A stretch of 64,000 nt of DNA from positions 35,036 to 99,035 of the forward strand of contig CAIKBL010000027.1 in assembly GCA_903825645.1 (NCBI GenBank), given 5' to 3'. Of this stretch, positions 1 to 64,000 are shown piece after piece. This DNA is from an uncultured Pseudomonadota bacterium. GTDB taxonomy: Bacteria; Pseudomonadota; Gammaproteobacteria; Ga0077536. The position numbers were made by a program, and so were the translations under genes. How positions within the stretch are numbered: position 1 is the stretch's first letter; each line of letters begins with the position of its first letter. Under the pieces are notes generated by a model. That model was given only the letters and a program-made list of their open reading frames with translations. It was not told the origin of the DNA and did not search any database.

Positions 1-290
<290 letters not shown>

Positions 291-330
291 TCAATTTCCT
301 CCCGTAGCGCGGGGATTCCACGCGACTACT

Positions 331-909
331 CTAACGGGTTGCGCCTGCCTGCAGCAGGCAGTAGCGCGCCTGCATACTCTCTCCAGCGCGCATCATACGC
401 CATCCATCGGGTAGCGTGACGGGTGCGAGCTCATGTTCGGTTTCAAGATAGATGAGGGCCTCGGGGGACAGCCAGCGAGGCGTCAATAGGGGTAACACGG
501 CCGCCACTAAGCCGAGCGAAAAAGGGGGATCCACGAATACGACATCGTAAGGGATCTCCGGCGGCGACCGCAAAAAAAGGCGAACGTCTTTTTCAACCAC
601 CGTGACGCGGGTTTCTGCCGCCAGCATGGCAACTGCCGTACGGAGCTGCGCGACGACGCTTGACGACTGCTCGACCAGCGTCGCTTCGCGGGCTCCCCGG
701 GAAACCGACTCAAAGCCCAGTACGCCACTGCCTGCAAACAAATCCAGACATCGGGTCGCGGCAAGCCTCGGTTGCAACCAGTTGAACAGCGTTTCGCGCG
801 TACGGTCCGTTGTCGGGCGAACCAGGTTACCGCCGGCGATAGGAAGCCAGCGGCGACGCCATTCGCCCGCGATGATTCGAACCTTCCCCGGCGGCAACCG
901 GCTGCTCAC
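331..909 (-). CDS. rsmD: 16S rRNA (guanine966-N2)-methyltransferase RsmD
   Basis: 192 aa with the SAM-dependent methyltransferase motifs LDLFAGSGVLGFE and VFVDPPF. Its position immediately upstream of coaD is conserved. Confidence 0.8.
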   Translation of the reverse strand: MSSRLPPGKVRIIAGEWRRRWLPIAGGNLVRPTTDRTRETLFNWLQPRLAATRCLDLFAGSGVLGFESVSRGAREATLVEQSSSVVAQLRTAVAMLAAETRVTVVEKDVRLFLRSPPEIPYDVVFVDPPFSLGLVAAVLPLLTPRWLSPEALIYLETEHELAPVTLPDGWRMMRAGESMQARYCLLQAGATR

Positions 910-2243
910 GGCGACGAGAGACTGCGGCCGACTGTGATTTTTGCCATCCGCGACATTTGAATCCGGCGCTGAAAGGCCTCTCGAACCTGCGTCCGGGTCA
1001 CTTTCTCCACCGCGCGGGTGTAGGTGTCTAGGTAATCCGGCGGCAGATGGTAAAAACCAATCACTGTCAAATATTCCAGTAGTTTGCCATTGCTTTCGAT
1101 GCGCAAAGGGAAACCACCCATGAGGTTTCGCTTCGCCGCTTCCAGTGCAGCCTCCGTGGGACCGTCGGAAAGGAAACGGGAGAGGATGGTTTCGAGGACC
1201 TTCCGAGCTTCCGTTTCTTGATGAAAGTCCGTCTGCAAAGACACCACAAAAGGCCCCGCGGCTGCCATGGGCTCAAAGTAACTGTCGACGGAATAAGATA
1301 GCCCGCGTTTCTCGCGGATTTCGTCAAACAACAACGAGACCGCGCCGTTACCCCCGAGGACGTGATTGCCCACGACGAGCGGAAAGTAATCCGGATCGAG
1401 CCGCGAAATGCCTAGCTGCGCATAAATCACATGGCTCTGCTCGCCCGGAAAGTCCACGCGTCGAAACACCCCTTCGGTCAGGACCGGCACCGCAGGAAGG
1501 GCTGGTGCGGGAACGCCATGGGGTAATCCACCGACCAGGCTTTCAGCCATTTGCACCGCCGCCTGATGGGTAAGGGCCCCGACCATGACAACCAACGCGT
1601 TCTCACTCACGTAATAACGTTGATGGAACGCCGCCACCATGGGTGGTGCTAACGCCGTTACCGAGGCCTCCGTCCCGTTTTCGGGCATCGCGTAGGGGTG
1701 GTGCCCATAGAGTGCCTGATGCATCGCCCGCATCGCCAATGCACGGGGAGATCCCTGCTCTTGACGTAAACCGGCCAGCATTTGCTTGCGCACGCGGGAG
1801 AAATCGCCGGTCGCGAAACGGGGCTTGAGCAACGCGGCCCGCATCAGTGCCGTCGCGGGTGCTGCCAACTCGGGAGCGGTCAGGCATTGCAGGCCCAGCC
1901 ACGCCATATCACGCGTCACCCCCGCGCCCATGTCCGCTCCGGTGTCCTCGAGACGGGCGTGAAACTCATCCGCGCTCAGCCTGTCCGTCCCCTCATCGAG
2001 CAGGGCGTTGGTGAGTATCGAAATCCCCGGGGTAGACTCATCTGCGGCGCTACCGGCGGCAAACACAACGCGCAGTTTTACCATGGGAATTTCAGGCGCC
2101 GCGACGAATAAGACCTGGATCCCATTACTCGTCGTCCACCGCTCGATCACCGGGGAGGCCTGGCAGGGCAGACTCAACACGAGCGTGCACCAGAGCAATA
2201 GCGGGTAACGCGACCGGACGGTGCGTCCATGGCGATTATTCAT
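906..2243 (-). CDS. M16 (pitrilysin/insulinase) family zinc peptidase, likely the non-catalytic partner subunit
   Basis: 445 aa with a signal peptide and M16 C-terminal domain features. It has no HxxEH motif and overlaps the upstream M16 gene by 8 nt, the typical paired arrangement. Confidence 0.7.
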   Translation of the reverse strand: MNNRHGRTVRSRYPLLLWCTLVLSLPCQASPVIERWTTSNGIQVLFVAAPEIPMVKLRVVFAAGSAADESTPGISILTNALLDEGTDRLSADEFHARLEDTGADMGAGVTRDMAWLGLQCLTAPELAAPATALMRAALLKPRFATGDFSRVRKQMLAGLRQEQGSPRALAMRAMHQALYGHHPYAMPENGTEASVTALAPPMVAAFHQRYYVSENALVVMVGALTHQAAVQMAESLVGGLPHGVPAPALPAVPVLTEGVFRRVDFPGEQSHVIYAQLGISRLDPDYFPLVVGNHVLGGNGAVSLLFDEIREKRGLSYSVDSYFEPMAAAGPFVVSLQTDFHQETEARKVLETILSRFLSDGPTEAALEAAKRNLMGGFPLRIESNGKLLEYLTVIGFYHLPPDYLDTYTRAVEKVTRTQVREAFQRRIQMSRMAKITVGRSLSSP

Positions 2244-3600
2244 GCGCCTTCCCCGGGGTAAGGTAGGCGATAGTCGCGCTGTCGTCCTTAAAATATTTGC
2301 GGGCTACGGCCTGAACCTGGGCCGAGGTCACCGCCTGAATATTAGCCACATACTGTTCCTCTAAATGCCAGTCGAGCCCTATCACCGCCAATCCTCCAAT
2401 CCGCATCGCTTGACCAAACAGCGAGTCCTGCTGATAAACCGCATCTGCCACTACCCCCGTTTTAATGCGCGCTAATTCCTTGGCCGTCGGTGGCGTATTC
2501 TGAACGGCCTCGAGCTGCGCCTTGAGGGCGGCCTCGAGCTGCTCGAGACTGATCCCTTCGCGAGGCTCACCCTCAAGCGTGAACAGATCGGGCAGCCGCG
2601 CCGCGCCCGTATAGGTCGCGTTCGCCCCAAGTGCTATTTCTTGACCGCGGACAAGCTCGCGCTCAAATCGCGCACTCGCGCCCCCGTCTAGGGTCGCCGC
2701 GAGGACGTAAAGCGCGTAGATCTCCCACGCAGCTACCGGCGGATCTGCTTTGCCGACTTGCGTCAGACCGGGCACTTTGTAGTTCATCACAAGGCGCGGC
2801 AAGCGCAATTTCGGGCTCGTGATCGTGAGCCTTTTGAGACCACTTTGAACCACTTCCGGGCGCGTCTTGAGCACCACCGGCTTATGAGCGGGCATTGCCC
2901 CGAAATGCGTTTGCGCCATTTCTTTGATGGCCGCAACGGTCACATCCCCGACCACCACCAGAATGGCGTTATTGGGTGCGTAGTAACGTTTATACCATCG
3001 GCGCAATTCGGTCAGTTTCATCTGCGCAATATCAGCGGACCATCCGATAACCGGTTGGCGATAGGGACTGGTCTGCCACGTATGTGCCTGAATAGCCTCC
3101 ATCGCCATCGCTTGCGCGTTATCCTCGGTGCGCAAACGACGCTCCTCGCGAATGACTTTGATCTCGTTGGCGAACTCGACGGGGTCGAGTTCGAGTGATT
3201 GCATCCGTTCGGCTTCCAGTGCGAGCGCTTGATCCACATCGCCCGCCGCTCGCTCCTCGTAGTAGGTCGTGTAGTCGGCCGTCGTAAAGGCGTTTTCCTG
3301 TCCCCCACTCGCGGCGATACGTTTAGAGTATTCGCCCGTCACAAGGTGTCGAGTCCGTTTAAACATCATGTGCTCAAGGGCATGAGAAACGCCCGTGGCG
3401 CCATCAAGTTCGTAACTACCACCGACCTTGTACCAGACCTGCACCACGACAACCGGCGCGCGATGGTCGACCTGAACGATGACCCGCAGGCCGTTGTGCA
3501 GTGAGAACTCCTCGGCGCGGGAATGGACCACGAGAGACTCTGTCCCCGAGGCGGTGGCGGCTGACAGCAACAGGCCAAGCCAGAGTAGGTGTTTGAACAT
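2236..3600 (-). CDS. M16 family zinc peptidase, catalytic subunit
   Basis: Contains the inverted zinc-binding motif HALEH (HxxEH). The signal peptide MFKHLLWLGLLLSAATA begins at the internal Met, so the start is placed at 3600 rather than the ORF-track 3690. Confidence 0.8.
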   Translation of the reverse strand: MFKHLLWLGLLLSAATASGTESLVVHSRAEEFSLHNGLRVIVQVDHRAPVVVVQVWYKVGGSYELDGATGVSHALEHMMFKRTRHLVTGEYSKRIAASGGQENAFTTADYTTYYEERAAGDVDQALALEAERMQSLELDPVEFANEIKVIREERRLRTEDNAQAMAMEAIQAHTWQTSPYRQPVIGWSADIAQMKLTELRRWYKRYYAPNNAILVVVGDVTVAAIKEMAQTHFGAMPAHKPVVLKTRPEVVQSGLKRLTITSPKLRLPRLVMNYKVPGLTQVGKADPPVAAWEIYALYVLAATLDGGASARFERELVRGQEIALGANATYTGAARLPDLFTLEGEPREGISLEQLEAALKAQLEAVQNTPPTAKELARIKTGVVADAVYQQDSLFGQAMRIGGLAVIGLDWHLEEQYVANIQAVTSAQVQAVARKYFKDDSATIAYLTPGKAHE

Positions 3601-3745
3601 GGCAGATCTCCGCAATGAGTCACGTACCCGGTCAAAAAACAGGTTTATATCGCGCTCGAGGTCGATTATTTTCAGGTAGCGCTCTAGCATACCGCATCAT
3701 CTCGACCGGTAGATGGCATCCCCAACATCAGCGTAACAACCCTTT

Positions 3746-4654
3746 ATGTTCAAACGACTCAAAGAGGGCATTGCCCGTACCCGCGACGGCCTCCTCAACC
3801 GTATCAGTCGGTTGTTCGGACGGCGTGAGCCTATTGATGCAGCGTCACTCGAAACGCTCGAAAATGCCTTGTTGCTGGCAGATACGGGGGTTCAGACCAC
3901 CGGAATCATCATGCGCGCCGTCAAACAACGTGCACGAGGGGATGTTCCGCTGCTGGAGATCTTGCGCGCCGAGATGGTCGCAGCGCTGACACCCTCAGCC
4001 AAACCACTCGTCATTCCTGCCGATCAGCAAGGGCCGTTCGTCTTGCTGGTGGTCGGGGTGAATGGAGTCGGCAAAACCACCACCATCGCCAAGATCGGTC
4101 GACACCTACAAAGTGCAGGCCTCCAAGTCATGTTCGCGGCGGGAGATACCTTCCGGGCCGCCGCTGTCGAACAGCTCAAGACGTGGGGCGAGCGGCTGAA
4201 AATCCCGGTGATCGCGCAGGGGCCAGGGGCAGATCCCGCGTCGGTTATTTTCGACGCTTACAGCGCGGCGACTGCACGAGGGGTGCAGGTTCTCATTGCG
4301 GACACGGCCGGTCGTTTGCACACCCAAAGCGGATTAATGGCGGAGCTCGGCAAAATACGCCGCGTGCTGGGCAAACAAAACGCCGCGGCACCGCACGAAA
4401 CCTTATTGGTGTTGGACGCCACGATGGGCCAAAACGCCCTGCAGCAAGCACAAGCTTTCCACCAAGCGGTAGCCCTTGATTCGATTGTGCTGACCAAACT
4501 GGACGGTACCGCCAAGGGGGGGATCGTGTTTGCCTTGGCAAGCGCGCTGGGTTTGCCGCTACGCTTCATTGGTGTCGGTGAGCAACTCGACGACTTGCAG
4601 GTTTTCAACGCCGAGCAATTTGTGGCCGCCCTGCTCGGCAGTGAGGCATCCTGA
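3746..4654 (+). CDS. ftsY: Signal recognition particle receptor FtsY, short NG-domain-only form
   Basis: 302 aa with the SRP GTPase P-loop GVNGVGKTTTIAKIG, the DTAGR motif and TKLDGTAKGG. There is no acidic A-domain. Confidence 0.9.
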   Translation: MFKRLKEGIARTRDGLLNRISRLFGRREPIDAASLETLENALLLADTGVQTTGIIMRAVKQRARGDVPLLEILRAEMVAALTPSAKPLVIPADQQGPFVLLVVGVNGVGKTTTIAKIGRHLQSAGLQVMFAAGDTFRAAAVEQLKTWGERLKIPVIAQGPGADPASVIFDAYSAATARGVQVLIADTAGRLHTQSGLMAELGKIRRVLGKQNAAAPHETLLVLDATMGQNALQQAQAFHQAVALDSIVLTKLDGTAKGGIVFALASALGLPLRFIGVGEQLDDLQVFNAEQFVAALLGSEAS

Positions 4655-5113
4655 ACGGTCAAGCCAACCCGCCGCCGTGAGCCAACTGACGGCATCTTGG
4701 GCGTCTTCCCGAAACCACGCGGCGGCCGTGCCCAGACGGAAGCTATAACCCCAGGCATCCATGTCCGCAAACATCGCTTCCCTGCCAAACCCGGGCAGCC
4801 GCTCGGCCAGCAGCACCGAGAGGTAACACACCGCGCATTCTTCAAGGTCGTCACCACCGGCATCCCGGTCGAGACGTTCGCGCCGCGTCGCATCCATACA
4901 CAGGAAATGGCACGCCTCGTGAAGGGCCGAGTTCAAGGGCGTTTCGGGACAGACATACAGTCGGTTACCAAGCAGACCTGCTTCCGGCTCACCCCAGTAG
5001 CTGCCGGGGATTGGACTCCCCGCAGGAAGATGGATGATCTGCAGTTGATAGTCGAGAAAGAGGGCTGACAGGGCACGCGCGACCACCGCGTGTGCGAGAC
5101 CCACCAGCGTCAT
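4559..5113 (-). CDS. Hypothetical protein with an HExxH (HEACH) metallopeptidase-like motif
   Basis: 184-aa ORF preceded by a GGAG RBS about 6 nt upstream of the ATG. It contains LHEACHFLCMD. Its C-terminal approximately 32 codons overlap the ftsY 3' end in convergent orientation. It sits in the slot where ftsE-ftsX are normally found. Confidence 0.4.
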   Translation of the reverse strand: MTLVGLAHAVVARALSALFLDYQLQIIHLPAGSPIPGSYWGEPEAGLLGNRLYVCPETPLNSALHEACHFLCMDATRRERLDRDAGGDDLEECAVCYLSVLLAERLPGFGREAMFADMDAWGYSFRLGTAAAWFREDAQDAVSWLTAAGWLDRSGCLTAEQGGHKLLGVENLQVVELLTDTNEA

Positions 5114-5255
5114 GGACGATCTCCGGCAACACAGGTCTGGAGTTGCCCGTAGGTCGCCTTGATCTCGCTCAAGCGGCGACGGTTCCCTTCGTGCGAACCT
5201 GCAAATCCGTCGCGTCGATTTGCAAAAAAAACAGCGACCGGATGTTTTTTTTGTC

Positions 5256-5282
5256 TTAGCACTCGAGATAGACGAGTGCTAA
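5256..5282. promoter_or_regulatory. Perfect 10-bp inverted repeat TTAGCACTCG-N7-CGAGTGCTAA, 37 nt upstream of the rpoH ATG
   Basis: Read directly from the sequence. It is not followed by a T-run on either strand, so it is an operator or 5'-UTR stem-loop rather than an intrinsic terminator. Confidence 0.4.
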
Positions 5283-5318
5283 TATTGGCACCATCAGGTT
5301 TACGGGGGTTTAGACACC

Positions 5319-6182
5319 ATGACTGCAACGTTAAATAATCTGCTTGTTCCGGTGGGTTCATTAGAGTCCTACATCGCCTCCGTCAATCGGGTGCCGATGC
5401 TGAGCGAAGGTGAGGAGCGCGCGCTGGCAGAACGTTATCAAAATGAAAACGATCTGGACGCCGCGCGCCAGCTTGTCCTGTCCCACTTGCGCTTTGTGGT
5501 CCGGGTCGCTCGCGGCTATAGCGGTTACGGTCTGGCACAGAACGACTTGGTACAAGAGGGCAATATTGGCCTCATGAAAGCCGTTAAACGTTTCAACCCG
5601 ACACTCGGGGTGAGATTGGTTTCCTTCGCGGTGCACTGGGTCCGCGCGGAGATCCACGAATTTATTCTGCGCAACTGGCGGATCGTCAAAGTCGCCACGA
5701 CTAAATCGCAACGCAAATTGTTCTTCAATCTGCGAAGCGCCAAACAGCGGCTGGGGTGGATGAATGCACAGGAGGTCGCCGCCATTGCCAAGGATCTGGG
5801 CGTCGAAACCCGTGATGTCCTGCTGATGGAAGAGCGGCTGAACGCGCACGATCAGTCCTTCGATCCGACGGTCGAAGACGGGGAAGAAGATTTTTCGCCC
5901 GCCGCTTATCTCACCGATTCCCGATTCGAACCGACGCGCCAACTTGAAATCCTTGAAACGGCGCAGCAAGAACGTACCGATCTCGTCGGCGCGCTGGCTA
6001 AACTTGATGCCCGCAGCCGCGACATCGTGGCCAGCCGATGGCTCGTCGAACCCAAGTCAACTTTGCAGGAACTAGCCGAAAAATACAAAGTGTCCGCCGA
6101 GCGGATCCGCCAGCTGGAGGCCAATGCTATGGCCAACATGCGCAAAAAGCTGGGTGTCAATCTGCTCGTCGCTGCTGATTAA
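5319..6182 (+). CDS. rpoH: RNA polymerase sigma-32 factor RpoH
   Basis: 287 aa carrying the RpoH box QRKLFFNLR together with sigma-70 regions 2 and 4. Confidence 0.9.
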
Positions 6183-6265
6183 CGCGCTCTCCCGGCTGGC
6201 CGCCGTTACTCGCGACCAGCTGGGGTGCTGGGGTAGACGACCAATATCGTACGCCCGCTCATCCC

Positions 6266-7186
6266 TCACGTGAGGGCCGCACGCATCAGCAGCCAGTAGT
6301 GGTCGACGAACAAGACCACAAACAGCGCTGTCAGGTAGACAATGGAATATTTGAACGTCGCATAGGCGAGTTCATCCCGCGTATCAAACTGCATCCGAAT
6401 AGCGTAATACAAGGCCCCCACGTTGAGGCATACAGCGCCAACAAGGTAGGGGATCCCACACATGTAGGTGGCGAACGGCAAGAGCGTCACAGCCACCAGC
6501 AAAAACGTATACAACAGCACGTGCAACCGCGTGAAGGCCGTGCCGTGTGTGATCGGCAACATCGGGATTTTGGCTTTTGCGTACTCATGACGACGGTAGA
6601 TGGCCAGCGCCCAGAAATGAGGCGGCGTCCAGGCAAAAATAATAAGGAAAAGTAACAGCGCATGCGGGTCGAGGGTCCCGGTAACGGCGGTCCAACCGAG
6701 CACCGGTGGCGCCGCGCCTGCCGCGCCTCCAATGACAATATTGAGCGGCGTCGCGTGCTTCAAATACATCGTGTAAATCACGGCGTATCCAATCAAGGAC
6801 AGAAACGTCAGCACCGCCGTTAACACATTGATAAACGTAATCAAAAGAAACATCGACAGAAACCCGAGCACCAGCGCGAATACCAACGCTTGTCCCGTCT
6901 GCATCTCGCCTTGCGGCAACGGACGATTTTGCGTCCGCGCCATTAGGGCATCAATACGATGCTCTGCAACATGATTAATAGCCGCGGCAGAAGCGGCCGC
7001 GAGGCCGATACCGAGCGTCGCGACGATCAAGGTTGAAAGGGGCACCAAGCCTGGCGTGGATAATAACATCCCGATGATGGCGGTGAAAATTATGAGTGAA
7101 ACGACCCTGGGCTTGCAAAGCTCAAGATATTCACGCCACTTGGGTGGATTCAGGGGGAGGGAGGGTTGGACTGTGTCATCGATCAT
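6266..7186 (-). CDS. ctaB: Protoheme IX farnesyltransferase (heme O synthase) CtaB/CyoE
   Basis: UbiA-family polytopic membrane protein starting at MIDDTVQ. The ORF-track N-terminal extension to 7576 overlaps ctaA and is rejected. The ATG overlaps the ctaA stop in an ATGA arrangement. Confidence 0.85.
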   Translation of the reverse strand: MIDDTVQPSLPLNPPKWREYLELCKPRVVSLIIFTAIIGMLLSTPGLVPLSTLIVATLGIGLAAASAAAINHVAEHRIDALMARTQNRPLPQGEMQTGQALVFALVLGFLSMFLLITFINVLTAVLTFLSLIGYAVIYTMYLKHATPLNIVIGGAAGAAPPVLGWTAVTGTLDPHALLLFLIIFAWTPPHFWALAIYRRHEYAKAKIPMLPITHGTAFTRLHVLLYTFLLVAVTLLPFATYMCGIPYLVGAVCLNVGALYYAIRMQFDTRDELAYATFKYSIVYLTALFVVLFVDHYWLLMRAALT

Positions 7187-8175
7187 GTGTAGTTGCCCCG
7201 GCCGATTTGAGGACTCGCGTAACGGAACAGAGTCACGAGACTCAACAGCAACAAGGCGGCCGTCCCGTTGTGCATGACTGCAACTGGGAGCGGTAAGCCG
7301 CGAAGCACGTTGGTGATGCCAAGCATGATCTGAAGCGCAAGCGCGGCGATTATACATGAGGCAATTCGGCGGCCGTGGATATCCGAGACACGCCGCGCGT
7401 AAGCGCAAAGTGCAAGAACCACCACCGCCGTCACCCCCGCGCCTAGCCGGTGCACGACATGAATGGCCGTGCGGGCAGGGGTGTCGAGAACGCCAAATTC
7501 GTAATTTATCCCGAGACCCCGCCAAAGGATAAAGGCATTGTGGAAATCTAGCTGTGGCCACCATTGGCCATGGCATTGTGGAAAATCCACACAGGCAAGC
7601 GCCGCATAATTAGCGCTCGTCCACCCACCCAAAAAAATCTGGCCGGCGAGGGTGACTATCGCAATGCCCGCGAAGCGCCGCAGGCCCTGACGGTTTTTCG
7701 CCCGCGGAAAAGCGCGAGAATCCAGAAAATTCCACCACAGGAGGGACAAAACGGTAAAACCACCGAATAAGTGGCCCACCACAATCAAGGGTTTTAGCAA
7801 CAGCGTCACGGTCCACATACCGAGCAGACCCTGAAACATCACCAACGGGACGAGCCACATCGGGATCGCCATCACGCGCTCGTGACGAACGAACCAGGCG
7901 GCAACCGCCAGCAGCAGTATCAGCGTGCCGAGCGAGGAGGCGAGATAGCGATGAATCATTTCACGCCAAGCCTTACCCGTCTCTAAGGGGCGAGCCGACA
8001 GTTGATCGCTTGGGATCTCGCGCGCCGCCGCCGGCACCAGCAAACGCCCGTAGCAGCCCGGCCAATCGGGACATCCTAGGCCCGCGTCGCTCAGCCGCAC
8101 ATAGGCGCCCTTGACGATGACGATAAGCGCCAACACCGGCAGAATGGCGGACAATAAAAAATAGAGTTTTCGCAT
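7183..8175 (-). CDS. ctaA: Heme A synthase CtaA/COX15
   Basis: 330 aa with multiple transmembrane helices and the conserved Cys pair (GCPDWPGC) and His residues of the COX15/CtaA family. Its position in the cox cluster is as expected. Confidence 0.8.
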   Translation of the reverse strand: MRKLYFLLSAILPVLALIVIVKGAYVRLSDAGLGCPDWPGCYGRLLVPAAAREIPSDQLSARPLETGKAWREMIHRYLASSLGTLILLLAVAAWFVRHERVMAIPMWLVPLVMFQGLLGMWTVTLLLKPLIVVGHLFGGFTVLSLLWWNFLDSRAFPRAKNRQGLRRFAGIAIVTLAGQIFLGGWTSANYAALACVDFPQCHGQWWPQLDFHNAFILWRGLGINYEFGVLDTPARTAIHVVHRLGAGVTAVVVLALCAYARRVSDIHGRRIASCIIAALALQIMLGITNVLRGLPLPVAVMHNGTAALLLLSLVTLFRYASPQIGRGNYT

Positions 8176-8178
8176 CGG

Positions 8179-8730
8179 TTAGCGGATCGCAGAGGCGCGC
8201 AATAGCCGTTTTAGATCTTTGTGAATGGCGCCCAGCGGGCCGTTCCGGTCATAGCGCATCATGAGTTGATGGCGCCAGTCTACCAGCACGATCGACGCAC
8301 GGCCCTCCAGTTTTTCCATTAAAAGCTTCGTTGCTTGTGGATCGACCTGGACTCGGTTCGCATGAATCGAGACGAGGTTAGCGCCGGCCACGATCGCGCG
8401 GACCGAGACACGCTCACTGCCTTCGCCCAGCAACTCGCGAACCATCAACATATCGTTAAGGAGTTTGCCACAACCTTCCGCGCATGGCGCGTTTTCAACC
8501 AGCACAATAGCCCATTCACTCGGCTGCAATTTGAACAGCGGAGCGATGCCCGGCAGTCCCGAATAAGGGCTCAGATCAACAGGGGGCATCAGTAGTTCAC
8601 CGTGGTTGCTGAGCGTCTGGCTGTGCCAACCCAGCCGACCAGAGGCCAGCAGCCAAGCCAGTACGATGGGCCCCACAAAGAGGACCAGAATGAACAGAAT
8701 GGTCAGCCGGTTGCGCGTTTTGGAAGACAT
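8179..8730 (-). CDS. SCO1/SenC-like thioredoxin-fold membrane protein (divergent, CAEGC motif)
   Basis: N-terminal transmembrane helix followed by a thioredoxin-like pattern: WAIVLVENAPCAEGCG, LGEGSERVSVRAIVAG, ASIVLVDWRHQLMMRY. It occupies the PA0111-equivalent slot between surf1 and ctaA. The start is taken at the internal Met MSSKT. Confidence 0.45.
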   Translation of the reverse strand: MSSKTRNRLTILFILVLFVGPIVLAWLLASGRLGWHSQTLSNHGELLMPPVDLSPYSGLPGIAPLFKLQPSEWAIVLVENAPCAEGCGKLLNDMLMVRELLGEGSERVSVRAIVAGANLVSIHANRVQVDPQATKLLMEKLEGRASIVLVDWRHQLMMRYDRNGPLGAIHKDLKRLLRASAIR

Positions 8731-8741
8731 ATCGGTTGGTT

Positions 8742-9467
8742 TCAAAGTGCGCGGCGCACGTTTATTTTGATGTAGAGGAGCAGCAACACAGCCGACATGA
8801 CGAACCATTGAACTGCGTAGGCCTGATGTCTGCTCATCTCCCCGGCGGGGACCGGCCAGTGGCGATCGTAGGCACTTGCCGCATCCGGATTTAAGTAAAG
8901 CAGCGTCGCGGGCACGCCAAACCCCAGCGCCTTCGAAAAAATCTCAGGCTCGGCGCGCTGCGCCCGAAAAACGGTGGCGGATAAGCGTTCAACGGCGTCA
9001 CTTTGGCCGAGCCGGATGCCTGAAACCGGCGGGTTGCCCAAACGCCCTTGCAGCGTCACCTGCTCAGACGAGAGCCTGATTTCGGGTATCCGGGAACGAT
9101 CGGCGCCCATCGCAATCCAGCCGCGCGCAACCATCAGATGGCGCCCACCGGCCACTTCGAACGGCGAGAGGATTTCATACCCGGCCTGGCCTTCCCGAAA
9201 TCGATTATCCAGCAGAAAAGTCGGTTGCAGATAATGACCTGTCGCGGTGATCGCCCGTCCCGATTGCAACCCCGCCGTCAGTGCCCCGCCATCCCACGTC
9301 GCCGCAGGCGCCGCGCGATTCAGTTGGTACCGTTCGAAAAGCGCGCGTTTCTGCTGCGCCCGATCGAGCTGCCAGAGCCCGAGACTAATCAGCGCCGGAA
9401 AAAGTAGAATGGTGACACAGGAGGAAGCGAGTCCTGGCCTGAAACGCCAACGCGCCGCCGCGGTCAT
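8742..9467 (-). CDS. surf1: SURF1 family cytochrome oxidase assembly protein
   Basis: N-terminal transmembrane helix with the SURF1 hallmark LGLWQLDR and a second transmembrane helix at the C-terminus. The start is taken at the internal Met MTAAARW. Confidence 0.7.
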   Translation of the reverse strand: MTAAARWRFRPGLASSCVTILLFPALISLGLWQLDRAQQKRALFERYQLNRAAPAATWDGGALTAGLQSGRAITATGHYLQPTFLLDNRFREGQAGYEILSPFEVAGGRHLMVARGWIAMGADRSRIPEIRLSSEQVTLQGRLGNPPVSGIRLGQSDAVERLSATVFRAQRAEPEIFSKALGFGVPATLLYLNPDAASAYDRHWPVPAGEMSRHQAYAVQWFVMSAVLLLLYIKINVRRAL

Positions 9468-9548
9468 TCGCGGAACCTCCCTCTTACTTGGCACACGCAC
9501 GGCGTGACGGTCGGCGCGATCCACCGGCATTTCGCGAAAGAGGTTCTA

Positions 9549-9764
9549 ATGGAAAACCATCCCTTCATCAAATATCTCGTGATTGGTGTGCTGCTCATGA
9601 TCATCGGGTCATTGGCGAGTGCCTTCAAAGCGCTGTTCACGGGCCCACGGGGGAGCACGGCCGGCGTCAAGGCACTGACCCTCCGCGTCGGTCTCTCAAT
9701 CGGTCTCTTTATCGTACTCATGATCCTATACGCGTTTGGGATCATTCAACCACGCGGGGGCTAA
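9549..9764 (+). CDS. Twin-transmembrane-helix small protein (DUF2909-like), associated with cytochrome oxidase clusters
   Basis: 71 aa with two hydrophobic helices separated by KALTLRVGLS. An AAGAGG RBS precedes it. It is encoded on the strand opposite to the flanking cox genes. Confidence 0.55.
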   Translation: MENHPFIKYLVIGVLLMIIGSLASAFKALFTGPRGSTAGVKALTLRVGLSIGLFIVLMILYAFGIIQPRGG

Positions 9765-9830
9765 ATCGCCGCCGGTCAGCGGTTTCTCAGTATCCGTTAT
9801 CTTCCGAGGAACAGGGGTTTCACCGCAGAC

Positions 9831-9860
9831 AAAAAAGGCGCTCTATGAGCGCCTTTTTTG
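9831..9860. terminator. Bidirectional rho-independent terminator AAAAAAGGCGCTC-tatg-AGCGCCTTTTTT
   Basis: GC-rich stem flanked by an A-run and a T-run, located between the convergent DUF2909 gene (+) and coxC (-). Confidence 0.6.
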
Positions 9861-9877
9861 ACGTCTCGATGGATGGG

Positions 9878-10762
9878 CTAAATCCAGTAGACAAAGATAA
9901 ACAAGCCAATCCAGACCACGTCCACAAAGTGCCAGTACCAAGCGACGGCCTCGAAGGCGAAATGGTGTTCGGGTTTGAAATGACCGCGGATTGACCGCAT
10001 TAAAATCACGAATAACATAATGGTTCCCAAGGTCACGTGGAATCCATGGAAGCCGGTCAGCATGAAAAAGGTCGCGCCGTAGATGCCCGCATTCAAAGTC
10101 AGGCCCAATTCATTGTAGGCGTGTCCGTATTCTTTCGCTTGCAACGACACAAACAAGATGCCCAAGGCGACGGTACACATCAATCCGATGATCAATTGCC
10201 CTCGCTTGTTTAGCTTAAGCGCCCAGTGCGCCCAGGTCACGGTCGCGCCACTGGTCAACAGAATGGCCGTATTCAGTGCCGGCACACCCCAAGCACTCAC
10301 CACTTCTTTCGCTTCCTTGAAGCCGTAATTATTCGGGATTTTCAGCAACGGCCAATCCGCCAGGAAATTCGGCCAAAGGTACATATGGGTGGCTACTTTA
10401 GTTCCTGCGCCAGCCAGCCATGGCACCGACAACACGCGCGTGTAGAACAACGCGCCGAAAAAGGCCGCAAAAAACATGACTTCCGAGAAGATGAACCACA
10501 TCATCCCCATACGGAAACTCGTATCCTCCCAATCGCCGAACTTTCCGTTCTCGCTCTCGGCAATAACGGTTCCGAACCAACCGAAAAGCATATACACAAA
10601 AAGAAGGAACCCCGCGCCCAGTACTTCATGACCCTGGCTGATCTGATTCAGCGTCAGTGCGCCACCCAGAAACATGGTGAAAATCGCGATCGTCGCGATA
10701 ATCGGCCATTGGCTCGATTCGGGTACGTAGTAGTGACGGTGGGCAGTGTGAGCAGTTGCCAT
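9878..10762 (-). CDS. coxC: Cytochrome c oxidase subunit III
   Basis: 294-aa seven-transmembrane protein with the conserved subunit III C-terminal region. Confidence 0.9.
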   Translation of the reverse strand: MATAHTAHRHYYVPESSQWPIIATIAIFTMFLGGALTLNQISQGHEVLGAGFLLFVYMLFGWFGTVIAESENGKFGDWEDTSFRMGMMWFIFSEVMFFAAFFGALFYTRVLSVPWLAGAGTKVATHMYLWPNFLADWPLLKIPNNYGFKEAKEVVSAWGVPALNTAILLTSGATVTWAHWALKLNKRGQLIIGLMCTVALGILFVSLQAKEYGHAYNELGLTLNAGIYGATFFMLTGFHGFHVTLGTIMLFVILMRSIRGHFKPEHHFAFEAVAWYWHFVDVVWIGLFIFVYWI

Positions 10763-10797
10763 AGCGGGGATCTCTCTTTAGAGGTAACTCGATTGCA

Positions 10798-11409
10798 TTA
10801 AATTTTTAAATCTACCGACGCAACGGCATTCGCCGACGCCCGGGCCGTAGCCCGGAAAAAAGTGTAACTGAGTGTCAGCGTCATTATTTTTGGCGGTAGT
10901 TTCGGATTGACGACGAAACGAACCGGCATTTGTTTGGTTTCTCCGGCGGCCAAAGTCTGCTGTGTAAAACAGAAACATTCCGTCTTGCTGAAAAAACGTG
11001 CCGCGGCACTCGGGGCCAAACTGGGTACGGCTTGGCCGGCGACCGCAGCGTTACTCGCATTCGTGGCTTCGAACATCACTAGGGTCTCAGCGCCGGGATG
11101 CACGTCAACATGGGTGATCAAAGGTTTGAATGTCCATGGGAAACCGGCATTTACGCTGGTCAGAAACTCAACCTTCACCACTCGCGCCTGATCTACTTTG
11201 ATCTCTGCCGCTGTGGCCGCAGAGATCCGCCCAGTCTTGCCGTTCAAACCCGTGACATCACAAAACACGCGGTACAACGGGACCAAAGCGTAACCAAAAC
11301 CGAACATGACCAACACCAATAAGAGAAGCCGGGAAATCAGACGCCGGTTGGCGAAATGCAGCGTCGATTTCATGCCGTCAGACGAGATGTCCGAAAAAAT
11401 AGACGGCAT
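10798..11409 (-). CDS. ctaG: Cytochrome c oxidase assembly protein CtaG/Cox11
   Basis: N-terminal transmembrane helix and the Cox11 copper-binding CFCF motif (FSKTECFCFTQQ). The start may instead be at the internal MKSTL. Confidence 0.8.
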   Translation of the reverse strand: MPSIFSDISSDGMKSTLHFANRRLISRLLLLVLVMFGFGYALVPLYRVFCDVTGLNGKTGRISAATAAEIKVDQARVVKVEFLTSVNAGFPWTFKPLITHVDVHPGAETLVMFEATNASNAAVAGQAVPSLAPSAAARFFSKTECFCFTQQTLAAGETKQMPVRFVVNPKLPPKIMTLTLSYTFFRATARASANAVASVDLKI

Positions 11410-11493
11410 AGAAGCCCAGCGAAAGGATCGCGAGAAGCCAAGCGGTACGTCGCGCCCGTTGCCGTCGCATTTCCATGCTGGCCGCTTCCTGCA

Positions 11494-13092
11494 TTACCGG
11501 TAACCACCGTCAATGGTCGCCGGCTCCGGTGGCGTCGCAAAGCTGTGATAGGGCGGCGGTGAAGACAGCGTCCATTCCAGCCCCCGAGCACCCTCCCAGA
11601 CCCTGTCGGTGGCTTTGGCACCGCCACGCACACACTTCACAATGACGATGACAAACATGAATTGAGAAAGACCGAAAACGAATCCGCCGATGCTCGAGAC
11701 CATATTCCAGTCCGCGAACTGCACTGCATAGTCCGGGATCCGACGCGGCATACCGGCAAGCCCGAGGAAATGCTGCGGGAAGAATAAGACATTGACGGAA
11801 ATCGTCGATATCCAGAAATGCCACTTACCGAGCGTCTCGTCATACATATGACCCGTCCACTTCGGCAACCAGAAATAAGTGCCCGCCATCAGCGCAAACA
11901 CCGCCCCGGTGACCAGCACGTAGTGGAAATGCGCGACCACGAAGTACGTATCGTGATACTGGAAGTCGACTGGCGTGACGCCCAACATCAACCCCGAAAA
12001 GCCCCCAATCGTAAAGAGCACGACGAACGCTATCGCGAACAACATGGGTGTCTCGAACGTCATGGAGCTCTGCCACATCGTCGCCACCCAGTTGAAGACT
12101 TTGACGCCGGTCGGTACCGCAATCAGTACCGTGGCATACATAAAGAAGAGCTCACCCGCGAGCGGCATGCCAACCGTAAACATGTGGTGCGCCCAGACGA
12201 TGAACGAGAGGAACGCAATAGCGCCGGCCGCGTAGACCATCGAGCTATACCCGAACAGGGGCTTGCGCGCGAAAGTCGGGATGATCGCAGAGACGATGCC
12301 GAACGCCGGCAAAATCAAAATATAGACTTCAGGATGTCCGAAGAACCAAAAAATATGCTGGAAAAGTACGGGATCACCACCACCGGCAGCGCTGAAGAAG
12401 GAAGTGCCAAAATATTTGTCCGTGAGCAACATCGTGACCGCACCCGCCAATACCGGCATGGACGCGATGAGCAGGAAGGCTGTGATGATCCAGGTCCACA
12501 CGAACAAGGGCAGCTTCATCAAGGTCATGCCCGGTGCGCGCAGGTTGAATACCGTGGCCACCACATTGATAGCACCCGCAATGGAGGAGGCACCCAGAAA
12601 GTGCACCGCAAAAATAAGGAACGGAAACGCCATACCGGTCTGCAGCACTAGCGGCGGTAACATGGTCCAGCCACCAGCGGGACCACCGCCGGGCATGAAC
12701 AGCGTGCTCAGCAACAAGGTGAAGGCGAAGGGCAGAATCCAGAAGCTCCAATTATTAAGCCGGGGTAATGCCATATCCGGCGCCCCGATCATCATCGGGA
12801 TCATCCAGTTCGCGAATCCCGTCCAAGCGGGCATGACGGCGCCGAAGATCATGACGAGTGCATGCAGCGTTGTCATGCTGTTGAACAGTTGGGGATCGAC
12901 GAACTGTAGCCCCGGTTTAAAGAGCTCCAGGCGGATAATCATCGCCATCGCGCCGCCGATGAAAAACATGACGAGCGAAAACACCAAGTACATCGTGCCG
13001 ATGTCCTTGTGATTTGTCGTGGTCAACCAACGGGAAATACCACCGTTATAGTGGTGGCCGTGGTCATCGTGATGGGCTGCTGCTTCGCTCAT
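11494..13092 (-). CDS. coxA: Cytochrome c oxidase subunit I (aa3-type)
   Basis: 532 aa with twelve transmembrane helices and the heme-copper oxidase signature (GHPEVY, histidine ligands). Confidence 0.95.
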   Translation of the reverse strand: MSEAAAHHDDHGHHYNGGISRWLTTTNHKDIGTMYLVFSLVMFFIGGAMAMIIRLELFKPGLQFVDPQLFNSMTTLHALVMIFGAVMPAWTGFANWMIPMMIGAPDMALPRLNNWSFWILPFAFTLLLSTLFMPGGGPAGGWTMLPPLVLQTGMAFPFLIFAVHFLGASSIAGAINVVATVFNLRAPGMTLMKLPLFVWTWIITAFLLIASMPVLAGAVTMLLTDKYFGTSFFSAAGGGDPVLFQHIFWFFGHPEVYILILPAFGIVSAIIPTFARKPLFGYSSMVYAAGAIAFLSFIVWAHHMFTVGMPLAGELFFMYATVLIAVPTGVKVFNWVATMWQSSMTFETPMLFAIAFVVLFTIGGFSGLMLGVTPVDFQYHDTYFVVAHFHYVLVTGAVFALMAGTYFWLPKWTGHMYDETLGKWHFWISTISVNVLFFPQHFLGLAGMPRRIPDYAVQFADWNMVSSIGGFVFGLSQFMFVIVIVKCVRGGAKATDRVWEGARGLEWTLSSPPPYHSFATPPEPATIDGGYR

Positions 13093-13141
13093 TTGCGGTT
13101 CCTCGTTCGACGCAGATTGCAGTATATCAAGGTACGGCGCG

Positions 13142-14029
13142 TTATTGGCGCTGGACCAGAAGGGACCCGGTAGCTACCGGTGAAGCACTGTTTGCGACAG
13201 GCGGCGCGGCTTGTTTATGGCCGGCGATCCACTTGTCGAATTCGGCTTCGGAAACAACGCGGATCACGATCGGCATGAAACCGTGGTCCTTGCCACAAAG
13301 GAGCGCGCATTGCCCGCGATATACCCCTTCTTTTTCGATTTTGGCCCAGGATTCGTTGATGTAACCCGGGATGGCATCGCGTTTCCAACCGAGCGCGGGG
13401 ACCCACCAAGAGTGAATCACGTCGCCGGCGGTGGTGAGAAAACGTATCTTCTTATTTACGGGTAGTACGATTTCGTTATCAACGTCCAGCAGATAATTCT
13501 CTACCGTCGTCGGGTCAATTCCAGAACCCAGTTGACGGGCGACGTTACTTTTCTGGGAAAGCGCGGCAAATACTTCAACACCGCGATCGAGGTACTCGTA
13601 ACGCCATCTCCACTGATAACCCGTCACCTTGATGGTCAGGTCGGACTTACCGACATCCTCCATCATGATAAGCGCCTTGGTGGCGGGAACAGCCATTGCG
13701 ATCAAAATGGCAAAAGGCACGATCGTCCATAGGACTTCAACGGTGGTACTTTCGTGCCACTGTGCTGCAACCGCCCCTTGCGATTTGCGAAATTTAAGAA
13801 TGGACAGAAAGATCGCGCCGAACACGACGATCCCGGTCACAACACAAACCCACAGGATCAACATGTGCAGGTTGTACACGATGTTGCTGTAGGGGGTGAC
13901 ACCCCGGGGAAGATTTAACTCCCAACTGGCATTCGCCATCGCCGGCAGCATCGCCAAAATCGACGCTAGGACAACACCCATGCGACCAGACCGTGTAATC
14001 AAACTCATCATGCTATTAGCTCCCCACAA
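13142..14029 (-). CDS. coxB: Cytochrome c oxidase subunit II
   Basis: Signal peptide and two transmembrane helices, CuA-site motif DVIHSWWVPALG, plus the Cys/His cluster. Confidence 0.9.
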   Translation of the reverse strand: MWGANSMMSLITRSGRMGVVLASILAMLPAMANASWELNLPRGVTPYSNIVYNLHMLILWVCVVTGIVVFGAIFLSILKFRKSQGAVAAQWHESTTVEVLWTIVPFAILIAMAVPATKALIMMEDVGKSDLTIKVTGYQWRWRYEYLDRGVEVFAALSQKSNVARQLGSGIDPTTVENYLLDVDNEIVLPVNKKIRFLTTAGDVIHSWWVPALGWKRDAIPGYINESWAKIEKEGVYRGQCALLCGKDHGFMPIVIRVVSEAEFDKWIAGHKQAAPPVANSASPVATGSLLVQRQ

Positions 14030-14141
14030 GCTCCCAAAGGTGCAGAATCACTCCGTCTCCACGCCCGCCACCCACCTAAGGGTCAGGTTCGATAGATTTA
14101 AAATCTCCGCGCCGTGCCGGGGGACGTTCATCCGGCGCATT

Positions 14142-14651
14142 CTAACGGGTTTTCTCGATGGCGTTAATCAATGCGCGCGCCAATTCAACGCGCTCAGCCT
14201 CTGTGAGGAAATCGCCGAGACTTACCTCGCGCCCGTGCGACGTAAGACTCAAGCGGCTTGGGTACCAAGCATACGGCGCTCCCCGGAGTTGGATTCTCAC
14301 CCAACCGCGATCAAATCGGTAGGTTTCAATGGGCCGATGTCGACCTTTTTCAACAACGACTTGACTCTCCTCAAGCTTCACTACCTCACGCCACTGGCCG
14401 GTATAGCTCACGTAGTAGAACGCCGCCCACAGCAAAAGTACTTCAAGACCGGCGAACGGTAGGACCAAGGGGACGCCGCAGGCCAAGAAAAGAAGACCAC
14501 TCGTCGCCGGCACTAGGCTCAGCAAATAGAGCCACCGTTTAGCTTGAACCCAGGTGAGTGCCCGATGCGGTCGGATAATCCAGACCTGCGGCGTCTCCAC
14601 GGTTGCACTAGACGTCGCCTGCGCGGAGGATATCGAGGTCTGGTGCGTCAC
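14142..14651 (-). CDS. Small integral membrane protein associated with cytochrome oxidase (DUF2244-like)
   Basis: 169 aa with two transmembrane helices and a soluble C-terminal domain. It lies immediately upstream of coxB, a conserved neighbourhood in Pseudomonas-type cox clusters. Confidence 0.45.
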   Translation of the reverse strand: MTHQTSISSAQATSSATVETPQVWIIRPHRALTWVQAKRWLYLLSLVPATSGLLFLACGVPLVLPFAGLEVLLLWAAFYYVSYTGQWREVVKLEESQVVVEKGRHRPIETYRFDRGWVRIQLRGAPYAWYPSRLSLTSHGREVSLGDFLTEAERVELARALINAIEKTR

Positions 14652-15325
14652 TGCACACCATCGAAAACGCGAGCCACCTCTCGCAAATGCTGATCAAAAG
14701 CCGACGCCGTCACCACGCTCATGCAAGGGATCTGTCCCAGGCAGGGAGCAGGCACTCGAGTTTCAATGGCCTCGATAATGGGGTTTGCATAGGCGTACGT
14801 AGGGTCCAGCACATTGGCAACCCACCCTGCGAGTTGGCAGCCGTCCCGCAGGATGGCCTCTACCGTGAGCAAGGTGTGATTGAGGGCGCCGAGCCTAATG
14901 CCCGCGACCAAAATCACGGGTAACTGCCAACGCTTGACTAAATCAGCCGCGCTCAGCGAGTCACTCAGCGGAATGCGCCAACCGCCTATGCCCTCAACGA
15001 GAACGATTTCGGCCACGTCAGTCAACGATCGAAAAGCCGCTTCGAGCGGCGGCCACTCGATCAAACGATGTTCCAAGCGCGCGGCGATGTGAGGGGCTGT
15101 TGGGGCCCGGAAAAGATAGGAGTTCAGATCCGCAACTGCCAAGCCGGGCCACGAGGCGTCTGTGAGCGCCTCTACGTCTTCGTTCAGGTTCCGGAGATCC
15201 GTGCCGGCTGCAATAGGCTTCATACCGGCCGCGCGGATCCCGCGGCTTTTCAGGATCCTGAGCAAGCCGCAAGTCACAGCGGTTTTACCGACTGCGGTAT
15301 CCGTTCCTGCGATAAAGGCATTCAT
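14648..15325 (-). CDS. bioD: Dethiobiotin synthetase BioD
   Basis: MNAFIAGTDTAVGKT P-loop at the chosen start. The ORF-track N-terminal extension is rejected. It is the last gene of the bio operon. Confidence 0.8.
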   Translation of the reverse strand: MNAFIAGTDTAVGKTAVTCGLLRILKSRGIRAAGMKPIAAGTDLRNLNEDVEALTDASWPGLAVADLNSYLFRAPTAPHIAARLEHRLIEWPPLEAAFRSLTDVAEIVLVEGIGGWRIPLSDSLSAADLVKRWQLPVILVAGIRLGALNHTLLTVEAILRDGCQLAGWVANVLDPTYAYANPIIEAIETRVPAPCLGQIPCMSVVTASAFDQHLREVARVFDGVQ

Positions 15326-16206
15326 GGCGCTCGCCGAGTCAGTTGGTGAAGCGGAAAAGTCGACACCGTGCTGCCATCCTGCGCCCGCGCATTCGGCAAG
15401 GGTTTCCAAGCGTGACCGAAAACTACCTCGAAGGTCGCCGGCAGGCAACCCGCCTCCCGACGTGGTTCATACGCTTTTGCCAAGGCGTTAAAGGTTGAGC
15501 GTCCGGTGAGGCCTTGAGCACGGCTGATATGACTGTTGCGGGCCCCGGTACCCCGCAGATCACGCAGCAAGCCCTGCAGTTCGGTATAAGTCAGCGTTAT
15601 ATTGTCGCGGTCGAGGACTGGTGCGGAGAAGCCGCTGCGAATAAGGACATCTCCGACATCATGCATGTCCAAAAAAAAGCCGACGTGGGGATGCTGGTCG
15701 ACGCGCGCCCAGGCTTCGCGAAGTTCGGACAAGGTCCCGGGTCCAAATGTCGAGAAAATGAATAATCCACCCGGCCGCAGCACGCGCTGACATTCGGAAA
15801 ACACCGCCGCGAGATCTTCGCACCAAGGCAGCACGAGATTAGAGAACACGAGATCAACCATCCCATCGGGCAAGCTAAGATGAGCAGCATCAGCGCAACA
15901 AAAAAGCGCCCGGGAGAACCAACGCCGCTTTTGGTTGCGGGCCTTTTCCAGCATAGCGGACGCAATATCAACCAGCAGAATACGCGCCGATCCGTACCGT
16001 TTTTCCAGTAACCGGGCGCTGTGACCGGTACCTGCGCCCAAATCCATGACGAGCGCGGGTTCGATTTGCATGTACGCCAGTCGTTCGAACAACCGTTCAC
16101 CGATCTCCCGATGAAGTACCGCGTATTCGTCGAAGGTGCGCGCTGCGCGATTAAAGGCGCGCCGGACGTTTCCGGCGGCCTGTTGCTTTGGCGGTGTTTC
16201 AGGCAT
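15322..16206 (-). CDS. bioC: Malonyl-ACP O-methyltransferase BioC
   Basis: SAM methyltransferase motif VMDLGAGTGHSARLL. A start at 16206 gives an 8-nt overlap with bioF; the alternative start at 16266 overlaps by 68 nt. Confidence 0.7.
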   Translation of the reverse strand: MPETPPKQQAAGNVRRAFNRAARTFDEYAVLHREIGERLFERLAYMQIEPALVMDLGAGTGHSARLLEKRYGSARILLVDIASAMLEKARNQKRRWFSRALFCCADAAHLSLPDGMVDLVFSNLVLPWCEDLAAVFSECQRVLRPGGLFIFSTFGPGTLSELREAWARVDQHPHVGFFLDMHDVGDVLIRSGFSAPVLDRDNITLTYTELQGLLRDLRGTGARNSHISRAQGLTGRSTFNALAKAYEPRREAGCLPATFEVVFGHAWKPLPNARAQDGSTVSTFPLHQLTRRAP

Positions 16207-17383
16207 CCGCTTTGCCGAGTTGGAATTGAGTTCGGTATTGCGCCAAGGCGTCCACCAACTGGTCAAGATGTCTTGATTCGTGCACCGCGCTGATGCAAAT
16301 ACGTAAACGGGCCGTACCTAGCGGTACCGTTGGTGGCCGGATAGCACGCACATACAGTCCTTTTTCGCGCAAACCTGCGGCAATTTTAAGCGCGGCCCCA
16401 CCCTCGCCAACCCACAGCGGCTGAATGGGAGTGTGGCTGCCAGACAAGGGAAGACCGGTCACATGCGCGGCTGCCCGAAAATATTCTATGTTTTTAATTA
16501 GTTGACGGTGACGTTGGTCATCTGTCGTGGCCAGATGTATGGCCGCTGTCGTCGCAAAGGCCAGCGCGGGCGAAGACGCGGTGTCGTAAATAAACGGGCG
16601 GGAGCGCTGGATAATGTTGTCGATAAGCACGGCCGGGCCGATTACTGCCGCCCCCATCGTGCCCAAGGCCTTTCCAAAGGTGACCATCAACAAGGGCACA
16701 TCATCCTGATTTAGTCCGAAATGCGCGAGGATCCCGCGGCCACCGGCGAGGACGCCAAAACCATGCGCATCGTCGCAGATCAGCATTGCGCGATGGCGCG
16801 CAGCGAGCGCCGCAATTTGTGGGAGTCGAGCCAAATCGCCGTCCATGCTGAACACGCCATCGGTGACCACCCAAGTGCGTTCGGGAAGAGCGCCCTCGAG
16901 CGCTGTCGCCAAAGCATGCATGTCCCCGTGGGGATAACGGACGTTTTTTGCGCGCGACAGGCGAACCCCATCGATGAGAGAAGCATGATTGAGTTCGTCG
17001 GAAATGACCGTTTCATCACGCGAAATCAGCCCGGACAAAAGACCCAGATTGGCCATATAACCGGAAGAAAAAACGACGGCACGATCGCGGCCCGTTACCC
17101 GAGCCAAGGTTTCGGCAAGTGCGTCATGTGCCTCACTGTAGCCAGAAAGTAGGGCTGCGGCGCCGGCGCCGGCACCGTAACGCCGCGCCCCTTCCTGCAG
17201 CGCGCTCACGATCTCTGGATGATTTGCTAACCCGAGGTAATCGTTGCTACAGAAATTCAGGAGTCGCTGCCCGTTGATCGCTATTTGGGCCCCTTGTGGC
17301 GTGGAAAGGGCTTCGAGCGCTCGGGTACCTTCCGCGCGCGCTATCTCCGAAAGTTTAGCCTCGAACCTGGCATAGGAAGGCAT
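16199..17383 (-). CDS. bioF: 8-amino-7-oxononanoate synthase BioF
   Basis: PLP-dependent class II aminotransferase with the PLP-lysine motif TFGKALG and a DDAHGFG segment. Confidence 0.85.
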   Translation of the reverse strand: MPSYARFEAKLSEIARAEGTRALEALSTPQGAQIAINGQRLLNFCSNDYLGLANHPEIVSALQEGARRYGAGAGAAALLSGYSEAHDALAETLARVTGRDRAVVFSSGYMANLGLLSGLISRDETVISDELNHASLIDGVRLSRAKNVRYPHGDMHALATALEGALPERTWVVTDGVFSMDGDLARLPQIAALAARHRAMLICDDAHGFGVLAGGRGILAHFGLNQDDVPLLMVTFGKALGTMGAAVIGPAVLIDNIIQRSRPFIYDTASSPALAFATTAAIHLATTDDQRHRQLIKNIEYFRAAAHVTGLPLSGSHTPIQPLWVGEGGAALKIAAGLREKGLYVRAIRPPTVPLGTARLRICISAVHESRHLDQLVDALAQYRTQFQLGKADA

Positions 17384-17389
17384 TTGTGC

Positions 17390-18421
17390 CTACCCATGCG
17401 CGGCAGTCGCGGTTGTAAGACCGATGCGGTCAAACAAGTGGCGATCGTCAAGGGTCAGTGGATTGTCGGTTGTGAGTAATTGCTCGCCATAAAAAATAGA
17501 GTTGGCACCCGCGAAGAAACACAGTGCCTGCGCTTCGTCAGTCATCTCCTGGCGACCCGCGGATAATCTGACAAAAGACTTGGGCATCATGATGCGGGCC
17601 GTGGCGACGGTGCGCACCATCTCGAAACTGTCAATTTTAGGCTGCGCTTCGAGGGGCGTCCCTTTGACGCGAACCAACATGTTGATGGGCACGCTCTCGG
17701 GCTGCGTCGGCATGTTCGCCAAGGTACAGAGGAGGCTGGCGCGGTCCTCGATGGTCTCGCCCATCCCAATGATACCGCCACAACAAACGTTGATCCCGGC
17801 GTCACGCACGGAGGCCAACGTGTCCAGGCGGTCTTGATAAGTACGCGTGGAGATCACGGTGCCATAGAATTCCGGCGAGGTATCGAGGTTGTGGTTATAG
17901 TAATCCAAACCCGCGTCCTTGAGTTTTGCTGCATGCTCCGGGCGCAGCATTCCCAACGTAACGCAGGTCTCCATTCCGAGGTTTTTCACGGCCTGGATCA
18001 GCGGGATAACCTGGTCGAGATCTTTGTCTTTGGGCGCGCGCCAAGCTGCACCCATACAGAACCGCGTAGCGCCGGCTTCGCGCGCGGCGAGAGCGGCCTT
18101 GGCCACGGTCGCCACATCCAGCAGCCCGCTCGCCTGAACATCGGTTTCGAAACGCGCGCTCTGCGGACAGTAACCGCAGTCTTCCGGGCAACCACCTGAC
18201 TTGATGTTTAGCAGGGTGCTGAGCTGTACCTGATTCGGATTGAAATGCGTGCGGTGTATGCTCTGGGCTTTGAACAAGAGCTCCATGAGCGGCAGACGAA
18301 GGAGCGTCGCCGCTTCGAGCACAGTCCAGTTCTCTTGCGCGGCTTCAGCGTGGCGTAGCCTGTTTTTTTCTTCTTGAAGACTCTGTACCGACATGTCAGG
18401 ACTCCGGAAATAGCGATGCAA
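17390..18421 (-). CDS. bioB: Biotin synthase BioB
   Basis: Radical-SAM CxxxCxxC motif [11 protein letters not shown]. The start could instead be the internal MSVQS. Confidence 0.9.
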
Positions 18422-18765
18422 TTTACTTGTGCGCTCCTATCCCGCTGAGCGGTAAAGGGATTAGCTTCGTAAACTTAACGCACGGGCCAAAACTTGACAA
18501 CTGGCAAGGAAATGGCCGAATAAAAACAATACTTTTTGGTCGCTGGCGGGCTCTTAATGAGAAGTGGGTTCTGCGGGTTTGGCCCAGCGGCAAACGCTTC
18601 ACGGTCGGCCTTGGCGAAGATCCGGCGTGCCTTTTTCGGCCAACATGTTTGGTGTAGTACAGTTTAAAGGCAACGGCGAGCAGGTGCTGCATCCACCATC
18701 CATGCGTGCAAAGGCATTATTAGTACGTAAGTGATCACTACCTTCTATCTTTAATATCTAAGTAA

Positions 18766-18939
18766 TCACCGACGGCCATGCTCGGCACAGGGCATCGCTC
18801 TCGCCTCAATAGCGAAGGTGTTTAATCGGTTTGCCTTACCAATCATTTCGACATTACGGATCACTGCGTCCTGAGTCAGCGGGCTGTATAAGCGGATGTT
18901 TTCTTCGATGTACTCGGTGTACTGACCAATGCGGTGCCC
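18766..18939 (-). pseudogene. HepT (DUF86) toxin-like fragment
   Basis: Reverse-strand translation GHRIGQYTEYIEENIRLYSPLTQDAVIRNVEMIGKANRL matches the HepT consensus ..QDAVIRNLEIIGEA... There is no start codon, the catalytic Rx4HxY region is missing and the frame ends prematurely. Local GC is about 45%. Confidence 0.5.
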
Positions 18940-18964
18940 TTAATTTTTTTTGCCGCGGCGGGCG

Positions 18965-19126
18965 TTAGATGGGCCAGGCTTCGATCAGCACAGTGGCCAG
19001 GATTTGCGCTGGCATCGCCTTCGGGGTTAGCACATCGACCTTGACGCCGAGGAGCTGACGACGCTCGTCGTGAATGGCCGCTTCCAGCGAGGCACCGGGG
19101 GTCACCTCGGCTTTACAAGCGAATTA
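18965..19126 (-). pseudogene. MntA-type nucleotidyltransferase antitoxin C-terminal fragment
   Basis: Reverse-strand translation KAEVTPGASLEAAIHDERRQLLGVKVDVLTPKAMPAQILATVLIEAWPI*. The N-terminal nucleotidyltransferase catalytic motif is absent. It lies directly upstream of the HepT fragment, the canonical antitoxin-toxin order. Confidence 0.5.
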
Positions 19127-19143
19127 GACAGACGAGGTTTAAA

Positions 19144-19187
19144 GCTGACAGCCCTTTTCGCAACATGCGGGCGAAAAAGGCTGTCAG
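19144..19187. terminator. Long imperfect hairpin downstream of the gyrB stop
   Basis: GCTGACAGCC(c)TTTT ... AAAA(a)GGCTGTCAG inverted repeat immediately 3' of gyrB on the minus strand. There is no clean T-run, so its role as a terminator is uncertain. Confidence 0.35.
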
Positions 19188-19198
19188 ACCATCTTTCT

Positions 19199-22718
<3,520 letters not shown>

Positions 22719-22756
22719 TCTCGCGTCTATTTGGAGAAGTGAGGATCGTCTTTAAT

Positions 22757-23857
22757 TCAGAGCCGCATCGGCATAACGACATACTTCGCGCCCGATTCCT
22801 TTCCAGCCTGAATCAGACAACTACTATTCGAGTCGGATAAGACAAAACGTATAGTGTCTCCTTGCAGGACGCTAAGAACGTCCAACAAGTAAGAGACGTT
22901 GAAACCAATCTCTAGAGGCTCCCCGTCGTAGCTAACCTCGATTTCTTCTTCTGCTTCTTCCTGCTCCGGATTATGCGCGGAGGCCTTTAAAACGCCCTTA
23001 CCAAAGTTAAGCCGGACACCCCTGAATTTTTCATTAGACAATATCGACGTTCGCTGCAGCGCTGATTTTGTGGTTTCGCGATCTGCTTCAATAATCTTGT
23101 CGCCGCCCTTAGGTAACACACGCTCGTAATCTGGATATTTTCCATCGACCAGTTTAACGGTTAAGGTCTGGTTCAAGACGGATACGCGCAGCACGTTAGC
23201 GGATATGCCCACGTCGATGGGTGCTGTCGTATGACTCGCTAAGCGCTGAATTTCATTAACCCCTTTACGAGGCACAATCAGCTGGCGGGTTTCTTTCAGA
23301 TCCAAGGGCATCGAATGTTCATTTAAGGCTAACCGATGGCCGTCGGTTGCTACCGCCTTAATCGACGTTTCATTAAGTTCCAGCAACAGCCCGTTCAAAT
23401 AATACCGAACGTCCTCGTGTGCCATGGCGAACTGGGTGCTGGCTATGAGTCCTTGCAATACAGCGCTGTCGATCGTGAACGCGATTTCATCCGTCGCATA
23501 TCCAATGCTAGGGTAATCGGTGGCGGGCAAGGTAGACAGGACAAATCGACTGCGGCCGGATTGAATTCTTATTTTTTTGTCTTTTTCCTCAATCTGCACG
23601 AGGGACTGAGCTGGTAGAGAACGACAAATATCGAGCAGTTTTCGGCCCGATACCGTTAGAACACCTTCCTGGCTAATTTTCGCTACGCTTCGCGCGACCG
23701 CTTCAACTTCCTGATCTGTCGCCGTAATGCTGACGTTCTCCCCTTCCGCTGCAAAAAGCACATTACTAAGTATTGAACCCGTCTGTCGTTTCTCGACGAT
23801 GTTCGCGACAGCCTGAAGTGCTAGCAACAGGTTTTCTCTTTCAATACTTATCTTCAT
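22757..23857 (-). CDS. dnaN: DNA polymerase III beta sliding clamp
   Basis: 366 aa with N-terminus MKISIERENLLLALQAVANIVEKRQT and C-terminus ...MPMRL. Confidence 0.9.
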   Translation of the reverse strand: MKISIERENLLLALQAVANIVEKRQTGSILSNVLFAAEGENVSITATDQEVEAVARSVAKISQEGVLTVSGRKLLDICRSLPAQSLVQIEEKDKKIRIQSGRSRFVLSTLPATDYPSIGYATDEIAFTIDSAVLQGLIASTQFAMAHEDVRYYLNGLLLELNETSIKAVATDGHRLALNEHSMPLDLKETRQLIVPRKGVNEIQRLASHTTAPIDVGISANVLRVSVLNQTLTVKLVDGKYPDYERVLPKGGDKIIEADRETTKSALQRTSILSNEKFRGVRLNFGKGVLKASAHNPEQEEAEEEIEVSYDGEPLEIGFNVSYLLDVLSVLQGDTIRFVLSDSNSSCLIQAGKESGAKYVVMPMRL

Positions 23858-24044
23858 CTTAGTATTAGTTCTATTTAAAGTTAGTAGTTGTAGTAATTAA
23901 ACGGGGGCATAAGTCTAATAGTTATTTTTTTCTTTATAAAACATGTTGATACAACGTATTTTTTGAACGAAAAAAATGTAAAAGTGACGTTGGACCTGTG
24001 GATAACTTGGTGTAACTGAATATCGACACTTAAACCGACCCAAG
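23858..24044. promoter_or_regulatory. AT-rich (about 30% GC) dnaA-dnaN spacer carrying a perfect DnaA box (TTATCCACA at about 23997-24005 on the minus strand); candidate DNA-unwinding or origin-associated element
   Basis: Read from the sequence as ...cctgTGTGGATAActtgg. The flanking A/T-rich runs contrast sharply with the roughly 60% GC of the window. Confidence 0.45.
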
Positions 24045-25400
24045 TTAGCTGCTCAGTATTCTCTCGAGATTGACAAAATCCTCATTGATTTTGTTCTCGG
24101 CGTGCCGCAGCTCCACAATTTTTCTGCACGCATGAATGACAGTAGTATGGTCTCTCCCGCCGAAGGCATCACCAATTTCCGGAAGACTATGATTAGTAAG
24201 CTCTTTTGATAAAGCCATCGCTATCTGTCGCGGTCTTGCAATAGACCGGTTACGGCGTTTCGAGACTAAGTCCGAGACGCGCATCTTGTAATATTCCGCC
24301 ACTGTTTTCTGAATGTTCTCGATGGAGATAAGTTTATCCTGTAGCGCTAACAAATCCTTTAACGCTTCGCGGGCAAAATCAATCGTGATTAAACTGCCTG
24401 AGAAGTGAGCGTTTGCTTCCATTCTATGTAAGGCGCCTTCTAGCTCCCTGATATTCGAACGAAAACGTTTGGCGACGAAAAAAGCCACTTCGTGAGGCAG
24501 CTGCAACCCACTTCGCTCCGCTTTGCTCATCAGGATAGCCACACGGGTTTCGAGTTCTGGCGGCTCTATTGCCACGGTTAGACCCCAACCGAATCGTGAC
24601 TTAAGACGCTCCTCGACACCGATGACCTCTCGCGGATAACGGTCACAGGTCAAAATTATTTGCTGTTGACTTTCAAGTAACGCATTGAAAGTATGAAAAA
24701 ATTCCTCCTGGGAACGTTCTTTTCCTGCAAAAAATTGAATATCATCAATAAGCAAAGCATCTAGGGTTCGATACTTTCTTTTAAATTCGTTGATGGAGTT
24801 GTGTTGCAGCGCCCGAACCATGTCACCCACAAATTTTTCGGAATGGATGTACTGAACCTTGGCATTCGGTTTGCGACTGACGACTAGATTCCCTATCGCC
24901 TGCATGAGATGGGTTTTACCCAACCCGACCCCGCCACAGATGAATAGCGGGTTGTACGCTTTTCCTGGATTTTCAGCCACTTGGAGAGAAGCAGCACGCG
25001 CGAGTTGATTGGATTTGCCTTCGACAAAACTCTCAAAGGAAAAATCTCTCTTCAACCCTTTACTTGGTGGCCCACGCCTAGCGCTATCTGCGGGGGGAGG
25101 GACACCAGGTAGAGGGTCCGGCGTTCGCGCGACCTCAACCTCGGTGGCTTCCGCAACATCGGTGACGACAAACCCAACTTTATCTACGCCACCTTTCGAG
25201 AGATCGCGGGCGACATCTTCTATTTTACGGCCGTATTTATCTCGGACCCATTCACAGACAAACTTGTTAGGCGCCGATACCGTGAGGGTCGAACCCTGCA
25301 CGTAGGCGCTTAGCGGGCGGATCCACGTGTTGTATTGCTGAGGCGTCAGATCGCCTTCCAATATACGCAGAACGGTCGGCCAGGAAAGCGTCATGGGCAT
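24045..25400 (-). CDS. dnaA: Chromosomal replication initiator DnaA
   Basis: 451 aa with the AAA+ Walker [17 protein letters not shown], DnaA box-binding domain IV, and N-terminus WIRPL. Confidence 0.95.
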
Positions 25401-25466
25401 CCAAGGAGGGTTAGTGGCGCCGGTAGAGACACCGACAACCCCCGATTCTAACGGGCGACACCAAAG

Positions 25467-25475
25467 TTATCCACA
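25467..25475. promoter_or_regulatory. Perfect DnaA box TTATCCACA in the dnaA-rpmH divergent promoter region
   Basis: Exact 9-mer. A consensus -35 hexamer TTGACA lies about 10 nt downstream (about 25486-25491), oriented toward rpmH. Confidence 0.6.
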
Positions 25476-25574
25476 GCACGACAAATTGACAGACTTGATG
25501 CCCCGCTAATACCATTGCCCGCCCGCGACTGCAGACGATGTCGCGTCGCCGCTAATTAAATTAAGGTTCCCGTC

Positions 25575-25712
25575 ATGAAAAGAACATATCAACCCAGTAA
25601 GTTAAAGCGTGCCCGTACGCATGGCTTCCGCGCCCGCATGAGCACGAAAGGCGGACGACGGGTGTTGAAGTCGCGCCGCGCGAAAGGCAGAGCCAGACTT
25701 ACGCCGGTTTAA
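25575..25712 (+). CDS. rpmH: 50S ribosomal protein L34
   Basis: 45 aa, [45 protein letters not shown]. It is below the ORF-track size cutoff. Confidence 0.85.
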
Positions 25713-25716
25713 GCCA

Positions 25717-26082
25717 ATCACCGGGTTACCCCGTGAAGCTAGGTTAAGCGGAGGCGATACTTACCTCCGTTTATTCCGAACGGGTCGGCGGTTTCGAACG
25801 ACATACTTCAATGTTTTCATTGCAGGCGGTCGCACCTCGGCCACTAGACTCGGTATCGCCGTATCCAAGCGCATGGTTGCCCGTGCGGTGAATCGCAATC
25901 GGATAAAACGCATTATCCGAGAAACGTTTCGTTCAAATTCACAACGCCTTGGCGGCAGCGATCTTATCGTGCAGGTCAATGCGCCCGCTGGCCGAGCGAG
26001 CTCGGAGAGTCTTTTCCTAGCGCTTCGAGAGCTGTGTGACCAAGTAGTTCAGACTCTAGACCCTATCAATCGCCCGACCTGA
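25717..26082 (+). CDS. rnpA: RNase P protein component RnpA; the start codon is unresolved
   Basis: The in-frame translation ...PREARLSGGDTYLRLFRTGRRFRTTYFNVFIAGGRTSATRLGIAVSKRMVARAVNRNRIKR... aligns with RnpA from about residue 8 onward. No ATG, GTG or TTG is in frame between the upstream stop (about 25666) and the homologous region, so the 5' coordinate is approximate. Confidence 0.7.
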   Translation: MTGLPREARLSGGDTYLRLFRTGRRFRTTYFNVFIAGGRTSATRLGIAVSKRMVARAVNRNRIKRIIRETFRSNSQRLGGSDLIVQVNAPAGRASSESLFLALRELCDQVVQTLDPINRPT

Positions 26083-26092
26083 TATTTTCACT

Positions 26093-27721
26093 ATGGAACA
26101 ACTACGACTGATTCTACTGGTAGCGTTGAGCTTCCTTTCACTCATGTTATGGGAAGCTTGGCAGCGCGATTACGTTTCGCCGCCCCCGATAGCTGAGATG
26201 CCCCAGGCCGCGACCGCGGTATCCAGTGCAAATACGACCCCAGACATTCCTTCGAAATCTACCGCAATACCCGCTGCAGCCGCCGCGCCGGGGTCAGCAA
26301 CACCCAATGCCTTTGTAGACGTCGAGACAGACGTCCTCAAACTCCGAATTAACCTTACCGGTGGTGTTATCGAACAAGCAGGTCTTCTGCATTACCCCAC
26401 CGATGGTGAAACCGATCAATCGCCCTACAAGTTGCTGGACAATTCCGCAGAGCGATTTTTCATCCATCAAAGTGGGTTAAAGGCAGAGAAAGCGGAGAGC
26501 GCAGATCACTACGCGCGCTTCACTGCACCGCAGACCCGCTATGTGCTCGCGCCGGGCGAAGAGTCGCTGAATATAGAACTGTCGTGGACGTCCGTAGCTG
26601 GCGTGAATGTGCGTAAGCAGTTCGTCCTCAAGCGAGGAGATTACACGGTTGGTATCAACTATGCGGTGCATAACGCCAGTAACGACAACTGGGTTTTTCA
26701 CCACTACGACCAATTACAAAGGACCGAACGCAAAGTCCGCCAGTATTTTATCCAGACCTTCACGGGCGCAGCGCTGTCTTCACCGGAAACACGCTATGCT
26801 AAATTTGCTTTCAAGAAACTGAAAGATGAACCGATTAACCAAGACATCACCAATGGTTGGACAGCGATCCTAGAGCATTATTTCGTTTCCGCGATTATCC
26901 CGACATCAAAAAAATCCTATCACTACTATTCAACCATTATTGGTGAAAGTAATTACGCCGTAGGGTTCTACGGTCCCGCACAGACGGTCGCCCCAGGCGC
27001 GAGTGATTCAATTGAAAGTAGCCTTTATATAGGTCCCAAGCTTCAGAATATTCTGAAAACCGTAGCGCCAGGATTAGATCTCACCGTCGACTATGGTGTC
27101 CTCTGGTTCATTGGCCAGATCCTTTTCTGGACCCTAGGTAAAGCACACACCCTATCGGGTAACTGGGGCTGGTCGATTGTATTGCTGACCTGTGTTGTGA
27201 AAGGAGTCTTTTTCCCTCTCTCGGCTGCCGGCTACCGATCGATGGCGAGAATGCGCCGGGTCCAACCGCGTCTTTTGGCCATCCGGGAGCGTTTCCAGAA
27301 CGACCGCGCAGCGCTCAATCAGGCCATGATGGAACTGTATAAGACGGAAAAAATTAACCCTCTCGGTGGCTGTCTGCCGATCGTTATTCAAATCCCCGTT
27401 TTCATCGCGCTCTATTGGGTGATTCTAGAGAGCGTCGAACTACGTCAAGCGCCGTTTGTTTTTTGGATAAAGGATCTTTCCATCAAAGATCCACATTTTG
27501 TGCTGCCCGTGCTGATGACCATCAGTATGTGGCTTCAATCAAAGTTGAACCCTGCTCCGACGGATCCCATACAGGCCCGGGTGATGCAGATCATGCCCTT
27601 CGCTTTCGGCACTTTCTTTGCGTTCTTCCCCGCGGCGCTGGTTCTTTATTGGTTTGTGAACAACTGCCTGTCGATTAGCCAGCAGTGGTTAATCACGCGA
27701 GCCATGGAACGCAGCGCTTAA
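26093..27721 (+). CDS. yidC: Membrane protein insertase YidC
   Basis: 542 aa with an N-terminal transmembrane helix, a large periplasmic domain, and the conserved C-terminal five-transmembrane core (NPLGGCLP). Confidence 0.95.
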   Translation: MEQLRLILLVALSFLSLMLWEAWQRDYVSPPPIAEMPQAATAVSSANTTPDIPSKSTAIPAAAAAPGSATPNAFVDVETDVLKLRINLTGGVIEQAGLLHYPTDGETDQSPYKLLDNSAERFFIHQSGLKAEKAESADHYARFTAPQTRYVLAPGEESLNIELSWTSVAGVNVRKQFVLKRGDYTVGINYAVHNASNDNWVFHHYDQLQRTERKVRQYFIQTFTGAALSSPETRYAKFAFKKLKDEPINQDITNGWTAILEHYFVSAIIPTSKKSYHYYSTIIGESNYAVGFYGPAQTVAPGASDSIESSLYIGPKLQNILKTVAPGLDLTVDYGVLWFIGQILFWTLGKAHTLSGNWGWSIVLLTCVVKGVFFPLSAAGYRSMARMRRVQPRLLAIRERFQNDRAALNQAMMELYKTEKINPLGGCLPIVIQIPVFIALYWVILESVELRQAPFVFWIKDLSIKDPHFVLPVLMTISMWLQSKLNPAPTDPIQARVMQIMPFAFGTFFAFFPAALVLYWFVNNCLSISQQWLITRAMERSA

Positions 27722-27729
27722 CGGTAGCG

Positions 27730-29076
27730 ATGAATGCTACTCAGACTATTGCCGCTGTCGCGACAGCTAGCGGCCGCGGCGCTATAGGCATTGTTAGGCT
27801 TTCTGGAGATCGCGCGCGCGATATTGCGACACGCATCGTCAAACAGTTGCCGCCGCCGCGGTATGCGGCACTAAGACATTTCTATCGCGAAGACAAAGAC
27901 ACCATCGACCGGGGCCTGATTATTTATTTTCCAGGACCTGCTTCGTATACCGGCGAAGATATGGTTGAGTTCCACACGCACGGTGGCCCCGCCGTCATAC
28001 GCGAACTCATGCAAACGCTGTATGCCGCGGGAGCCGTTCCTGCCCGTCCGGGAGAGTTCACTGAAAGAGCGTTCCTGAATGGGAAGCTCGATCTTCTCCA
28101 GGCAGAGGCAGTCGCCGATTTAATAAGTGTAAGTACGCAACGGGGATTACGCTCGGCAAATCTAGCGATTACGGGACACTTTTCGAACACCATCAATAGT
28201 ATCGCCGCCCAGCTAAAGAATATCCGCGCTGAATTAGAAGCCACGATAGATTTCGGCGACGAGGCGTCTGTCAACGTAGAGGTCGACCACTTAATCAACC
28301 CCCTCCTATCCGTGACGGCTGACGTATCGTTACTTCTCGAACGCGCGCATAAGGGCGCTCGTCTTGCGCGGGGCGTCCGGGTCGTTCTCGTCGGACCGCC
28401 TAATGTCGGCAAGTCGACGCTGCTGAACGCCCTCTCTGGACAGGAGCGCGCCATCGTAAGCGATGTGCCTGGCACGACGCGTGATGTCCTCAGTACGGAA
28501 ATCGATATCGGCGGTGTACTGATCACCCTGCTGGACACAGCAGGGTTGCGTGTGGCGCGAGAAGAAATAGAGCGGGAGGGAATCCGTCGAGCGCTGAAGG
28601 AAGTACAGGCTGCTGATTTGATCCTTTGGCTTTATGAAGCGACCGAGGCTTTTCCCAACATCAGAGATTTTCTACCCGAAGAGGAAGCGCTGCCGGACAC
28701 CATCATTTACGTCCGTACTAAAATTGATGCGCTAGGGGAACTCCCGGACAGCCGAGTGGTGCAGGGTTGCCAAGAGATAAGTCTAGCGGCACGACATGCC
28801 AAAGGGCTCGATTTGTTACGTGATGCTATTGCTCACGCGATGGCCATCGAAGACGAGGGCGATTGTCCACTGTTGGCGCGCGAGCGACACCTACAGGCAC
28901 TAGCGACCGCCCATAAAATGCTCTCTTTTACGTCGCCCGCTGATTTTGTAAATGATCCGGCCGAGTCAGCCGAACGTCTCAGGATTGCGCATGATGCGCT
29001 GCGAGAATTGACTGGAGAGTTTACGACGGAAGATCTTTTGGGCGAAATATTTTCGAAATTCTGTATCGGAAAATAA
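27730..29076 (+). CDS. mnmE: tRNA modification GTPase MnmE (TrmE)
   Basis: G-domain motifs GPPNVGKSTLLN and DTAG, with the C-terminal CIGK motif. The start is taken at the internal Met MNATQTIAAVATA. Confidence 0.9.
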   Translation: MNATQTIAAVATASGRGAIGIVRLSGDRARDIATRIVKQLPPPRYAALRHFYREDKDTIDRGLIIYFPGPASYTGEDMVEFHTHGGPAVIRELMQTLYAAGAVPARPGEFTERAFLNGKLDLLQAEAVADLISVSTQRGLRSANLAITGHFSNTINSIAAQLKNIRAELEATIDFGDEASVNVEVDHLINPLLSVTADVSLLLERAHKGARLARGVRVVLVGPPNVGKSTLLNALSGQERAIVSDVPGTTRDVLSTEIDIGGVLITLLDTAGLRVAREEIEREGIRRALKEVQAADLILWLYEATEAFPNIRDFLPEEEALPDTIIYVRTKIDALGELPDSRVVQGCQEISLAARHAKGLDLLRDAIAHAMAIEDEGDCPLLARERHLQALATAHKMLSFTSPADFVNDPAESAERLRIAHDALRELTGEFTTEDLLGEIFSKFCIGK

Positions 29077-29505
29077 CAAGGTTTTGCGACCGACGCCGAA
29101 GCGCTCCGCTCCACACACATTTTTTTACAAAACCACTACTCAAAAGGGCCACGCCTTACGGATAGGGGTACCGGCAGGCGTAATCGTTCAATGTCTAGAA
29201 GGTTTTCTCTGACACCTGGGCGATTTTCGAGGACTCACATGTGATTCGTGTGCCTCTGCCGGTGGACAGAAAAAACACGGTAACCTAGGGAGGTTATGCT
29301 AAAAATTCTAGCTTTTTCTTCCAATCCCCCCTCCTATAATATTTAACGAATTGATTCATGTGAGCCAATGCCTAAGGAAGAAGCCCCGACGCTAAACGGC
29401 AAGAAGCCAGGGAGCCGATAGCGCTCGTCGTATTAGATTTCGAGCGGTTTAATTACCATAATGTTCACGCCGCATCGATAGGAGCGGTGAAGGACGGGAA
29501 TATTC

Positions 29506-29898
29506 ATGACTGTGCGTATAGAGATCTCCTTTGGTGAGTTAGTCGACAGACTCACTATTTTGGAAATCAAGGCATCGCGAATTGAAGCGCCACTTAAATT
29601 GGTTAATATTCGAGAAGAACTTGCTTCCCTAAGCAAGAGTTGGGTAGAGAGTGTAGGACCAGAGATATCACCCGATATTTTTAAGATCCGGCAAGCGTTG
29701 AAGCGCGTCAATGAGATCTTGTGGGATGTCGAAGATGCGATTAGAGATCATGAGCGGAATAAAAATTTCGGAGAATCGTTCATCGAACTTGCCCGAAAGG
29801 TCTATGTTACAAACGATGAAAGGGCTCAGCTGAAAAAGCGTATTGATGCCCTCATGGGATCTCGATTCAGTGAAGAGAAATCATATCGCGCCTATTGA
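29506..29898 (+). CDS. Hypothetical alpha-helical protein of unknown function, low-GC gene
   Basis: 130-aa ORF (MTVRIEISFGELVDRLTILEIK...) with about 43% GC in a roughly 60% GC genome. A perfect TATAAT hexamer lies about 170 nt upstream. No recognisable domain could be assigned. Confidence 0.4.
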   Translation: MTVRIEISFGELVDRLTILEIKASRIEAPLKLVNIREELASLSKSWVESVGPEISPDIFKIRQALKRVNEILWDVEDAIRDHERNKNFGESFIELARKVYVTNDERAQLKKRIDALMGSRFSEEKSYRAY

Positions 29899-30197
29899 CG
29901 TGATTTTGATATTTATCCGGGTCTTTACAGTCCTACTGAGCGCCGAAAAAATCGGCGGCGTTTCTTTTAAGCCTCAGCTAATGGGTAGGTTACCAATGTT
30001 TCAGAAAGCGGTTCCTGCTGCGCGGTCTCAGGCGCATCAAGGGATGGAAAGGGTAAAAAGAACGCATTGTATCCTGGCGTTGGCGTCACGGACGTCAGCG
30101 CTGGCCGCAAACAAATGGCGTATCGCGCAACGAAAGAATAACCCGGTTAATCAGGCCGAAGCTGTGCTGGAAAATGTTTGGCGCTGAGGGAGCGGGA

Positions 30198-31100
30198 ATG
30201 CCGCGTCTGCTGTTTATCACGTTGAGTAATATCGGCGATTTGGTTTTGACCACACCAGCGCTGGAAGCGCTCCATCACGGTTATCCCGATCACCTGATAG
30301 ACGTCGTCGCGGATACCCGATCCAGTGTGCTGCTACGCGCTTGCCCGTATCTCGGTACGCTCTATCATCGCCAGAAATCTGACGGGATCCGCGGTTTGCT
30401 GGGCTTGGTTACCGAACTCCGAAAACGTCGTTACACCGCCATTGTCGATTTAAGGACCGATTATCTGCCTTGGTTACTTCGCGGTGATCGGCGGGCCAGC
30501 CGCTGGCGCCGACCGCCACACGGTATTCACGCGGTCGAGCAGCATTTCGCCATCACCTCTCAAGTATTTCCTTTTGCCGTTGCCTTACCGGTCACGCGGG
30601 TTTGGGTCTCGCCGGAGGACATTGCTAGCGCCAAAACCCTATTGGCGAAGAAGACACGGGGTCGTTGGTTAGCGCTCGCACCAGGCGCCAACTGGGCCGG
30701 CAAAATTTGGCCGGTGAGCCATTTTGCGGCGCTGGTAGCTGCTGTCACCGATATTTTTGATGGTGTCATTATTCTCGGCAGCCCACCGGATGCGGTTGCG
30801 GCGGAAATCTTGATTGAAAATTGCCCGCTACCCTGCCTCAATGTTGTGGGAAAGACTTCACTTACAGTGGCTGCCGCGGTGTGTGACGAGGTGGACGCGT
30901 TTGTTGGAAATGACTCGGGCCTTGGACATATCGCGGCTGCACGAGGGATCCCCACGCTGACCTTGTTTGGTCCTGGTCGCCCAGATCGTTATGTGCCGTG
31001 GGGACCTAAAGCGAGTCGTGTTTTGGCGCCGGCAGAGGATCTGAAAGCTCTCCAAGCGCCAGTTGTCGGCGCTGCGCTGCGTGCGCTTCTTGCCCGTTGA
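30198..31100 (+). CDS. Glycosyltransferase family 9 (ADP-heptose:LPS heptosyltransferase, WaaC/WaaF/WaaQ-like)
   Basis: N-terminus MPRLLFITLSNIGDLVLTTPALEAL and a GT9 C-terminal domain (GNDSGLGHIAAA). An RBS GAGGGAG lies upstream. Confidence 0.75.
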   Translation: MPRLLFITLSNIGDLVLTTPALEALHHGYPDHLIDVVADTRSSVLLRACPYLGTLYHRQKSDGIRGLLGLVTELRKRRYTAIVDLRTDYLPWLLRGDRRASRWRRPPHGIHAVEQHFAITSQVFPFAVALPVTRVWVSPEDIASAKTLLAKKTRGRWLALAPGANWAGKIWPVSHFAALVAAVTDIFDGVIILGSPPDAVAAEILIENCPLPCLNVVGKTSLTVAAAVCDEVDAFVGNDSGLGHIAAARGIPTLTLFGPGRPDRYVPWGPKASRVLAPAEDLKALQAPVVGAALRALLAR

Positions 31101-31231
31101 TTACGCGGCGGGGTCGCTTGTTTAGGCAAGCTTTGTGTTTTTAAATCTGTGCGGAAAAGAGTTTCGCGTGGATTTTTCGTTAGATAGGGGCGCTCAACGA
31201 TGAATTGCCGGAAAATGGGTGTCGAAGGCGG

Positions 31232-31414
31232 ATGAATGACTACCGCGTGATTTTTCAGCGCGATGGGCAGGAGGAGACCGTTGAGCTTACCGCTGAGACG
31301 GTAAAACAGCTGGTGGATTTACTCCCCGAAGAGGCGGAAATCGTGGGCGTTAAATTTCTCCGGGCGCGAGGATTTAGTTGTCGTCCCCGGGGGACGGGGC
31401 AGCGGCGACAATAA
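31232..31414 (+). CDS. Small hypothetical protein (60 aa)
   Basis: ORF MNDYRVIFQRDGQEETVELTAETVKQLVDLLPEEAEIV... preceded by an AAGG Shine-Dalgarno-like sequence. No similarity was recognised, so it could be non-coding. Confidence 0.2.
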   Translation: MNDYRVIFQRDGQEETVELTAETVKQLVDLLPEEAEIVGVKFLRARGFSCRPRGTGQRRQ

Positions 31415-32050
31415 CTACGGCGCATGGTCTGGCCGCGAGTTTTCCAGCAAGGCCTCGATTAACGGCAGTCGCTCCGATCCCCAGAATAGCTGGTCATTAA
31501 CTCGCCAGGTAGGGACACCAAATACACCCGCGGATTCAGCCTCCCGTTGCAGCGTTTCCAATAGACTAGTGCCCCGGCCACTGACGAAATCGTCGAAACC
31601 ATCCGCACAGACGCCGGTTTCTTGGAGGACTCGCCGGATGACGGCCTGATCTTCGATATCAAGGGCGCGCTCCCAAAATCGCGCAAATACCGTCGCGTGA
31701 TAAGCTTGAAAATGATGGGCCTCGCATGCGTACAGGAAACCGAGATGCGCGAGCGATGTGTTCCAGATTTTCTGTGGTCCTCGAATCGTCAGACCTCGTC
31801 GGTTGGCTTCCCGTCGGCAATCAATGTAGCTGTAGCGAACCCGCCGCCACTGGTGGGCATTCCGAGTGCCAACCATATCCCTGCCTTCCGCATTGAGTTG
31901 GGCGTTTCCCAGATAGCTCGGTATATCCAGCGTGTAGGGTATCCGTAAGATGGGAAGGCCATAGCGCTGTTCCAGGCTATCGGTCGCCGCCTGTGCGAGA
32001 TAGGCATACGGACTTTTGTAATCGAAATAATGGATAAGGCTGATCGACAT
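31415..32050 (-). CDS. DsbA-like thioredoxin-fold protein (2-hydroxychromene-2-carboxylate isomerase family)
   Basis: 211 aa with N-terminal ...IHYFDYKSPYAYLA and C-terminal GVFGVPTW, which are typical of the HCCA isomerase / DsbA_FrnE clade. Confidence 0.55.
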   Translation of the reverse strand: MSISLIHYFDYKSPYAYLAQAATDSLEQRYGLPILRIPYTLDIPSYLGNAQLNAEGRDMVGTRNAHQWRRVRYSYIDCRREANRRGLTIRGPQKIWNTSLAHLGFLYACEAHHFQAYHATVFARFWERALDIEDQAVIRRVLQETGVCADGFDDFVSGRGTSLLETLQREAESAGVFGVPTWRVNDQLFWGSERLPLIEALLENSRPDHAP

Positions 32051-32275
32051 AAGAAGATCCTGACAAACGCGTGGTAGCAGCGTAAGCGTTCAACCCGAAG
32101 GACGCCAATGGGCAGGTCCCTCACCTGCGCTGAGGACTTCATAAGGATTTGCACTAAAGGCGGTATTATGGATAACGGGTGCTGTCTACCCGCCGCGGCA
32201 AACCTAAGCTAGGAAATTTGTGATGTCGGACCAACCGGACGCGTTTTTGTACGGCAGCGCGCGTGGTGCGCTCGT

Positions 32276-33583
32276 ATGACCACGGACCCTCTCAGACCTG
32301 CGCCGCGGGGAGCGGTGCGCTGGATGGCCGACCACGCCGGCGTGGGGCTTATGTTGGCGATGCTGTTTTTCTTCAGCAGCAAATCCCTGTCCAATGTGCC
32401 GGCCGGCGTCATGGCCATCGTGGGTTTCCTGCGATTTCTGTCCGCACCCCGCGCGGCGCTGGCTTCTCCTCTGGTTCGAGTCCTGCTGGTGTTGTTTGGT
32501 TGCTTGTGGCTACCCATGCTGCTCGCGCTAACTGTCGCCGTAAATCCCGCCCGGGCCGCGGAGGCGACGTGGCCCTATCTGCGTTTTCTGGGCATGGGGT
32601 TCTTCGTTATTTGGGAAAGTCGGCGCGAAGGCTTCTGGCCGAAGCTTAATCTAGGCGCTTGCTTCATCATCGCCTTCTGGTGTCTCGACGCGCTCCTTCA
32701 GTATTTTCTGGGTCGGGATTTGTTTGGCTATCCGGCAATCTACGGCTCGGTGTACGGAGTGTTCTATCCGAATATTACTTTGGGTGACGTGGCGGCAGCG
32801 CTTTCGCCCATTTACTTTCATGCGCTTTATTCGCTCGCTAAGCGCTGGGCGGGTTGGTGGATACTGTTAGTCCCGCTGGTGATGGCGGTAGTGTTGAGTG
32901 GTAGGCGAGCTGCTTGGATCATGCTGTTGGTCAGCATAGTGGGGTACGTGGGGTATTTGTTTTGGATCAGTCCACAGAAGCGCGTGCTGGTCCGCAGAAT
33001 GATGGTGCCTGTCGTACTGGTGCTGCTCACGATGGTGCTTACGGTGACGACGAGCCCTTTCTTAAAAAATCGACTTGCCGTGACCTCTGGTCTTTTTAGC
33101 AACAACTATTCCACCATCAATGCTGCCACCGCCTCCCGACTGCCGCTTTGGACGACCGCCGTTAATATCATTTGTACCCATTGGCTGAGAGGGATCGGAC
33201 CGCGGGGTTATCGGTATGTTTATACCCAATACAGCCGGTCTGACGATCCCTTCCATGTGGAGGGATCTACTCACCCGCATCAACTGGTGCTCGAAGTCTT
33301 GGTTGAAACCGGGGTCATCGGTATCGCGGGCCTCTTGCTATTCGTTCTGGTGGGCTATCATTTTTTACAACAATACCACTTGGGAGCAGCCCTCTTTCCT
33401 TGGTGTCTGGCGGTGATCGCAGCAACTTTTCCGCTTAATACCCATATGGCATTTTATGGCTCTTACTGGTCGTCTCTCCTCTGGTGGCAGCTTTTGCTGA
33501 TCTTCATCGGCGCCGCGACGGAAATGAGAAATACAGCAAAGCTCGAGGGCCGCTCGCCCGGGAACAACGTCATCGCGTGGTGA
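32276..33583 (+). CDS. O-antigen ligase family protein (WaaL-like, Wzy_C domain)
   Basis: 435-aa polytopic membrane protein with the ligase loop motif ...HPHQLVLEVLVETGVIGIAGL. Confidence 0.65.
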   Translation: MTTDPLRPAPRGAVRWMADHAGVGLMLAMLFFFSSKSLSNVPAGVMAIVGFLRFLSAPRAALASPLVRVLLVLFGCLWLPMLLALTVAVNPARAAEATWPYLRFLGMGFFVIWESRREGFWPKLNLGACFIIAFWCLDALLQYFLGRDLFGYPAIYGSVYGVFYPNITLGDVAAALSPIYFHALYSLAKRWAGWWILLVPLVMAVVLSGRRAAWIMLLVSIVGYVGYLFWISPQKRVLVRRMMVPVVLVLLTMVLTVTTSPFLKNRLAVTSGLFSNNYSTINAATASRLPLWTTAVNIICTHWLRGIGPRGYRYVYTQYSRSDDPFHVEGSTHPHQLVLEVLVETGVIGIAGLLLFVLVGYHFLQQYHLGAALFPWCLAVIAATFPLNTHMAFYGSYWSSLLWWQLLLIFIGAATEMRNTAKLEGRSPGNNVIAW

Positions 33584-33589
33584 CCGAGT

Positions 33590-34552
33590 GTGAAGATACT
33601 CGCCATAAAACTTGGGGCTCTCGGTGATGTCATCATGGCGACGGCTGTCCTGCGCCAGCTTTGCGCCGATTATCGCCACGCAGAAATCTGGCTGTTGACC
33701 GTACCGGCATTTGCGCCGCTTTTTGTAGGGTGGCCGCAACTTCATGTGCATGCGGTTCCGCGACACGGTCTGCGGAATACCTGGCGGACGTTGCGTTGGA
33801 TCCGCCAGCAGCGCTTCGACCGGGTCTATGATCTGCAATCCAACGATCGCACCCGCTGGTGGTGCCTCTTTTCAGGTGTGCCGGTGCGCATTGGTAATCA
33901 CCCCTATTTCCCCTATACGATCCATCCACCGGCTCCTTATGTGGGACAATGCCACGCCTTCGCGCGCCTGAATGACATTCTCGAAAGCGCTGGACACCAG
34001 GCGGCCCCAGCGACGCCTTTTTTGCCCCCGAATAAGCATGAACAAACGCAAGTACGGGAATGGATGCGGGCACAGGATCTCGTCGAGCGCAACTTTGTTC
34101 TGCTGCATGCAGGCGCCAGCGTAAAACACCCAGCCAAGCGCTGGCCGTATTATGCTGAGCTGGCTGCAGCGCTAAAGTCGCGAGGACTGCAGATCGTGTG
34201 GATCGGCGGGGAAGACGACGCGACCCTCAACCGGGCGTTGTCAGGGGCAGTCGGGATTGATGCGACAGGCCGATTTACGGTAGCCGAATTGGCTGAGCTT
34301 GGGCGACATGCCCGCTTTGCGGTCACGAATGATTCAGCGCCGATGCATATCCTGTCTTGTTCAGGGATCCCTATTTTCGGGTTATTCGGGCCGACTGATT
34401 GGCGTCGCACGCATGCCTTGGGTCAGGGCGCGTATATCATCAGCCTTGACCGGGCGGCAACTCGGTCGCAGTGTAATTCGGAAGACCAAAGACTCGACCT
34501 AATTCCCGCCTCTCGGGTTCTGCAGCGCCTAATCGAGGAGAAAGTGTGCTGA
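33590..34552 (+). CDS. Glycosyltransferase family 9 heptosyltransferase
   Basis: N-terminus MKILAIKLGALGDVIMATAVLRQL and C-terminal NDSAPMH, diagnostic of the GT9 family. Confidence 0.75.
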   Translation: MKILAIKLGALGDVIMATAVLRQLCADYRHAEIWLLTVPAFAPLFVGWPQLHVHAVPRHGLRNTWRTLRWIRQQRFDRVYDLQSNDRTRWWCLFSGVPVRIGNHPYFPYTIHPPAPYVGQCHAFARLNDILESAGHQAAPATPFLPPNKHEQTQVREWMRAQDLVERNFVLLHAGASVKHPAKRWPYYAELAAALKSRGLQIVWIGGEDDATLNRALSGAVGIDATGRFTVAELAELGRHARFAVTNDSAPMHILSCSGIPIFGLFGPTDWRRTHALGQGAYIISLDRAATRSQCNSEDQRLDLIPASRVLQRLIEEKVC

Positions 34553-34556
34553 AAAT

Positions 34557-35681
34557 ATGATTGTGATCACTACCCAGTGTTTCCCGCCGCGGATGGGCGG
34601 AATAGAAAATCTGGTGCATGCGCTTGCGAGCGCGCTCGCTGCCAAAGGCTTCGCCGTCGAAGTCTTCGCCGACGGGCATGGTGGTGCTGAAGAGAAAGCG
34701 TTCGATCTTGCACAACCCTATCCGATTTGGCGGGTCAGAGGTTTCAAGCCCTGGCGGCGCTGGTGGAAGGCGAGGCGATTGTCTCAACTGATCGAAACCC
34801 GCCAATGCACGAACGTTATCGCCGATTCCTGGAAAAGTCTCGAACATCTCGAGGTGGTTCGCCATATACCGGTTGTATGCCTCGCGCACGGAAGCGAGCT
34901 CCCACGCCAAGGCATCGACCGTAAGGCTCGGCGTATCGCTGCGGCCTATGCCAAGGTCACGGCAGTCGTCGCGAATTCCCGGAATACCTTATTGCGGGTT
35001 ATTCGTTTTTTCCCGGATTCAACCCGGCTTCATGTGATCTATCCGGGGGTCGCGCGCCCACCGCCCGTTTCCCCTGTGCTCTCGGCGCAGATTACCACCG
35101 AGCTTGCCGGTTTCGCGCCGAAGATGATCAGCGTTGCGCGGCTCGAGCCGCGCAAAGGTATCGATAGTGTCTTGCGCGTGCTGCCCCGGTTGGTCCAGCG
35201 TTATCCGCAGCTTCTTTACCTGATTGTCGGCGACGGATCGCAACGCACGGCCCTTGAGGAGATGGTGACGACGGCGGGAATGCAGGCTCACGTACGCTTC
35301 ATTTCCGCCGCGAGTGACGCCCTCCGCGATGGCTATTTGGCCGCCAGCGACTTGTTTGTCCTGCCGGGAAGACGCGTCGGCGATGACGTAGAAGGTTTCG
35401 GTATGGCGTTCGTCGAGGCTGCTTGGTTTGCGCTGCCCGCGCTTTGCGGTAGCGCAGGGGGCGCGGCGGAAGCGGTGGTGCATGAGCAAACGGGCCTGGT
35501 GTGTGAAGGAGACGACGATGAATCCGTCTACACCGCCATCGACGAGTTGCTGAGAGATGACGCGCGCCGACAAGCGTTCGGGGCGCAGGCGCGTCTACGC
35601 GCAGAAGATTTTTTGTGGGAACGGATATTAGGAAAATATTTGGTGTTGTTAAAGAAAAACATCGAGGATGGCGCGGGCTGA
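34557..35681 (+). CDS. Glycosyltransferase family 4 (WaaG-like LPS core glycosyltransferase)
   Basis: GT-B fold with the EX7E-type motif ...EGFGMAFVEAAWFALPAL. Confidence 0.75.
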   Translation: MIVITTQCFPPRMGGIENLVHALASALAAKGFAVEVFADGHGGAEEKAFDLAQPYPIWRVRGFKPWRRWWKARRLSQLIETRQCTNVIADSWKSLEHLEVVRHIPVVCLAHGSELPRQGIDRKARRIAAAYAKVTAVVANSRNTLLRVIRFFPDSTRLHVIYPGVARPPPVSPVLSAQITTELAGFAPKMISVARLEPRKGIDSVLRVLPRLVQRYPQLLYLIVGDGSQRTALEEMVTTAGMQAHVRFISAASDALRDGYLAASDLFVLPGRRVGDDVEGFGMAFVEAAWFALPALCGSAGGAAEAVVHEQTGLVCEGDDDESVYTAIDELLRDDARRQAFGAQARLRAEDFLWERILGKYLVLLKKNIEDGAG

Positions 35682-35693
35682 TCCGACGCTTCC

Positions 35694-37685
35694 CTAATGA
35701 GGCACCTCCTGCTGACGACCGAAGGCTGCCGACAACAGCGGTCGAAGCAAGCGACTACCGGAGTCACTCAGGTGGTTGTCGTCAAGATACAAGGGCCGGC
35801 CGTCGCGAATACCGGCGCAGCGTCCGTCTCGACACAGTACAGGCGTCGGATCGAGGATGCGAACGCCACACATTGTGGCAGCTTGGCTGAAGGCCTGATC
35901 CGGAATAAGGTTTCTTTGTTCATGGGCAGCCTGTGATACCGTCACGCTGATTTCCTGATGATGAACGAGACGCGCTTTGGCTAAGGTGTCTGGAACGTTT
36001 TTAATCATCTCCGGTACCGTTTTCAGAACATAGACGTTTTTACCCTCTTTATGCAGTGCGCATAGCGTCTTCACGATATTGTCGCCGTAGGCGCGGGCGC
36101 GCTGCGGGAGGTTTTTTTCTGAGGCAACTGCGTCCTCGTCGAACACCAGATACGGTGGTGGTTGATGGGCACCGGCTTTCTCGTTGTAGCCGAGGATCCA
36201 GGCAGGCCAGCGACTGATGAGGAGTACATCCTTCACGTGGACATTCCTTATCACGTGTTCGTAATTCGCCTGGTTCACGAGCTTGCACGCCAAGCTTTTC
36301 GACTTGTGCGTGAAAATACCCCCGAGAATCGGTGGACAACTGTTCGAGCCATAGAAAATACCCGCACGGTGCGCCGCACGGAGGGTGTCATCCATCGCCG
36401 TGAACAGGGCACCCGCGTGCGAGTCTCCCCATACCGCGACTGACGGCACGACCTGTACATCACCGAGGAGGCATTCCGGAAGCGCCCTGCCTTTTTTGTA
36501 ATTCGTCATACAAATTTTGAGGCGCGGATTGCTGTTGTCCGCCTCAAGGGCGGCAGCAGCGACCGCGTCGGGGACACGGGAAGGAAGGCCGTCGTGGGTA
36601 TCAAGATGATGTCCGGCAAGATAAAGCACGCCGCAAATGGTCAGTCCGGCACCGAGAAAAAAAGGCTCGGGCATTCGTTTTTTGCGGCGCCGGAAGGGGG
36701 TTTCGACCAGTCCATAGGAGGCCGTCGCGAGCACCACCGCACACACGAAAAGAAGTACGGTGCGCTGGGGTGTCACCGCAAGATCCATATACTCCGCCGC
36801 GCGCAGTACGGGCCAGTGCCACAGGTACAAGGAATAAGAGCGGGAGCCGAAGAACTGCACCAGGCCGCTGGACACCCAACGTGGATTTGTTTTCGCCGCG
36901 ATGATGAGCGCCGCGCCGAGTACCGGAATAACGGCTCGCCAGCCGGGGAACTCCATACCGTCGTCAAAGCCCGTGATGGCCACCGCGATCAGCCCGACGC
37001 CTATCGCGGCGACCCAAGCTTTATTTGTCAGTCGGTCACCCACCAAGAAGGCGAGTCCCCCAGCCATGAACTCCCAAATTCGGGTAGGCAGGATGAAAAA
37101 CGCGGCTGACGGGTCATAGGCGGTTCCCAATACGGAGACCAGCAGCGAGGGTACGAGGAGTGCAGAAAGCCCTGTCGTAAAAAAACGTCCCCCATGAAAC
37201 TTGCGTAGCCAAATCACGTAGAGAGGGTACAGAAGGTAAAACTGACCTTCGACTGCCAGTGACCAAGTATGGAGCAACCAGCTTTCGCGTATCGCAGGAT
37301 CGAAATAATCCCCCTTATGCGAAAAAAAAAGGTTGGCCGTGAAGGTGACGGTCGCCGCCGTGGCGCGACCCAGCCATTTGTAATCTGCGGGGGTCATCAG
37401 TCGATAACCGATGATCAGAAGCACTGCCACGAGGACAAGCAGAGCAGGCAGAATTCGGCGAACACGCGCGGCATAAAATCCGCGCAGTGATAACGTACCC
37501 GTGTCGAGTCCGGCGCACAGGATCTGCGTCATCAGGAAACCGGAGATCACAAAAAAAACGTCTACGCCAACGTAGCCGCCGGTGAAACCAAGCACGCCAA
37601 AGTGATAGAGAAGGACCGCCAGCACGGCCAGCGCACGCAGGCCGTTGATATCTGCCCTAAAGGGTGGGTGTGGCGGGTGATTCAT
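35694..37685 (-). CDS. Acyltransferase family 3 (OafA/YrhL-type O-acetyltransferase) with a C-terminal SGNH domain
   Basis: 663 aa. The N-terminal ten-transmembrane acyltransferase_3 region (INGLRALAVLAVLLYHF) is followed by a soluble SGNH-like domain. Confidence 0.75.
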   Translation of the reverse strand: MNHPPHPPFRADINGLRALAVLAVLLYHFGVLGFTGGYVGVDVFFVISGFLMTQILCAGLDTGTLSLRGFYAARVRRILPALLVLVAVLLIIGYRLMTPADYKWLGRATAATVTFTANLFFSHKGDYFDPAIRESWLLHTWSLAVEGQFYLLYPLYVIWLRKFHGGRFFTTGLSALLVPSLLVSVLGTAYDPSAAFFILPTRIWEFMAGGLAFLVGDRLTNKAWVAAIGVGLIAVAITGFDDGMEFPGWRAVIPVLGAALIIAAKTNPRWVSSGLVQFFGSRSYSLYLWHWPVLRAAEYMDLAVTPQRTVLLFVCAVVLATASYGLVETPFRRRKKRMPEPFFLGAGLTICGVLYLAGHHLDTHDGLPSRVPDAVAAAALEADNSNPRLKICMTNYKKGRALPECLLGDVQVVPSVAVWGDSHAGALFTAMDDTLRAAHRAGIFYGSNSCPPILGGIFTHKSKSLACKLVNQANYEHVIRNVHVKDVLLISRWPAWILGYNEKAGAHQPPPYLVFDEDAVASEKNLPQRARAYGDNIVKTLCALHKEGKNVYVLKTVPEMIKNVPDTLAKARLVHHQEISVTVSQAAHEQRNLIPDQAFSQAATMCGVRILDPTPVLCRDGRCAGIRDGRPLYLDDNHLSDSGSRLLRPLLSAAFGRQQEVPH

Positions 37686-37730
37686 GCTCGAATTTCCGTC
37701 GACGGCCGATCGCTGTGCGGGGTGTCTCGC

Positions 37731-38861
37731 CTAACGCCTTGACGCATCGCATAGCTGTGCATAGACCGCCAATGTTTCTGCCTGCATGCGCGCCAACGTG
37801 TAGGGGAGACCCCGGGGTACCGGGGGACAAGCGGTGAGTAGAGTAGTGGTTTGCTTTGCCGCGTCCGCTACGGACATTGGCGCGACAAGTCCGGCGGGGA
37901 AAACCGCGCGCAAGATCTCTCCCGTACCACCATGGTCATATCCGATGACGGGACGACCTAGGCTCAGGGCTTCAATGGTGGTGCGACCAAAGGCTTCGGG
38001 CTCGCGTGTCAGCGAGTAGACGATGTCGGCACAGGATAGGATTTCCCGCAAATCGCTCCTTTGACCGAGAAAAGAGACATGTTCGCTAAGCCCGTAGGTT
38101 TGCACCAGTAATTTGAGCTCCTGTTCAAATTCGCGTTTTCGGGGGTGGGGGCCGCCCACAATCAGGCCGTGTACGGGGAGACCTTGAGCCACGAGCAACC
38201 GCATCATTTCGATGAAATCCTGCTGTCCTTTCCAGCGGGTTAGCCGGGCCGGGAGGCACAGCACGCGCCGGTTGCGCAGTTCCGGATGTGCGGTCTGCCA
38301 TTCAGACATCCAGCTGTCGATGGGTCGATGACCCCAAGGATAGCGCGCTGGATCGACTCCGCGTGGAATGATCACGACGTGGTCCGATCGGGTGGTAGGC
38401 CACGCCCGAAAAATGTACTCGTGGATAAACGATGAAATCGCGATCACCCGGGTCCCCGACATCATGATGCGGCTGTAACGGTTGACCGTATACGGACCAT
38501 GCACCGTGGTCACCCACCGGGGTCGCTGTTCTGCGGGAATGGCCCGCAGCGCGAAGTATCCAATCCAGGCCGGCAGTCGTGAGCGGGCATGCACCACGTC
38601 CACTTTTTCCGCCCTTATCAAGGTGCGTAGACTTCGGATCAGGCGGAGCGTCGCGAGTCGTTTGCGACCGATGGCGAGCGTGAAGTGACGAGCACCAACG
38701 GCTTCTAGACGGGGCACCAGACGCCCGCCAGCTGACACGACCAAGGCACGATGGCCCGCTGCTACCAAGGCTTCGGCGATTTCGAGCGTGCCTTGTTCGA
38801 CGCCGCCGACTTCCATTTCCGGGAGTAGCTGCAAAACGGTAAGCGGACGGCCGCTCATCAC
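37731..38861 (-). CDS. Glycosyltransferase family 4
   Basis: 376-aa GT-B fold with N-terminus VLQLLPEMEVGGVEQGTLEIAEAL and a C-terminal nucleotide-sugar binding region. Confidence 0.7.
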   Translation of the reverse strand: MMSGRPLTVLQLLPEMEVGGVEQGTLEIAEALVAAGHRALVVSAGGRLVPRLEAVGARHFTLAIGRKRLATLRLIRSLRTLIRAEKVDVVHARSRLPAWIGYFALRAIPAEQRPRWVTTVHGPYTVNRYSRIMMSGTRVIAISSFIHEYIFRAWPTTRSDHVVIIPRGVDPARYPWGHRPIDSWMSEWQTAHPELRNRRVLCLPARLTRWKGQQDFIEMMRLLVAQGLPVHGLIVGGPHPRKREFEQELKLLVQTYGLSEHVSFLGQRSDLREILSCADIVYSLTREPEAFGRTTIEALSLGRPVIGYDHGGTGEILRAVFPAGLVAPMSVADAAKQTTTLLTACPPVPRGLPYTLARMQAETLAVYAQLCDASRR

Positions 38862-39769
38862 GAAGGCCAGCGCGCAAGAATCAAGTCAGCACAACGCGCC
38901 GCTTCATTCAGTGGGGGAATCAACGCATTTAGGGGCTCGCCCTGTTGCCAAGCCTGGTAGGCAGTTACTTGGCCGTGCTGGACCAGCGAGGCGGTTAATC
39001 GATTAATCCGGGCGTTTCGCCGGTCAGGTAGTTCGATTAGGCCAACGCCAAGCCCTGCGGTCAGGGCTTCGAAAATCATGGAAACGCTGTCTGTGGTGAC
39101 CCATGCTTGGTGTCCGCCGGCAAGTGCTTTGGTCAGCCAACCGGTGGGTGTCTCCAGGCAAGTGTGGAAGCTGACGTTGGGGGGTGTGGCCAGTTTGGCC
39201 AACGCCTCGCGGGTACTGGTTGGCGTGCGGCGGGAATCCGTGATCGTGCAGGGCCCTTCGGCCCGGGCGACGATGTTCGCCACTTGTGCCAAAATCATCG
39301 CGTCGTTCCACGCATAATGTCGGGACGGACCACCGACCAGAATTAGGGTGGTATGCGCAGGATCCCGGGGTCCCGGTTGGACGTCGTTGAGGACCCCGAA
39401 GGTCGGCTCCACGTGAAGTCCCTTGCGGGCGTCATCATGCTGCGGCACGAGACAAAGATCGAAAGCGGAGGTAGGCAACGCCGGCTTCATGCAGTAAATA
39501 GTCCGTCCGCCATGGCTTCTACGGGCCGCGATAAGCGGCCACTGGCAGGCACGCCCTGCGCCGACGAGGAAGGCCGGTGGTAGACCAGCGGCCGGCAAGG
39601 GCCACGAGGCGCACAGCCACTGCCACCAGGCAGCAGTGGCGTTGCCGACCGGAATTTTTCGCACGTTGAGGATCCGGTGTTTGCCCAACGCGGCAATTAA
39701 CCCCGCCGTTTGACGCTCGTGCCCGGCTTTGCCATCGCAAAAGCGCCATATCTCCATGGGCGTATTCAC
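38858..39769 (-). CDS. ELM1/DUF1022-family putative nucleotide-sugar glycosyltransferase
   Basis: 303 aa. The size, Rossmann-like pattern and position in the LPS cluster are consistent with the bacterial ELM1-like family, but the assignment is tentative. Confidence 0.4.
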   Translation of the reverse strand: MNTPMEIWRFCDGKAGHERQTAGLIAALGKHRILNVRKIPVGNATAAWWQWLCASWPLPAAGLPPAFLVGAGRACQWPLIAARRSHGGRTIYCMKPALPTSAFDLCLVPQHDDARKGLHVEPTFGVLNDVQPGPRDPAHTTLILVGGPSRHYAWNDAMILAQVANIVARAEGPCTITDSRRTPTSTREALAKLATPPNVSFHTCLETPTGWLTKALAGGHQAWVTTDSVSMIFEALTAGLGVGLIELPDRRNARINRLTASLVQHGQVTAYQAWQQGEPLNALIPPLNEAARCADLILARWPS

Positions 39770-39784
39770 ATGGTGCAGATCAAC

Positions 39785-40708
39785 TCACTGACAAAGGGTG
39801 AGCCAACCGTCAGGGCAGGCCCGTTTCCCCTGCACGGTATCGAGGTAGGCCCGTTGCAGGCGCAAGGTGATTGGGCCCGGGCGTCCGCTACCGATAGCAC
39901 GGTTATCGAGTTCGCGAATGGGCGTCACTTCCGCCGCCGTTCCGGTGAAAAACGCCTCGTCCGCGATATAGAATTCATCGCGGGTGATACGTTTTTCGAC
40001 GACCTGAAAGCCCTCTTCACGAGCGAGCTGCATGATGGTGTCGCGTGTAATACCTTCCAGCGCACAGACCGGATCAGGGGTGAACAGGATCCCGTTGCGC
40101 ACGATGAAAATATTCTCTCCGCTGCCTTCTGCGACCATTCCTTCATGATCGAGCAAGAGGGCTTCGTCATAACCATCCTGGGAGACTTCCTGAAGGGCCA
40201 TGATCGAGTTCAAGTAATTACCGGTAGCCTTGGCTTTCGATAGCACACTGTTGACATGATTGCGGGTAAACGACGAAGTTTTGATCCGGATCCCTTTCTC
40301 AAGCGCATCGCCACCGAGATAGGCGCCCCAAAACCAAGCCGCGATTGCAACGTGTACAGAAAGATTGGCGGCGTGTAACCCCATCCCTTCGGATCCATAG
40401 TAGGCAATTGGCCGCAGATAAGCAGACTCAAGTTTGTTCAGTCGCACGCAGTCCAGGCAGCCCTGACGGACGGCATCCCGCTCAAAGGGCATTTTCATGC
40501 CAAGGATATGGGCGGTGTCAAACAACCGACGAACATGTTCGTCCAGCCGAAAAATAGCGGTACCACGCGGGGTGTTATAGGCCCGCACGCCCTCAAAAGC
40601 GCCGACCGCATAATGTAAAGAATGCGTCAGCACATGCGTATTGGCACTACGCCAGTCGACCATGGCGCCATCCATCCAGATAACGCCGTCACGATCGGCG
40701 TAACTCAT
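39785..40708 (-). CDS. ilvE: Branched-chain amino acid aminotransferase
   Basis: 307-aa PLP fold-type IV enzyme with N-terminus GVIWMDGAMVDW and EGVRAY, as in IlvE. Confidence 0.85.
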   Translation of the reverse strand: MSYADRDGVIWMDGAMVDWRSANTHVLTHSLHYAVGAFEGVRAYNTPRGTAIFRLDEHVRRLFDTAHILGMKMPFERDAVRQGCLDCVRLNKLESAYLRPIAYYGSEGMGLHAANLSVHVAIAAWFWGAYLGGDALEKGIRIKTSSFTRNHVNSVLSKAKATGNYLNSIMALQEVSQDGYDEALLLDHEGMVAEGSGENIFIVRNGILFTPDPVCALEGITRDTIMQLAREEGFQVVEKRITRDEFYIADEAFFTGTAAEVTPIRELDNRAIGSGRPGPITLRLQRAYLDTVQGKRACPDGWLTLCQ

Positions 40709-40726
40709 AATCGTCTCCTTAAAACG

Positions 40727-43591
40727 CTAATTTTGCATGACGCGCGACCAGACCGCAGAAACGGCCTCACGCAGGGTACTGAAGCAAGCGTGATCAACCA
40801 GACCGTCAATCTCCTGCAGCGCGCAGCGGTGAACCTCGGCACGATAGGCGAAATACGCCTCACGCAGCAGCCGGCTGTCTATGCGCGAGACAAGGCCGAG
40901 GTCGGCGATGAGCTCAAGCAGCCGCAGATTGTCGGTATAGGCGGCCAAGACCGGATGGCGCCAAGCCCAGCGTAGCACGACATATTGCACCACAAATTCG
41001 ATATCGGTAATACCGCCCCTGCCATGTTTTAGGTCGAAGTGGCGGGTATCCGAGCGATCAAGCTCTCCCCGCATCCGCGACTGCATCGCACATATATCTT
41101 TTTTGAGGGTTTTGGACCCTCGGGGACGTCGCAGTATTTCCCGCCGTATGCGCTCGAAGGCTTCGCGGGTCTCGGGGTGGCCGACCACCGCTCGTGCCCG
41201 TACTAGGGCCTGATGTTCCCAGGTCCAGGCCGCCTCCCGTTGATAGTTCCCAAAGGCGTTAATCGAAGTCACCAGCAGACCGGCGGCCCCGCTGGGCCGG
41301 AGCCGCACGTCCAGTTCATAGACCGCGCCCGCGGCGGTACGTGTCGCGAGCAGGTGGATGATCCGCTGCGCGAGCCGCGTAAAAAAAAGATCATTGGAAA
41401 TGGGTTTTGGCCCGCCGGTCTCGTCGGCTTGGAGATCGCTGTCATGGATGAAAACGAGGTCCAAGTCAGAGCCGTAGCCTAGTTCGCGCCCGCCTAACTT
41501 GCCATAAGCGATGATGGCAAACCCGGCGGGCTTTATACGCCCGCCGATGTGGCGGACGGGGCGCCCATGTTTCGCGTTAAGTTCACGCAGGGCAAGGGTG
41601 CAGGCCTGGTCGATGAGGGTTTCGGCTAGACAAGTCAGTTGGTTGCTGACGCGCGCCACGGGGTAACCGGCCATGAGTTCGCTGGCCGCTACCCGCAGCA
41701 CTTGCTGATGCTTGAAGACCCGCAGGACTTCCATCAATTCTTCTAACCCGCCTTCGGCGGCATTGACGAGCGCGTCGTGCAGCGCGGCCTCAAGGCCACT
41801 TCGTGTGGGGGGTGACAGGAGGTTACGGAGGTCTAGCAGTTCATCCAGCAGGATGGGATTCGTGGTCAGTTCACGCGCGATCCACCCGCTCGCCTGACAC
41901 AGGGTAATTAGATGCCGCAGCGCTTGTGGTTGATCGGCCAGCAGCGCGAGGTAAACGGAGCGGCGCGCCACGGATCGGATCAGACCCGCAACCCGGTGCA
42001 GGGTCTCGGCGGCCTCCGCACCGGTAGAGCAGGCGGTCAGTACGGCCGGCATCAAACGATCGAGGCGCGCGCGCGCGGCTGGGCTTAGCCGAGCGAGGAA
42101 CCGCGGCTCCTGGAGTGGCGCCAGCGCGCGTGCGGCCGCCACAAGATGGTTCGGCAGAGCGCCCTCCGCGGCGTCCCCGAACGGGCGGAGGGGAGGCCAC
42201 AGCAGGGCGATTTCGCGCGGGGCCTTGGGCATCGTCGGGGGCGGACCTAATAGCGCGAAGAAACTTTGTTGCACGCAAGCGCGATGAACATCCAGTGCCG
42301 CTTTGAACGTATCCCAGTCAGAAAAACCCATCCCGAAGGCGAGTCGGACGCGCGCTGGCGTCTCAGACGGCAGGGCCTGGGTCTGCTCGTCCTGGACTTG
42401 CTGCAACCGGTGTTCCGTGATTCGGAGAAACCGATAAGCGGACAGGAGTCCGTCGACTTCCGTTGAGGCGAGGAGCCGAAGGTCTGCGCAGGCTTCAAGC
42501 ACGGTCCGAATCTCGCGAGCGCGCAGCCGGGATTCGCGTCCCCCGCGGATCAGCTGGAACGTTTGGCCGATAAATTCGATTTCCCGGATCCCGCCGGAGC
42601 CGCGTTTTACATCCTCTTCAAGGCCATATCGAGCCACTTCCGCTTGAATCAGGACCTTCATGCTGCGCACCGCCTCAAGGGCGCCGAAATCAAGGTAACG
42701 CCGGAACACGAAAGGCCGAATGAGGGTCTCTAACGCCGCCTGATCAGCCATCGTACCGTTGATTAGTCGACCCTTGATGAGCGCGTAACGCTCCCAATCC
42801 CGCCCATGAACTTCGAGGTAGTGTTCGAAAGCGGAGAAGCTGATAGTCAAAGCGCCGCTTTCGCCGAACGGCCGTAGACGCATATCGACCCGGTAGACGA
42901 AGCCGTCTGCCGTCGGGTCGTGGAGCAAACCGATCAGTTGTTTGCCGAGGCGGTCGAAATATTCCTGATGACTGATCGCGCGTCTGGCCCCGGTGGTTTC
43001 GCCTTGAGCCCGAAACAAAAAGATCAGATCAATGTCTGACGAAAAATTGAGTTCTTTCCCGCCAAGCTTGCCCATGGCGAGCACCAATAGCCTGACGGGC
43101 GTTCCCGACGGGTCCCGGGGAACGCCGTAGCGTGTGTCGAATTGGCCCGTTAGCCAATCCAGCGCAGCCCTGATGAGGCTGTCCGCGAGCGCGGAGAGCT
43201 CGCTTAGGACCGCCTCAAGCGTGGCCTGCCCCGCCAGATCGCGGCAAGCGATACGGACTAACTCCTGGTTGCGGACATTCCGCAACACCCGTCGCAAGTC
43301 AGTCTCGTTGGCCGTCTCGGCCACGCGTGGGGCAAGCAAAGCAGCATAGGAAGCGAAATCCCGCGGAGATCCGAAGTCGGGCGTCTGTAACGAGGCGGTA
43401 AAGGCGGCGGGCGCACGTTGAGCGTACGCCGCAATGAAGGGGCTTGCAGTGAACCATTGGGCCACGGCCGCCAAGGGTTGCGGACACGCAAGGCCGAGTG
43501 CCCGGATGGCCGTGTGATAGGCGTTAAGCGCCGTCTCGGTTTGGCGCTGCAGCGGTGCAGGGAGCGCGACGGGATCTGTGTGCGGAAACAT
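40727..43591 (-). CDS. glnE: Bifunctional glutamine synthetase adenylyltransferase / adenylyl-removing enzyme GlnE
   Basis: 954 aa with two tandem nucleotidyltransferase domains (GKLGGKELNFSSDIDLIF and GKLGGRELGYGSDLDLVF). Confidence 0.9.
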   Translation of the reverse strand: MFPHTDPVALPAPLQRQTETALNAYHTAIRALGLACPQPLAAVAQWFTASPFIAAYAQRAPAAFTASLQTPDFGSPRDFASYAALLAPRVAETANETDLRRVLRNVRNQELVRIACRDLAGQATLEAVLSELSALADSLIRAALDWLTGQFDTRYGVPRDPSGTPVRLLVLAMGKLGGKELNFSSDIDLIFLFRAQGETTGARRAISHQEYFDRLGKQLIGLLHDPTADGFVYRVDMRLRPFGESGALTISFSAFEHYLEVHGRDWERYALIKGRLINGTMADQAALETLIRPFVFRRYLDFGALEAVRSMKVLIQAEVARYGLEEDVKRGSGGIREIEFIGQTFQLIRGGRESRLRAREIRTVLEACADLRLLASTEVDGLLSAYRFLRITEHRLQQVQDEQTQALPSETPARVRLAFGMGFSDWDTFKAALDVHRACVQQSFFALLGPPPTMPKAPREIALLWPPLRPFGDAAEGALPNHLVAAARALAPLQEPRFLARLSPAARARLDRLMPAVLTACSTGAEAAETLHRVAGLIRSVARRSVYLALLADQPQALRHLITLCQASGWIARELTTNPILLDELLDLRNLLSPPTRSGLEAALHDALVNAAEGGLEELMEVLRVFKHQQVLRVAASELMAGYPVARVSNQLTCLAETLIDQACTLALRELNAKHGRPVRHIGGRIKPAGFAIIAYGKLGGRELGYGSDLDLVFIHDSDLQADETGGPKPISNDLFFTRLAQRIIHLLATRTAAGAVYELDVRLRPSGAAGLLVTSINAFGNYQREAAWTWEHQALVRARAVVGHPETREAFERIRREILRRPRGSKTLKKDICAMQSRMRGELDRSDTRHFDLKHGRGGITDIEFVVQYVVLRWAWRHPVLAAYTDNLRLLELIADLGLVSRIDSRLLREAYFAYRAEVHRCALQEIDGLVDHACFSTLREAVSAVWSRVMQN

Positions 43592-43666
43592 GGGATCGGG
43601 CTAGCGATCGCCATCGGCATGCCGGGGGGGCTTTGGGTAGACCACGACATTCATGATAATGGGCCC

Positions 43667-44818
43667 ATGGATTTACATCTTACCAGTAAGCTTCCGCATA
43701 TCGGGACCACCATTTTTACCGTGATGTCCGCGTTGGCCGCGGCGCATGACGCGATCAATTTGTCGCAGGGTTTTCCGGATTACGATGGCCCACCCGAACT
43801 CAAGGCGCGCGTAAAGCACTACATAGACAAGGGCTTCAATCAATATCCCCCGATGGCCGGCGTGCTCGGTCTTCGCGAAGCGATCGCGGCCAAGGTGCAG
43901 CGCTGTTACGGCGCTGTGGTCTCCCCGGACACCGAAATCACCGTCACGCCAGGGGCCACAGAAGCCATCTACTGCGCGATCACTGCCATCTGCCGGACCG
44001 GCGATGAGGTGGTCATGTTTGATCCGGCCTATGACAGTTATGAACCCGCTGTGACGCTGTGCGGCGCCCGACCGGTCCGTCTGCCGTTGCAGCCGCCCGA
44101 TTACCGCGTCGACTGGCAACGTGTGGCGGATGCCATCACGCCCCGCACGCGAATGCTGATTATCAATTCGCCCCACAATCCGACGGGCACTATCCTGACG
44201 CGAGACGACATGCTGATCCTCGAGCAGCTTGCCGATCAGCACAATCTGATTGTCTGTGCCGATGAGGTTTACGAACACTTGGTGTTTGATGGGGCGCGCC
44301 ACGAAAGTGTGCTGCGCTATCCTGGGCTCGCTGCGCGGGCCTTTGCCGTCTCCTCTTTTGGCAAGACCTACCACGTGACCGGCTGGAAAACGGGTTATTG
44401 TGTGGCCCCCCCAGCGCTCACCCAGGAGTTGCGGCGGGTACATCAATTTGTGACCTTTGTCGGGATCACGCCCATTCAGTGGGGGTTGGCCGACTTCCTG
44501 CGAGAACACCCGGACCATCTCGACACCCTCCCGGCGTTCTATCAGCGCAAACGCGATGTGTTTAATGCGGCGCTCAAAAGTTCGCGTTTCAAGTTGACGC
44601 CCTCGGCGGGTACTTTTTTCCAATTGGCGGATTACAGTGAAATCAGTGAACTGCCCGATCAGGCGTTCGTGCGCTGGCTGACAGTTGAAAAAGGCGTCGC
44701 CGCCATTCCCTTGTCGGTGTTTTACGAAACCCCACCGGAGGGCCGTTATGTTCGGTTCTGCTTCTGCAAGGAGGAAGAGACCTTGCGCCGGGGTGCGGCG
44801 CGACTCGCCGCCTTGTAG
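43667..44818 (+). CDS. Class I/II PLP aminotransferase (YbdL-like methionine aminotransferase)
   Basis: N-terminus from the internal Met MDLHLTSKLPHIGTTIF, then INLSQGFPDYDGPP, NSPHNPTG and the PLP-lysine motif SFGKTY. Confidence 0.75.
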   Translation: MDLHLTSKLPHIGTTIFTVMSALAAAHDAINLSQGFPDYDGPPELKARVKHYIDKGFNQYPPMAGVLGLREAIAAKVQRCYGAVVSPDTEITVTPGATEAIYCAITAICRTGDEVVMFDPAYDSYEPAVTLCGARPVRLPLQPPDYRVDWQRVADAITPRTRMLIINSPHNPTGTILTRDDMLILEQLADQHNLIVCADEVYEHLVFDGARHESVLRYPGLAARAFAVSSFGKTYHVTGWKTGYCVAPPALTQELRRVHQFVTFVGITPIQWGLADFLREHPDHLDTLPAFYQRKRDVFNAALKSSRFKLTPSAGTFFQLADYSEISELPDQAFVRWLTVEKGVAAIPLSVFYETPPEGRYVRFCFCKEEETLRRGAARLAAL

Positions 44819-45047
44819 ATGGGCATCCGCTATCGGTCATTCGCGACCCCGCATACAATGGCAGGTTACGGTCCAGGAGGCTTGCTACGCACAGATGAGT
44901 GCTTGTTTCGCGACCGAGGTGCTGGTTCTGGCCAACAGGCCCCGACGGGCCTCCCTGTAGCCAGAGGCCGCTGTACTTGCTCGCTATCCCGATGAACTTC
45001 CGGTATCAATCGCGGTCCCGGTAACCAACGGAACTCCCATAACGATC

Positions 45048-46868
45048 ATGGCTGTTACACGTTACTGCCAAATTTTCCTCGTCTGCAGCACCGCCTTAGC
45101 GGCGCCTGCCTACGGCGCGGGCCTGCTCGACAGTTTGGACAGCCTCCACGCGGGGCACCGGGGATCGGCGCAACCGTTCCTGCCTGCCGACGACGCTTTT
45201 CGGCTTGAGTCAGAGCTGCAGGGCGCGGTGCTTAAGCTGCATTTCGATATCGCACCCGGCTATTATCTCTATCGCGCCCGCGTAAAAGTGGAAGCGCTCA
45301 CTCCTGCGATTACGCTCGGCGATTCAGAGTTTCCTGCCGCTGAATTCAAAGACGATGCCGAATTTGGGCGGGTGGAAATTTATCATAACAAGCTGGATGT
45401 CGGCACGCCGATCCGGGTAACCACGGCTGCCGACGGATCGCCCAGTGTGCGGGTGACTTATCAGGGTTGTGCCGAGGGGGGGATCTGTTATCCACCGATC
45501 AAAAAAGAAATTGCGCTCGCCGAGACGACTCCAGCGATCGAATCGGCATCCCCTCACGGATCGGCGCTAGGACTGACCGACCGTCTGGCTGCCAATCTTG
45601 ACCAGGCGTCCTTGGGGGCGATGGTGTGGTGGTTTTTTGTCGCAGGACTCGCCCTGGCGCTGACCCCTTGTGTGTTTCCCATGGTGCCCATTCTCTCCGG
45701 CATTATCGTGGGCCAGCGCCATGCCACCAGCTCCCCACGCGGTCTGTTTCTGGCCACGGTCTACGTGCTCGCGATGGCGGCAACCTATGCGGCGGTTGGC
45801 GTCGCGGCAGGGATCTTCGGTCGCAATCTGCAGGGTGCTTTTCAGCGTCCTGCCGTGATCTGGGGATTCAGCTTGATGTTTATCGCACTCGCCCTGTCCA
45901 TGTTCGGTTTTTATCAGCTACAGCTCCCGGCTTTTCTGCAGACCCGTCTAGAGGCCACCAGCCGTCGCCAAAGCGGCGGACAACTGGTGGGGGTGGGTGT
46001 GATGGGCATGTTGTCGGCCGTGATCGTCGGCCCGTGCGTGGCGCCCCCGTTGGCGGCTGCCCTGCTGTACCTCAGTCGGCAGGGAAGTCCCGTGACGGGT
46101 GGGGTGGCCTTGTTTGCGCTCGGACTGGGGATGGGAGCGCCGTTGTTGGTTTTGGGGGCTTCGGCGGGCCGTTGGTTACCGCGCAATGGTGCCTGGATGG
46201 AAGCGGTCAAACACGCCTTTGGGGTGGTTTTTCTCGGACTGGCTATCTGGTTTCTGGCACGTGTCATCCCACCGACGGTGACGCTCGTTTTGTGGTCCGT
46301 CTTGTTCATGGGCGCTTCCATTTATCTGGGTGCGCTTGAGCCGCTACCCGACACCGCGACGGGATGGCAACGGCTCTGGAAGGGACTGGGGCTCGTGATG
46401 CTTTGTTACGGCACCGTGCTCCTCGTCGGCGCGGCGGCCGGCGCGGACGATCCGCTTCAACCCTTGTCACCTCTTGCGCGGGGTGCGCAGGCGTCCACCC
46501 GGGCACCCTTTGTGCCGGTCAAGGGCATCGCGGGTCTCGATCGCGCGCTCGCCGCGGCGCGGGCCGAGGGCAAGCCGGTTCTCGTTGATTTCTACGCGGA
46601 CTGGTGCATCGAATGTAAACGGCTGGAGCGAAATACTTTCGGAGATCCTGCGGTGCAGCAACAACTTGCCGGTTTCGTGCTTCTCCGCGCCGATGTGACC
46701 GCGTCAGATGGGGCGGACGATACCCTGCTTAAGCGATTTGAACTCCAGGGGCCCCCGGCCGTCATCATGTTCAATGCCCGCGGTGAAGAGCGCCGTGAAC
46801 GCCGGTTAATCGGTTACCTAGCGCCCAAATCCTTTACCCAGATGTTGGCAGATCTCGAGGGCCCTTGA
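45048..46868 (+). CDS. dsbD: Thiol:disulfide interchange protein DsbD
   Basis: 606 aa with a signal peptide and periplasmic alpha domain, a transmembrane beta domain with conserved Cys, and a C-terminal thioredoxin domain YADWCIECK. Confidence 0.9.
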   Translation: MAVTRYCQIFLVCSTALAAPAYGAGLLDSLDSLHAGHRGSAQPFLPADDAFRLESELQGAVLKLHFDIAPGYYLYRARVKVEALTPAITLGDSEFPAAEFKDDAEFGRVEIYHNKLDVGTPIRVTTAADGSPSVRVTYQGCAEGGICYPPIKKEIALAETTPAIESASPHGSALGLTDRLAANLDQASLGAMVWWFFVAGLALALTPCVFPMVPILSGIIVGQRHATSSPRGLFLATVYVLAMAATYAAVGVAAGIFGRNLQGAFQRPAVIWGFSLMFIALALSMFGFYQLQLPAFLQTRLEATSRRQSGGQLVGVGVMGMLSAVIVGPCVAPPLAAALLYLSRQGSPVTGGVALFALGLGMGAPLLVLGASAGRWLPRNGAWMEAVKHAFGVVFLGLAIWFLARVIPPTVTLVLWSVLFMGASIYLGALEPLPDTATGWQRLWKGLGLVMLCYGTVLLVGAAAGADDPLQPLSPLARGAQASTRAPFVPVKGIAGLDRALAAARAEGKPVLVDFYADWCIECKRLERNTFGDPAVQQQLAGFVLLRADVTASDGADDTLLKRFELQGPPAVIMFNARGEERRERRLIGYLAPKSFTQMLADLEGP

Positions 46869-46871
46869 GCC

Positions 46872-47459
46872 ATGAAGCATTGGAAAGTGGTCGTCTTGGT
46901 GCTCATCGTCGGCGGGGCCGCGGCGTTCGCGGGTTTTCGCCTGAGTCGTGATACCCGTCCGGCGCCGAGGGCCGTGGCCGGCTCGACGTTGCCCGTCTCA
47001 GGCGAGGCAAGCCCGGAGATCCGTATCAAGGATTTGGAAGGCCGTGAGCACTCACTTACGGAATGGAGAGGGAAAATTCTGGTGGTTAATTTCTGGGCCA
47101 CCTGGTGTCCTCCTTGTGTGATCGAGATCCCCGGGTTTGTACAGCTTCAATCGGAACTCCAGAGCCAGGGTCTTCAGTTCGTGGGTATCGCGCTCGACGA
47201 TTCCGCCGCGGCCGGCCAATTTGCCCACGCCCGAGGGATCAACTACCCGATCCTCGCCGGCAGTGACAATGTCATGCATCTCATGGAGGGGCTTGGCAAC
47301 GGCATCGGGGCGTTACCCTTCACGGTCGTGTTCGACCGCGAAGGGCATCCGGTCCATACGCAGCAAGGCGAATGGGCGGTGCGCGACGTGCGGCGTACCC
47401 TTGCTCCTCTGTTGGATCCCGGGGCGCGCAGCAGCCTGCCCGCTGAAATCCGTAGATAA
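46872..47459 (+). CDS. TlpA/ResA-family periplasmic thioredoxin-like protein
   Basis: N-terminal transmembrane anchor and the thioredoxin motif WATWCPPC. Confidence 0.75.
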   Translation: MKHWKVVVLVLIVGGAAAFAGFRLSRDTRPAPRAVAGSTLPVSGEASPEIRIKDLEGREHSLTEWRGKILVVNFWATWCPPCVIEIPGFVQLQSELQSQGLQFVGIALDDSAAAGQFAHARGINYPILAGSDNVMHLMEGLGNGIGALPFTVVFDREGHPVHTQQGEWAVRDVRRTLAPLLDPGARSSLPAEIRR

Positions 47460-47582
47460 CCGCGGTCACGCCCACCAAGATCTGCAAACGGGGCTTAACG
47501 TTCGCGATCTCGCTCGCATCAGGTTTCCCGCTGTGCTAATTTGCGCGACCCATTTCAGGGTCACCGGCCAGGGGAGATCTGC

Positions 47583-48032
47583 TTGGCAACGATACTGTTA
47601 CTCAACGGGCCGAATCTGAATTTGCTCGGCATGCGCGAGCCGCAGACCTATGGGCGCGTGACGCTAGCAGAAATCGAACAGGCCGCCACGGCGCAGGCGA
47701 CGCGGCTTGGGCATGCGTTAGTGTGTTTCCAGAGTAATGCGGAGCACGCGCTTATCGAGCGCGTGCATGCCGCCAAAAATGAACAAGTGGCGTTTATTGT
47801 GATCAATCCGGCCGCATATACGCATACCAGTGTCGCGCTTCGTGACGCATTGCTCGGGGTCGCCATTCCCTTTGTCGAAGTCCATCTGTCGAATGTCTTC
47901 GCCCGGGAGGCGTTTCGGCATCACTCGTACTTTTCGGACTGCGCGATCGGGGTGATCAGCGGCCTGGGCGCGCAGGGCTATGACTTCGCGATCAGCGCAG
48001 CAGACCGCTGGCTTGCCGCCGCGCGGCCTTGA
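47583..48032 (+). CDS. aroQ: 3-dehydroquinate dehydratase, type II
   Basis: [20 protein letters not shown] at the internal TTG with a GGGGAG RBS. The ORF-track upstream TTG has no RBS. Confidence 0.85.
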
Positions 48033-48068
48033 ACCGGCTAACATCGCTTCCTTAATCGAGAGAGCCTT

Positions 48069-48494
48069 ATGGACTTACGGAAAGTCAAAAAACTAATTGA
48101 ATTGCTCGAGGAATCTGGAATCGCGGAGATCGAAATTAAGGAGGGTGAAGAATCCGTACGGATCACCCGCATGGTTCCAGCCGGATCGGTGCCGCAGTCG
48201 CCGCAGGTTTCGGCCCCGGTCGCCATGGCCCAACCGATCCCGCTGCCCCCCAAACCAGAAGGTCACGTGATCACGTCGCCCATGGTCGGTACTTTTTACG
48301 GCTCTCCCGCGCCCGATGTGGCCCCGTTTGTGAAGGTGGGGCAGGTCGTCAAGGTCGGGGAGCCGCTTTGCATTATCGAGGCCATGAAAATCATGAACCC
48401 AATTGAAGCCGATCGAGCTGGTACGGTGGTGTCGATCATGGCCGAGAACGGTCAGCCGGTTGAGTTTGAGCAACCTCTGTTCATCATTTCCTGA
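48069..48494 (+). CDS. accB: Biotin carboxyl carrier protein AccB
   Basis: Biotinylation motif EAMKIMN and a Pro/Ala-rich linker. Confidence 0.9.
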
Positions 48495-48507
48495 TAGCGG
48501 CGGACCC

Positions 48508-49851
48508 ATGTTCGATAAAGTCGTCATCGCCAATCGCGGCGAAATCGCGCTGCGGATCCTGCGCGCCTGCCGTGAGCTCGGTATCAAGACCGTCGCCGTA
48601 CACTCTACGGTCGACCGTGACCTCAAGCATGTCCGTCTTGCGGATGAGTCCGTGTGCATCGGGCCGCCGCAGCCGGCCCTCTCATACCTGAATATTCCAG
48701 CCGTCATCAGCGCCGCGGAAGTCACGGATGCGGTAGCGATCCATCCGGGTTACGGATTCCTTTCCGAGAACGCCGATTTCGCTGAGCGTGTTGAGCAGAG
48801 CGGCTTTGTGTTCATCGGGCCGCGCTCAGAAACCATTCGTTTGATGGGAGACAAAATCTCAGCGATTCGATCCATGTCTGCGGCGGGGATCCCCTGTGTG
48901 CCTGGATCGGGCAAGCCGCTGACGGACGATATGGGCGAAAACGTTCGAATCGCGCGGGAGATCGGTTATCCGATCATCATCAAAGCGGCGGGGGGCGGGG
49001 GCGGTCGCGGCATGCGTGTGGTCCATGTCGAAGCAGCGCTTAAAAATGCCATCCAGCTGACCAAGAGCGAGGCGCTGGCGGCGTTTCAAAACGATACCGT
49101 TTACATGGAAAAATTTCTGGAGCACCCGCGACATATCGAATTTCAGGTATTGGCTGATCATCATGGCAACTGTGTCCATCTTGGTGAGCGGGATTGCTCC
49201 ATGCAGCGTCGGCACCAGAAGATCATCGAGGAATCGCCTGCACCCGGGATTGACGCTGAGACTCGTGCACGCATGGGGAAGCGCTGCGTTGATGCCTGTT
49301 TGGCGATCGGTTACCGGGGAGCCGGGACCTTTGAATTCCTCTATGAGAACGGCGAATTCTATTTCATCGAAATGAATACCCGCTTGCAGGTGGAACACCC
49401 GGTGACCGAGATGGTGACGGGTGTCGACATCGTTAAAGAACAACTCGCCGTGGCGGCGGGCGCTAAGCTCTCCGTGACGCAAGCAGAGGTGGTGCTGCGA
49501 GGCCATGCGGTGGAATGTCGCATCAATGCAGAGGATCCGAAAACGTTTCGGCCGTCACCGGGCCGTGTCAAAACATTCCATACGCCAGGCGGACCGGGCG
49601 TACGTATTGATTCGCACTTGTATGACGGGTACCTCGTGCCTTCTCATTACGACTCGCTCGTGGCCAAGCTCATCACGCACGCACCGGAACGTACGACCGC
49701 GCTGATCCGGATGGCGAACGCGCTCAATGAAATGGTCGTCGACGGTATCGACACCAATATTCCGCTGCACCGCGATCTGGTGCAGGACGCGGCCTTTTTG
49801 GCGGGCGGCACAGACATCCATTATCTCGAACGCAAACTCAAGCTGGACTGA
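48508..49851 (+). CDS. accC: Biotin carboxylase AccC
   Basis: N-terminus [17 protein letters not shown] and the ATP-grasp domain. The ORF-track upstream extension overlaps accB and is rejected. Confidence 0.95.
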
Positions 49852-49904
49852 GCCTTCAGTGCGCTAGCAGGCATGCTGTCCTATCAGACAAAAGGCAGGC
49901 GTCG

Positions 49905-50786
49905 GTGACGGACCCCGTATGGCGGACCTTGCGTTTGCCGGCACGCGACACCGAGGTCGCGGCGCTCGAAACCGTGCTCGAAGCGCTTGGCGCGCTCGCG
50001 ATTACCATCGAAGCAGAAGATGACAGGCCACTTTTCGATACGCTTGATGGGTCAGAGCCGACGCTCTGGCGCAATTGCTGCGTAGAAGCCCTTTTTCTGG
50101 CGGAGCAAGATATGGAAATGCTCTTGGGCCGGCTTGCTGGCGCGGGTTATTCCACGCTGGGCGCACGGCATACGTTGTTGGCCGATCAGGACTGGCAAGG
50201 TGCGTTCCGTGCGCACTTCAAACCCATGCGCTTTGACCGCTTGTGGGTGGTGCCGAGCTGGCACCCTATACCGCCTGAAGCTGAGCTCTCGATTACCCTT
50301 GATCCCGGCATGGCGTTTGGCACGGGTACGCACCCAACCACAGCGTTATGCTTGGAATGGCTCGCCAAATCTACGCGGGTGCTCGGCTGCAAGGTTTTGG
50401 ATTACGGCTGTGGTTCCGGCATCCTGGCCATTGCGGCAAGCCGACTAGGTGCGCAAGAAGTCGTGGCGATTGACCTTGATCCGCAAGCCTGTGAAGTGAC
50501 CTGCGAGAACGCAATCCGTAATGCGTGCCCACCTTTTATGGTGGGGTTGCCGGACGCGTTGCGCGCAGGCCAATTCGATATCGTGGTGTCCAATCTCCTG
50601 CTGCAGCCCTTGTTGTCGCTGGTAGAGACGTTTGCCGCCCGGCTACCGTCCGGCGGACAGATCCTCTTGTCCGGACTGATGACGGATCAGGTTACGCGCG
50701 TGTTGACGGCCTATGCGCCCTTTTTCGAGATGGCGCCGCCAAGCCTCCGCGACGACTGGGCGCTCTTATCTGGGATTCGTCGTTGA
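49905..50786 (+). CDS. prmA: Ribosomal protein L11 methyltransferase PrmA
   Basis: Motifs LDPGMAFGTGTHPTT and VLDYGCGSGILAIAA. Confidence 0.85.
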   Translation: MTDPVWRTLRLPARDTEVAALETVLEALGALAITIEAEDDRPLFDTLDGSEPTLWRNCCVEALFLAEQDMEMLLGRLAGAGYSTLGARHTLLADQDWQGAFRAHFKPMRFDRLWVVPSWHPIPPEAELSITLDPGMAFGTGTHPTTALCLEWLAKSTRVLGCKVLDYGCGSGILAIAASRLGAQEVVAIDLDPQACEVTCENAIRNACPPFMVGLPDALRAGQFDIVVSNLLLQPLLSLVETFAARLPSGGQILLSGLMTDQVTRVLTAYAPFFEMAPPSLRDDWALLSGIRR

Positions 50787-50844
50787 GCTTCGCGGGCCGC
50801 GCTGCGAAGTGCCGTCGCTCGCAGGATAGACGGCGGGGCTATCG

Positions 50845-51549
50845 ATGCTAACGCGGTGTGCCCATTGTGCGGCGATTTTTCGAGTTAATGCCGCGCAACT
50901 GAGCGCCGCGGAGGGTTTCGTGACCTGCGGCGAATGCGCCGGGGTCTTTGACGCGCTCGACAGTCTCGCAGACGACGCTGTCAACGGGATCTTTGGCGCG
51001 GCTCGCGCAGCAACCCAACACGAGGTGCCTGAAGTCCTGCGCCATGACCTCGACCGGCTTCTACATCCGCCGGGCGCGGCGCGATCACCCGGGTGGCGAG
51101 CCCTGTTTCTGTGTGCCTTGACGCTTTTGGGCATGCAGGTGGGGTGGGAGTTTCGAGCCTGGTGGAGTCCACGTTTCCCGTCGCTGATACCGGTGGCGAT
51201 AGCAGTATGTGCAAAGTTGGGGTGCGACTGGTTGCCTGCACATCAAGTTGCTGGAATTGAACTGGTGGCACGCGATGTCCGCGAACACCCGCACTATGCA
51301 CATGCCCTGCTCGTCAATGCGACGTTCGCGAATCGAAATGCGCACGCGCGGGCTTATCCGATTATTCAGCTCGGCATGTACGACCACAACGGCACCGCGG
51401 TCGGCGTGCGGCGTTTTACGCCGGCCGAATATCTCGACATAAGTATTGACATCTCGAGCGGAATTCCGGCGGGCCGCACAGTGTATGTAACACTTGAAAT
51501 AGCCGACGCAAGTGACGCTGCCGAGAGCTTTGAATTCACTTTTTTGTAG
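50845..51549 (+). CDS. Zinc-ribbon / DUF3426 domain protein
   Basis: N-terminal CxxC...CxxC zinc ribbon MLTRCAHCAAIFRV...CGECAGVF, a transmembrane segment, and a C-terminal DUF3426-like region. The prmA / this gene / dusB / fis neighbourhood is conserved. Confidence 0.6.
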   Translation: MLTRCAHCAAIFRVNAAQLSAAEGFVTCGECAGVFDALDSLADDAVNGIFGAARAATQHEVPEVLRHDLDRLLHPPGAARSPGWRALFLCALTLLGMQVGWEFRAWWSPRFPSLIPVAIAVCAKLGCDWLPAHQVAGIELVARDVREHPHYAHALLVNATFANRNAHARAYPIIQLGMYDHNGTAVGVRRFTPAEYLDISIDISSGIPAGRTVYVTLEIADASDAAESFEFTFL

Positions 51550-51578
51550 TAATACCGACCCGTAAAAAATTCTTGCAC

Positions 51579-51594
51579 GGGACGCTTTCGTCCC
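51579..51594. terminator. Short GC hairpin GGGACG-cttt-CGTCCC downstream of the DUF3426 gene
   Basis: 6-bp stem with a tetraloop followed by a weak T-rich stretch, so it is a weak terminator candidate. Confidence 0.3.
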
Positions 51595-51783
51595 CAGAAT
51601 TTTCTCGATATGATTCTTCGCACAGTTCCAACTTGCCTTTCTTCGATCGGGTGAGTTGAGACGCCACCTGCCGCGCCCACGGTCGGTGATTCCTGATCGA
51701 AGGATTCAGCATCTGAAATCTGCGCACGTCAGTGACGCTTCTGCGGCTCTTTCGCGACGCTATGTAAAACGAAAAAATATAAG

Positions 51784-52764
51784 ATGCAGCTTGGCCCGTA
51801 TACCTTCGCTCTGCCCGTGGTACTGGCGCCTATGGCGGGAGTGTCTGATCGTGTCCTGCGCGCGCTTTGTCGTGCACGCGGCGCCGATTACGCCCCGTCT
51901 GAGATGACTGCCGCAAGCCCCGAATTACGGGCGATGGCGCCGACACGGCGCCGCCTTGATATGAGCGCAGATGAGACGCCACGCATCGTGCAAATCGCCG
52001 GCGCCGATCCGCAAGAAATGGCCGATGCTGCACGTGCCGGCGTTGCTAGCGGCGCCGAAGTAATCGACATCAACATGGGTTGCCCGTCAAAGCGGGTCTG
52101 TCATCGGCTCGCCGGCTCGGCTTTGCTGAAGGACGAGCAGCGGGTTGCTGACATTCTCCAGGCGGTCGTCGCGGCGGTGCCCGTCCCGGTGACGTTGAAA
52201 ACGCGCACCGGCTGGGATCCGGCGCACCGTAATGCGGTGCGCATTGCGCAACTGGCCGAAGCGATCGGGATCCGCGCGTTGACGTTACACGGCCGCACGC
52301 GGACCTGCGGCTACCAGGGTGACGCCGAATACGAGACGATCGCGGCCGTGAAAACGGCTGTTTCCATCCCGGTGATTGCCAACGGGGATATTAATTCGCC
52401 TGAAAAAGCGCGGGCTGTGCTTGTCCACACAGGCGCCGATGGTTTGATGATAGGGCGCGCAGCGCAGGGAGATCCTTGGATCTTTGCGCGGATAAAAGCG
52501 TTTCTCGCGGATGGCACGCGCCTGGCCGACCCTCAAGAGGAGGAGATCCGCGACACCTTACGTGAACATCTCGAGGGGCTTTACGCGTTGTATGGCGAAA
52601 TGCCCGGGATGCGGATCGCGCGCAAGCATGCTGGCTGGTACTTCATGCGCTGGTATCGCCACGGCGCGGCTTTGCGTGCGACCTTCAACGGACTTGCTTG
52701 CGCGTTCGCGCAACTTGAATTTATCGATAACTATTATAAGACCCCACAGGTAAAGGCAGCATGA
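51784..52764 (+). CDS. dusB: tRNA-dihydrouridine synthase B
   Basis: TIM-barrel Dus family (LAPMAGVSD, NMGCP). Its stop overlaps the fis start. Confidence 0.9.
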   Translation: MQLGPYTFALPVVLAPMAGVSDRVLRALCRARGADYAPSEMTAASPELRAMAPTRRRLDMSADETPRIVQIAGADPQEMADAARAGVASGAEVIDINMGCPSKRVCHRLAGSALLKDEQRVADILQAVVAAVPVPVTLKTRTGWDPAHRNAVRIAQLAEAIGIRALTLHGRTRTCGYQGDAEYETIAAVKTAVSIPVIANGDINSPEKARAVLVHTGADGLMIGRAAQGDPWIFARIKAFLADGTRLADPQEEEIRDTLREHLEGLYALYGEMPGMRIARKHAGWYFMRWYRHGAALRATFNGLACAFAQLEFIDNYYKTPQVKAA

Positions 52765-53072
52765 GCGGATTATTGAAGACCGTCAGCAGCAGCAACAGCA
52801 GTGCCCCGGTTGTCCCGATCACGTCCGGGCGTGATGCCCAGGACGAGCCCTTGTCATTCCACGTGAAACAAGCGATGGAGCGTTATTTCGTTCAATTGAA
52901 CGGACATTCGCCCGGGGGCTTGTATGATTTTGTGCTCGGCGAAGTCGAGCGACCGTTGCTCGAAGTGGTTATGAAATGTACGCGCGGCAATATTTCAAAG
53001 GCAGCCCAATACTTGGGGCTGAATCGCGCGACATTACGTAAAAAGCTTGAGCGCTACGGGCTGCATCAATAA
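52761..53072 (+). CDS. fis: DNA-binding protein Fis
   Basis: C-terminal helix-turn-helix ...GNISKAAQYLGLNRATLRKKLERYGL. Confidence 0.85.
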   Translation: MSGLLKTVSSSNSSAPVVPITSGRDAQDEPLSFHVKQAMERYFVQLNGHSPGGLYDFVLGEVERPLLEVVMKCTRGNISKAAQYLGLNRATLRKKLERYGLHQ

Positions 53073-53099
53073 ACCCTTTACCGAGACCCGGATACCGCC

Positions 53100-54662
53100 A
53101 TGGTTAAACTCCGACGGGCGCTGATCAGCGTCTCCAATAAAGAAGACCTTATTCCCTTCGCCACCGCGCTTGTCGCCCATCAAGTCGAAATCCTCTCGAC
53201 GGGTGGCACCGCGAAACTGCTCAGGGAAGCTGGGATCCCGGTTATCGAGGTGGCCGACTACACCGGGTTCCCCGAAATGATGGACGGTCGCGTGAAGACC
53301 CTGCATCCGAAAGTTCATGGCGGTCTGCTCGGTCGCCGCGGCGTGGATGATGGGGTGATGGCGGCACATGGCATCGCGCCGATCGATTTGTTAGTGGTCA
53401 ACCTGTACCCCTTTCAGGCCACGATCGCGGCACCGGATTGTGACTTGGCGACGGCGATCGAAAACATTGACGTCGGGGGCCCGGCGATGTTGCGCGGTGC
53501 CGCCAAGAACCATGCGCATGTGGCGGTGGTGGTCGATCCGGCGGATTACCCCTTACTGCGCGCCGAGCTTGAAAGTCAGTCCGGAGCGCTTGGCAGCGCG
53601 ACGCGTTTTCGCTTGGCGGCGAAAGCGTTTGCGCATACCAGTGAATACGACGGGGCGATCGCGCACTACCTCCAGAATCAACAGCGCGCGGTCACGCGTT
53701 TTGCGCCGATTATCACGCTGCAGTTTCACAAGCGGCAGGATCTGCGCTACGGCGAGAACCCCCATCAAGCGGCCGCTTTTTACACGGAGTCGGTGCCGCC
53801 GTCCGGCTCTATCGGGACCGCGCGCCAATTGCACGGGAAGGAACTTTCCTTTAATAACATCGCCGATACCGATGCCGCCTTGATGTGCGTCGCGGCTTTT
53901 TCGGAACCCGCCTGCTGCATCGTCAAACATGCCAATCCCTGCGGAGTTGCCGAAGCGGCTGATATTGCGACCAGTTATGAGCGCGCTTATGCGACCGATC
54001 CGACTTCCGCCTTCGGCGGCATCATTGCCTTCAACCGCCCCTTGGATGCGCTGACGGCCTTGAAGATCGTTGAACGGCAATTCGTGGAAGTGATTGTAGC
54101 GCCGGCGGTCAGCGAGGAAGCGCTCCAAATCTGTCAGCGCAAAAAAGATCTCCGCCTGCTGGTCGTTGGACCCTTTTCAACGGCTACGCCTATGTTGGAT
54201 TACAAACGCGTCACCGGCGGTCTGCTGGTGCAGGACCGCGATGAAATTGCGTGCGCCATTACCGCGGGGGATCTCAAAATTGTGACGAGACGCGCGCCGA
54301 CGCCGCAAGAATTGATTGATCTCTTGTTTGCCTGGCGTGTCGTGAAATGTGTCAAGTCGAACGCCATCGTCTACGTGCGGGATCGGCGGACGGTGGGGAT
54401 TGGCGCCGGTCAGATGAGTCGCGTGTACAGTGCTCGGATTGCCGGCATCAAGGCGACAGATGAAGGTCTGGTGGTGGAGGGTTCGGTGATGGCTTCGGAC
54501 GCCTTTTTCCCCTTCCGCGATGGCCTAGACTCAGCTGCGAAGGTCGGCATTTCGGCCGTTATTCAACCCGGTGGATCGGTGCGGGACGCGGAGGTCATCG
54601 CGGCGGCGGATGAGGCCGGCATGGCGATGGTCTTCACGGGGATGCGTCATTTTCGTCATTAG
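53100..54662 (+). CDS. purH: Bifunctional AICAR transformylase / IMP cyclohydrolase PurH
   Basis: 520 aa with an MGS-like N-terminal domain ([11 protein letters not shown]) and the AICARFT C-terminal domain. Confidence 0.95.
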
Positions 54663-54697
54663 GCGTCTCCGGCACAGGCCAAATCCCTGAGGTAACC

Positions 54698-55987
54698 ATG
54701 AAGGTTTTGATTGTTGGTGGGGGTGGACGTGAGCACGCATTAGCATGGAAGTGCGCACAATCACGCCAAGTCCGCGTGGTGTATTGCGCGCCGGGAAACG
54801 CAGGGACAGCGCTCGAAGCCGGTGTGCGGAATGTCGCCATCGGCGCTGAGGATATCCCGGGACTGGTCGCCTTCGCGCGGCGCGCTCAAATTGATCTCAC
54901 TATTGTCGGTCCCGAGGCGCCGCTGGTCGCGGGCATTGTCGATGCTTTTGCGGCAGCTGGCCTGAAGTGTTTCGGACCTCGGGCGAATGCCGCCGTGCTC
55001 GAAGCCTCCAAGGCGTTCACCAAAGACTTTTTTAAACGACACGGGATCCCCACCGCGCGGTACGAGAATTTCACGGATCTGGAAGCCGCCTCCGCCTACA
55101 TCCGCGGACAACCGCTGCCGCTGGTGGTTAAGGCCTCCGGCCTTGCCGCCGGCAAGGGGGTGGTGATTGCGTATAGCGTGGAAGAAGCGCTGGCGAGCGC
55201 GCAGGAGATGCTCTCGGGAGACGCTTTCGGTGCGGCGGGTCGTGAGATTGTGGTGGAAGAGTTCCTTGCCGGAGAGGAAGCGAGCTTCATTGTCATGACG
55301 GATGGCCGACGGATTATTCCCTTCGCTTCAGCGCAGGATCACAAGGCCGTCAATGATGGCGATCAGGGGCCGAATACGGGCGGCATGGGCGCCTATTCGC
55401 CGGCCCCCATCGTGAGTCAGGCCCTGCATTCCCGCGTTCTTCGCGAAGTCATCCAGCCGACGCTTGCGGGCATGGCCGCTGAAGGTCGGCCCTACAGTGG
55501 ATTCCTGTATGCCGGACTGATGGTTATGCCGAATGGCGAGCCAAAAGTGCTTGAATACAACTGTCGCTTCGGAGATCCCGAGACGCAACCCATGATGATG
55601 CGCTTGAGGTCGGATCTCCCCGCCGCCTGTCTGGCGCTCTTGACCGGTCAGCGCGGACGACTTCGTCTCGAATTTGATGCCCGGGCAGCCCTGGGCGTCG
55701 TACTCGCCTCGGGCGGATATCCCGGTGCCTTTTCCAAGGGGTATGCGATTCAGGGTCTGGACACGGCTGTCCCGGGCACGCAGGTCTTTCATGGGGGAAC
55801 GGCTTTGCACGCAGGGCGGGTCGTTAACGAGGGTGGTCGTGTTCTGTGCGTGGTAGGACTTGGCGAGACGGTAAAACGCGCGCAGGCGTTGGCCTATGCG
55901 CGGGTCGATCAGCTGAGTTGGGTGGGCATGCATTGTCGGCGCGATATCGGTTACCGAGCCGTCGCCCGCGAGGACAGCACGCACTAG
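54698..55987 (+). CDS. purD: Phosphoribosylamine-glycine ligase PurD
   Basis: 429 aa of the ATP-grasp fold, beginning MKVLIVGGGGREHALAWK. Confidence 0.95.
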   Translation: MKVLIVGGGGREHALAWKCAQSRQVRVVYCAPGNAGTALEAGVRNVAIGAEDIPGLVAFARRAQIDLTIVGPEAPLVAGIVDAFAAAGLKCFGPRANAAVLEASKAFTKDFFKRHGIPTARYENFTDLEAASAYIRGQPLPLVVKASGLAAGKGVVIAYSVEEALASAQEMLSGDAFGAAGREIVVEEFLAGEEASFIVMTDGRRIIPFASAQDHKAVNDGDQGPNTGGMGAYSPAPIVSQALHSRVLREVIQPTLAGMAAEGRPYSGFLYAGLMVMPNGEPKVLEYNCRFGDPETQPMMMRLRSDLPAACLALLTGQRGRLRLEFDARAALGVVLASGGYPGAFSKGYAIQGLDTAVPGTQVFHGGTALHAGRVVNEGGRVLCVVGLGETVKRAQALAYARVDQLSWVGMHCRRDIGYRAVAREDSTH

Positions 55988-56053
55988 GTCCTCGCATTCG
56001 TCCCGATCCGATCTACACTGGCCCCTTACCCAAGTGCTGTGAAGGAGCGCGCC

Positions 56054-56461
56054 ATGCCCAAAATTACCGGTACCTTTGAAGATCGCGAACAAATTCGCGA
56101 GCTCTATGCCCGCTACGCCATTTGCATAGATGCAAGTCGTTTTGACGATTGGGTGGGTTGTTTCACCCCTGACGGCACCTTTGAAAGTCCGTTGATGGGA
56201 AAATTCACGGGTGCCGAAGCGCTCCACCAGTTCACGCGCCAATACTACGAATCCTGGGCCGGCGACGGTGTGCGCCACATGATGGTCAATGTGAGCTTCG
56301 AGGTGAATGGGGATACAGCGACCGGCACCTGCAGCCTTATCTACTTTAAGGTACATGACGGGAAGAGCGAATTTCTCCTCACCGGTGGTTATCACGACAC
56401 CCTGCGTAAGGACGCCGGCGAGTGGCGATACATGCACCGGAAGGTCTATCTCGATCAATAA
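56054..56461 (+). CDS. NTF2-like (SnoaL-like) superfamily protein
   Basis: The start is at an ATG with a GAAGGAG RBS. The N-terminal segment EDREQIRELYARYAICIDASRFDDWVGCFTPDGTF is typical of SnoaL-like polyketide-cyclase folds. Confidence 0.55.
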   Translation: MPKITGTFEDREQIRELYARYAICIDASRFDDWVGCFTPDGTFESPLMGKFTGAEALHQFTRQYYESWAGDGVRHMMVNVSFEVNGDTATGTCSLIYFKVHDGKSEFLLTGGYHDTLRKDAGEWRYMHRKVYLDQ

Positions 56462-56530
56462 AACATCGCCGCCCGGCCGGCATGTCCGCGCCGCGTGGTT
56501 CAACGATTACTTTCGTGAGGAGCCAGCTCT

Positions 56531-57298
56531 ATGGGACGCCTAGCGGACAAGATAGCCATCATCACCGGTGGCGCCGCCGGAATCGGTTTGGCGACGGCGC
56601 GGGCTTTTATCGCGGAGGGTGCGCGGGTCTTGCTTGTGGATGTCCAGGCGGCGCCATTGGCCGCCGCGGTGGCGGAGCTCGGCGACGCGCATGCCCGCGC
56701 CTGCGTCGCGGATGTCAGTGATCCGGTCCAGGTCGAGACCTATGTTGCCGCGGCACTCGAGCACTACGGACGAATCGATATTTTTTTCAACAATGCGGGG
56801 ATCGAGGGGGTGGTCAGTCCACTGGTCGATTATCCCCTTGAGATGTTTGACCGGGTGATGGCCGTGAACGTCCGAGGGGTCTGGCTCGGCATGAAGTCCG
56901 TTATCCCGGCGATGGCCAAAACGGGCGGTGGCAGCATCATTATCACCTCCTCGTTGGGTGGCCTGCGGGGTGTTCCACGTATGTCCGCTTATATCGCCGC
57001 TAAGCACGCCGTGGTCGGCATCATGCGCGCGGCCGCGCTCGAGTGCGCGCCGCTCAACATTCGGGTGAACACGATCAATCCCTCGCCCATTGCGACCCGC
57101 ATGATTGCGGCCATCGAAGAGGGCTATGCGCCGGGCGTCACTGCACGGGCCAAAGCCCGATTTGCTGCAGGGGTTCCGCTCAGGCGTTATGGCGAGCCCG
57201 AGGAAGTCGCGAAACTGGTGGTTTACTTGGCCAGTGATGAGAGCAGTTACAGCACCGGTGGGACCTTCACGATTGATGGAGGCATGTCGGCCGCCTGA
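56531..57298 (+). CDS. Short-chain dehydrogenase/reductase (SDR) family oxidoreductase
   Basis: TGGAAGIG Rossmann motif, NNAG, and the catalytic YxxxK (YIAAK). Confidence 0.8.
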   Translation: MGRLADKIAIITGGAAGIGLATARAFIAEGARVLLVDVQAAPLAAAVAELGDAHARACVADVSDPVQVETYVAAALEHYGRIDIFFNNAGIEGVVSPLVDYPLEMFDRVMAVNVRGVWLGMKSVIPAMAKTGGGSIIITSSLGGLRGVPRMSAYIAAKHAVVGIMRAAALECAPLNIRVNTINPSPIATRMIAAIEEGYAPGVTARAKARFAAGVPLRRYGEPEEVAKLVVYLASDESSYSTGGTFTIDGGMSAA

Positions 57299-57319
57299 TT
57301 TTTCTTAAGGATCCTTTTT

Positions 57320-58471
57320 GTGAGCAGAATTCTGACGGACGATCAACAGCAACTCTACGGCGCTGCTGCCCGCTTCGCGCGCGAACGACTGTTGCCGGGA
57401 TATGTCACCCGGGATGTGACCGGCACCCTTGACCGTACCTTGGTGCGCGAATTAGGTGAGCTCGGCTTGATTGGCGCGGAGCTCCCGAGCGCCTATGGTG
57501 GACTTGGGGTGTCTGGCGAAACGGCAGGCCTGCTGTTTGAAGCCGTGGGCTATGCAGACATTAATGTCGGGTATCTTCAGGTGCTCGGCTCCCTGTGCGG
57601 CGCAATCCTCCTCGGTAGTGCGAGCGAGGCGGTCGCGCTTGATTGGTTGCCGCGGATCTGTCGAGGCGAAGCGATTGTCGCGCTCGCCTTAACTGAGCCG
57701 CGAGGCGGCTCGGATGCGGCCCAACTCGAGCTGCGTGCCCGTCGGCATGCCGCCGGTTATGTGCTTAGCGGCGAGAAAACTTCCATCTCTCTTGCGGATG
57801 AGGCGGATGGTTTTGTGGTCTTCGCCCGTACCGGTGAACAAGGCAGCGGGGCCCGCGGGATCAGTGCCTTTCTAGTGGATGCGAAGGCCCCCGGGGTAAG
57901 CGCTACGCGGTTTGATAGCGTGGGCGCGCGGGTAGCGGGGCGCGGTGCTGTTTTTTTCGACGAAGTCGAAGTCCCGGCGAATCGCTGTTTGGGGGGGGAG
58001 GGCCAGGGTTTCGGTCAGGTGATGCAGGGCTTCGACTATTCGCGGGCTTTGATAGGACTTCAGTGCGTCGCCAGTGCGCAGGCGTCGATCGATGAAACTT
58101 GGGATTTTGTGGAGCAGCGTCAGGCGTTCGGCGCGCCTCTTGCCGCGAATCAGGGCGTGAGCTTTGCGCTCGCCGAGCATGAAACCCATCTGGCGGCGGC
58201 GCGCGAGCTGTGCTACCACACGCTGCGCTTGCGGGACGCCGGCTTGCCGCACACCGTAGAAGCGGCCATGAGCAAGCGGCTTGCGCCGCAAAGCGCTTAT
58301 GACGCCATCCACAAGTGTCTATTACTCCACGGGCACGCCGGCTACGACCGCGGATCCCGCCATCAATTGCGTCTGCGCGATGTCCTCGGTTACGAGATCG
58401 GGGACGGGACGGCGGAGATTATGAATCGCATCATTACCCGTCGTCGGCGCCCTGAGTTCCGGGGGTCTTGA
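57320..58471 (+). CDS. Acyl-CoA dehydrogenase family protein
   Basis: 383 aa with the ACAD N-terminal, middle and C-terminal domains (LTEPRGGSD, catalytic base region). Confidence 0.85.
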   Translation: MSRILTDDQQQLYGAAARFARERLLPGYVTRDVTGTLDRTLVRELGELGLIGAELPSAYGGLGVSGETAGLLFEAVGYADINVGYLQVLGSLCGAILLGSASEAVALDWLPRICRGEAIVALALTEPRGGSDAAQLELRARRHAAGYVLSGEKTSISLADEADGFVVFARTGEQGSGARGISAFLVDAKAPGVSATRFDSVGARVAGRGAVFFDEVEVPANRCLGGEGQGFGQVMQGFDYSRALIGLQCVASAQASIDETWDFVEQRQAFGAPLAANQGVSFALAEHETHLAAARELCYHTLRLRDAGLPHTVEAAMSKRLAPQSAYDAIHKCLLLHGHAGYDRGSRHQLRLRDVLGYEIGDGTAEIMNRIITRRRRPEFRGS

Positions 58472-58502
58472 TCTTGACGCCGTTCCGGGTCATCACGGGC
58501 GA

Positions 58503-59846
58503 TTAAATGACGACACGCGCCCAATCGCGACGGATCCAGAACCGGGTGAAAATGAAGGCTTGCACAATGCGATACCCCACCTGAATGAGCCACACCCCAG
58601 TGAGTCCAAAACCGAGGATCGGTCCGACTAAATAGGCGAAGGGCATGAACAGGCACCATTGGTTGACGATGGCGACCTTCATCACCCGCCGGGTGTCCCC
58701 GGCGCCCAGTAGCGCGTTCTGGAAGATGGTCCCCACGGCCTCGAAAAGCATACTGAGCCCCACGAGCCGCAGCGGCCACAGGGCCAACTCAAGCGTGTGG
58801 GGATCGAGCGTGTAAATGGACGATAGCAATATCCGGGGGATCAGAATCATCGGCAGCCCGAGCACGGTGAGTCCGATGGCGCCTATTTTAACGACGTCCC
58901 AGCCCCAACGGGCCGCTTCGTCCGCATTCTTCCGACCGAGTGCCTGACCGACCAGGGTCGCTGCGGCGAGCCCGAGGCCCATCCCGGGCAACAAGGCGAC
59001 CAGCATGAGATTGATCAACACGTTGCCGGCGGCAACCTCGGCCGTCCCGATTTTACCGATGATCCAGAACATGGTGAGGTAACCGGCGGAGAAAAACATC
59101 TGCTGTATCCCGCTGGGCAAAGAAACCTGCACAAGACGTTTGACGTCGTCCCACGGGGGCAAGCGCCGCAAAAACCCGAAGTCCCGTGCATAGCGCAACC
59201 CAAAGAAAAAATAGACGGCGCTCCCGAAGCCCAACGCGATGACCGACGCGATAGCCGCGCCGCGCGCACCCAGGGCGGGTGCCCCGAGGTGTCCAAAAAT
59301 GAGGGCGTAGTTCAACAGGATGTTGAGTGCGTGCATTAAAATCAACGTGAACATGTAAAGGCGTGTGAGATCGATCGCGTTCCAATAGCCCCGAAACGAA
59401 TAATTCATGGCAACAAAGACGATGCTGACAGCCCGAATCTGCAGATAGGGCACCCCGATGGCCAATACGTTCGGATCGTTATTGATAAAAGGGTAGAGAC
59501 GCGGGATAGCCCATATCAGGCCCGCGGAGAGCAGGGGTGCGATAAGCGCGACGATCAGCAGCGCGGCGTTCAGAAAATAGGCCGTCTCATAGAGACGACC
59601 CTCCCCTTTGCGGCGTGCCGCCGTGGCCAGAACACCCGTCGAAAGTCCGAGAATGATCGACTGTGAGACGAACAATGCGAAGCCGCCATAACCCACTGCC
59701 GCGAGGGCCGCATCACTGTGATCGAGACGACTCACCATGGCGGTGTCCACCAGATTAAGAATATTCTGGGACACCATCCCGGTGATGACGGGCAGTGCGA
59801 GCCCGAGAATACGCTTAATGCGGTCTTTGGTCGGCAAAGCGATCAT
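58503..59846 (-). CDS. MATE family efflux transporter
   Basis: 447 aa with twelve transmembrane helices and MatE repeats (...ILGLALPVITGMVSQNI...). Confidence 0.85.
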   Translation of the reverse strand: MIALPTKDRIKRILGLALPVITGMVSQNILNLVDTAMVSRLDHSDAALAAVGYGGFALFVSQSIILGLSTGVLATAARRKGEGRLYETAYFLNAALLIVALIAPLLSAGLIWAIPRLYPFINNDPNVLAIGVPYLQIRAVSIVFVAMNYSFRGYWNAIDLTRLYMFTLILMHALNILLNYALIFGHLGAPALGARGAAIASVIALGFGSAVYFFFGLRYARDFGFLRRLPPWDDVKRLVQVSLPSGIQQMFFSAGYLTMFWIIGKIGTAEVAAGNVLINLMLVALLPGMGLGLAAATLVGQALGRKNADEAARWGWDVVKIGAIGLTVLGLPMILIPRILLSSIYTLDPHTLELALWPLRLVGLSMLFEAVGTIFQNALLGAGDTRRVMKVAIVNQWCLFMPFAYLVGPILGFGLTGVWLIQVGYRIVQAFIFTRFWIRRDWARVVI

Positions 59847-59894
59847 CCCTTAACTCGCAATGACTCCGGTGTTGTACACCGCTCGGCCTTCAGA

Positions 59895-60545
59895 TCAAGA
59901 TGCGACACGCAGACTATCCAAGTCGCGACGCAGACCCTCGACGAGGGCCTCGAGAATTGTCACCCGCATGTGCAGCGTGCCATGCGCCTCACTGACCAGC
60001 CCGGTATAGGGCGAATCCGGCACCGATTCGATTTCCCCACTTAGTTGATGCATGTACCGGAACTCCCGCGCGCCTGGGGCGCGCGCCAGGCGTGCCACGA
60101 ACGGACCGTCTTCGCGGGTCATGAGTTCGAACAGCGTGTTTTCGACAGCGTTGACGTCCGAAAACTCGCACAATCGCTGGGTGTGGGTCCGCAGCTCACC
60201 GGGTGTCTGTGGGCCACGCAACAGCAGGGCACATACAATGCCGCGCGCCTGGCTGGTGAACTTAAGCGCGCCAAACTCGGTGTTGCAGAACCGATGTTTG
60301 TACTTGGGTGTGCGACCGCTATTGAAGCCGGCCTTGTCGCTGATTAGAAAACGCTTCGCGAGCGTGTCCAGCGCGCCCTGGACCTCGGTCTCATCGAGCG
60401 CCATGACCGGATCTCGATTCGATTTCTGATTGCAGGCGCTGACCAGAGCGTTAAGTGACAGCGGATATTGATCGGGCGTTGTGGTCTCTTTCTCGAGCAG
60501 ACAGCCGATGACACGTGTCTCCAGTGCCGAGAGCTGAATTTTCAT
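59895..60545 (-). CDS. yceH: YceH-like DUF480 (UPF0502) family protein
   Basis: MKIQLSALETRVIGCLLEKETTTPDQYPLSLNALVSACNQKSNRDP is the characteristic DUF480 N-terminus. The ORF-track upstream extension is rejected. Confidence 0.6.
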   Translation of the reverse strand: MKIQLSALETRVIGCLLEKETTTPDQYPLSLNALVSACNQKSNRDPVMALDETEVQGALDTLAKRFLISDKAGFNSGRTPKYKHRFCNTEFGALKFTSQARGIVCALLLRGPQTPGELRTHTQRLCEFSDVNAVENTLFELMTREDGPFVARLARAPGAREFRYMHQLSGEIESVPDSPYTGLVSEAHGTLHMRVTILEALVEGLRRDLDSLRVAS

Positions 60546-60715
60546 AGGAGGGATCCCTGTGGTTGACCGCATGGTCGGTGCTGCGGGTGCACAGTATACG
60601 GGACCCACTGCGAGCCGGCGCGCATGAACGGCGCGGTCAACATTAACGCGTAGGGAAGAGGTCCCGTGGCGCCCCGGCTGGCAAGGTCGGGACGCCACGG
60701 GCGATCAGCCGACGT

Positions 60716-61405
60716 TCAGGGCCAGCGGACGCGATATTCGTCGGCGAGGAAGCCGGTGCACTGCGCACCGTCGAGAAAATGGGGGGCGTCATCACCAAAA
60801 ATCTTCTGGATACGCGGACTCAGCCAGTATTCGAGGAACGCCGCGTGATCGGCAAACCAGAGCTCAGCTACGCCATCATAAGCGGGTGTACCGACGGCAT
60901 AGGTTTCTGCTGCCTGGTGACATTGGACGTACCGCAAGACGCCCGCGTCCCGTGGGATCTGTGGACCGTGGCGGTTGAGCCAATAATCCTGGAACTGCGC
61001 AACGGTCAGATCCGGTCGGCGGCGCAAGAGGAAAACAGCTTTCAGCCAAGGGGTGTTCTGGACGATTGGTGGACTGTCGATGACGACAAATTCGCGGGTC
61101 GCGAGAAAAGCGAGCTTGCTGGTATCAATAAAGTTCGGCTCGTCCGCTTGCGCACCGTGGATATACTGCGGATTTTGAGCGATATTTTGGACCTCACGGA
61201 GCGTGTCAAACCAGATCTCGGCGACGCCATCAAAAGGGACGGCTTCGAATCCGGGTAGTGGTTCTGCCCGTCGGTGACTCTGCACGTAGCGCCGCAAGGT
61301 GGTCATCTGTAACGCCAAGGGGCCGTGGATCTCGCGCCAGTATTGATGAAATGCCGCCCCCGTCAGATCGCTTTTTTTGACGACCAACGCGATTCCTTTG
61401 ACCAT
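60716..61405 (-). CDS. Tandem EthD-domain protein
   Basis: Two repeats, each carrying F..YW...HGP...LRRYVQ.H...DGVAE.WF, matching the EthD family. Confidence 0.5.
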   Translation of the reverse strand: MVKGIALVVKKSDLTGAAFHQYWREIHGPLALQMTTLRRYVQSHRRAEPLPGFEAVPFDGVAEIWFDTLREVQNIAQNPQYIHGAQADEPNFIDTSKLAFLATREFVVIDSPPIVQNTPWLKAVFLLRRRPDLTVAQFQDYWLNRHGPQIPRDAGVLRYVQCHQAAETYAVGTPAYDGVAELWFADHAAFLEYWLSPRIQKIFGDDAPHFLDGAQCTGFLADEYRVRWP

Positions 61406-61690
61406 GTGTACTCCCTCGAAAAATTAAATGTACCGAATCGATTGTCCCCTGTAGCGTAACCCCTTGGGCAGAAAAGCCCAGCGGCGCATCTACCGCAGCG
61501 CACCATGCCAGCACAATTTTGTGCAGTGCAAAAACTCGATGGGATTCGTCCGACACCCTGCGTTATCGCACAGGGGCGGCGGGCAAATTTCTGACACCAA
61601 GGTGCCGCGCAGGCGAGTATAGTAAAGCGAAGAGCATCGATTTTTCCCGATCTTCGGGTTCACCCACCTCCTGTTAGTGAGAGAAGCCTC

Positions 61691-63373
61691 ATGACATATG
61701 ATTTGGTAATCAAGAACGGCACGGTAGTTGACGGCACGGGCGCGCCACGCACTCGAGCAGACGTTGGCGTTAAGGATGGCATCATTGTCGATGTCGGCAA
61801 AGTTTCCGGCTCCGCGCGCCGGACGATCGATGCCTCGGATCTGATCGTCGCGCCCGGGTTTGTCGATCCGCATACGCATTACGATGCGCAGATTTGTTGG
61901 GACGATGTCACGTCCCCGTCCTGCTGGCACGGCGTTACCTCTGTTGTAATGGGAAATTGCGGCGTCGGCCTCGCCCCTTGTCGCCCGGAGGCACGCGAAA
62001 TCGCGGCATGGGATTTGGTGAACGTCGAAGCGATCCCTTTCGATGTGTTGAAGGAAGGCGTGACCTGGGATTGGGAAACTTTTCCGGAATATATGAATGC
62101 CGCTGAGCGCCGCGGTTCTGGTCTGAACCTCGGGTTTTTGTGCGCGCTGACGCCCTTCCGACACTACGTACTCGGCGAAGAATCGATGGAGCGAGCGGCG
62201 ACACCGGATGAAACCGCCAAAATTAGTCAGCTGCTGCGCGAAGCGATGGACGCCGGCGCGATGGGCTTCACCACCACCTTTGCCGGGCAGCACATTGGTT
62301 ATCAGGGTCGGCCATTGGCCTGCCGACTGGCGAGTCGTGATGAGCATGTCGCCTATTCGCACGTGTTGCGGGATGTCGGTCGTGGCGCGATAGAACTCGC
62401 GTTGACCAATGAAGTGTCCGTTCTTTCGCCGACCGAACGAGAGCTCTTGGATCTGCTGTTGACAGAAAGCGGTCGACCCGTGACTTGGCTGGCGTTGTTG
62501 AACCGCACAGACAAGCCGAATGCGGCACAGGAGACGCTTCGTACGGCGTCAGATCTGCTCAGTCGCGGCGGGATCCCGCAGGTCACCTGCCGGCCGCTTA
62601 TTGTGCAGATCGATCTGCGTAAGCCGTTCCTGTTCGCCAACATGGCGTGTTGGAATCCCGTGTTCAACCGTCCGCCTGAAGAGCAGGCGAAGGTCTATCG
62701 GGATCCGCAGTTCCGCGCCGCTTTCCGCGAAGCATTGAAGACGCCAATGATTTTTTCCGGTGACTGGGAACGTGCCGTGGTGCACGAAGTCGAAAATCCA
62801 GCCATGCGTCCCCTGCTGGGCCGAAACGTGACCGATATTGCGCGCGAACGCGGTAAAGATCCGCTCGATACCTTCCTGGATCTCGCGCTCGAGGACAACC
62901 TCTGTCTGCAGTATACCTACGAGGCCTTTAATTCGGATGAGAGTCGGATTCCTGAGCTCATTAAAGATCCCCGCACTATCATTGGGTTGTCGGATGGCGG
63001 CGCACACGTCGATATGCTTTGCGACGCGGGATACTGCACCTATCTCATCGGCACCTGGGTTCGTGATCGCGAAGTCATGACGCTCGAACACGCGGTGAAA
63101 CGGATCACCACGGAGCCCGCAGCGCTATTCGGCATGACGCAGCGTGGCCGGATTGCCCCTGGACTGGCGGCCGATTTTGCGATTTTCGATCTGGCGCGTA
63201 TTGGATCTGGCAAGCGTGGAGAGATGCGCAACGACCTGCCAGGTGGCGGTCGCCGTCTGGTGGTGCCGGCGCAGGGGATGGAATACACCATCGTCAACGG
63301 CAACCCGCTATTCGAAAACGGCCGTGACACCGGGACTCGGCACGGTCAGGTACTGCGTTCGGGTCGTGCCTAA
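61691..63373 (+). CDS. N-acyl-D-amino-acid deacylase (D-aminoacylase) family amidohydrolase
   Basis: N-terminus MTYDLVIKNGTVVDGTG and the metal-binding segment PGFVDPHTHYD (amidohydrolase_3). Confidence 0.8.
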   Translation: MTYDLVIKNGTVVDGTGAPRTRADVGVKDGIIVDVGKVSGSARRTIDASDLIVAPGFVDPHTHYDAQICWDDVTSPSCWHGVTSVVMGNCGVGLAPCRPEAREIAAWDLVNVEAIPFDVLKEGVTWDWETFPEYMNAAERRGSGLNLGFLCALTPFRHYVLGEESMERAATPDETAKISQLLREAMDAGAMGFTTTFAGQHIGYQGRPLACRLASRDEHVAYSHVLRDVGRGAIELALTNEVSVLSPTERELLDLLLTESGRPVTWLALLNRTDKPNAAQETLRTASDLLSRGGIPQVTCRPLIVQIDLRKPFLFANMACWNPVFNRPPEEQAKVYRDPQFRAAFREALKTPMIFSGDWERAVVHEVENPAMRPLLGRNVTDIARERGKDPLDTFLDLALEDNLCLQYTYEAFNSDESRIPELIKDPRTIIGLSDGGAHVDMLCDAGYCTYLIGTWVRDREVMTLEHAVKRITTEPAALFGMTQRGRIAPGLAADFAIFDLARIGSGKRGEMRNDLPGGGRRLVVPAQGMEYTIVNGNPLFENGRDTGTRHGQVLRSGRA

Positions 63374-63395
63374 AACAAGATCAGGAGGGATACGA

Positions 63396-64000
63396 ATGAG
63401 TGCGCTTAATCAGATCATTAGTAAGCCTATTATCTCGGCGGATTCCCATGTCATGGAGCCCCCGGGAACCTATATAGACCGTATCGACCATAAATATCGT
63501 GATACGGCACCGCACGTGGCGTCCGATCCCGTGAAGGGCGATAGCTATGTGATTCACGGCATGAAGGACGCGATCCCGATGGGGCTAGTCGCGGCGGCCG
63601 GTAAAACCGCCGAAGAGTTGGCAGGGGCCGCCCGTACCGCCAAGTTTGACGAGCTTCATCGCGGTGGCTGGGACCCGCAAGCGCGGATTGGCGATCAAGA
63701 TCGAGATGGCGTTGGTGCCGAGATCATCTATCCCAGCGTCGGCATGGTTTTATGCAATCACCCAGATCCGGACTACAAGAAGGCTTGTTTTGACGCCTAT
63801 AACTTGTGGATCACCGAATATTGCGATCCCTACCGGGATCGGCTGCTGGGTGTTGGTCAGACCGCGATGCGCACGCCGGCGGAAGGCATTCGCGATCTGC
63901 GGGAAATCAAGCGGCTCGGGCTGCGCGGCGTCATGATGCCAGGCTTTCCTGTCCTCGAGGATTACGACCACCCCATTTATGACGAGTTCTGGGAAGCAGC
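63396..64000 (+). CDS. Amidohydrolase-2 (PF04909, ACMSD-like) family metal-dependent hydrolase, partial; the 3' end lies beyond the window
   Basis: AGGAGGG RBS and ATG followed by ...IISADSHVMEPPGTYIDRI... It is open to the window end and absent from the ORF track because no stop lies inside the window. Confidence 0.6.
   Translation, partial: MSALNQIISKPIISADSHVMEPPGTYIDRIDHKYRDTAPHVASDPVKGDSYVIHGMKDAIPMGLVAAAGKTAEELAGAARTAKFDELHRGGWDPQARIGDQDRDGVGAEIIYPSVGMVLCNHPDPDYKKACFDAYNLWITEYCDPYRDRLLGVGQTAMRTPAEGIRDLREIKRLGLRGVMMPGFPVLEDYDHPIYDEFWEA

Follow-up and report, generated by a model that had tools for sequence, protein, structure and literature searches.

What occupies the interval between gyrB and bioB is the question raised by the window, the whole 64-kb stretch of DNA analysed here, which comes from an uncultured gammaproteobacterium seen in MAG assemblies only. 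Both flanking genes lie on the minus strand: gyrB (19199–21595; 798 aa), placed from the ORF list and from the Pfam domains of the identical MAG protein, is the upstream neighbour, and bioB (17390–18394; 334 aa in the gene calls of the MAG assemblies) is the first gene of the series bioB-bioF-bioC-bioD. The gap between them measures 804 bases (18395–19198). Two further assemblies of this organism show an identical gene spacing, at 804 bases, and no called gene in the gap; the 90%-identity clusters of its GyrB and BioB contain this organism alone. The mechanical bioB ORF reaches upstream to a TTG at 18421, while the MAG annotations begin the gene at the ATG at 18394. The segment is very likely what remains, as a pseudogene without function, of a class-I MntA/HepT-type module, which pairs an MNT antitoxin with a HEPN RNase toxin, and the 'empty' gap after gyrB would accordingly be a pseudogene scar and not an unannotated gene or RNA.

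A reading of the letters alone, hereafter the sequence-only reading, had proposed a degraded pair of this type, with an MntA C-terminal fragment followed by a HepT fragment on the reverse strand, and the searches bear it out. Both peptides were found, in different minus-strand frames: the MNT piece reads '...TPGASLEAAIHDERRQLLGVKVDVLTPKAMPAQILATVLIEAWPI' (also written '...EVTPGASLEAAIHDERRQLLGVKVDVLTPKAMPAQILATVLIEAWPI') and ends at a stop at 18965–18967, and the HepT piece reads '...RIGQYTEYIEENIRLYSPLTQDAVIRNVEMIGKA...' (also written '...GHRIGQYTEYIEENIRLYSPLTQDAVIRNVEMIGKANR...'). A DNA profile of 22 intact mntA–hepT modules (688 positions), searched against the 64-kb window, gave a sole match at 19103–18832 on the minus strand (76.5 bits, E = 9.8e-24), the runner-up having E = 1.3. 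This 272-base match aligns to 300 of the 688 model positions (147–446), with ~39% of the module left, and it is colinear from the mntA 3' end through the gene junction to the hepT 5' end. Subfamily-specific protein profiles from intact plasmid pairs were scored on all 2142 six-frame pieces of the window and gave a single match each, with E = 3.8e-10 for MNT (profile positions 59–96 of 96) and E = 2.6e-7 for HepT (positions 21–56 of 128), the runners-up for both having E > 2; the identification depends on such subfamily profiles, which were made from sequences that the fragments themselves had found, with intact genes only and with the whole window scored.

Comparison with plasmids by tblastn placed the MNT piece at the C-terminal end of 'nucleotidyltransferase family' proteins of 96 aa (best E = 4e-4) and the HepT piece in the N-terminal part of a DUF86 gene located directly downstream of a nucleotidyltransferase gene (E = 1e-2). 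The two pieces match adjacent genes, in the same order and at the same plasmid loci, for example on Azotobacter chroococcum pAcX50f, and the MNT relic is 62% identical to residues 60–96 of the Azotobacter protein WP_040107461. When the HepT piece was compared by phmmer with 1.84 billion representative proteins, one match was returned, P0124 (E = 1.2e-4, 66% identity), a protein that scores 45.3 bits against PF01934 and whose gene directly follows an MNT gene; at the nucleotide level, the hepT relic is 74% identical over 103 bases to the corresponding metagenomic locus, L094. A metagenome scan with the MNT piece yielded 29 loci, with identities of up to 63%, and a HepT gene comes directly after the match in 24 of them.

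Similarity to the general family models, as anticipated by the sequence-only reading, was found only in part, since the fragments miss the Pfam thresholds, whereas the plasmid tblastn matches and the subfamily profiles are significant. The Pfam HepT-like model scores 13.3 bits on the HepT fragment (E = 0.069; cut-off 23.5), in register at profile positions 7–40. A Pfam search of the MNT fragment gave no match, and neither the NCBIfam models nor phmmer against the PDB returned anything for the two fragments. A word-indexed protein search with each of them likewise yielded no candidates, as they had too few 5-residue words in common with other proteins. The intact Azotobacter homologues clear the PF01934 and PF01909 cut-offs (99.5 and 39.1 bits, respectively), and intact homologues carry both GSX10DXD and RX4HXY.

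The relic keeps the arrangement of the reference loci, with the MNT gene upstream of the HEPN (DUF86) gene on the same strand. The mntA 3' relic (18965–19103, minus strand) extends from ~codon 49 to codon 96 of the 96-codon MNT antitoxin, with a 6-base gap, and includes the TAA stop at 18965–18967. It is followed on the same strand by a collapsed mntA/hepT junction (18934–18964), delimited by the gaps of the nhmmer alignment and by sequence and codon phase, and by the hepT 5' relic (18832–18933), which covers ~codons 21–56 of the ~125-codon HEPN RNase toxin. Missing are the mntA 5' end (model positions 1–146, the first ~48 codons) and the hepT 3' end (model positions 447–688, from ~codon 57 on). 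In intact homologues these are the parts that contain GSX10DXD (for example 'GSVVHGDDGEGSDLD') and RX4HXY (for example 'RNAVAHGY'), respectively, and both motifs are indeed missing here, as had been claimed: GSX10DXD has no match in the six frames of 18395–19198, and the sole RX4HXY string in the gap, 'RTSKLHRY' at 18433, lies in the bioB leader frame, is without HepT profile similarity and reads as a chance match. A longer hepT relic, reaching as far as 'FAIEARAMPCAEHG' with its Rx6H string (18801), was considered and rejected, being unsupported by the protein and DNA profiles.

Relative to intact modules, the junction is short of 4 + 18 bases, among them the ATGA start/stop overlap, and the hepT start is gone; this 22-base loss shifts the reading frame. 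An A8 run does lie in the junction between the two peptides (18944–18951), but it is not the rescuable frameshift site that it had been suspected to be: a TAA in the hepT frame (18940–18942) lies downstream of it, so that no A-run length could restore hepT, and the ends of the module are missing in any case. The claim that neither fragment has a start codon holds for the real starts, although mechanical GTG-started ORFs of 46 aa (18965–19105) and 32 aa span the two pieces. Of the 15 MNT columns conserved to at least 90% in intact proteins, three carry a substitution in the relic, and the aligned HepT core has F→R and E→K changes at columns conserved to the same degree, which suggests relaxed constraint. 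Because the motifs, the real starts and ~60% of the module are gone, and because a frameshift and an in-frame stop have been added, the relic encodes neither an adenylyltransferase nor an RNase; judged from the absent catalytic regions, HepT toxicity and MntA-dependent neutralisation would in practice be ruled out.

The remainder of the gap offers few recognisable features. On the gyrB side, ~40 bases separate the relic from a hairpin on the minus strand (19145–19187), an inverted repeat with a 17-bp stem that is 94% complementary. It begins 12 bases past the gyrB stop, and the RNA fold of 19130–19201 has an energy of −31.4 kcal/mol; the T-run that follows is weak and the hairpin is not listed by a simple terminator scan. 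It is probably the gyrB transcription terminator. On the bioB side, the 327 bases at 18505–18831, to which no strand was assigned, have no similarity to the TA module, comF, the plasmid collection, Pfam or Rfam, and may represent further decayed foreign DNA. Comparison of the whole gap with plasmids by blastn gave a spurious 33-base match only, and Pfam and tblastn searches with all other ORFs and frame pieces of the gap, on both strands, gave nothing. The plasmid genes that follow hepT (encoding hypothetical proteins and a cupin) and an endonuclease gene upstream were also compared with the gap, with no match.

Class I HepT/MntA is a HEPN/MNT type VII toxin–antitoxin system (PF01934 and PF01909), exemplified by SO_3166/SO_3165 of Shewanella oneidensis (Yao et al. 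2020, PMC7641770), in which MntA polyadenylylates the tyrosine of the HepT RX4HXY motif by means of its own GSX10DXD motif (PMC7641770). Like this system, the relic has mntA upstream and hepT downstream on one strand, with the junction between them kept; unlike it, the relic has lost the two signature motifs and the two starts, and its genes no longer stand in their former reading-frame relationship. The intact nearest homologues of the relic score 33.7 (MntA) and 49.3 (HepT) bits, below the NCBIfam equivalog cut-off of 60. The source module therefore represented a subfamily distant from the Shewanella pair, and its homology and gene order assign it to the class I HepT/MntA type VII family.

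The best-matching annotated intact relatives are pairs of a 96-aa nucleotidyltransferase and a ~122–133-aa DUF86 protein from proteobacterial plasmids. They include the A. chroococcum pAcX50f pair WP_040107461/WP_040107460, with 62% identity to the relic over 37 aa for MNT and 54% over 35 aa for HepT, and, from Klebsiella/Enterobacter plasmids, WP_001247892/WP_001293886, a pair associated with the Tn3 family. An architecture with a 4-base ATGA overlap is common to these pairs. On the other hand, the plasmid pairs are intact and plasmid- or transposon-borne, whereas the copy in the window is a chromosomal fragment without a recognisable mobile-element flank. Signature motifs, Pfam gathering scores and complete ORFs with starts, the marks of a functional class I HepT/MntA pair, are all lacking in the relic, and its proper annotation should be 'mntA/hepT pseudogene fragments', not a TA system.

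Damaged copies of hepT beside an MNT gene were also encountered at two other loci. On plasmid p1 of Caballeronia sp. Lep1P3 (L093, ~741–1120), hepT is interrupted by an in-frame stop, 'EELI' being followed by the stop and 'DAVIRNLEIIGEA'; in the JGI metagenome 3300040801 (L094, 196–462), the 88-aa P0124 is divergent and truncated past ~residue 66 and is without RX4HXY, and a MazE/PemK pair lies ~1.2 kb downstream. Most of the module is present at both loci, while in the window both genes are stumps. Toxin-first inactivation may be common in this MNT/HepT subfamily.

What sets the locus apart from its relatives is the loss of comF. The nearest GyrB relatives are 76–82% identical, and all four that were read have the gene order dnaA-dnaN-recF-gyrB-[comF, opposite strand]-bioB-bioF-bioC-bioD, in which comF is convergent with gyrB and divergent from bioB. 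The middle gene encodes a ComF/GntX-like phosphoribosyltransferase (TIGR00201, 83 bits; PF00156, 28.1 bits) and is full length in each of the four; a 125-aa call in L087 had the appearance of a truncated comF, but the full ~230-codon frame is open there and the gene caller seemingly took a late GTG start. The comF-containing intervals between gyrB and bioB (L083, 7398–8328; L085, 7398–8154; L087, 5063–5923; L088, 7401–8145) measure 745–931 bases, against the 804 bases of the present gap. Among the 80 gammaproteobacterial loci listed, comF directly follows gyrB in two more distant gammaproteobacteria, and no MNT/HepT gene lies near gyrB in any of these 80 (GyrB identity ≤65%); nor does any of the four nearest relatives have an intact mntA–hepT pair between gyrB and bioB. 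In blastn comparisons with the relatives, DNA homology ends at the gyrB stop (19198–19201) and resumes inside bioB. Neither tblastn nor a full-length comF profile located comF anywhere in the 64-kb window, the gap with all its frames included, and the gene therefore appears to have been lost or relocated.

One short element of the interval is nevertheless common to the relatives, as seen by alignment and by nhmmer with a relatives-only profile. It consists of 34 bases, CCAGTTGTCAAG-N-GCGTTAAGTTT (18471–18504, minus strand), located ~80–110 bases upstream of bioB, and was the best match in the window (E = 0.0043; runner-up E = 4.4) to a profile of the bioB upstream regions of the four relatives only. 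The element is retained at the orthologous offset from bioB; in the relatives it overlaps comF codons ~15–25, encoding 'LNNW'. It is either a control region shared by bioB and comF or the final remnant of the 5' end of comF, and it may serve as promoter or operator of the bio operon. A protein profile of the ComF N-terminus was not significant at 18471–18504 and neither were pairwise DNA scores for a comF 5' remnant against shuffles, the profile-based DNA test being the only significant one. A second motif of the relatives, nearer bioB (cgtgacgtccttgtcac), is not conserved here.

The history best supported by these comparisons is the following. A mobile MNT–HEPN module, possibly together with other DNA, would have entered the gyrB–bioB interval, which in this lineage would ancestrally have held comF on the opposite strand. 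Later deletions would have taken the body of comF and both ends of the module, at the 5' side of mntA and the 3' side of hepT, and what was left over would be the gyrB terminator hairpin, the TA scar, ~330 unrecognisable bases and the bioB control element. Since the nearest relatives are at most 82% identical in GyrB, we infer the order of these events (insertion, followed by the loss of comF and finally by decay) and the decay 'in place', as we do the former presence of an intact module at this site.

The alternative with the strongest case, although an unlikely one, is that the TA DNA was never intact here, a foreign piece carrying only the mntA-3'/hepT-5' junction having been captured during an illegitimate recombination or repair event that deleted comF. 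This would agree with the lack of an intact pair at the locus in any relative, with the similar sizes of the replaced interval (745–931 bases) and the present gap (804 bases), and with the loss of both module ends and of any recognisable flanking mobile-element sequence. However, the relic bears independent internal lesions, namely the 6-, 4- and 18-base gaps, the in-frame stop and the substitutions of conserved residues, and several independent lesions imply that the DNA decayed neutrally for some time, most simply at the present locus. Inserted modules that become bacterial pseudogenes usually do so, moreover, by stepwise deletions, which also favours the insertion of an intact module followed by its decay.

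Granted such an insertion, the relic might be the scar of the very event that destroyed comF, a DNA-uptake (competence) gene otherwise conserved here, through a TA-carrying mobile element; this is a tentative proposal, to which we give a rather low probability. If true, natural transformation would have been lost through the insertion of a selfish element beside the replication-origin gene block. Less likely than this is that the leftover DNA now contributes to the leader or promoter region of bioB. Most likely, the relic is without function of its own and serves at most as spacer or leader DNA from the gyrB terminator to the bioB promoter.

It is very improbable that the relic has been co-opted, either through the 46-aa GTG ORF (18965–19105) as an MNT C-terminal mini-protein or as a bioB leader or small RNA. 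The 46-codon frame is open to the native stop and the relic has a terminator-like hairpin on one side and the bioB control element on the other, but no promoter-like site was found within 18300–19300, and an Rfam search of 18000–19600 gave no family and no notable structure signal. Furthermore, the substitutions at conserved residues suggest relaxed constraint, and the 46-aa ORF is uncalled in the MAG annotations and carried by no other genome.

There is scarcely any likelihood that the MNT/HepT resemblance arose by chance, or that the gap is a decayed comF. Such a view could draw on the sub-threshold Pfam HepT-like score (E = 0.069) and the lack of a Pfam match for the MNT piece, on a gap length close to that of the comF-containing interval of the relatives, and on a weak match of the comF peptide 'DVLVPVPMPA' to the MNT piece (E = 0.12 in a 1.1-kb search). 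Against it stand the module DNA profile, with E = 9.8e-24 and colinearity across two genes, and the independent matches of the two fragments to neighbouring genes; the full-length comF profile is blank in all gap frames, the comF of the relatives has no homologue in the gap at the DNA level, and the weak comF peptide match is on the wrong strand for synteny. The notion of an intact MntA/HepT pair masked by sequencing or assembly errors, such as a miscounted A8, which might be entertained because the window comes from a metagenome-assembled genome, homopolymers are error-prone and the run lies in the junction, can be set aside, as 146 mntA and 242 hepT model positions are absent with only ~40 bases available between the relic and the gyrB hairpin, the TAA at 18940–18942 is in the hepT frame at any A-run length, and two other assemblies show the same 804-base spacing without a gene call.

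Degraded TA loci are common, and a toxin–antitoxin pseudogene is an already known kind of feature that reflects ordinary genome decay. The present locus adds one more case of MNT/HEPN modules decaying after chromosomal insertion, and its significance beyond annotation is little.

Base composition, on which the sequence-only reading had based a horizontally acquired low-GC island, tells a different story. The ~45% GC given for the segment, against a background of ~60%, was measured as 52.7% for 18700–19198 (47.5% in the lowest 200-base window), against a mean of 57.1% for the 64-kb window. The relic itself has 55.7% GC and the whole gap 52.5%, and the relic lies between an origin-proximal block of ~49% and a bio operon of ~58%: gyrB, recF, dnaN and dnaA have 48–50% GC (gyrB itself 49.6%), and bioB, bioF and bioC ~58%. 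The low-GC zone is in fact this ~11-kb origin-proximal block at 19–30 kb, with 47–52% GC against 57–62% in the remaining window. The step in composition between the block and the bio operon is also present in all four nearest relatives, which have no TA relic, with an offset of ~8–10 points (for example 42–47% against 55–57% in L083). It is therefore a property that the origin-proximal block has throughout the lineage and not a mark of the TA remnant, and offers no evidence of a horizontally acquired island. Within the same block, the cumulative GC skew has its minimum near 26–28 kb, and a stretch of 31.5% GC at 23800–23999, between dnaN and dnaA, suggests that the replication origin is nearby.

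Follow-up and report, generated by a model that had tools for sequence, protein, structure and literature searches.

A compact candidate replication origin between dnaA and dnaN in an uncultured gammaproteobacterium

Where does chromosome replication begin in an uncultured gammaproteobacterium whose dnaA gene lies between two short intergenic spacers, each with its own DnaA box? The window analyzed here, meaning the whole 64-kb stretch of DNA, contains the chromosomal origin region, an ordinary replication-origin neighbourhood of such a bacterium. A preliminary description of this DNA had left three options for oriC: an origin or its unwinding element in the dnaA-dnaN spacer, an origin split across dnaA, or an origin lying elsewhere. 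Our analysis favors the first of these, while the split origin finds little support and a location elsewhere is unsupported. We conclude that the dnaA-dnaN spacer is probably oriC, of the Xanthomonas type but compact and with few boxes, and that the box upstream of dnaA is a putative operator for autorepression. The dnaA-dnaN option is favored because of the extreme AT content and low duplex stability of this spacer, a conserved box architecture common to its class, and the Xanthomonas literature (PMC8453159). The outcome is a reasoned assignment of the origin in an uncultured lineage of Gammaproteobacteria, and it serves to set genome start coordinates, to describe replichore structure and to estimate growth rates in metagenomes from coverage.

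Gene order and DnaA boxes across the window

Genes identified with NCBIfam run in the order gyrB-recF-dnaN-dnaA on the minus strand and then rpmH-rnpA-yidC-mnmE on the plus strand (Table 1). Thus dnaN is the gene after the candidate origin in the direction of dnaA transcription and rpmH opens the divergent block. The orientation flip at dnaA/rpmH with long co-oriented blocks to either side, as first described, is borne out by the coding orientation: the minus strand accounts for 90% to the left of dnaA and the plus strand for 65% to the right. The true start of dnaA is probably the second ATG, at 25394. A DnaA of 449 aa is annotated on a contig of the same species (compared with 451 aa from the first ATG), and an exact-sequence lookup found no match for the 451-aa DnaA while DnaN was matched, for which a differing annotated start is the probable cause. 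Rfam and tRNA scans of the 64-kb window returned no matches.

Table 1. Genes and sequence features of the dnaA region, in window coordinates
Feature	Position	Strand	Evidence or description
gyrB	19199-21595	-	NCBIfam
recF	21600-22718	-	NCBIfam
dnaN (DNA polymerase III beta clamp)	22757-23857	-	TIGR00663, E 2.9e-102
dnaA-dnaN spacer, candidate oriC (DnaA boxes and unwinding region)	23858-24044		187 bp, 31% GC
Tandem pair of AT-rich repeats, 21 nt each	23859-23879 and 23881-23901	-	Period 22; direct repeat D1, 76% identity
Conserved DnaA-trio-like element TTAATTACTACAAC	23882-23900	-	Extended TTA CTA CAA CTA CTA
Short GC cluster GCCCCCG	23902-23908	-	Upstream of trio-like run
Forward box TTATGCCCC, 3 mismatches	23904-23912	-	Overlaps GC cluster
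AT-rich core with weak forward boxes	23911-23984		20% GC; composition and box scan
Weak forward box TTATAAAGA, 3 mismatches	23931-23939	-	In AT-rich core
Weak forward box GTATCAACA, 2 mismatches	23944-23952	-	In AT-rich core
Perfect DnaA box TTATCCACA (conserved as TTATCCACAGG)	23997-24005	-	Points towards dnaN
Reverse box ATATCGACA (as read on + strand), 2 mismatches	24020-24028	+	14 bp from perfect box
dnaA (replication initiator)	24045-25400	-	TIGR00362, E 1.3e-174
dnaA-rpmH spacer	25401-25574		174 bp, 56% GC; 180 bp if dnaA starts at 25394
dnaA promoter-like site TGGATA-17-TAGAAT	25445-25473	-	Promoter scan and conservation
Perfect DnaA box TTATCCACA over dnaA -35	25467-25475	+	Box and promoter scans, alignment
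rpmH promoter-like site TTGACA-18-TACCAT	25486-25515	+	Both hexamer regions conserved in relatives
rpmH (ribosomal protein L34)	25575-25712	+	TIGR01030, E 3.3e-24
rnpA	end 26082	+	NCBIfam
yidC	26093-27721	+	NCBIfam
mnmE	27685-29076	+	NCBIfam

The 64 kb contain just two copies of the perfect box TTATCCACA, one in each spacer next to dnaA; shuffled sequence gives 0.18 expected occurrences, and 1 of 100 shuffles reached two. Both copies fall inside the 361 bp of spacer flanking dnaA, or 0.56% of the window, and both are kept in relatives with 63-77% DnaN identity, so that the perfect boxes reported on either side of dnaA are confirmed as unique in the 64 kb and conserved. These relatives were found via a protein search and contig lookups. 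Among the matches listed, none was closer than 70% identity in genome contigs (DnaA query) or 56% in metagenomes (DnaN query).

When up to 2 mismatches are allowed, 145 boxes are found in the 64 kb, of which three are in the dnaA-dnaN spacer, one is in the rpmH-dnaA spacer and none is in the other intergenic gaps of the window. By our own estimate from the 145 boxes in 64 kb, about 0.4 would be expected in 187 bp. The relaxed-box scan suggested in the preliminary description thus found boxes in both spacers but a dense cluster in neither, and no such cluster occurs anywhere in the window, with no 500-bp bin reaching significance. One bin with five boxes of at most 2 mismatches (7501-8000) was rejected as an origin because the surrounding part of the window is mostly coding and about 0.7 such bins are expected by chance (own Poisson estimate). 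Further, Dam/SeqA-type clustering of GATC is absent, with 0 sites in either spacer compared to 6.4 per kb in the window, and counts of KOPS (GGGNAGGG) in the window are too few to use.

The dnaA-dnaN spacer as candidate oriC

This spacer has the highest AT content and the lowest duplex stability in the 64 kb for windows of 50-187 bp, with a 100-bp dG of -109.7 against a window mean of -150.8 (sd 8.0). Its described length, AT-richness and perfect box all hold, and the measured GC content compares with ~58% elsewhere. In total it contains one perfect box, two that differ from it at 2 positions and two that differ at 3. The first two after the dnaA stop form a reverse-then-forward pair consisting of TGTCGATAT, a 14-bp gap and TTATCCACA. 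The forward member has at most 1 mismatch to the consensus in 9 of the 10 clade spacers covering the site, and the relatives with 63-77% DnaN identity likewise have an AT-rich spacer of 143-190 bp with a forward box after the dnaA stop. The reverse half of the pair was undetectable in the closest relatives (L084-L087). A contig of the same species has one SNP inside TTATAAAGA. We assigned no role to an AT-rich imperfect palindrome around GTATCAACA (23925-23975) because its folding was no better than expected (z -1.8).

The two tandem repeats lie next to the start codon of dnaN, and within each is a DnaA-trio-like run with 3-nt periodicity; the part of the spacer that bears them is 20% GC. The periodic element, ATTACTACAAC, is conserved before dnaN, is tandemly duplicated in this genome and is also kept in several of the relatives with 63-77% DnaN identity. 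The trio-like element TTAATTACTACAAC is conserved in L084-L087 and in L169, the remaining spacer being barely alignable, and 13 of 64 long gammaproteobacterial spacers contain ATTACTACA when up to 1 mismatch is tolerated, compared to 2.4 expected. The complement of the trio-like element reads 3'-AAT GAT GTT GAT GAT-5', so that 4 of the 5 triplets fit (G/A)AT in an interrupted but clade-conserved run with 20% GC flanks; the published DnaA-trio consensus is 3'-GAT-5' flanked by AT-rich DNA (PMC8287927). At the place where the window has its GC cluster and a box with 3 mismatches, other loci of the same class have a box, then ggccc, then the periodic run. We propose that the tandem repeats are a putative unwinding site. 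Alternatively, the conserved sequence ahead of dnaN may serve dnaN itself, as an element of its promoter or leader. No sigma-70-like promoter in the dnaA-dnaN spacer scored above the scan threshold, and the conserved TAGACTTA might represent a -10 element for dnaN.

Given this arrangement, DnaA would first bind the high-affinity box TTATCCACAGG (23995-24005) together with its weak opposite partner after the dnaA stop, would then oligomerise towards dnaN via the weak same-orientation sites at 23944-23952, 23931-23939 and 23904-23912, and would finally open the stretch of 20% GC that adjoins dnaN and bears the duplicated ATTACTACAAC (23859-23901). The box at 25467-25475, between the divergent rpmH and dnaA promoters, would be a separate device that mediates DnaA autorepression. 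The box content of the spacer, with one strong box and two boxes of 2 mismatches in 187 bp, is evidence against an oriC at this place. Origins that have been studied contain 5-19 DnaA boxes (PMC4285127).

The basal unwinding system (BUS) consists of DnaA boxes beside DnaA-trios and an AT-rich stretch (PMC8287927, PMC6669920), and the published search rule looks for a box with at most 2 mismatches located 0-16 bp from at least three consecutive 3'-NAN-5' trios in the correct orientation (PMC8287927). This rule, which has low specificity and fires on 27% of shuffled spacers, gave no match inside the dnaA-dnaN spacer because no box with at most 2 mismatches lies within 16 bp of the trio-like run and no three NAN trios are consecutive in that register. 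The forward box of that quality nearest to the trio-like element is 46 bp away. The sole match to the rule relies on TTATCTTCA, a sequence overlapping the start codon of dnaN. We rejected this match because its "box" consists of the MKI codons and is unconserved. In B. subtilis the incC/BUS (boxes 6 and 7, trios and an AT-rich stretch) is likewise located between dnaA and dnaN (PMC6669920, PMC8287927), also has a forward box pointing towards dnaN, and shows the same succession of a GC cluster, a periodic run and AT-rich DNA next to dnaN. However, boxes are much scarcer in the window, which also has nothing upstream to match the incAB cluster. The dnaA-dnaN spacer is a probable oriC of a known kind, though one that the published BUS rule does not capture. 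It seems unlikely that this clade instead uses an unusually small origin (143-190 bp) with a single high-affinity box and a trio-like unwinding element 46-105 bp from any recognisable box. If it did, the distance between box and trios would exceed the published 16-bp BUS limit and unwinding would rely on a DnaA filament over very weak sites, or on looping, without an adjoining box.

A layout class among Gammaproteobacteria

We fetched 162 gammaproteobacterial loci for comparison and found that the length of the dnaA-dnaN spacer is bimodal, with 81 loci at 60 bp or less and 64 loci at 140 bp or more. Long dnaA-dnaN spacers go with short rpmH-dnaA spacers, and the layout of the window matches this class, which includes the Lysobacterales. 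Of 62 long spacers, 49 show a reverse-then-forward pair of boxes following the dnaA stop, compared to 2.7% of shuffles; this pair is a class feature derived from the present locus comparison rather than a published criterion. The spacing within the pair is quantised across the long-spacer class. Together with the compact, box-poor form of the present spacer, this quantised spacing could interest origin specialists, although nothing known is overturned.

The oriC of Xanthomonas carries three consensus or near-consensus DnaA boxes. In the X. campestris and X. citri loci, as in the window, the rpmH-dnaA spacer is short and the dnaA-dnaN spacer is long, comparatively AT-rich and furnished with few consensus boxes. 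The conserved oriC boxes of Xanthomonas are placed between dnaA and dnaN in the account given in PMC8453159, which cites Yen et al. 2002. The Lysobacterales loci share with the window the box pair after the dnaA stop, the AT-rich middle and the 3-nt-periodic run before dnaN. They differ from it in their longer spacers (211-369 bp versus 187 bp) and in having 1-2 perfect boxes plus several near-consensus ones where the window has one perfect box. Unlike these loci, the window shows no recognisable box immediately before its periodic run and does have a perfect box on its dnaA promoter.

GC skew, the upstream box and other origin locations

The cumulative GC-skew minimum lies at 28311, 4 kb to the right of the dnaA-dnaN spacer, and the two-line breakpoint in the 64-kb window is at 26800. 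Both GC and GC3 skew change sign at ~24-29.5 kb, a switch that is compatible with the dnaA-dnaN spacer but, with 64 kb visible, too broad to single it out. Given the position of the minimum, the 429-bp gap after mnmE (29077-29505) fits the skew equally well or better. An oriC in this gap or outside the window, for example by mnmG, is a possibility to which we give a small probability; in that case the dnaA-dnaN spacer would serve solely as a promoter or leader of dnaN under DnaA control. Besides the skew minimum and a GC3 skew that becomes clearly positive only from 29.5 kb, the small number of boxes in the spacer and its failure under the BUS rule are in keeping with such a location, and E. 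coli demonstrates that dnaA and oriC are separable (PMC4285127). However, boxes of at most 2 mismatches are absent from the gap after mnmE, which is only moderately AT-rich, and none of the 500-bp bins in the window offers a significant box cluster. The promoter scan found no promoter-like site in the dnaA-dnaN spacer, and the layout of this spacer is that of a class for which oriC has been assigned to it (PMC8453159). Moreover, the skew turns inside the window, which makes a distant origin unlikely. Origins of the E. coli type lie next to mnmG and away from dnaA, and combine a GATC-rich box array with 13-mers. Compared with this mnmG-mioC arrangement, mnmE in the window is followed by LPS genes rather than adjoined by mnmG, and the two spacers flanking dnaA are devoid of GATC.

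The upstream box can be accounted for by the promoters around it. The rpmH-dnaA spacer is ~174 bp long with one perfect box, as first reported (180 bp from the second ATG), and the promoter scan found exactly two promoter-like sites in it, which are divergent. The consensus TTGACA proposed as the -35 of rpmH is indeed located at 25486-25491 within the site facing rpmH. Relatives retain the box, TTGACA and the -10 motif TAGA(A/C)T, with no variation in TGTGGATAAC or TAGA(A/C)T among the 7 that were aligned. Since the upstream box overlaps the dnaA -35, it suggests an autoregulatory operator rather than an origin, and it is most likely a putative operator through which DnaA would repress dnaA. 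DnaA is known to autoregulate its own gene at the dnaA promoter of E. coli. There too the dnaA promoter contains a consensus DnaA box, between divergent rpmH and dnaA units. In the window a single box sits directly over the -35 of the sole predicted dnaA promoter, and repression is predicted from this placement.

Alternatively, the upstream box region and the dnaA-dnaN spacer could act together across dnaA as a bipartite origin with its unwinding element downstream, on the model of B. subtilis incAB/incC or H. pylori oriC1/oriC2. We regard this as quite improbable. In its favor, the perfect boxes flanking dnaA are both clade-conserved, the downstream spacer alone is box-poor, and a distal box in B. 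subtilis can act by looping, in either orientation, over 132-462 bp (PMC6669920). The two boxes in the window are 1462 bp apart, however, beyond the distances tested in B. subtilis. Bipartite origins have a box cluster in each subregion (PMC4285127) whereas the upstream part here has one box, located exactly on the dnaA -35, which autoregulation explains. Further, Lysobacterales loci with the same downstream layout (L066, L069 and L072-L077) have no upstream box.

Finally, a Pseudomonas-type origin within the rpmH-dnaA spacer is highly improbable, since apart from its one perfect box this spacer is 174-180 bp long with a GC content near the genome average, has no AT-rich stretch beyond the rpmH leader and is accounted for by its two conserved divergent promoters. 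The oriC of P. putida and P. aeruginosa is in the rpmH-dnaA spacer (Yee and Smith 1990, as cited in PMC4285127). Pseudomonas-like loci share with the window the conserved gene cluster and the identical TTATCCACA box, and at this oriC position their perfect boxes number 1-5, with as many as 9 boxes once 1 mismatch is allowed. Their rpmH-dnaA spacers of 411-719 bp hold several boxes and their dnaA-dnaN spacers measure 20-75 bp, the reverse of the window. Pseudomonas, the yardstick of the preliminary description, is the wrong reference class for this lineage: 64 of the 162 loci share the layout of the window, which is common in the right class and therefore not anomalous. A short rpmH-dnaA promoter spacer with an AT-rich dnaA-dnaN spacer of 140-280 bp is common in much of the Gammaproteobacteria outside the enteric and Pseudomonas groups.

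Candidate origin in the dnaA-dnaN spacer

The perfect DnaA box TTATCCACA occurs exactly twice in the 64 kb, at 23997-24005(-) and 25467-25475(+), against 0.18 expected from shuffles. Both copies lie inside the 361 bp flanking dnaA (chance of such placement about 3e-5, by simple arithmetic), and the perfect box that the preliminary description had placed in each dnaA-flanking spacer is thus a non-chance pattern. We propose that the region probably contains a compact oriC of the dnaA-dnaN type, and that the box on the dnaA promoter is a distinct, autoregulatory one, both being candidate roles assigned from sequence. Boxes with at most one mismatch number 17 in the whole window (7.75 expected, sd 2.5; 0 shuffles reached 17) and are mostly intragenic, for example at 16618, 16929, 21378, 26748 and 27462.

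Features of the dnaA region (spacer positions are in the dnaA-dnaN spacer, numbered in the dnaA direction)
Feature	Position	Strand or direction	Basis or remark
gyrB	19199-21595	-	NCBIfam model
recF	21600-22718	-	NCBIfam model
dnaN	22757-23857	-	NCBIfam model
dnaA	24045-25400	-	NCBIfam model
rpmH	25575-25712	+	NCBIfam model
rnpA	end 26082	+	NCBIfam model
yidC	26093-27721	+	NCBIfam model
mnmE	27685-29076	+	NCBIfam model
Box TGTCGATAT	spacer 17-25	reverse	2 mismatches
Box TTATCCACA	spacer 40-48	forward	perfect; 14 bp past TGTCGATAT
20%-GC core	spacer 61-134		forward boxes GTATCAACA (2 mismatches), TTATAAAGA (3 mismatches)
Box TTATGCCCC	spacer 133-141	forward	3 mismatches; overlaps GC cluster GCCCCCG
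Two tandem 21-nt AT-rich repeats	spacer 144-186 (23859-23901)		stop 1 nt short of dnaN start codon
rpmH promoter-like site TTGACA-18-TACCAT	25486-25515	facing rpmH	promoter scan
dnaA promoter-like site TGGATA-17-TAGAAT	25473-25445	facing dnaA	promoter scan

The dnaA-dnaN spacer was correctly described earlier as 187 bp of about 30% GC with a perfect box (we obtain 31%). On all scales tried, no other stretch of the window matches its AT content or its low thermodynamic stability; over 100 bp, AT reaches 76% and the nearest-neighbour dG is -109.7 kcal/mol, where the window averages -150.8 (sd 8.0). The tandem repeats ahead of dnaN share 76% identity with a period of 22, and the first reads TTA CTA CAA CTA CTA, the complement of which, 3'-AAT GAT GTT GAT GAT-5', resembles the DnaA-trio consensus 3'-GAT-5' (PMC8287927). 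In a near-identical contig from another sample the spacer differs by a single base, turning TTATAAAGA into TTAGAAAGA at 23931-23939; this change falls inside a 3-mismatch candidate box, which is therefore under no strict constraint.

The candidate elements run towards dnaN in the same order and orientation as in the basal unwinding system (BUS) of B. subtilis. The BUS search rule, a box with at most two mismatches no more than 16 bp from at least three NAN trios (PMC8287927), returns nothing inside the spacer, where the periodic element and the closest forward box that qualifies are 46 bp apart, but the rule fires on 27% of shuffled spacers and its pass or fail therefore carries little weight. 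The dnaA-dnaN spacer offers a single strong box plus a few weak ones, against 5-19 DnaA boxes in studied origins (PMC4285127).

GC skew and the origin neighbourhood

Coding sequence is 90% minus-strand left of dnaA and 65% plus-strand right of it, bearing out the orientation flip at dnaA/rpmH and the co-oriented blocks noted previously. Within the window, cumulative GC skew is lowest at 28311 and a two-line fit breaks at 26800. GC3 skew on the plus strand is negative in recF and dnaN, near zero from dnaA through mnmE, and uniformly positive rightwards of 29.5 kb, minus-strand genes at 35.7-44.6 kb included. The skew therefore switches between about 24 and 29.5 kb, which places the origin in the dnaA-mnmE neighbourhood at a resolution insufficient to choose among intergenic gaps. 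An oriC elsewhere than the dnaA-flanking spacers would fit the skew minimum, 4 kb right of the dnaA-dnaN spacer, and the view covers 64 kb; this is unlikely, however, as the 429-bp non-coding gap after mnmE (within 29077-29898) lacks DnaA boxes. The mnmG location suggested in the preliminary description finds no support in the window: mnmG does not adjoin mnmE, and LPS heptosyltransferase, O-antigen ligase-like and DsbA-like genes lie there instead.

The 429-bp gap, for which Rfam gave no match, is followed by a 130-aa DUF6165/DUF4254 ORF (within 29077-29898) with 44% GC and strong positive GC skew. From gyrB to the first heptosyltransferase (about 19000-31000), GC is 46-54% versus 56-62% either side, and GC3 about 0.50-0.57 versus 0.60-0.74. 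The minus-strand bio block at 13142-18421 (including bioF and bioB) lies left of the presumed origin, yet its plus-strand GC3 skew is +0.05 to +0.09 while neighbouring genes are negative; an inversion or transfer in the past may account for this.

Predicted divergent promoters between rpmH and dnaA

The short rpmH-dnaA spacer with one perfect box was also correctly observed: it spans 174 bp (56% GC, without AT-rich character), or 180 bp if dnaA starts at its second ATG. This ATG, at 25394, is probably the true start and would give 449 aa: alignments to homologues begin at residue 7, and the gene call on a same-species contig likewise yields a 449-aa product. Neither of the two dnaA ATGs, nor that of dnaN, is preceded by a visible Shine-Dalgarno-like sequence. 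Exactly two sigma-70-like sites were found by promoter scan in 23700-25750, one of them containing the consensus TTGACA -35 already proposed for rpmH; the perfect DnaA box encloses the -35 of the other, which faces dnaA. An alignment of seven relatives conserves the rpmH -10 region, TGTCAATTT (the rpmH -35), TGTGGATAAC (the DnaA box) and, 15-16 nt beyond that box, TAGA(A/C)T (the dnaA -10), so the spacer is filled by conserved promoter elements and one candidate operator. Its layout is that of a divergent promoter region, in which we infer that DnaA represses dnaA.

A bipartite origin, with the spacers on both sides of dnaA cooperating, has a precedent in B. subtilis, where a DnaA box at a distance can work through looping (PMC6669920), but it is quite improbable here, the upstream box being single, positioned on the dnaA promoter and missing in Lysobacterales that share the downstream layout.

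Related loci and known origins

No close genome was found in the genome collection, the best DnaA match among those listed having 70% identity. Relatives were taken from eleven loci (DnaN identity 63-77%) obtained by protein search and contig lookups, and all those covering the region have a short rpmH-dnaA spacer and an AT-rich dnaA-dnaN spacer of 143-190 bp. The forward box, in its conserved form TTATCCACAGG, is found with at most one mismatch in 9/10 relatives, and TTAATTACTACAAC or a near variant lies 25-40 nt 5' of the dnaN ATG in six; the remainder of the dnaA-dnaN spacer is barely alignable. The trio-like element before dnaN has two copies in the window and one in relatives (in the alignment, the window carries a 12-nt insertion).

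A functional study of the Xanthomonas oriC by Yen et al. 2002 reportedly delimited a minimal origin of 273 bp containing three boxes. Xanthomonas genome papers citing that study place conserved oriC DnaA boxes between dnaA and dnaN (PMC8453159), and the window's candidate would therefore be a known kind of origin.

We surveyed 162 gammaproteobacterial loci, a sample biased to relatives of the query whose fractions are therefore not population estimates. Spacer length between dnaA and dnaN is bimodal (at most 60 bp in 81 loci, 61-139 bp in 17, at least 140 bp in 64). Short spacers, also seen in enterics, pair with long, box-rich rpmH-dnaA spacers in Pseudomonas, Halomonas and Shewanella-like loci; Pseudomonas was the wrong reference class for the earlier comparison, and a Pseudomonas-type origin in the rpmH-dnaA spacer is very unlikely. 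Where the dnaA-dnaN spacer is long and relatively AT-rich, the rpmH-dnaA spacer measures about 130-390 bp; this class includes Lysobacterales, Steroidobacteraceae, Chromatiaceae and many MAGs. The window's layout is ordinary in this part of Gammaproteobacteria, so that the anomaly seen in the preliminary description falls away, while its option of a dnaA-dnaN-located element gains from AT-richness, lowest stability and the class layout. A reverse-then-forward box pair after the dnaA stop (23997-24028 in the window) is present in 49/62 long spacers versus 2.7% of shuffles, and in spacers of at least 140 bp the gap within the pair favours three lengths, 14-16 bp in 14 loci, 25-27 bp in 18 and 37-38 bp in 8, so that successive lengths differ by about 11 bp, one turn of the helix. 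In many long-spacer loci there follow a further forward box, then a short cluster of GC and, ahead of dnaN, a 3-nt-periodic run, and ATTACTACA with at most one mismatch occurs in 13/64 long spacers versus 2.4 expected.
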